Below the pieces are notes generated by a model that made no database searches, was not told the origin of the DNA, and saw only the letters and a program-made list of their open reading frames with translations. A stretch of DNA of 63,579 nt, counting the filler, from Collodictyon triciliatum (lineage: Eukaryota): NCBI GenBank assembly GCA_043381765.1. It is 7 parts of 7 records of this genome, joined end to end, with 100 filler letters (N's around TTAATTAATTAA, not from the genome) between each part and the next. Parts side by side here need not be neighbours in the genome. Positions count along the whole stretch, not along the records: positions 29,231 to 40,912 come from JBHJMP010002333.1; 6 more parts are not named here. One strand, written 5' to 3'. This document shows, in pieces, positions 1 through 63,579 of this stretch. A program made the position numbers and the translations under genes. Position 1 is the stretch's first letter; each line of letters begins with the position of its first letter.

Positions 1-33200: not shown

Positions 33201-36194
33201 CACTTGTACACTTGGATGCTGAATATAATGAAGAATCCCAATCATTTAGATTGTATCCTGGCAAAAATTTGATTGTCATGTACCACATACATGCAACTGA
33301 AATTTTTATAAGTATTCGAAAATACGATGCTGGAGATTATGGAGAAGCTGCCGACAAATTCAAGATGTTTGATATTCTTTCTTTCATAATTCGACAAATT
33401 TCATCTATCCGACCAAATTTTGTTCAGGTTTGTCGACTTGGATGCCCGGATTGTCAGCGCCTGGGAATGAATGGTTATATTGAGGCCTCAAAACTGGATG
33501 AGTCAGAGCTACTCTATTGTACAGAGAAACACAAACCTAATTTAAAACTGGTGCATCAAGGGCGTATTTATATGGAACAAGGTAAAAATGAATAACATTT
33601 ATAAAGTGAAGCTGTGCATAATTGCAAACCAATACATACGGGCATAAATGTATAAAAACTAATAATAATTTCTACTTTTTAATACAAAACTGATTGCGAC
33701 AAAGGAATATCAAGGCGATTTCAGTCAGTCATGAAGGCAAGAAAGGCACAAATGTCACAAGAATACAATGGACTGCATGATATTATATCAATAGATAATG
33801 AGTTGGGGAGATTGAGAGACCTTTGGATAAGTGAAACCATCGAACTAGTAGAGTACCTTGCTAAAGGTGCATACGGAAGAGTCTATATAACAAATTACAA
33901 AGGAAAAAGCGCAGTTGTAAAAATCCAAACTATCCAAAAAAGTCAGGAACAAAATATAAGTGAAATCATTCAATCGGTTATAATTGAGAGCAAATATTTG
34001 CACTTGTGTCGGGAATGCGAGAATATTGTTAGGTTATTTGGAGTAAACCGGAAAGATGATGATTTTTACATGATTATGGAAAATGCTGGGATATCGTTGA
34101 AAACAATGATAGAGAGCAAAAACATAAAACCAAGCTTACATCAAGTTGTTTCATACACAAAGCAAATATGTCAAGGTCTTATTTTCATGCATAGTAAGAG
34201 TCTGTATCACGAAGATTTGAAAGCCGACAACGTTATGATTATCGACGAAACAGTGAAAATTGTTGACTTTGGGATTGTAAGTCTTCGTGGCAAGGAGAAA
34301 ATCGGCTCAAACTTGCCTACAAGATTCGGGGAATGGAAACAAGGCGGAACTTCAAACTGGCAAGCACCAGAAATTCACGATATTGCTTGTAAACCCTTTT
34401 ACGAAGATAGGGTTGAGTACGGAGAAGATGAAATTAATATAGGACACAGAGGAGAACCCAGTAATGTATATGCTGTGGGAATGATTGTTTGGTATATGTT
34501 CTCAGGCTATGAGCCTTTCCAAAATGAGACCCAGACACAGAGTTTTATCATCAGAGGATTAAGACCTGAAATATGTAGAGAAACTACTCGTGAAATCGAA
34601 CATTTAATTAAAGTATGTTGGAAACAAAACTACAAGGTTCGACCAAGTTTAGAAAAAATTATGGAGTTTGTCACTGTATTGCTTTCTAACAATTTCATTC
34701 TCTCGCATGACGAATTGATTGAACTGCTTCCCACAAAATATTCTCCCTTATCAGACATGTATCACGGAGAGTTTGTGGAATGGCTCCGAGATAATGGCTT
34801 CAAAAAATTAAGTGTGAAGATTTCGTTGCAAGACTGGAATACTATTGAGGACATTCAAGACAAACTGAGTGAAAAAACCATGCTAGATATGTATCATATA
34901 TCCTCAAGCGACGTTGTAGCATTTATTGAATTATCAAAGCAGTTTGTGGAAGAAGGAAACTCTGAATCTCAAAAGAAAGTTCAAGAATTATTTTATTCAC
35001 AACTGTATAGTTATCTGCAAAAAAAGCAGGATGAAAAATCGCAAAAATTACTTCAAAAAGTGAAGGCGTTGCGACTCGATGGAAAGATTATATCTATGCT
35101 TGACCAGTCAGATGTTCATGAAAAGCATTCTTTTTCTGAGCAGGAAATCTCGACCGTATTTAAATTTATAACCGATTATTCGCAATTTAATGACTTGGAA
35201 TCGACCAAAATGCCGTTGGATAAATGTGCACTGCAAAAATTGGAGGAAATACAACGAATGAACTTAAAATATGACCCTGGAAATCGTGGAATCCAGTATG
35301 CAACTTCTTTGCGGATGAACGATCTTCATCTCTATGAGATCCCGGGTTCTGTTGGACTCTTAATAGAGCTGAAAAGCTTATATTTAAGTTCAAACATGGT
35401 AAATGTTATATTTAATTAAGATATAACGCTAGGGTAAATATTGCTATGGAAAAATTAGCTCAGTATTCTTTTCCATGCTCAAAATTAGTTGAATGCATTT
35501 CCTGGGCCATGCGTTTTGTTGACCAACCTGCAATTACTTGATTTGTCCCATAACCTGGTACTTTTGTATTTATCACCATATTAATAAACCTGAGCTTATT
35601 TTTTTGATTCTTTCTGAAGAGAAATTCTCACCTAAATACAATAGATTTCTTCATTGCCATCTGTTATATCGACTCTAGATAGTCTCACACGCTTAGACAT
35701 ACAGGAAAACCCAGTGAGACTCAACTTTCTTTCAAACATTGAATTAATGAAAATAAAAATAGAATTTCAAATGTCCAAATTACCTACTTGTATTACATTA
35801 ATTAAATTTCGTAAAAATTCCACAGATAGAAGAACTCCCTGTAGAAATCATGACCTTGACCTGTCTTAGTATCTTAAAAGTTGAAAATGCGATGGGTGGA
35901 TTAAGCGTATCAAGAGCACCCCGAGGAATCACTAATCTTCCGTGTTGCACTGAGTCAAGTGGCACAGGACTGGGATTCATCACTAAAATTAAACTCTACG
36001 ATCACGTAATTTTTAATATATTCTATTTCTTATTCTCTCCTGACGATTATGATTGTTCTTATTATCAGGAGGAGGTTATTCATGACCTAGATACTCTACC
36101 AGCTCCCGCAGATGTGGAGGCCCAACCAGGTCCTTCAAATGGAAAAAAAAAGAAAACAGGAAAGAAGAAGAAAAAAAAATGTAACATAAGCTAG
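30231..36194 (+). CDS. Roco protein: LRR - Roc GTPase - COR - protein kinase - helical region - LRR - polybasic CaaX
   Basis: LRRs; Roc motifs GEGEAGKTT, WDFGGQ, GTHKD; COR motif ALKFLHDLGTIVWY..VFLDP; intron ~33582-33703 joins the kinase (AKGAYG, HEDLKADN, DFG, WQAPE); further LRR exons; ends KKKKKKCNIS*. Confidence 0.92.
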
Positions 36195-36268
36195 TCCCAC
36201 AGACTAAATACAAAGAGCGTGGTCCTTCTGTTACAGCCAATAAATTTTCTTGCATTTGGAGCAAAAAA

Positions 36269-36311
36269 TGTGGAATTTGTAACTCCATAATATATAGTTA
36301 CAAATTCCACA
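36269..36311. terminator. Perfect 16-bp inverted repeat with 11-nt loop (terminator/3'-processing hairpin or recombination site)
   Basis: TGTGGAATTTGTAACT (36269-36284) and AGTTACAAATTCCACA (36296-36311). The structure is certain; the function is inferred. Confidence 0.5.
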
Positions 36312-36397
36312 GCGAACCTTGTGAACCTCAAAAGTTCAGGGGTTTATATACACCTTTTTGCGTAGACCACAGAACATTACACCCTTAATTAACGCTT

Positions 36398-36470
36398 ACC
36401 TTCCATATATATCCATCTTCCGCCCTCGACCACCGAACACCTTCCATTTATATCCATCTTCCACCCTCGA
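36398..36470. repeat. Two 32-bp direct repeats separated by 9 bp
   Basis: ACCTTCCATATATATCCATCTTCCGCCCTCGA (36398-36429) vs ACCTTCCATTTATATCCATCTTCCACCCTCGA (36439-36470), 2 mismatches. Confidence 0.9.
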
Positions 36471-36502
36471 TACAATTTGGTACGCAATACTAAATTGTAA
36501 CA

Positions 36503-36649
36503 TCACACATCATCGGCGCTCCCCTTATCAAACTCTACCTCGCTCCCGCAACACTTGCTGCGCTTCACATGTTTGAGCGTATACTTCCACAGCCGCTCAA
36601 CAACCAACACCACAGTAAACAATAGTCCAATCAAAGTCACAGGCTCCAT
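36503..36649 (-). CDS. 48-aa single-TM protein with RSKCCG motif (putative viral membrane protein)
   Basis: MEPVTLIGLLFTVVLVVERLWKYTLKHVKRSKCCGSEVEFDKGSADDV. The ATG lies 17 bp after the capsid-like gene's stop, on the same strand. Confidence 0.65.
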   Translation of the reverse strand: MEPVTLIGLLFTVVLVVERLWKYTLKHVKRSKCCGSEVEFDKGSADDV

Positions 36650-36665
36650 ATGCTCACATATATTT

Positions 36666-38225
36666 TTATTCGACACGGAAGGTTTGCTGGTTGCTCTGAA
36701 TTTCAAGCACAGCATCATACAGACTAGCCACCAGTACATTGTACGACTTTGTTGCAGAGTTGTCTACAAACTCAAGTCTTAGCGACATTAGCCCCGACCC
36801 GCTATTTTGAATATCTGTACCTACTATTTCCCCTTCGGCTACATCAAGCACTTTACGCAAATTAAAAGCCAACATAAACTCACAAGGGTTCTGGACACCC
36901 TCACGCAAAAATCTCTGGACGACTCCTGTATCAGCGTCTTCCAATCCTGTGCCGTCAGCTTGTCTCGTCCCAGCATAAGAAGTGTCAGTACATTCTATTC
37001 CTACACGGCCATACGGTGATAAAACATTTACACCTCCTAATTGTTGTGCAGTCGGCTGGGTATCAGTGAATCCTTCTGTCAAATTAAATGTGCGATCAGT
37101 AGACGGCTGAGCAAACTGATTACCATCAAAAGCAAATGGCCCAGTATATTCACTCCTAACAAATGTGAGCCCCATCGCTTTCTGGACCTCGAGGAATACT
37201 TGTGTTGCTCCATTCAGGCAGTCCATCGGTTGCAGAGGATAGTAGAATGAGCCAAGCTGAAGCTGGGCACTCTTTAATTGCTGCGGGAAATGCTTGCGGT
37301 CACGCCCAGGGATAAGTATCTTGCCCTGCTCACTGGCGTCAAAGAATGCTACATATACGGCGTTCAAACTCTTGACAGTATCATTGATATTGTAAGTAAT
37401 ATTCTGTTGTGCTGCCGGTAAAGAATAAAGCGACGTCCTCCAGGTCTTATAGGGGATTTGTAATGGCACTCCACGTGATATACTGGACTGAAGCTGAGCG
37501 TGATATTCAGGGGCCATTCTTACCAGATCGTATGATAGATAACACGCAGTAATTTCATATGTCGCTGTTGTATCCGGAGTCCCCAATCCAGCATTAGCAG
37601 CTGAGCTTCGATTGTATGCCTGCATACACTGATTCGCAGGAGCCAGCTCTATTTCTATCTGGAACGCAGCAGTTGTGTCAATCAAGGACGTAGAGATTAG
37701 TCCCGAGTACTGACTGATTCCTGATAGGCGCAGAGGTATCGTATAATTTCTTTTTACCAAAGCTGAATTAAAATCGTTGAGTGTCTGACGATGATACCTA
37801 ATTCGATCATAGGAATTCCCGATTCCCATTGTCGCTGCACCCACGCACTTGTTGTAGTCGTCAGCCACGAAGTTCATAAAGATCGAATCAAGGTAATTAT
37901 ACCGTTGTATATCCTCTAAAAGGAAACTAGTACCTTTCCTAATTCGGAGTGTTTGGATAATTGATTCAATTGAGTTGTTGAAAAAGTAATCGTGTGTGGC
38001 GGCTGTTCCAGTTCCTACAACGGGTATGATGTCAAAGTGAATCATCAACGTGTCCATGTCTATTTCCATTCCAGTTTCAGAAGGAATGTTCCAGAGGATT
38101 CTGTCTACTTTAGTCGGTCCGAATACGCCTCCGTTGAATGGGGTTACTTTGGTGGTGTGACGGGCCAGAACTTTGTCATTATAGTTCCGAATCTTCATGT
38201 ACTTTGCCTCGCTAGGATACTCCAT
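36666..38225 (-). CDS. Putative double-jelly-roll major capsid protein (PLV-like), 519 aa
   Basis: Intronless and beta-rich. Motifs VTPFNGGVFGP..ILWNIP..IDMDTLMIHFD, SIIQTLRI..LLEDIQRYNYL, QIEIELAP, YLSYDLV, QLQLGSFYYPLQP, FMLAFNLRKV and LYDAVLEI follow the pattern I recognise from PLV MCPs. No profile search was run. Confidence 0.8.
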   Translation of the reverse strand: MEYPSEAKYMKIRNYNDKVLARHTTKVTPFNGGVFGPTKVDRILWNIPSETGMEIDMDTLMIHFDIIPVVGTGTAATHDYFFNNSIESIIQTLRIRKGTSFLLEDIQRYNYLDSIFMNFVADDYNKCVGAATMGIGNSYDRIRYHRQTLNDFNSALVKRNYTIPLRLSGISQYSGLISTSLIDTTAAFQIEIELAPANQCMQAYNRSSAANAGLGTPDTTATYEITACYLSYDLVRMAPEYHAQLQSSISRGVPLQIPYKTWRTSLYSLPAAQQNITYNINDTVKSLNAVYVAFFDASEQGKILIPGRDRKHFPQQLKSAQLQLGSFYYPLQPMDCLNGATQVFLEVQKAMGLTFVRSEYTGPFAFDGNQFAQPSTDRTFNLTEGFTDTQPTAQQLGGVNVLSPYGRVGIECTDTSYAGTRQADGTGLEDADTGVVQRFLREGVQNPCEFMLAFNLRKVLDVAEGEIVGTDIQNSGSGLMSLRLEFVDNSATKSYNVLVASLYDAVLEIQSNQQTFRVE

Positions 38226-38236
38226 GCATACGGCAA

Positions 38237-38543
38237 GAAATTAATTTCAGATCAAACGCGCCCCAAGAATAAAATGGGCATTGGCATGTCTCTGTGTTTT
38301 ACCTACTGCTCAACCCCCCTTTTAGGGCCCTTCAAAACTACTTTTAACTTGACCTTACCTTAGATGAAATTGGGTAAGGTAAGGTATATTTTCTACCGAC
38401 TTTCTATATTTTAGGGGTTGAACAAGTAAGGATGAACATAGGATGAACATAAAGTTATGAGACTAAAAGAAGTAAGGGAACACCCGAATGCCCATTTTCT
38501 TCTGGAGGATGAACAGGACTTGAACAGGACTTGAACAGGGGTT
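38237..38543. promoter_or_regulatory. Structured intergenic region: palindrome, nested inverted repeats and 11-bp tandem repeats
   Basis: Palindrome GAAATTAATTTC 38237-38248. Inverted pairs 38266-38282/38487-38503, 38310-38317/38414-38421 and 38352-38362/38375-38385. Tandem AGGATGAACAT x2 and TGAACAGGACT x~3. Confidence 0.55.
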
Positions 38544-38552
38544 GTGCATTGT

Positions 38553-38912
38553 TTACCTAAATCTCAATTCCCGCCCGTGAGTGGCCAGCGCATAAGCCTG
38601 ACCCAGGTCGTGTATGCCAGAGCCTAAACTCTTTGTATTCATTTTCTTAATGTCCAGGTCCCCCAGAGTGCTCAGCCCCCTACCGAGGTAATTGGCTGCC
38701 TTGATAGTGGTGACCAGGGGGTTGGTGATGGTCTGGATGGCGGGCTTTACTCCCGTAGAGGTCAATAAATTGTCGACTAACCCCATGCTGGCATCGTCGA
38801 GTTTCACATATGCGTTATTGAGTCCCTCTAGTCGTCGTATTGCTCTGTCAGTTGATGTAGTAAGAAACCGCCCTACCCCTCGTGCTCCTCGTTGTGCGTA
38901 GTTTACAATCAT
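38553..38912 (-). CDS. 119-aa orphan, basic/amphipathic helical protein (putative virion core or membrane-active protein)
   Basis: ATG-started intronless ORF on the same strand as the capsid-like gene. G/A/L/T/R-rich, no Cys or Trp. Confidence 0.6.
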   Translation of the reverse strand: MIVNYAQRGARGVGRFLTTSTDRAIRRLEGLNNAYVKLDDASMGLVDNLLTSTGVKPAIQTITNPLVTTIKAANYLGRGLSTLGDLDIKKMNTKSLGSGIHDLGQAYALATHGRELRFR

Positions 38913-38944
38913 ACTGGGGCACAGATAAAAATCTAGGGTAAAGC

Positions 38945-40912
38945 ATGAGCAGATTTACTCCAGGCCAAAAAGATAAAATAGAGGGAGACATTTATGATGC
39001 TTTGAAATTTGAGGACAGAGCAAATACAAAAACATCAGGAAAGATTATAACTAAATACAGGACAAAATTAAAAAGCCTATGGGATGGAAAAGGCAAGGGG
39101 CGCTCAGAAAACTTACTATTACCAAGCTTAAAAGAATACATAAACCCTGACGGTGAGAAATATTTTAAAAAGCGTGTACCGACACAGCACGCAGCAATTG
39201 TAAATCAAATTGCCGTACTGCGTTTTCCAAAAGACACGCCTGAAGAATCATACGCTGCAGCAGAAGAAGAGATAAAGAAAGCATTAGAAGAAGATAAAGA
39301 ATTTCAGCACAAATACTTTAGAAATATATGGGCACTTACACCAAAAGCAGACGGTGGAGGACACCATTTAACATCATGGGCTAATTTAAATACTGCGTTC
39401 TCATATGCATATTTTTCTGCTGGAATAGAAGCTGAAAATATTCCTGATCCTTCCCCGCAACCAGCCCCTTCCCAGCCAGCTACACGCCGTGTAAGTCCAG
39501 GCGATGCAAGGTCAGAATCAACCGCAGTTGCTGCACCGGCCCGACTCCCACCGGTTGAAGAAGGAGAAGACCCAGAAGAAGACCCAGAAGAAGACCCAGA
39601 AGAAGACCCAGAAGAAGACCCAGAAGAAGACCCAGAAGAAGACCCAGAAGAAGACCCAGAAGAACAAGAAGAAGAAGAACAAGAAGAAGAAGGTGAATGG
39701 GAGCCTGATATTACCGAAGACGAAATGATACAAAGACGACTTACACTACGGGAACAACTGAAGAGAAAGAAGGAAGTTTTTCTGATGCCCTATCTTCAGG
39801 TACGTAAGCGAGGAATAGCACAAGCAGACCACTTACATGCTATTGGCAATCAAATACTGGCAAGGTTACGAGACAGAAACATTATAGATAATTATAAAGA
39901 TCTGCCTTCGCTAAATTCACAAATAGAATTTTTAGAAGCAGCCGATGAAATGATTGTTGACCATTTTGGAGGAGAACCAGTCTTGTTAGCGCTACATGAA
40001 TTAGCAGACGAAGATAGAGCCCCTGACCTCTCATTTAACTATGCTCAGATTGAAACTTTAATGCTTTCTAAGCTAGCTATTGAAGAATTGTATATCGAAA
40101 AAGTTAAGAAACAAATAGCTGACGTGGCACGTGCTAAACGAGCAGCCGCACTAGAAAATAAAAGAAGAGAAGCCGCACTCAAAGAACAACAAAGAAAAAA
40201 AGAAATACTAGACCGCAAACTTCAAATAAGAGCTCAACAAAATCAAAATCCAGAAGCTAATGAGAGACAGAAATTAGCTAATGAAATCGCTGATCTGAGA
40301 AAAGAATTAGATTCTCAAACAGCTACGGCCTCGGTTAATCCTTCACAAGTACCACTGACTTTTCAGAAACAGCTTGAAATTGTTAATCTTCGCAAACAGT
40401 TAGAAGCAATGAATGCACAAAATGAATCATTAATACAGAGTGCTGATATAGCTGAGACCAACATAATGACTGCCAATTTAATACAAGACATAGTGGAACT
40501 ACAACGAGCCGCTGTACGTGTGGCAGCCATCGAACAACTGGCCGAAGACGCAGAACAACAACAGATCGATTTGCTGCTAAACGATTATCCTGACTTACTG
40601 GATCAACAACTCGAAATATTAGATCAACAGTTTTTATTGTATGACTTTCTGACACCCAAGAAAATTTCACGACAACTTGACGAATCTCTTCAATCTTTGA
40701 TTTCTAATGTCGCTAGTCGCAATCTCTCTTTTGAAAGCGCACTAGACACATCCATCCAAGTTAACGCAGATGACCCAGACACAACCGGAATTAACGATCA
40801 AGGTGGGTACCTCACAGCCGCACAGTCACCCATCCTTACACCTGTACAATCAGCACCAGCAACTCCTTTTATGTCACCTGCCAGACCCGGACCCCAAGCA
40901 AGACTAGGAGGC
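38945..40912 (+). CDS. Large orphan viral ORF (>656 aa, truncated): basic N-terminus, (EEDP)n acidic tract, coiled coil
   Basis: Open for ~2 kb with no introns until the contig end. 12-bp tandem repeat GAAGAAGACCCA at 39566-39658. Confidence 0.8.
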
Positions 40913-41398
40913 NNNNNNNNNNNNNNNNNNNNNNNNNNNNNNNNNNNNNNNNNNNNTTAATTAATTAANNNNNNNNNNNNNNNNNNNNNNNNNNNNNNNN
41001 NNNNNNNNNNNNAAACAACATCACCCAAACAACCCCCTCCACAAATAAAAAAAAAAAAAAAAAAGGAGAGAAACAACACGAAGCAAATACATAACGCTCG
41101 ATTCCTTTGGGAGCCATGAATGCCATGCCCCTTCATATATCCGTAGTTACAGATCATCCTTATGATTCTTCACTCACCCATCCAAACACCCTTGTATACT
41201 CCCTGTATTTTTTCAAATTCTACTTCTTTTTTTTCGCCAAGTATGAGACTTAGCTTTTGAGTCAGAATTCAACACTGGGCCAAAAAAAGAAAGAAAGAAC
41301 AGAGTACACACTGCTTCTTTTTCTTGCTTTTCCTTTCTTTATTTCATTTTTTTCCCGAACAGCCAAGATCATTATTTCTTGTTAGTGCAGAGGCGACT

Positions 41399-42472
41399 AT
41401 GAACGGAGATCTTCAAGCACAAATCCAAGCAGGCACGAGACTCCGGAAGGCAGAGACCAACGACCGATCGGCACCGAGCAACGCTGGTAGGAGACACAAT
41501 CCCGTATTCCATTTCCCTTCTCCGCGGGTTGTCATGAGTGTTAACGCCAACAAAATAACATCAAGCAAAAGGGAAACATTTCATACACGCCCATAACCGC
41601 ACATGATAAACCAAATCAGAAAACACAACCCTAGCATCGATAAATAATACAGAGTCCCACATACATACATACATCCAAGTCTATAATTATGTACATGTAT
41701 ATACCAGTAGCATCGCACGGCTATCTGCCCCTCACAACAGCACAAAAACTCTGCAGGAAAAGTCGGGACCCCAGCCCGCCCCGTCCACGGCCCTCCGCCC
41801 ACCCGGCCAACCCTCCCGCCCCCCACCACGATCCCACCAGCCCGCCCGAATCTTCCGCCGCCGCCACCACCCTCACAATCCACATTGGCATCCCCAAATC
41901 CCACCACGGCTCCACCAACTCGCCCGACTCTGCCACCATCACCACCAATCCCGCAATCCACACTGGCACCGCCAAATCCCACCACGGCCCCACCAACTCG
42001 CCCGAATCTTCCGCCGCCGCCACCACCCCCGCAATCCACACTGGCACCGCCAAATCCCACCACGGCCCCACCAACCCGCCCGACTCTTCCGCCGCCGCCT
42101 CCACCGCCGACTCGTGGCCGGTCGACATCTGCATCAACGTCAACGTCAACATCGGCCTCTGCGCAGCGCTTTGTGTTCCCATCGCCCGATTCGTTCCCGC
42201 CGCCGCCGCCGTTGTCCAACCGGGCGAAAGCGTACTCGGCGAAGCCTGCATCGGCGGACGAGGACGAAGCCTCCGACACGTTCGGCGACCCTGCACGGGC
42301 TGCCCACCCCAACGGCCCTCCTCCGGCTCGACGCCCGGGCGCCCCCGACCGCCCTGCTGTGGCCGCTAAGCCCCGCACTACCGTCCGCTACACCGTCATC
42401 CAGCCAGCCGAGCAGACCGCCTCGTCCAGTCGCAGGGTTCCTTTGGGTCAGCCCCCTGTATCGCCACGCTAG
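41399..42472 (+). CDS. WH2-domain, proline-rich WIP/verprolin-like actin regulator
   Basis: Exon 1 (41399-41486) LQAQIQAGTRLRKAETNDRSAP matches the WIP-type WH2 motif. GT-AG intron 41487-41756 joins in frame to polyproline repeats (three QSTLA.PNPTTAPPTRP.LPP units). Confidence 0.82.
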
Positions 42473-43288
42473 GCGTTTGCTGCTCTCAGGTCTTGTTTGC
42501 AACATACTTTATCCTTCTTTTTTTTTTTTTACCCCTCTTTTCGCCCTAATCATCTATTCTTTAATTTTTGGAATGATTTTGTTGTATGATTTGATGTCAA
42601 GGACTACTTTTGGTCTTCTTTGTTCTTGCTTTTTTCCATTCAGGGGTGTGTGATAATGTGCTGTGTTTATTCGGTGAGAGAAAGTAAAAGTGTTATTCTT
42701 GCGTTGAATCGAATTGAATGCACCTCCTCCTCCTTGGAAAAGATCTCCGGACAATTAAAATCATGTTTGTATGCACGCAGGCAGAAATCTGATGATGATA
42801 ATGATGCGGAGAACAACAAAGTCTGACACAATAATATTGTTTAAAAAAAATCCAACAAATGAAGTCAAAACACTCCCAGGACCGATTGCTGCCCTGGTTT
42901 GGGCGGTTTTCTGGGGATGTTTGAACCACCATCTTTCTTTCTTTCCTTTAACTTCTACTCACTAAAGCAACAACGAATAATTCTGCTACGAGAAAAAGAT
43001 AAAGGAAAGAAATACAAAGCACACCATTGTCGCCAAAAACGTTATTATCCTCTCATTTCCCCATTCACCATCCTATTTTCTTCGTTTGTCCCCACGTTAT
43101 TCCCTCTTCGTTTTCACTGCCGTCTTTTTTTATTGACAATAAAATTTTATTCGTGAAAAAATAATACTCTATGGACTACAGGCATATGAATGACGATGTG
43201 TGTGTTCATTTTTATTGTATTTTAATCAATGAAGAAAGATGGTAGCTGGGTGACAGAAGAAAAAGAAGCACAAGAGAGGGAGGAAATT

Positions 43289-44121
43289 CTATGCCAGTCT
43301 TGAGGCAGCAGCCTCCAAGAAATCCAAATGTTTTTTGATGTCTCGACTGAGTGGAAAAAAGAATTGAAGTTTTTTTTATTGTCTTTCTACAGTTTCTTAA
43401 AGCCAAATAAAAAAATTTTTTTAAAGGCAACGCAAAATAAGGAGGATACCAATTTAATTTGTTTTCATGCCAAAATAGAAGTAGATAATTCATAGCAATT
43501 AATTCATCCAAATGCACTAAATTCACCAATAAGATATCATCTGAATGAAATACAAAGAGAAATAGAAGCATGTAAAACGTTCATACATTTGCAGGGCGAG
43601 GCTGTCCATATACTTTAGGTCTTCATCCAGTTGAATGCATTTCTTTACGAAATCTTCTGATGTCTGCACAGTGGACTGTACTGCCTCCGACATATGTGTG
43701 ATAGACCTTTCAAATGCCACCACGTTTTGCAATGTGACCGACGTAACCTTTTCAAAAATGAAAATGAAGATAAAGGTAAAGATAAAGAGTGCGAGTGTTG
43801 TTATTTCGGAATCCGAGGCAAAGTCTCTAGGAACATGGTTGTATGAATCTAAAAAAAAAAAAAAAAAATTACACCCAGATGTAAAAAGAGAAATAGAGAA
43901 GAAGAAAAAGTACTGTCTGCAACGAAGATTGAAGCGTGTGTGTAAACTGAGTCAAAGCGCTTGAAACTTGAGCAGCCTGTCGCTCAATCTCCACGATTGT
44001 CCTCTCATCCAGAACAGGGAAAAACTTGTGCTGCTTCTCCTGGATACTCTCCAAGCATAAGGCAAAAGAAGCCGCAAAGAACCCCAAAGGATAAAAATAG
44101 AGGATAGATGACAAAGTATAG

Positions 44122-44196
<75 letters not shown>

Positions 44197-44710
44197 TAAC
44201 AATAACAATAATAAAGGATCAACGCGGTGCAATGACAGTCCAGACACGTACCCGATCCCACACCTCCATGACGGTTATCGTCTGTCCCTCGTGGTCAGGC
44301 TTCAAGACAACCTCCTTGTCGTCTCCGTGGTAAATGAGCGCCTGCTCAGAGACAAGCACGAAGTTGTAGCCGAGAGCAAAAGGAAGAGGCAGACTCTCGT
44401 CGATGCGCAAGGACAGCGAAAGACTCCAGCCGTCTGCCGAGCCTTCGTGGGAAGGGCCTCCCAATGCCCCGCCACTCCAGCCCCTACTGGTTGCAGCCGC
44501 AGTGGCCGCGTCTCGCGCAGGATCGTCGCCTTCGCGCTCGTCATGCGGCTCGTGGCGGTGTTCCTGAGGCGTCGGGTGCAGCAGATCGGGGGCTGCCAGA
44601 GGATCGCTGAGCCCGAGACCCGGGTGGTTGCCCACAACAACAAGCCGCTCGTGCGGTCCCTTCGGCAGGGGAAGGTCGGGGCCCGAGAGGACGAAGCGCA
44701 GGTGGATCAT
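43289..44710 (-). CDS. BORCS6: CBM20-like domain fused to BORCS6 (lyspersin) C-terminal helical domain, ~267 aa
   Basis: Exons 44710-44252, 44039-43914, 43747-43587 and 43346-43289 splice in frame via GT-AG introns. C-terminal PVLDERTIVEIERQA...CIQLDEDLKYMDSLALQIRDIKKHLDFLE resembles BORCS6. N-terminal LVVVGNHPGLGLSDP..WSLSL..YNFVL resembles CBM20. Confidence 0.75.
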
Positions 44711-45330
44711 GGGCTTGCTTAGTTTCTTGCTTGCTTACCAGCGGGGGTGGATATATGGATAAGAACTTGTGCAGTCCTTGGGCTGATAATATGCTTTTTA
44801 TTGTAACCTCTATTGTTCTGTCGTTCTTTTCTGTAAGTGTGAATATGGTTCCTTTTGTTTTAAATTACTAATCGGTTTTTAAGTGTATTTTCGTTTGTCT
44901 ATGATTCTTTTGATTCTCTTTGCGCAGATCGAAAGAGGTGACAAGGTGAGCTGGTTGTTTTATTTTCCAGATATGAAATTTTGATGTGGATATTATATAA
45001 TAACGTGTTTTTAAAATCATAATATCTGAATTAACCGCATACATGCACACAGATATTTCAGTCTAAAAAACCATCTACCACGTGTGGACCTTCCATCATG
45101 TGTATGTCTTCATGTAAAGCCGGGGGATAAACACCAGCCGCCAGAGGGCGATCGTGAAGGAAGGTGTCCTAGCCCCCGGCCTACAGGCAAGTCATCAGGA
45201 ATCCCATCATGGTCTTTCACCAAGGATCAACTTGTTTTTTTATTTATTTATTTATTTTTTTTTTTAGCCAGCATCCTACTATTCCCAACCTTTTATATTA
45301 TCCTTGCCCTGACTTCTATGCCCATCTTTT

Positions 45331-45389
45331 AACTTGCCTTTGAGTTGTCTTTGAATCGAATAAAGGGAAAAAAACTTGCCTTTGAGTTG
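45331..45389 (+). mobile_element. 25-bp insertion (family A) with 17-bp target-site duplication
   Basis: AACTTGCCTTTGAGTTG (45331-45347 and 45373-45389) flanks TCTTTGAATCGAATAAAGGGAAAAA. Confidence 0.7.
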
Positions 45390-45459
45390 CCTTTGTGGTC
45401 TTTAACCCGATCTCTACGCATGTTCCACCAAAGACCAGCCAAATACTTTGCGCCTCAGG

Positions 45460-46757
45460 ATGACAACAGCCAGTGTCGAGGTTGAACGCTTCCCGGGTTG
45501 TTTCTTTGCCGCCAGCGTGCAGTAAGTGGAATCCTTCTATTATAACTCACTCCCGACCACTTTCCTTTTCTTTTTTTTCATCAAGCAAATGATTTAAAAC
45601 CAAAGTAGAGCTATGTAAACAGAAGGATGTGGCTTATCAAGAAGCTGTTTGAAAGCACGACCGAAAAGAAAATTAGAGAAAAGAAAGAAAAATACACACA
45701 TACATTCCATTTCTTTCTTGAGATTATCACACGATAATAATTAAATTACTGGTAACAAATGAACCTGAACCTATCATACTTGACATGTCTTTTATTTTAA
45801 CATCATACCTTTCTTCTTCTTCTTTTCTCTTTACTGGGGATATAGTGGTATCGATCAGGAATACTACCTCATCGCATACGATAATATGCCTGATTTAAGC
45901 GCGGAATTTATCCACCGAGGTAAAGTACGAAGTCCTGCGCCACAATCAAGTGCAGATTATTCACCCTCAGCTGGGCAGTATGCAGAAGTGCGGACTTTAT
46001 ACTCTACTGAAATGCCAGTTTGCTGGCGCGAAGCTTATATCAAACTCATCAGAGATGGTCTCGTCATAGTTTCTTACCTGGATAAAACAGAAACGGTAGA
46101 GGTGTCTCGAGTACGACCAGCCTATTCAAAACTTAAGGTCATTTGAATAATTTTAGCATGTCATCCATATTTTCTCTTTCTCGTTGTGTTATATATAATT
46201 CGTAAATAACTCGCTTCATATGTCTGACACATTACGTTTTTTTTTTCTTTCGTGTCTAGTTGCTTGGGACGCCAGAATTATTCTGTAGGACTATGAATGT
46301 AGATCGGGAGTTGATTCCTTCACTTCAAGATGGTGTCAAATTTCTGTCAGTACAAAATGCCACCAACGCCCTGATTGTCTTTTCTCAAGAAAATGGGATG
46401 CTTTCCGTAGTCGGCTTTAAAAGAAATGTGGACTCTGCTTGTCTTACCTTGAATGTTCATTTCAGCAATGAAGCTCGCTTGCTTGATATTAAAGCTGAAA
46501 TATCTCGACTCCAAAAAAAGGAAAAGAAAGATCCAATCTCTACTGCGGTTTGAATCTAAAATTATTGGCAAATATTCTACTTAAACATGACATTGTTTTA
46601 TAGTTTCCGAGTCAACGTAATCTTTATTCAATAATTCTAGAAAGCTCAGTATGCCTTTTCAGATTGCTTTGAAATCAAAGAGCGCCTGTTTGGACTTGTC
46701 ATTGGAAAAAAAGGGTCAAATATTAGAGCCGCTCAGAAACTTGGCGCTCATGTGATT
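45460..46757 (+). CDS. FMRP/FXR-like protein (tandem Agenet/Tudor, KH0, KH1), 3' truncated
   Basis: VEVERFPGCFFAASV, AEVRTLYSTEMPVCWREAYIKLI..ETVEVSRVRP, LTLNVHF and LFGLVIGKKGSNIRAAQK parallel FMR1 VEVRGSNGAFY, EPCCWWLAKV, LIDMHF and LMGLAIGTHGANIQQARK, in the same order. Confidence 0.8.
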
Positions 46758-46939
46758 GTATGTTTTTTTTTTTTTTTTTAAAAAAAAAAAATAATCTTTT
46801 CTTTTTTTTTTTTATAATTTAAAATATTTTTTTTTTTNNNNNNNNNNNNNNNNNNNNNNNNNNNNNNNNNNNNNNNNNNNNTTAATTAATTAANNNNNNN
46901 NNNNNNNNNNNNNNNNNNNNNNNNNNNNNNNNNNNNNGA

Positions 46940-47031
<92 letters not shown>

Positions 47032-47076
47032 AAAAGTGTTTCTCAGTGTCATGTGAACGGGCCACTGGGAACCAAC

Positions 47077-50000
47077 CTTCCGAAGTTGCTGTCAAATGAT
47101 TTCGGGCAGGTCTTTGTATACGAATCCAAAACATCCCATTGTCCTAGGGAATATAAAATCTCAAAAAATTGGTGTATTCAAAAGCATATATGCAACAAAA
47201 AAAACCTACCATTTTATTAAATAATTGTGCATTTGAGATTATGTATTCTTTCATTCAAACCTAGCCTCCAAGCAGCTTGTGTGGCCAAAGGGAGAAGACT
47301 CTTAATGGTTGAAAAGATTACGCATTTCGGATATATTTTCTCTTTTAATACATAAAAGAAAAAACCGAAAAGCAAATTACCTCGCTCAGATCTGGCTTGT
47401 CGATGAGTGTCCCGTTGACATGTGAAATCATCGTCTAAAGGGAAACAATAAGTTTTCATAATACATTCAACTTATTCAAGTATCACTTGTGAGTGAGACA
47501 TTGCTTTGATTTCGTCATACTTGCAAATGCCCCAAGTTCAGGTGGCAATTCAACAGTCCCTTATGCAGGAGAGAATTGCGCGGCTCTCTTTGTAGCATGA
47601 GTTCGTAGCATGTCAGTGCATCCGTCCACCTGTGTTAAAAATAACTTTCTAAAATAAATTAAAGCAAGTGGTGTTATATACAACATTTACATGGCGGTAC
47701 TGAATCGATTTAGAAGTTGCTTCATTCTGGCATATAGTGGTAAATCACAGTGTAATGTACGATTTTTATTTAGCTTTATTATATCATATTTGCAGAAAAA
47801 TAACCTTCTGTTAGACTCATGATATAAAATTTCCTCCTTGAGGCTTGGCCGGAATTGGATTGAAGCGACGCCTAACCCAAAATTATTGATAAAATTATAC
47901 ATAAAAGCATATCATGTAACGGTACACAAAAAGAATACCATTATTCCCCGGATTTTTTTTACTGGGTCTATTTTAAATTTAAATTTCAATTTTTGAAGGA
48001 TATCGATTTTAAGAAATAACCTGCCAACGCATCCTGTTCTCCGATATAGTGGTAAATCTTTTGCAATTGTGGAGCAAATTCTGCAAGAAATGTGGAGCCA
48101 AATTAGAGTTACTCGATATAATTAAATATATAGACCCAATATTTCTCTTTTACATTGCGAAAGTAACAACGGAAATGGTTTTTTCTAAACCTTGCAGAAT
48201 GATTATTCGATCAACTTTGACACCGCCAGTGGGCGAGGAAAGTCTATCACGTATGTAATTTTCGTAGTGTTTAAGAGACCTAACGATGACCGCAGAAGTT
48301 TGTGGAGTAAGCTTTCATCATTCGTTTGTACAAATGAATTATTGTTTAAATATAATTTGAGGTAAGTGAGATGGATGTCACCAACCTGGCAAAGAATCCA
48401 CAATGGAAAGACGCATCGGCCATTAGTTGCTGAGGCAGACTGTTGATTAGTTCTTCTACGTGAAGAGTTACAGAAGCTGGGTCTAGAGAAAATAGAATTA
48501 CTATCAAAGATGGTGAAGCATTTTTTTTTTTGCTTCTAATTGTTCGATTCAAATTTTGATATTTGTGCACCATGACACACAACACATAATATGATGGTTG
48601 CTACCAGGAATCCCTAGATTCGCAACATAATCAACCCATTCCTCTAAACGATCGATGATGAGAAAGGTTGTCTGAATGGCAAGTTGGGTTGACGAGCCTG
48701 GAGTATCCTTAGTGCTGGCTGAAACCTCTTGAGGCCCCGAAGACACAGAAGAATTCAGAATAAGTGTTATCTAAAACAACAACAAAAGATTAACTACAAT
48801 TGTAGCCGAGGTAGACTGGAAGGAGACAAAATAAAAGAGGGAATACTTCAATTGTTTTTAATGGAAAATAGAGATACCGACAAGTAAAGGGGACCATTAA
48901 TATATATATATACCTCCTCACGCACAAACCGTCGATCAGCCTCCGTCCCGTGGCAGACGATGCTTTGAATAAGATAAGGTAAAAGATATATGGCCACTTG
49001 ATTATCAATCCTAGTGACACCGCGACATAGCCCCAAAATTTTTTCACGAGGGCCACCTAATTTTGTTATTGATATTAATATTGTTGCAGAATTCTAACTA
49101 ATTTGTGTTCGACTAACAAAAAAAAAAACCATTATTTTCTAGTTTTTTAAGATATCACGAAAAAAAATTATAATAGGATGGTACTTAGGTGAAATGAACT
49201 TAAATAAAGGGTCTTACAGACTCGGGCAATCAACCCAGAACTCCACTCGACCAGCCACTTGCGGAACGGTTTCGAAGGCGAAAAAAATGGCCCCTTTTTT
49301 TTTTAAAAAAAAAAGAAAGAAAGCAAACACTATGTTTCATTAATTGCTCAAAAAATATTAATGATGTACTTCAAAAAGAATGCTGATTCATTTTACCTCT
49401 AAGACACCCACGGATGAACTGACTGGCATATATTTTGACGAAAGAAATGGGCGAATAATTTCACGAACGTCATCGCTGAATGAAGACCAAAGCTTGATTC
49501 CTAAGAAAAAAACCATTAATTTTGTCAAATTCAAGGCAAGGCAGCGTAGCATCGCCCCAAAAACTCAACATTTCTCATCCAATTTGAAAAACATATACAA
49601 TCGATTTGCTATCATAAATGACGTAATATTATAAGGTAAGTTTATTGTAAATTGTGAATCGAGGATACCACGGTCCCCAGGATTTTCATGCTCCATTCGA
49701 TCTGGCGTGTTACTGTCACAACCAAAGCTTTTCAATATATCCTATTGTATAGATAAATTAGGTTTTAAGACCTAACACAAGAACCTATTTCCTTCTTTTT
49801 TTTTAAAAAAAAAATAGACCGTCTCTGAGATAGAGCTTCTTCACCTGTATAGCAAGTGCTGCAAGGTCCTGCCACCCAGAATTCTGCTCGGTACGTAGGA
49901 TTCTATATAAAATTGAAACATTATTATGACGATTGAATAAATATTATATTACCAAGAAGCCATCATTACAAGGATTTAGAGAAAGTAACAATTAAATAAA

Positions 50001-53000
50001 GTTAGCTCTATTCGAACCTGACAAGATGCAGCATGATTAGTTCAGAAGCAAAATCTTCATCGTTTTCATGCCATGGGATTTTAGTCTTTAAATTCACATG
50101 GACATGCGATGGGTCTATCGCTCCTACAGTTATGTTAAAAAAAAAAAAAGTCATAATACGTAAATGAACCCGTCCTTGATGATGAGGAGATAGAGAAAAA
50201 AAATATGTCTTTTTTTTTTTAAAAAAAAAAAAATGGTGTGAAAAGATCAAACCGATTAATCCTATGCATTGGGCAGCTTTGATTTGGACAGTCTTTTTGG
50301 ATTCTCGGAAACACAACGACAACGATTTGATCATCTCCCCAATAACTCTGTGAAAATGAATAGTATTGGTGTGAAAGCATTCCTGTTAGCATTATTCTAA
50401 TTCAATTGAGGAAAAATGAGCTAATTTCGAGGTCCAGCAAACATACTATTCACACAAAACATTCAAAATATGGAACAGGATGATAAAAAAAAATCCAACG
50501 TCGGGTTTCGAAGCTCCTCAGACAAAAACTCGCGTGAATTCAGCTTATTCTCCTGTTTTTTTTTTTTATTGTTATAGTTAAATTAATCACCTTTTTCTTA
50601 AAAAAGAGCGACCAAACGACTAAAGATGTGCGCTTATGTTTTTTAATACTAAATCGAAGGGTATATACAGATAAGTATTCGTAAAGCTCAATAAGCGCAC
50701 GTTCCTTCACTGCTGGACTTTCATGCATGATTGCAGAGCAAAGTTGTATTAGCCGGTCCTTTTGAAAGAAAAAAGTATTTTACTTTATCAGAAATTATTA
50801 ATAAAAAAAATAAAAGGTGAATGTTCTTTATATACATAAAGTTGAAGGATATCAATAGACAAGAGCATAGATAAGCTCTGAATACAGATAAAATTCTATT
50901 GAAGTTTGGGTATGACCTTAAACTCGATAACTGGTCGATTTTGATCGATGATTGTGTGTATGGCCTTTTATTTATTTACTTTTGTTGAGGAAACGATTCC
51001 GTAAAGAAAAACATCAATCAAATACAGGTGAAGAATGCAGAAGCAAAATGTCATGAAAACCTGCAAGCTTGGGTGATTTGGTAGAAAATGGATAGATTTG
51101 AAATGCGCTTTGAGGTATTCCTGCTTCCCAATAATTAGTCCTTGAAGTATTCTGACCGCTGCACAAGATTGATAGTAGAATTAACGGCGGCACATTTAAA
51201 GAAAGGTAATATGAATTAAATAGGGTATACTTATATTGCATATATGAGCGATTAAGGCGGGAAAAAAACCTAATTCCTGCTGCGTCTCAAGAAAAGATAT
51301 CAACTCTGCCGCTACTTGCCCGAGTATTTGGATTGTGCTGGTCGGGTCTAGTTGTGCAAGAAACTGTTCCCATATCAACAGTGCCTGATTTGATATAATC
51401 GATAGTTACGAAGAAACAACATGGATTGCAATTTAAAAACACTTTGAAAGCATTCGGTAATTTGTTGATAATTTTCAAATGAAAACAGAGCATGTCTATG
51501 ATAAACGCACATCCATTTCCAAAATTTTGTCTTGTGCTAGTGATTTCAATGTCGTCATTATCTTCGGTCGAACAAACTAATGCATGTTATAACAAAAAAA
51601 TCAAAAAAAAAAAAAAAGAAGCTGAAACTATAGTCTTTATCATTCATTTATGACGATTTATCATGGCTTTCCTGAAAATTACCTTTACGTTGGACTCGAG
51701 AAGTGAAACAAGCATCCCAAAACTTCGGCACGCAATAACTTTCTTTTCATTGGTAGACTGCTTAGATTAAATACAAATTGTTAGGTATTTTTCTTGTAAT
51801 ATAAATATAAATAATTGACAGTTTTTCTTGTCTACTTTTTTTTAATTCACTAAAGGAATTTTAAAATATTGGATGCTGAACCTGGCGATTTAACAAGCTT
51901 TTTGTCAAGTAGTCAACAATTGAAAGGAATCGTTCTTGTAGAAAGTCGCAAAGCTGAACAGGTTGTTCTACAATAGAAACCGTAACTGAGAATGTGTTGT
52001 TAAATCATAATTCATAGTTGAACATATAGACGTTTCAAAGAATTTTTTAGATAACCTGGGTACAAGAAGCTTGTTATCTTTGGAGGTTCAGAATTATATT
52101 GAGAAAATATTTATTATTAGTCATCGCAATTCTTTCTTTCTTTTTTTTTTTTTGGGAGCACACTTTTAGACATAGTATCGACGGCATACATACCAAATTA
52201 CAAATTAAGTTTATTGGGGTGAAGAAATTGAAAGACAAACTTTTCTCAGTGCGTTTACAGCTCCTTCCTTTATTTGCGCATCTTCATCGCCAAGAACAAC
52301 GGATATCTCATTGAGGATATCCGACAAACACATGAAAACCAATCTCTGAGATTTTTCGTTCATTATCTGAATAAAATAACGTGTTAAGAAAAGGTAAACT
52401 TGTGTGAAAATGGAGGAGATTCATATTTAAAAAATAATAAATATGATTGAGCGTAATTATTCCATTATTGGATCAAATTATCGATTTTTTTTTTGGTTTC
52501 TTTTCAACAGTTTATTGAGAGAAAACAAAGCCGAGGAAACCGCCTTCGCTGGATCAAATTATCGATAAAAATTACATTCATTCGAAAAAAACGAAAGAAA
52601 AGGTCTTACTTCATCTAGAAACTCTAACGAATCCTGTATGTTTGAATTTGGATTCAGAAACAAGGATGAAAAGACTTTGTGCATGTGCTCAAATATGAAA
52701 GTTGCAACATTCTCGTTTGCTCTACGAGCACATTCGTTCAACAAATCCCTACGTAAAATTACTTCATTATGCTGAAACGTGTGGTGTAAATGATGCAGAT
52801 TTCCAAATTGAATGTCATGAAAAGAAAGAGCTGTTTGGCGTCATTAAATCACCTTGATTTTTCCTGAATGAGATAGGGAATAATCACGTTCGAGTACTCC
52901 TTGATAAAGGTGTTTGTATCCAGTTCGAAGAAAGCCGACGCTATCTGTGAAAGAAGCATTAAATCCAAGCAAATCAGAGGTAGCAAAAGAATATTCAAGA

Positions 53001-53669
53001 TAAACGCACATCTGACGCAAGTCTTTCATCCACGAGAAGCTTCGATATAACGAATGGGCATAATTTCGCTTGGTATTTAGACGAAAACTCTGCCAAAGTA
53101 AGCTGTGTATATTTGTTAATAAAGCAAAATTATTTAGAGACACACTGAATTTACGATAAAAAATAATTTATTGAATGAAAGAGGGGATTTGAGTTACAGT
53201 ATCAATTTAATAAAATGTTATGAGTGCTTTAATATATATGACCGATGTCGCACTCATGTCTTTTTTTCTATTTGATAAATAAAAATATTGAGCTTCCAAC
53301 CTTTCTCTTTTTTGCGAACATCCTAACTGAATCATAGACACGAGAAATAATTTCGGCGCTTGTGTGGCGAATAAAAGGCAGCAGAAATAGTATGTGACTA
53401 CACAACTCATCTCCTATTTTTTTATTCTTTATTTTTAAAGAATCCTTAACGTAATTTTTTGAGTCATCCCTCCATCAATCTCAATTCTGCTATTATTTTT
53501 TTTGTTCTTTATAGTTCAATTATTTTTTTATTTGGAGTTACCATTTGAATCAGAGCAATAGTCTGCATATAAACGAATTATACGCCCTTGGATGGAAACA
53601 TTTTGGCAACTCGATATGAGTCCCTTCAATATGATTTGTTTTCATGTCACTTACGCGAACTCATTTCGA

Positions 53670-53723
<54 letters not shown>

Positions 53724-56700
53724 GTTATTATTATATTATATTATTAGTATTATTAGTGTTATTATATTATAATAATATGCGAATTCAAACTCTCAGCAAA
53801 GTGATATAATCTCCAGGTGAATTAATCCGTGTTCTACGTGCTGACATACAAATAGACGATTAATAAATGTGATATGCAACAAAAGTATGCATGTATATTT
53901 ATCAAGTAAAACCTCTACGGAATGATATCAAATGAATTCATTAGATAGTTCACACTTACAATTTTGGTCCGCATGAGCCAGAATTTTGAGTACAGGAAGA
54001 GCAGACATTACAATCTAACAGGACAAGAATTTGATAACCATCTGACAATATCTTATAGAAGACGAAGAGCTTGGTAAATACAATAGTATATATCGCTTTA
54101 GACCATGCCCAAAATTTACCTCCAAGTCATCCTCATTTGAAAACTTGAGTAGTTCATCGACGATTCCTTCGTAAAAGATATCGCTCATATGGCAATGAAT
54201 GAGACTTGTTTGTAAGCTAAAATTTCGAGAAAAATTTCTCAAGTCATGATTTGATAATCTTTAACAGGTATTTGATTCAAAAAAAAAAAACTAAGTTTCT
54301 AATAGAATATCCGAGTAAACGTTTTTTTGCACTCTGATTATTATTTTTTTTTTAAAAAAAAAATGCTCATCAGTCCAGTTCATAAAATACGTTACCTTTT
54401 CATGGCATTCTCCCGAACTATGGACGAATTTTTTTCTCCAATCAAAGACTTTGAAAGCTTAACCAGGTAAGGTACATTTACATTGGTCGATTCCTAACCA
54501 AATAACGAAAACAATTAGTTTTAGACGAAGAATACTCATGGTGCCGTGGCTGCTTAAACTCTATGGTAAATATTTTGGACATATACATGAAATTTACCAT
54601 AAATGTTTTGCGGACAGAGGCACAACCACACAATTTGCAAGACCATTTCACCGCGAAGCCCTTCATAATAATCTTAGTGTTATGTATTATTTTTTCTGCC
54701 TCCCTTGTTGCAAACCAATCGAAAATACATAGACATAATATCTGCATATCAGCAACGAGAATCTACCCTGGTGGTCGGCTCACGAGACAAGGTCAATGTT
54801 TTCGACAAGGAGCAGCACAGCATACCGAGAATAGATGAAGCTTTGGGTGCGAGGACGGGTGATTTTTCTATTATACACCTTTGACAGTCGAGAATTTAGC
54901 TCGGCTGGAAGTATATGAAGTCAAACTGTAATAATCAACTATATGTATTGGCAGGGGCTATCCTTATATCTATTACGACTCTTGTTTCCATACTTGATTT
55001 TTTCCGAGAAGTCAAACAGTTCTGTTTGATCTTGTGCGACACGAAGAACAATGTATGGTAAATACTCAATGAGAGGAGAGATCATTATAGCATTCATCTT
55101 TTCCGAGTCCCTATGCAAAATATGAATTAGATTTCAGTAATACAGAAAAAATCATATTTTTTCATCATCAAACGATGAAGTTTTGTTTTGGAGTCTGTGG
55201 TATGGATTCAACCAGGCAAAATTTGAATTCTTACAGAAATATTGATGTAAACCAACTAGAATTGTTTTCATCAGCTGATAGGTTTTGTATCACAGACGAC
55301 AAATGCAATCGATTTTGTTCGCTTTCAAAGAAACCCTTCGGCGAGTTTTCTATTTGATATAGAACAATCTCATTGAGTTTCGGGATGGGATCAAAATAGA
55401 AGAGAAAAATGTGTCTTTGTAAGAATAATCTCACCGATAATGAATTCAAACAAAGATTTTGCAATATCATTCAGCCATTCAGGTGTGTGTCCATCCACTA
55501 TTCAGCAATAACATTTTCTCAGATAATACTTTGAATTGAATAAAATGGAAAATGTTTCCTCGGGAGAAGTGTGTGTTCGTGTGTTTGATATATCAGTAAA
55601 GGTATTTGCTGAAATATAATTTTACAATTTGTATCTTCATACCTGAAACGTATGCTAGGTGAATCGACCAAGTGACGCGAGAACAATCTGAATCAAAAAT
55701 CCGTTTTTCCTTTTTTTTCCAAAAAAAAAAAAGGTGCAGAGTAGCTATAATTTAGTCTTCATAATATGTCATTGAGAGGAGCGATATAAGTAAGTATTGA
55801 TGTAAGTATTCAGTAATAATCTTTACTTGTGTCACTTTTAAAATTGGTGATCGGTAGGATTCAAATTGCTCAGATGAAAAATTCAAATAAGAGTGCATTT
55901 TCCTAAACACTCCAATCACCTAAATGGCATTGAAATGAATGTAATCTTATTTATGTATCACAACACATCAAAAATTTCTAAAAATATGGAAAGACATGCA
56001 AACCATAGGCAATAGATACAAAAAAGATTCATCAACTCGCTCTAGGTAATCATCGAAAAAATCTTTGACAATGTGGAATGTGGTCTGTTGAAAGATATGT
56101 TTTTTTAGAAAAGAAAGCTTATCATAATTATGCTGATAGTATTAGTCCTTGTCACTCAATAAAGGACCCAGTTTTAGTTTTAAGCATCCATGATGAAAAG
56201 TTACCTCATGAAGAGGCACTGTGTTTTCTTCCTCTGTTGCTTTCAAGCGCTTAGAATTTGGCACCTCAAATCGATATGAAAATCCGTGTTTATTTTCTCG
56301 ATTTTCCTTCTATAAGATGTTTTATTTGAGAATTTAACCATTCTTTGGAGAAAAAATTATGACAGTTATAGTCCTAGATCAAAAAGCATAGAGGCTATAT
56401 ATTTTTGAAAAATGATATACCTCAGCTTCAATTATTAAACAGGACAGCTGGATGAGGGAAGACTACAATTGATACATATATATTTATATTCATTTTGAAT
56501 CAGGAAAATTTTGTCAAATTTGATACATGAATGAGATACAAGAAAAAATGAGAAAAATCACTTGGATACTCGTTTTATAGCAATCTAATAAACCTGAATT
56601 CTGAAATCGTTACAGTCGATGTAGGTTGTGATGACATCATAGAGAATATCCAATTCATATGGGTTTGAAGTGATAGAAACTGAGAGGCATTCTATTAATT

Positions 56701-58408
56701 CGTTCTACAGAAGAGTAGATACATAAGTTCAAATATCTGCCAATAATTAATATCAAGTAGGATTTGTAACAGGGACAATTGTAAATGTCGCACCAAATTG
56801 ACTTACAACCACGACAGGACCGAGCCATCTAAGGGAATCCCTGTTTAGCAAAATATCGCTAATTGGATTTCTGAAAACACGACACATGTCCGAAGCAGAC
56901 TTTAGCATCATAGAGAGAGCATTGCGGAGTGTTTCTTCAAAAGTGCTTGTCATTGCATCATTTCCTTTGTTTCCACTGAAATGATAAGGTATACTTTTAA
57001 TAATAAGGAAATATTAGCCCCGTAAAGTGATACATATTTCTAAAATGCAAATTTATTTCCGGAATGGCAAGAGAATATAGGGAAGTCCAGCTATATGAGT
57101 GTATCACAATAGTGTGCGAATCAAAATTCTCAACGCAAACCCATTATCAACATAGAGATTGATAAGTTGTAGAAAGGAAGGGATGGCAATCGAACGAGTC
57201 TTTAAATTTGCAGCGCTTAGTCGGAATAGTGATAGCAGCACTCCAATTGAATCCTTGTTTATACAAAAATTTATTAAAACTTGCAACTGGTGAACACATT
57301 TCATCTAAAGTCCTTACCAGTCCTTTGGAAAAATCACCACAGTCGACGTAGTTTCTCTCTATCAATTGCAAATAGCACGTCACCCCTTCGATTAAAATAG
57401 CAGAGCAATTTGGATAAAAGCGACTGCATCTTTCCACAAGATTTTTCAGTAATAGAATGGTATTATGTGCAAAATATAGGATTTTGTTTGCTTCCGTAAT
57501 TTTGATTCGTAGGCATAATGATTTTTTAGCTTCAGAGGAATGCGTCTTCTCCACTAGTAAGCCAACAGCAGCCATCTTCTGCAGTAAGGCTTGATTTGAA
57601 CTTTCACTCATTTCAGTCGTGCGCACATCCTTCATGAACATCTCAAGGCAATCAAATGTGCACCCATCGGTAGCCATTGAACCAACTTTCGTCAAGTCTG
57701 AAGAGGGGTATTCAGGTAGAACAGTTTTACTTGAAGAGAAATTAATTCAAAGGTGGTTTGGTAAATCACTGAATATTGGACAGGACAGTTTTTACAAACC
57801 TTTTAAACAGATTATATAATAAAAGAAAATAGGTTTATCGAACTAATACTTAGCAATAGGTGCACTGCATCACTGTAGAGGGTGGAAATAGACTTTGGAT
57901 TTGAATTCAACGATAGCCAAAGGAGGGAAAGGGTTGTTTGGAAGACTTCATCTCTAACTCCTTGATCTTTTCATTTAAATCATGAGAGCTCGACTTTAAA
58001 TTAACGTTTCAAAAACTAGTGATTTTGTATATACGAGTACCCTCGTGGCTGTGGAGAGCAAAAATGGACGCAATGACAGGCTTAATCAATGAGGCATCGC
58101 CATCTCCCATGACAGCAGGGAGCGAAGAGGATATATGATTGATGACCTTCAACACAGTCGACAAATCATCTGACTCTGTACAAATGGTTTTTTTGTTGTT
58201 TTAGTATTTTCCCAAATAACAACGGATGCTATCACAATTTGTTAATGTGTTTATATAGCGCTAAATTTGCTGCTCTTCAGGTAGAATATTCATTCGTTTC
58301 TTATCCAAAAGCTGTTTTAATCTTACCTTTGTATCTTTCCGGCATCAGGATGAGCACTTGGAACATCTGTTCTCTTATCTTTTCGATTAATGTCGTTGGC
58401 ACATTGTC
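47077..58408 (-). CDS. ATR: ATR checkpoint kinase, N-terminal HEAT region to start of FAT domain (partial; kinase domain outside contig)
   Basis: Spliced motifs AIMHESPAVKERAL, CIGLIGAIDP, RAQDLAALAIQ, LMADASFHC..ARSLKHYE, LQKIYHYIGEQDALAG, SLKEEILYHES..WTDALTCYE and QAAWRLGQWD match ATR/Mec1. Confidence 0.88.
52469..52566 (-). mobile_element. 64-bp poly(A)-tailed retroposed insertion with 17-bp TSD (family B), in an ATR intron
   Basis: TGGATCAAATTATCGAT at 52469-52485 and 52550-52566. On the minus strand the insert has AATAAA, then 16 nt, then A9-10. Confidence 0.75.
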
Positions 58409-59556
58409 CTAACGATATATTTTCATTCACTATGGTCTTTATTAATTTATGATTCATGAACAGCATATAAAAAGTAGAGCTTTTCATGGTCATTCGACGT
58501 TTTTTTATTTTTTTATTTTTTGTTTTTGTTTTTGTTTTTGTTTTTGTTTTTGTTTTTGTTTTTGTTTTTGTTTTTGTTTTTGTTTTTGTTTTTGTTTTTG
58601 TTTTTGTTTNNNNNNNNNNNNNNNNNNNNNNNNNNNNNNNNNNNNNNNNNNNNTTAATTAATTAANNNNNNNNNNNNNNNNNNNNNNNNNNNNNNNNNNN
58701 NNNNNNNNNCGACGTCCCCCGCATCGTGGCAGCCCTTGAGGCAGTTCTGTGCCGGCCCGCAGGGATGAGCTTCTAGGCCCAACTCAGCTTTATCCAAACC
58801 CTCTACTCCGCATCACACCACACATAGACTACTGGCCATCTCTAATCAGACCGCGTACTTTCCCGAACCCCCAATCCGGCCCTGCTCTGTAACGCGGCCG
58901 CCTGCGCCCCGCGAAAACTCTCCATCCTCATTTCCCATGCCTAATATGTCCTGACACAACGTCACTAGAATAAAACTTATATCCTCGGTAGCCCTTCTCA
59001 GTGCTGACCCTTTGCCCTTGCTCGCACCACGACTGGGAGTTCAGCCTGCGGACGTGTCCCACGCGCGACGCAGTCTGAGTCCATCAGTCCTTGGTTTTTG
59101 TCCATAGGGTCGGTGACGGACTTGGTCATTTCCATGTGACCGCTACAGTAGAAAAGGATGTGATTAATCACAGAAAAGAAGACTGTGGATCACTCTACCA
59201 GCAACTAGGCCTTGCTCAGATAGTTGACATATTGTGCAAATTTTTTTTAATGTATATAGAAATTTCTATATACTTGACGAGAGTAACATTTGTCAAGAAT
59301 AATTTTCCACAAACAAATAATGTGGGCATATGCATTTCTGGAAATTAAAATCTTCGCTCAGCCAAACCGAGGAGAAAACTGCCAGCCGAGACCACACAAC
59401 TCCTGATTTGCAGCAAGCAGCAAGAAACAAGAAACAAGAAACATAGAAGAAGAAAGAAGAAAAAAAAAGAAAGAGAAAAACCAAATAACAAGTCCACAAC
59501 CAGCGCATCTAATCTCAGTACACAGATCACCGCGAGCCCCAACAAGCGAGACAGAA

Positions 59557-62247
59557 ATGAGTTCGTTGTAAGTCTTTTTGTTTCCATTCAGTCCGCTGAT
59601 AGCTTGTCTTCGAAAGCAGCGCACCAATCGAGCCAAAGCAAACAACCTTTTTGACTATTTAGCCACTGGCAGCACACTTGATTTTTTTTTTTTTTTTTAT
59701 AAAGCAATAACTGTACTCTCTCCAGGCTTCGAAAGCCCAAGACTCAACGCGGAAAACGCTTTGTGCAATCGAAGGAGCCAAAGATTGTGGAGACCTACAA
59801 GAACGCGATGCTCATCCGCGGCTCCACCTCCTCCAATGTGACTTCAACCCTGCTGAAAAACCTGGTATTTGCTCCTTCCATGACCATTGATGAGAACTTC
59901 TTCAGCCCCACATTCCACCCGATCGTCCGTGAATGCGCAGTTATTAACTGTATGTCTTATTTTTTCGACGATATCCTTCGTCGTTTTTATATTTTCTTTT
60001 TTTCCCTTTTTTTTTTTACTTGTAAACGCGGCATGGATCGTGGCCTTTTTTTTTTCTTCGAACTGTGTTTTCAGTTTCTGCTGAGGAAGCCTGACGCAAT
60101 CCACCTGACGCGAAGCAACAAAATCATGCCGTTCGAAGACGTCACGTCCCTTGAATTCCTGTCACAAAAGAATGATGCGAGGTGATTATTTGTCGTATGA
60201 AAATATTATATCGGATAGCTGTTGCCGCCAAGCATGATCTTTACTTGGATAGTAGCTGAAACACTATAGAGTGATATTCTCATACATGCTTGACATAGAC
60301 TCACACCCAATCGCGAGCTTAAAAAAATCGAAAGAAATCTTAGAATTGAAAAATGACATAGTGATCGATTTGACAGTGGAAATGAAAAATACTTTAATGA
60401 TTTTTTTTTTATTGATTTATTTCAGTTCATCTTTCACATACACTCCTAACTAGGGAGCTTTTATTCATTTAGCTTGTTTGTTGTTGCAACACACTCAAAG
60501 AAACGCCCTCACAATATCGTCCTTGGTCGCATGTTTGATTTCCACATTCTAGACATGATGGAGTTGGGGATCTCCAATTTTAAATCTTTGGAAGATTTTA
60601 AGGTTGTTTTGCCCACTCTTCCATACAAACTTTCACTCTTATTCCTGAGCTGAACAATTCGCTGGGAATTTAACGTCTATTGACCTAATTATGATAAAAA
60701 AAATCATATTTTTTTGGACGTAGAATGAAAAGTTTAGCTTGGGCTTTAAACCCTGTTTCATTTTCAACGGAGAGGCCTTTGAGACCAAAGAGGAATACAT
60801 CAAGTTAAAGAATATGTTTTTAGGTGTAATATATATATATCGCATAAACCCAGCTTGGCAATCAATATATTTTAGTTATATATATGCATGCGTCAGTATT
60901 TGAGTAGGTTATTCTGCAGCCTCCCCCTCCTTGTATTATCAGCCTAATTATGGCATACAAAAAATTGAATCAACTTATCCTATTATTTTATAATCAGATT
61001 TCTTCAGAGGGCGTGTTGTACAAAACATCAACCTCGAAGGACTCGACCACACCATAACACTTACCATCCTCCCAGACGGCACTGTATCATTCAAGAGTTA
61101 TCGCATCATTTATCAGAAATCTGGCTTACGGGTTAATTTCCATCAATGTCTTTGCATATAAAATATTCACTCATGGCTAGCCAAATATTTTCTGTCTAAC
61201 ATGGCTCCTAATCACAAATGGCCTTGATTCTTTGTTAACGCTACAATATTTAACACCACTCGTTGATTCATACTAGCATATTAATATTTGATTTATGCAG
61301 ATTCCGCGTGTTGAATTAGACGAAGTGGGCCCATCCTTTGACATAACTCTTAGACGCAACAAGTTTGCTGACAGTCAACTATACAAGGTCTCTACATAAT
61401 TTTACTATTTCATCGAGTCGTCCCATATTCCGATATATCTACATATAAAGTAGTTTTTTTATTTTTATTTCTTTATTGTATTTATTTCGGCCTCCGTGCG
61501 TAACTACTGATTAGAAAGCCAAACTCATGAATCATATTACCTAAAATGCATATTTTCCCCTTGTTATTAGGAAGCATGTAAGATTCCCAAAGCAGGATTG
61601 AAAAAGAAAGAAAAGAATATCGAGTATGCCGGTGTTGGTGAAAAGTAAGTGATAATACGAATAACAATAATCAGCAAGAAAACCCCCCCACTGTTATCTA
61701 GAAAATGGCGTGTGGTATTATCTGTGTTTTCGTTTGTTTCTCAGTTTCCTGACTCCTGTGCACTCTTATAACACCTCTGCTTCAACAATGTACATATTTA
61801 ACTTTTCTTTAATTATTCTTTCTTTCGTTCGATTTAGACATGGTCGCATCCACATGGAGCGACAAGACCTTGGAACGCTCCAGACTCGTAAGGTAAAGGC
61901 CTTGAAGCGACGAAAGACAGAAAAGGGAGAAGAGGGGGCCGATGGAGGTTTTTTTTTCCCCTTTACGCGTGTGTGTGCAGTGTTTTCAAACAAAATACAA
62001 TTAATTAAAAAAATTGCTGGAAACTTCATGAACTTGACCTATCAAAGTAATTCTGGCGAATAGACCCATCAAACACCAAAAAATAGTTGAAAGATTGATG
62101 GAAATGCCTTACTGAAAATTCACCGCCACAGATATTTCCTACACAAACGACACACCCAGCGAAGTCTCTTCAACAACATCCGCAAAAACAACAAGCAAGA
62201 AGCGCGCAGCTGCATCCCGCTCAGATAATTTCGATGAAGACGAATAA
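59557..62247 (+). CDS. RPF2: Ribosome production factor 2 (Brix domain)
   Basis: RKPKTQRGKRFVQSKEPKIVE, PFEDVTSLEFLSQKND, HSKKRPHNIVLGRMFDFHILDMMELG, PRVELDEVGPSFD and QDLGTLQTRKVKALK. Micro first exon 59557-59567. Confidence 0.95.
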
Positions 62248-62743
62248 ATGTCGCAAAACTAATAAACATATATATTTTTTTCTCTTGGTTACATACTTCT
62301 TTCTGCTCAGTACCACTGCCAAAATGCGATAGGCTTCGGGTTATATGGCTAGAATCGATGGAGAGTCAAGAAAATAAGATATATCTTAGCTATAATCAGG
62401 TATTGTGAAAGAGTTAAAAAACCAGTCCGAAAATGAAAGGAATGGTGGATGGTATCTTCTACTGGATATCTTACCTATATACACCACTGTTTTCTATATA
62501 AGTGGGGTGATGGTTTTTTTTTATATTTGTATGCAGAAAAGCCTTCTGCCAGCCATCGAGTGTTGATATCTACCTTACTCTTGAGGCGTAGGATACCGTG
62601 CAACGTCACAAAGGCAGTCCGTATAAGCATGCAAACGCAATAAAAAGCGAACGAAAAAAAACAACCTACACACACACTATATATACTTTGTTAAAATTGA
62701 AGAGCTGCGGGTATGAAAGAATTAGAGTTGGCCAAATCACGCG

Positions 62744-62797
62744 AAGATTAATTACATATTTTTTTCCCTTTATTCGATTCAAAGATTAATCACAGAT
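62744..62797 (-). mobile_element. Family A insertion in reverse orientation with imperfect 16-bp target-site duplication
   Basis: Reverse complement reads AATCTTTGAATCGAATAAAGGGAAAAAAA. Flanks are AAGATTAATTACATAT (62744-62759) and AAGATTAATCACAGAT (62782-62797). Confidence 0.65.
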
Positions 62798-63579
62798 AAT
62801 TCGTGGCTAGTCACATTTAATCCACTCGAGTTAAACCATTCGATGCTCATTACTGAAGGATGGTGCCATTTAAAAGAGTATTAAGTGTGTATGTTACCAC
62901 ATCCATAAATTGATATCGATGTCTACAATCAAGGATGTTGAGACTAATCTAGAGGAGAGTCACTTTTCTCGTGCGTATTTATATACTAGATGGTCAAGAA
63001 TTTAAAACCACAATAGCCCCTGCACACTTGCTCTCGACAGAAGTAGGAAAAAATATTCATCAAAGTTATCTGATACGTGGTGAAGTATGTATCCGACAAG
63101 TTAAATAAGAACAAAAGCTCGGATTTCCACAAAATCGTGCGATAAAAGAGTCAGAGTCGGCCGATATAATTGGAAATGGTGATTGATACTTGTTTATTCT
63201 CAACTTTTTTTTCCTTTGCCTATTTTCTAATCTTTTAATCTTTTCATGTTTTCTGTTTTCTACAGGAATTAAAACTTCAGGTGCACATATAAATTCTAGT
63301 AACTGGATGATATATCACCATTGTCGAATGAAGCAAGAGATTGAAGAAAAGAAAAAAAAGAAGGAAGATATGTGGTCACTTCCTTCCCTCAGGTTTATAA
63401 CAACGTTAGTTATTATATACCTTTCGCAGATAAATTCACTGAATATTGTTGTCGATCAAATAACATCTCAATCGCTTAAATCACTTGAATGCTTCAACAT
63501 CAATGTATGAAAAAAGAGAATAAAAAAAGGAGAATAAAAAAAAAGAGAATGAAAAAAAAGAGAATGAAAAAAAAGAGAA

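Follow-up and report, generated by a model that had tools for sequence, protein, structure and literature searches.

A Double Jelly-Roll Capsid Gene Module of Probable Polinton-Like Virus Type behind a Roco Gene on a Collodictyon triciliatum Contig

Results

The window analyzed here, a 63,579-nt stretch of DNA from the Collodictyon triciliatum assembly, is a chain of contigs whose joints are N44-TTAATTAATTAA-N44 linkers. One of these contigs, at 29231-40912 (11.7 kb), bears both a Roco-type host gene and a set of viral ORFs, which are contiguous without a linker across the whole of that span; the linker at 40913..41012 marks a contig end, not biology, and the contig that follows it is unrelated. 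The intron-bearing host gene occupies 29231..36194 on the plus strand and was delineated from Pfam domains, the ORF list and GT..AG introns read directly. Its LRR domain (30231-30638; LRR_8, 3.2e-10), Roc and COR-A domains (31859-33595; 4.4e-19 and 7.9e-12) and protein kinase domain (33731-35419; Pkinase, 4.3e-37) all lie on the plus strand, with additional LRR exons beyond these and short GT..AG introns between the domain exons, and a COR domain behind the Roc GTPase, combined with LRR and kinase domains, places the gene in the Roco family by Pfam. Among the 120 matches listed for the Roc-COR exon, identities were just 22-29%, and those that carry a name were bacterial. The final exon closes with a polybasic end (...KKKKKKCNIS*; stop at 36192-36194), and an AATAAA hexamer that may serve as a polyadenylation signal lies 45 nt past this stop (36239..36244, plus strand), its chance occurrence in the 74-nt gap being estimated at ~7%. 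No Rfam family matched anywhere in the whole window.

The viral stretch starts at 36269, 74 nt beyond the Roco stop, and carries four intronless ORFs free of internal stops and frameshifts, as the first-pass annotation of this DNA had described them. One of these, at 36666..38225 on the minus strand and thus near the host-side end of the element, encodes an intact protein of 519 aa, which was assigned as a major capsid protein (MCP) from its homologues, a family alignment, an AlphaFold2 model, Foldseek and VIA-align. At the sequence level, searches at E<=1 returned 0 Pfam families and nothing among PHROGs, and neither phmmer nor a family profile matched any solved MCP among the PDB sequences. 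The AlphaFold2 model, built with 39 sequences (pLDDT 81.1, pTM 0.82), gave 265 Foldseek matches to the PDB at E<=0.001, led by the SGIV MCP (E 3.6e-16) and including Sputnik (7.5e-13) and mavirus (1.7e-12), with many solved MCPs between 3.6e-16 and 1e-11. Among the best 50 BFVD rows nearly all of the named ones were capsid proteins, from NCLDVs, virophages, adomaviruses, an adintovirus (E 1.4e-15) and a MELD virus; one row was TVS1, an uncharacterized protein (E 2.1e-9). VIA-align ranked the faustovirus MCP highest (Z 25.8, rmsd 3.2, 358 residues aligned), then PBCV-1 (Z 24.9) and ASFV p72 (Z 23.9), these three over model residues 17-512, followed by Sputnik (Z 19.7), mavirus (Z 17.0) and PRD1 P3 (Z 16.5), a ranking that does not discriminate between virus groups because MCPs of Polinton-like viruses (PLVs) in general structurally resemble those of NCLDVs. 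ESM-Atlas neighbors, which are a lead only, were viral clusters in most of which Preplasmiviricota was the commonest phylum, the first (Uroviricota) and third (Nucleocytoviricota) neighbors being exceptions. Judged by its predicted fold, the 519-aa protein is a double jelly-roll (DJR) MCP, with the two consecutive eight-stranded barrels in one chain that mark the PRD1-adenovirus lineage (Bamfordvirae). A predicted structure other than a double jelly roll, the outcome that the first-pass annotation had named as fatal to its PLV-type MCP assignment, did not occur (pLDDT 81; VIA-align Z 25.8 to faustovirus), and the four sequence motifs on which that assignment had leaned are present on invariant columns of the 39-sequence alignment (P29/N31/F35, N46/P48, E104/D105/Y109, and D504-E508).

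The MCP gene is flanked by two small genes on the same strand. On its host side, 36503..36649 (minus strand) encodes a predicted 48-aa membrane protein that begins with a hydrophobic helix (hydropathy 2.26 for residues 1-17), continues with a basic stretch and a CCG motif, and shares 67.5% identity over 40 aa with its counterparts in the related environmental loci L001, L002, and L003 (E about 1e-18). Just downstream of this gene lies a short hairpin with 12-nt arms (36471..36499, minus strand), and L001, L003, and L005 also have hairpins, located at the gene end or up to about 40 nt past it. On the other side of the MCP gene, a predicted gene for a 119-aa conserved virus protein (38553..38912, minus strand) stands directly upstream of it, as it does in the five related loci that cover the position, with identities of 59% in L006 (E 2.5e-43), 45% in L003, 33% in L005, 28% in L004 and 24% in L008. 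Neither small protein matched anything in Pfam or PHROGs at E<=1. The spacer between the 119-aa and MCP genes (38226..38552) is unusually long, at 327 nt vs. 21-48 nt in the 5 relatives whose contigs extend across it, which suggests a rearrangement or insertion; it contains six TGAACA motifs, all on the plus strand (38419-38537), a 29-nt imperfect inverted repeat (38261-38289/38480-38508) and a hairpin (38347-38385). The idea that this spacer is a MITE was rejected, as no further copies were found in the window or in related loci.

Divergent from the 119-aa gene, a large ORF of at least 656 aa runs along 38945..40912 on the plus strand, its 3' end open into the linker at 40913. Its product combines an acidic (EEDP)n repeat, encoded by a 12-nt tandem repeat (39550..39669, plus strand), with a long coiled-coil-like part rich in Q, E, and K. 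No significant homologue was found, with one low-complexity match among 5.8 billion proteins, and similarity to the L003 counterpart was of the coiled-coil type alone (E 0.13). A match to RPA43_OB (E 0.0012; 19.7 bits vs. a cut-off of 27.6) fell in a low-complexity region and was discarded as noise, as were the sub-threshold matches to LCIB_C_CA (E 0.43) and to two PHROG rows (E 0.34-0.38).

At least 41 homologues of the MCP were found in public metagenome and assembly protein sets (38-86% identity; E 0 to 2e-68), all of them lacking a Pfam domain or a name; matches at this level show that the 519-aa ORF did not arise by chance. The wider family comprises 128 representative clusters at E<=1e-3, and 3 of 71 distant relatives have weak, sub-threshold Capsid_N matches. 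The longest contigs of clusters P0015, P0020, and P0021 are 16.9, 17.2, and 17.2 kb, which fits a genome of ~17 kb. Close relatives occur in freshwater (lake) metagenomes, and the nearest locus, L001, has an MCP 75% identical to that of the window. A scan of 185,579 prokaryote genomes returned no family member, and no relative emerged when IMG/VR was scanned with patterns from the family alignment, from two single proteins of the sister clade and from an alignment of that clade. As to the earlier description of an undescribed lineage, no name for the clade was found, but relatives of its MCP are already in public protein sets.

Across the related environmental contigs, the genes for the 119-aa protein, the MCP and the 48-aa protein form a conserved block. 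The 119-aa gene is kept in all five loci that cover its position and the 48-aa gene in all eight that cover the MCP 3' flank, so that the label of orphan ORFs given to the neighbors of the MCP gene survives for the large ORF and fails for these two conserved, syntenic genes. Each of the five relatives that cover the side before this block (L003, L004, L005, L006, and L008) carries a large divergent ORF there, the two whole ones encoding 1015 and 467 aa. The IMG/VR pattern scans yielded neither the clade nor its nearest sister clade, and hence no complete reference genome. Beyond the 48-aa gene, 8 of 8 relatives (L001, L002, L003, L005, L007, and L009-L011) carry more virus ORFs; unlike these, the window has host DNA ~230-310 nt past that gene, and the window copy may be truncated or differently arranged. 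Genes found near the block in relatives encode, among others, DUF5754 proteins, a protein with a GIY-YIG-like start and, in L005, two penton-like paralogues in tandem. These paralogues are 42% identical (265 aa and a fragment) with viral clusters as ESM neighbors, and the AlphaFold2 model of the penton-like ORF at 284-1081, with a pLDDT of 37, did not confirm a penton, nor did the ORF have a Pfam or PDB match.

As the first-pass annotation had stated for the element, no A32-type ATPase, penton, integrase or polymerase/replication gene was detected by Pfam in the contig, where the element is cut at 40912; the rest of the window gave none either. No A32-like ATPase was present among window ORFs of at least 130 aa (the related contigs examined reach up to 6.3 kb), and pPolB, RVE integrase, and adenovirus-type cysteine protease were likewise absent from the window, the element being cut by the contig end.

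The junction between host and viral DNA was examined for signs of integration. GC content rises from 0.365 on the host side to 0.432 on the viral side, and codon use of the viral genes has a cosine to the host exons of 0.84, 0.86, and 0.64, vs. 0.98 for host exons. A low-complexity A/G-rich tract at 36143-36179 matches many unrelated metagenome contigs; the Roco frame continues through it to the polybasic, CaaX-like end (Cys four codons before the stop), and host DNA therefore probably extends to 36194. From the other side, a short environmental contig (X2 record 7) aligns to 36281-36408 at ~80-83%, which places virus-like DNA from at least 36281. At the host-side edge of the viral DNA lies a near-perfect palindrome (36269..36311) with a 16-bp stem and an 11-nt loop, whose fold (dG -15.5 kcal/mol, z -6.0) was equaled by none of 200 shuffles and whose 15-nt arm occurs once in the window; it could mark the terminus of the element, serve in recombination or act as a terminator hairpin. 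A 16-nt match to the palindrome arm in L003 (6153-6168, E 0.33) is probably due to chance. Between the palindrome and the 48-aa gene lie two imperfect, non-coding 41-nt direct repeats, 73% alike (36377..36458). Comparison of 36195-36502 with the rest of the window gave no shared repeat, and the idea of a repeat at the junction was dropped, since neither the window nor the related loci have another copy.

Short contigs from four environmental runs (X1-X4) were aligned to the window and are 97-100% identical to parts of the element: X1 record 2 has 15 differences over 600 nt of the viral stretch, X2 records 8 and 9 have 2 over 151 nt and 1 over 168 nt, X3 record 17 has 3 over 248 nt, and X4 record 25 has 0 over 176 nt. 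No contig from these runs spans 36194-36281, and the host stretch 35000-36140 is uncovered in all four save for the bin 35594-35791 (6.33 in X2, 3.17 in X3). In a search of public sequencing runs for the junction, the best run contained 0.14 of the sampled words, a result neutral on integration and expression, and no RNA run matching the sampled words was listed, which is neutral on expression.

Taken together, the complete end of the host gene, the different composition of the viral DNA and the lack of a shared repeat at the junction make integration into the host genome plausible. It is unproven because the junction is absent from public runs; its support comes from one short contig in a fragmented assembly, on which one end of the element alone is present, the other side being cut at 40912.

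Discussion

We consider it probable that 36269-40912 is the capsid (morphogenesis) module end of a PLV-type DJR virus, most likely integrated behind the Roco gene. MCP trimers would build the icosahedral shell of the particle, the 48-aa transmembrane protein and its 119-aa companion would belong to the virion or help to assemble it, and the large, fast-evolving coiled-coil/acidic protein would have a structural or scaffolding role. The element may have entered the host genome recently or may belong to a still circulating virus, given the 97-100% identical short contigs in four environmental runs, and the remaining genome (about 17 kb in relatives) would lie beyond the contig break or be missing.

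The PLV-type origin proposed in the first-pass annotation is also our best reading, more exactly an unnamed clade of PLVs in the broad sense, for which the capsid module has been defined as a DJR MCP, an A32-like ATPase and a minor capsid/penton protein (bioRxiv 10.64898/2026.06.19.733378). The first of these is present here, and the longest contigs of the three related MCP clusters (16.9-17.2 kb) give an indirect indication of genome size, for which the PLV range is roughly 14-45 kb. Since one module alone is visible, membership rests on the MCP fold and on the neighbors of the relatives. The further description of the element as an intact, reactivatable provirus is not supported by the 4.6 kb on the contig, which carry that one module and a fourth gene cut by the contig end.

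An assembler could also have joined the Roco gene to 4.6 kb that belonged to a virus, free or co-occurring, or to a different organism in the sample, so that nothing is integrated, an explanation which we regard as unlikely. The shift in composition and codon use at the junction speaks for such a chimera, but a recent insertion would also shift composition; similarly, the A/G-rich tract at 36143-36179 could mislead a de Bruijn assembler, but the Roco frame runs past this sole low-complexity tract to its CaaX-like end, so that host DNA probably reaches 36194, and an AATAAA follows at a normal distance from the stop. That 36195-36281 has no repeat in common with anything else in the window weighs against a false join, whereas the highly fragmented assembly (contigs of about 5-12 kb), the nearly identical viral pieces in four environmental runs and the failure to find a public run with the junction weigh for one. 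Somewhat unlikely, in our judgment, is that the capsid module alone was inserted or kept, as a dead remnant or a domesticated cluster of capsid genes. Its four frames are open, the family-invariant residues of the MCP are kept and the 97-100% identity of the environmental pieces leaves little time for decay; yet all eight relatives continue with virus ORFs past the 48-aa gene where the window turns to host some 230-310 nt on, the spacer that precedes the MCP gene measures 327 nt and not 21-48 nt as in 5 relatives, and the window has no virus gene besides these four. Against reading these differences as loss, the other side of the element lies past the contig break, and even the closest locus, L001, is just 75% identical in its MCP.

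Another possibility concerns affiliation, namely that the virus falls outside the PLVs in their narrow sense (Aquintoviricetes) and represents a virophage or a small NCLDV-related lineage of the Mriyavirus, Zephyr, or VC40 kind; this we find distinctly unlikely. The structural neighbors of the MCP are best among NCLDV MCPs (Z 24-26, vs. 17-20 for virophage MCPs), but such Z values do not separate the groups given the general likeness of PLV and NCLDV MCPs, and the weak, sub-threshold Capsid_N matches of 3 of 71 distant relatives stand beside a window MCP that has no Pfam Capsid_NCLDV or Capsid_N match and no sequence match to any solved MCP. NCLDV-like "VC40" viruses of 15-20 kb with few recognizable genes and Zephyr viruses without a known host have been described (Bellas and Sommaruga, 2026; bioRxiv 10.64898/2026.06.19.733378), and the relatives' contigs of up to about 17 kb would suit such a lineage; however, most Zephyr genomes in that text come from IMG/VR, where our pattern scans did not find the MCP family.

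As it stands, the preferred reading, a PLV-type capsid module behind the Roco gene, adds one partial example to the PLV and virophage insertions documented at large scale in protist genomes, and what is mildly new lies in the conserved small genes that flank the MCP gene and in the absence of the clade from IMG/VR by pattern scans. To our knowledge, most metagenomic PLV clades have no known host, and a verified host-virus junction would link one such clade with its host and provide an intact set of capsid genes that could be expressed and studied structurally. A more far-reaching interpretation, which we hold to be improbable, is that the integration is true and ties an unnamed freshwater clade of ~17-kb DJR viruses, still circulating, to a host for the first time, and that it hints at a virophage-like latency dependent on giant viruses in a Roco-rich protist. 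Such a clade would be marked by the 119-aa/MCP/48-aa block after a large variable ORF. Continued circulation would be suggested by the 97-100% identical pieces in four environmental runs, and dependence on giant viruses by hairpins that lie at gene ends or close to them, together with the DUF5754 and GIY-YIG neighbors in relatives.

Comparison with known systems

NCLDV MCPs (faustovirus, PBCV-1 Vp54, and ASFV p72) are the best structural matches of the window MCP (Z 23.9-25.8, rmsd 3.0-3.2, 330-358 residues), within the limits of a Z ranking that PLV MCPs in general would share, but their sequence identity to it is 9-10%, and the window MCP does not reach the gathering score of Pfam Capsid_NCLDV (PF04451) or Capsid_N (PF16903) by which Nucleocytoviricota MCPs are recognized. 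Its relatives, moreover, lie on contigs of up to 17 kb and not in giant genomes. The virophage MCPs of Sputnik (3j26) and mavirus (6g44/6g45) have the fold in common along the entire chain (Z 19.7 and 17.0, 361-374 residues), but with Z below that of NCLDV MCPs and without a match at the sequence level by phmmer or by the family profile against the PDB; in addition, no virophage protease or ATPase is visible in the window element. Mavericks/Polintons and adintoviruses also combine a double jelly-roll capsid with integration into eukaryotic genomes, and an adintovirus capsid is among the top BFVD matches, but the window element has no visible pPolB, RVE integrase, or adenovirus-type protease.

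Endogenous PLVs of protists are a further comparison. Protist genomes contain tens to thousands of endogenous PLV and virophage elements of 14-40 kb, which break short-read assemblies (Bellas et al., 2023; PMC10120064). The window element differs in that it shows no ATPase, penton, integrase or replication gene, no name was found for its MCP clade, the IMG/VR pattern scans gave no match, and its 119-aa/MCP/48-aa block with a variable ORF is not described in the main text of bioRxiv 10.64898/2026.06.19.733378. It resembles them in its DJR MCP and in its small, intronless, gene-dense DNA beside intron-bearing protist genes (PMC10120064), and its contig ends within the element, a common outcome in short-read assemblies. 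Furthermore, close relatives occur in lake metagenomes, and contigs of relatives reach ~17 kb, within the size range of PLVs.

Contig Organization and Viral Genes

The window is not a single molecule: its seven contigs are joined by N44-TTAATTAATTAA-N44 linkers (8417-8516, 20230-20329, 29131-29230, 40913-41012, 46838-46937 and 58610-58709), across which no feature must be read, and a plain 73-N gap lies at 895-967. The left 7 kb of the 11.7-kb contig that carries the viral element (29231-40912) is a eukaryotic Roco gene on the plus strand, with LRR, Roc, COR-A and protein-kinase domains (Pfam) and short GT..AG introns visible directly in the sequence between its exons; among the matches listed, relatives of its Roc-COR exon were only 22-29% identical. 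The last exon (36069-36194, plus strand), whose boundary was inferred from the AG at 36066-36068, closes with a polybasic stretch, CNIS and the stop codon (36192-36194). This ending resembles a CaaX prenylation signal, an unusual feature in large Roco kinases. There is an AATAAA 45 nt past the stop codon.

From 36269 to the contig end, four intronless, stop-free genes were confirmed as the first-pass annotation had placed them, encoding proteins of 48 aa (36503-36649, minus strand), 519 aa (36666-38225, minus strand) and 119 aa (38553-38912, minus strand), followed by a large plus-strand ORF of at least 656 aa (38945-40912) that is open into the linker. GC content is higher on the viral side (0.432) than in the host part (0.365), and codon use compared with host exons gave cosines of 0.64-0.86 for the viral genes and 0.98 for the host exons. 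Within the large ORF, a 12-nt tandem repeat codes for an (EEDP)n tract, and a long portion of the protein is coiled-coil-like; sequence searches detected no homologue of this ORF.

Host DNA elsewhere in the window includes, on contig 20330-29130, ORFs at 24700-28217 with WD40 repeats and then Ephrin_rec_like, TNFR-like and NCD3G cysteine-rich repeats (Pfam), suggesting a large, cysteine-rich protein of the surface or receptor type; at 24660, TTAATTAATTAA also occurs naturally, with no Ns around it. On contig 41013-46837, the region at 41581-42653 and 43869-44261 holds a repetitive, GC-rich stretch (0.47-0.53) with several frames open through Gly/Pro-rich repeats and, beside it, long trinucleotide microsatellites whose ORFs encode poly-N, poly-Y and poly-L; all this would appear to be low-complexity DNA, not genes.

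A Double Jelly-Roll Major Capsid Protein

Searches with the 519-aa protein against Pfam and PHROGs returned no match, and single-sequence and profile searches against PDB sequences returned nothing relevant. Public metagenome and assembly proteins yielded 41 homologues (38-86% identity), none of them named or carrying a Pfam domain, and 128 representative clusters were found at E<=1e-3. A confident AlphaFold2 model built from a 39-sequence alignment (pLDDT 81.1, pTM 0.82) matched in Foldseek the solved major capsid proteins (MCPs) of iridovirus, faustovirus, PBCV-1, Sputnik and mavirus (E 4e-16 to 3e-12), and capsid proteins made up nearly all of the named proteins among the best 50 BFVD fold matches listed. 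VIA-align Z scores over residues 17-512 were 25.8 for faustovirus, 24.9 for PBCV-1 and 23.9 for ASFV p72, followed by Sputnik (19.7), mavirus (17.0), PRD1 P3 (16.5) and adenovirus hexons (about 15). The modeled fold is thus the double jelly roll (DJR) that the first-pass annotation had proposed from four sequence motifs, which are real and sit on invariant columns of the protein's own family alignment, and we regard its assignment as a DJR MCP as confirmed with high confidence.

Conserved Neighbors and Non-coding Features

Gene order was compared across 11 related metagenome contigs (L001-L011). In all five contigs covering the 5' side of the MCP gene, the gene directly upstream encodes a protein of 114-124 aa homologous to the 119-aa protein (24-59% identity, best E 2.5e-43). 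In all eight covering the 3' side, the gene directly downstream encodes a product of 47-54 aa homologous to the 48-aa protein (best E about 1e-18), a protein with an N-terminal hydrophobic helix, then a basic region and a CCG motif. These two genes, described earlier as orphan ORFs, are therefore conserved virus genes. The 48-aa gene is co-directional with the MCP gene in the closer clade (L001, L002, L003, L005) and convergent with it in the more distant one (L007, L009, L010, L011). A large ORF divergent from the homologue of the 119-aa gene is also present in the relatives (1015 aa in L003, 467 aa in L005, running off the contig end in L004, L006 and L008); those of L003 and L005 have only a C-terminal domain in common (29% identity, E 2e-5), and the window's large ORF occupies the same position and is cut before that domain.

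Other neighbors in the relatives belong to the usual gene repertoire of small viruses and giant viruses. Small proteins of the DUF5754 type, presumably an NCLDV-associated family, are encoded near the MCP and 48-aa genes in L007 (1559-1885), L010 (407-697), L011 (615-941) and L003 (5745-6113), with L010 above the Pfam cut-off, L007 and L011 sub-threshold, and L003 linked to the latter two by blastp (E about 1e-24); none was found in the window element. A GIY-YIG-like start and an AT-hook-like basic protein are likewise encoded. Two tandem paralogous ORFs upstream of the capsid block in L005 (1-1081), 42% identical over 86 aa, may be duplicated penton genes (AlphaFold2 pLDDT 37 for the penton-like ORF), and such duplications occur in some Trimcap B viruses (bioRxiv 10.64898/2026.06.19.733378). 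As the longest contigs of three different MCP clusters measure 16.9-17.2 kb, a genome size in this range is suggested for the related viruses.

The viral side begins with a strong palindrome (36269-36311; 16-bp stem, dG -15.5 kcal/mol, z -6.0) that is unique in the window and could mark the end of the element or serve as a recombination site or terminator. Between the 119-aa and MCP genes, the spacer measures 327 nt, about 300 nt longer than the 21-48 nt of five related contigs. It contains a 29-nt imperfect inverted repeat and, within 119 nt (38419-38537), six TGAACA motifs in two sets of three, all on the plus strand; the entire 63.6-kb window has 39 of these motifs. No further copies of the spacer were found in the window or the related loci. 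A small hairpin lies directly 3' of the 48-aa gene; in L001, L003 and L005, too, hairpins occur at this gene's end or no more than about 40 nt beyond it. Mimivirus transcripts follow a hairpin rule, which these hairpins recall; by analogy they may point toward a giant-virus-dependent lifestyle, only as a lead.

Integration or Chimeric Assembly

That the element is truly integrated behind the Roco gene is likely but unproven, the rival being that the two parts were joined during assembly. The only low-complexity tract at the junction (36143-36179) lies inside the host ORF, which stays open across it and places a Cys exactly four codons ahead of the stop; we take this, from its sequence, as a genuine prenylation-type C-terminus, and host DNA would thus reach 36194. 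This host ORF end past the tract argues for a true junction, as do the normal distance of the AATAAA from the stop codon and the finding that 36195-36502 has no repeat in common with the rest of the window. A chimeric contig, appreciably the less probable of the two, is favored by the very fragmented assembly, by the compositional shift at the junction, and by the presence of more virus ORFs past the 48-aa gene in all eight relatives covering that flank, where host DNA stands here. Nearly identical viral DNA was recovered from four environmental runs (X1, 600 nt with 15 differences from the element; X2, 151 nt with 2 and 168 nt with 1; X3, 248 nt with 3; X4, 176 nt with 0). Their contigs are short and lie on the viral part, none crossing 36194-36281; related DNA in environmental contigs reaches at least 36281, and any one public sequencing run matched at most 0.14 of the sequence words sampled from 35700-37200. 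Insertions of this kind are described as defeating short-read assembly (PMC10120064), with which the contig break inside an integrated element would fit.

Relationship to Known Viruses

Polinton-like viruses (PLVs) in the broad sense are defined by a capsid module of DJR MCP, A32-like ATPase and minor capsid protein (Bellas and Sommaruga, bioRxiv 10.64898/2026.06.19.733378), of which the contig, ending inside the element, carries the MCP alone. The suggestion of an intact, reactivatable provirus is not supported, as a single module is all that is visible. A broad-sense PLV is nevertheless the best reading. The DJR MCP points this way, as do contigs that are small and dense in genes, relatives from lake metagenomes and viral neighbors in the ESM Atlas (the commonest phylum being Preplasmiviricota for most, a lead). 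Pattern scans of IMG/VR found neither the MCP family nor its nearest sister clade, and a scan of GTDB prokaryote genomes did not find the MCP family. Because NCLDV MCPs are structurally closer to the element's MCP than virophage MCPs are, the element may possibly belong to one of the small NCLDV-related PLV groups of the same preprint. Endogenous PLVs have already been documented in protists by the tens of thousands, and the element joins this known phenomenon.
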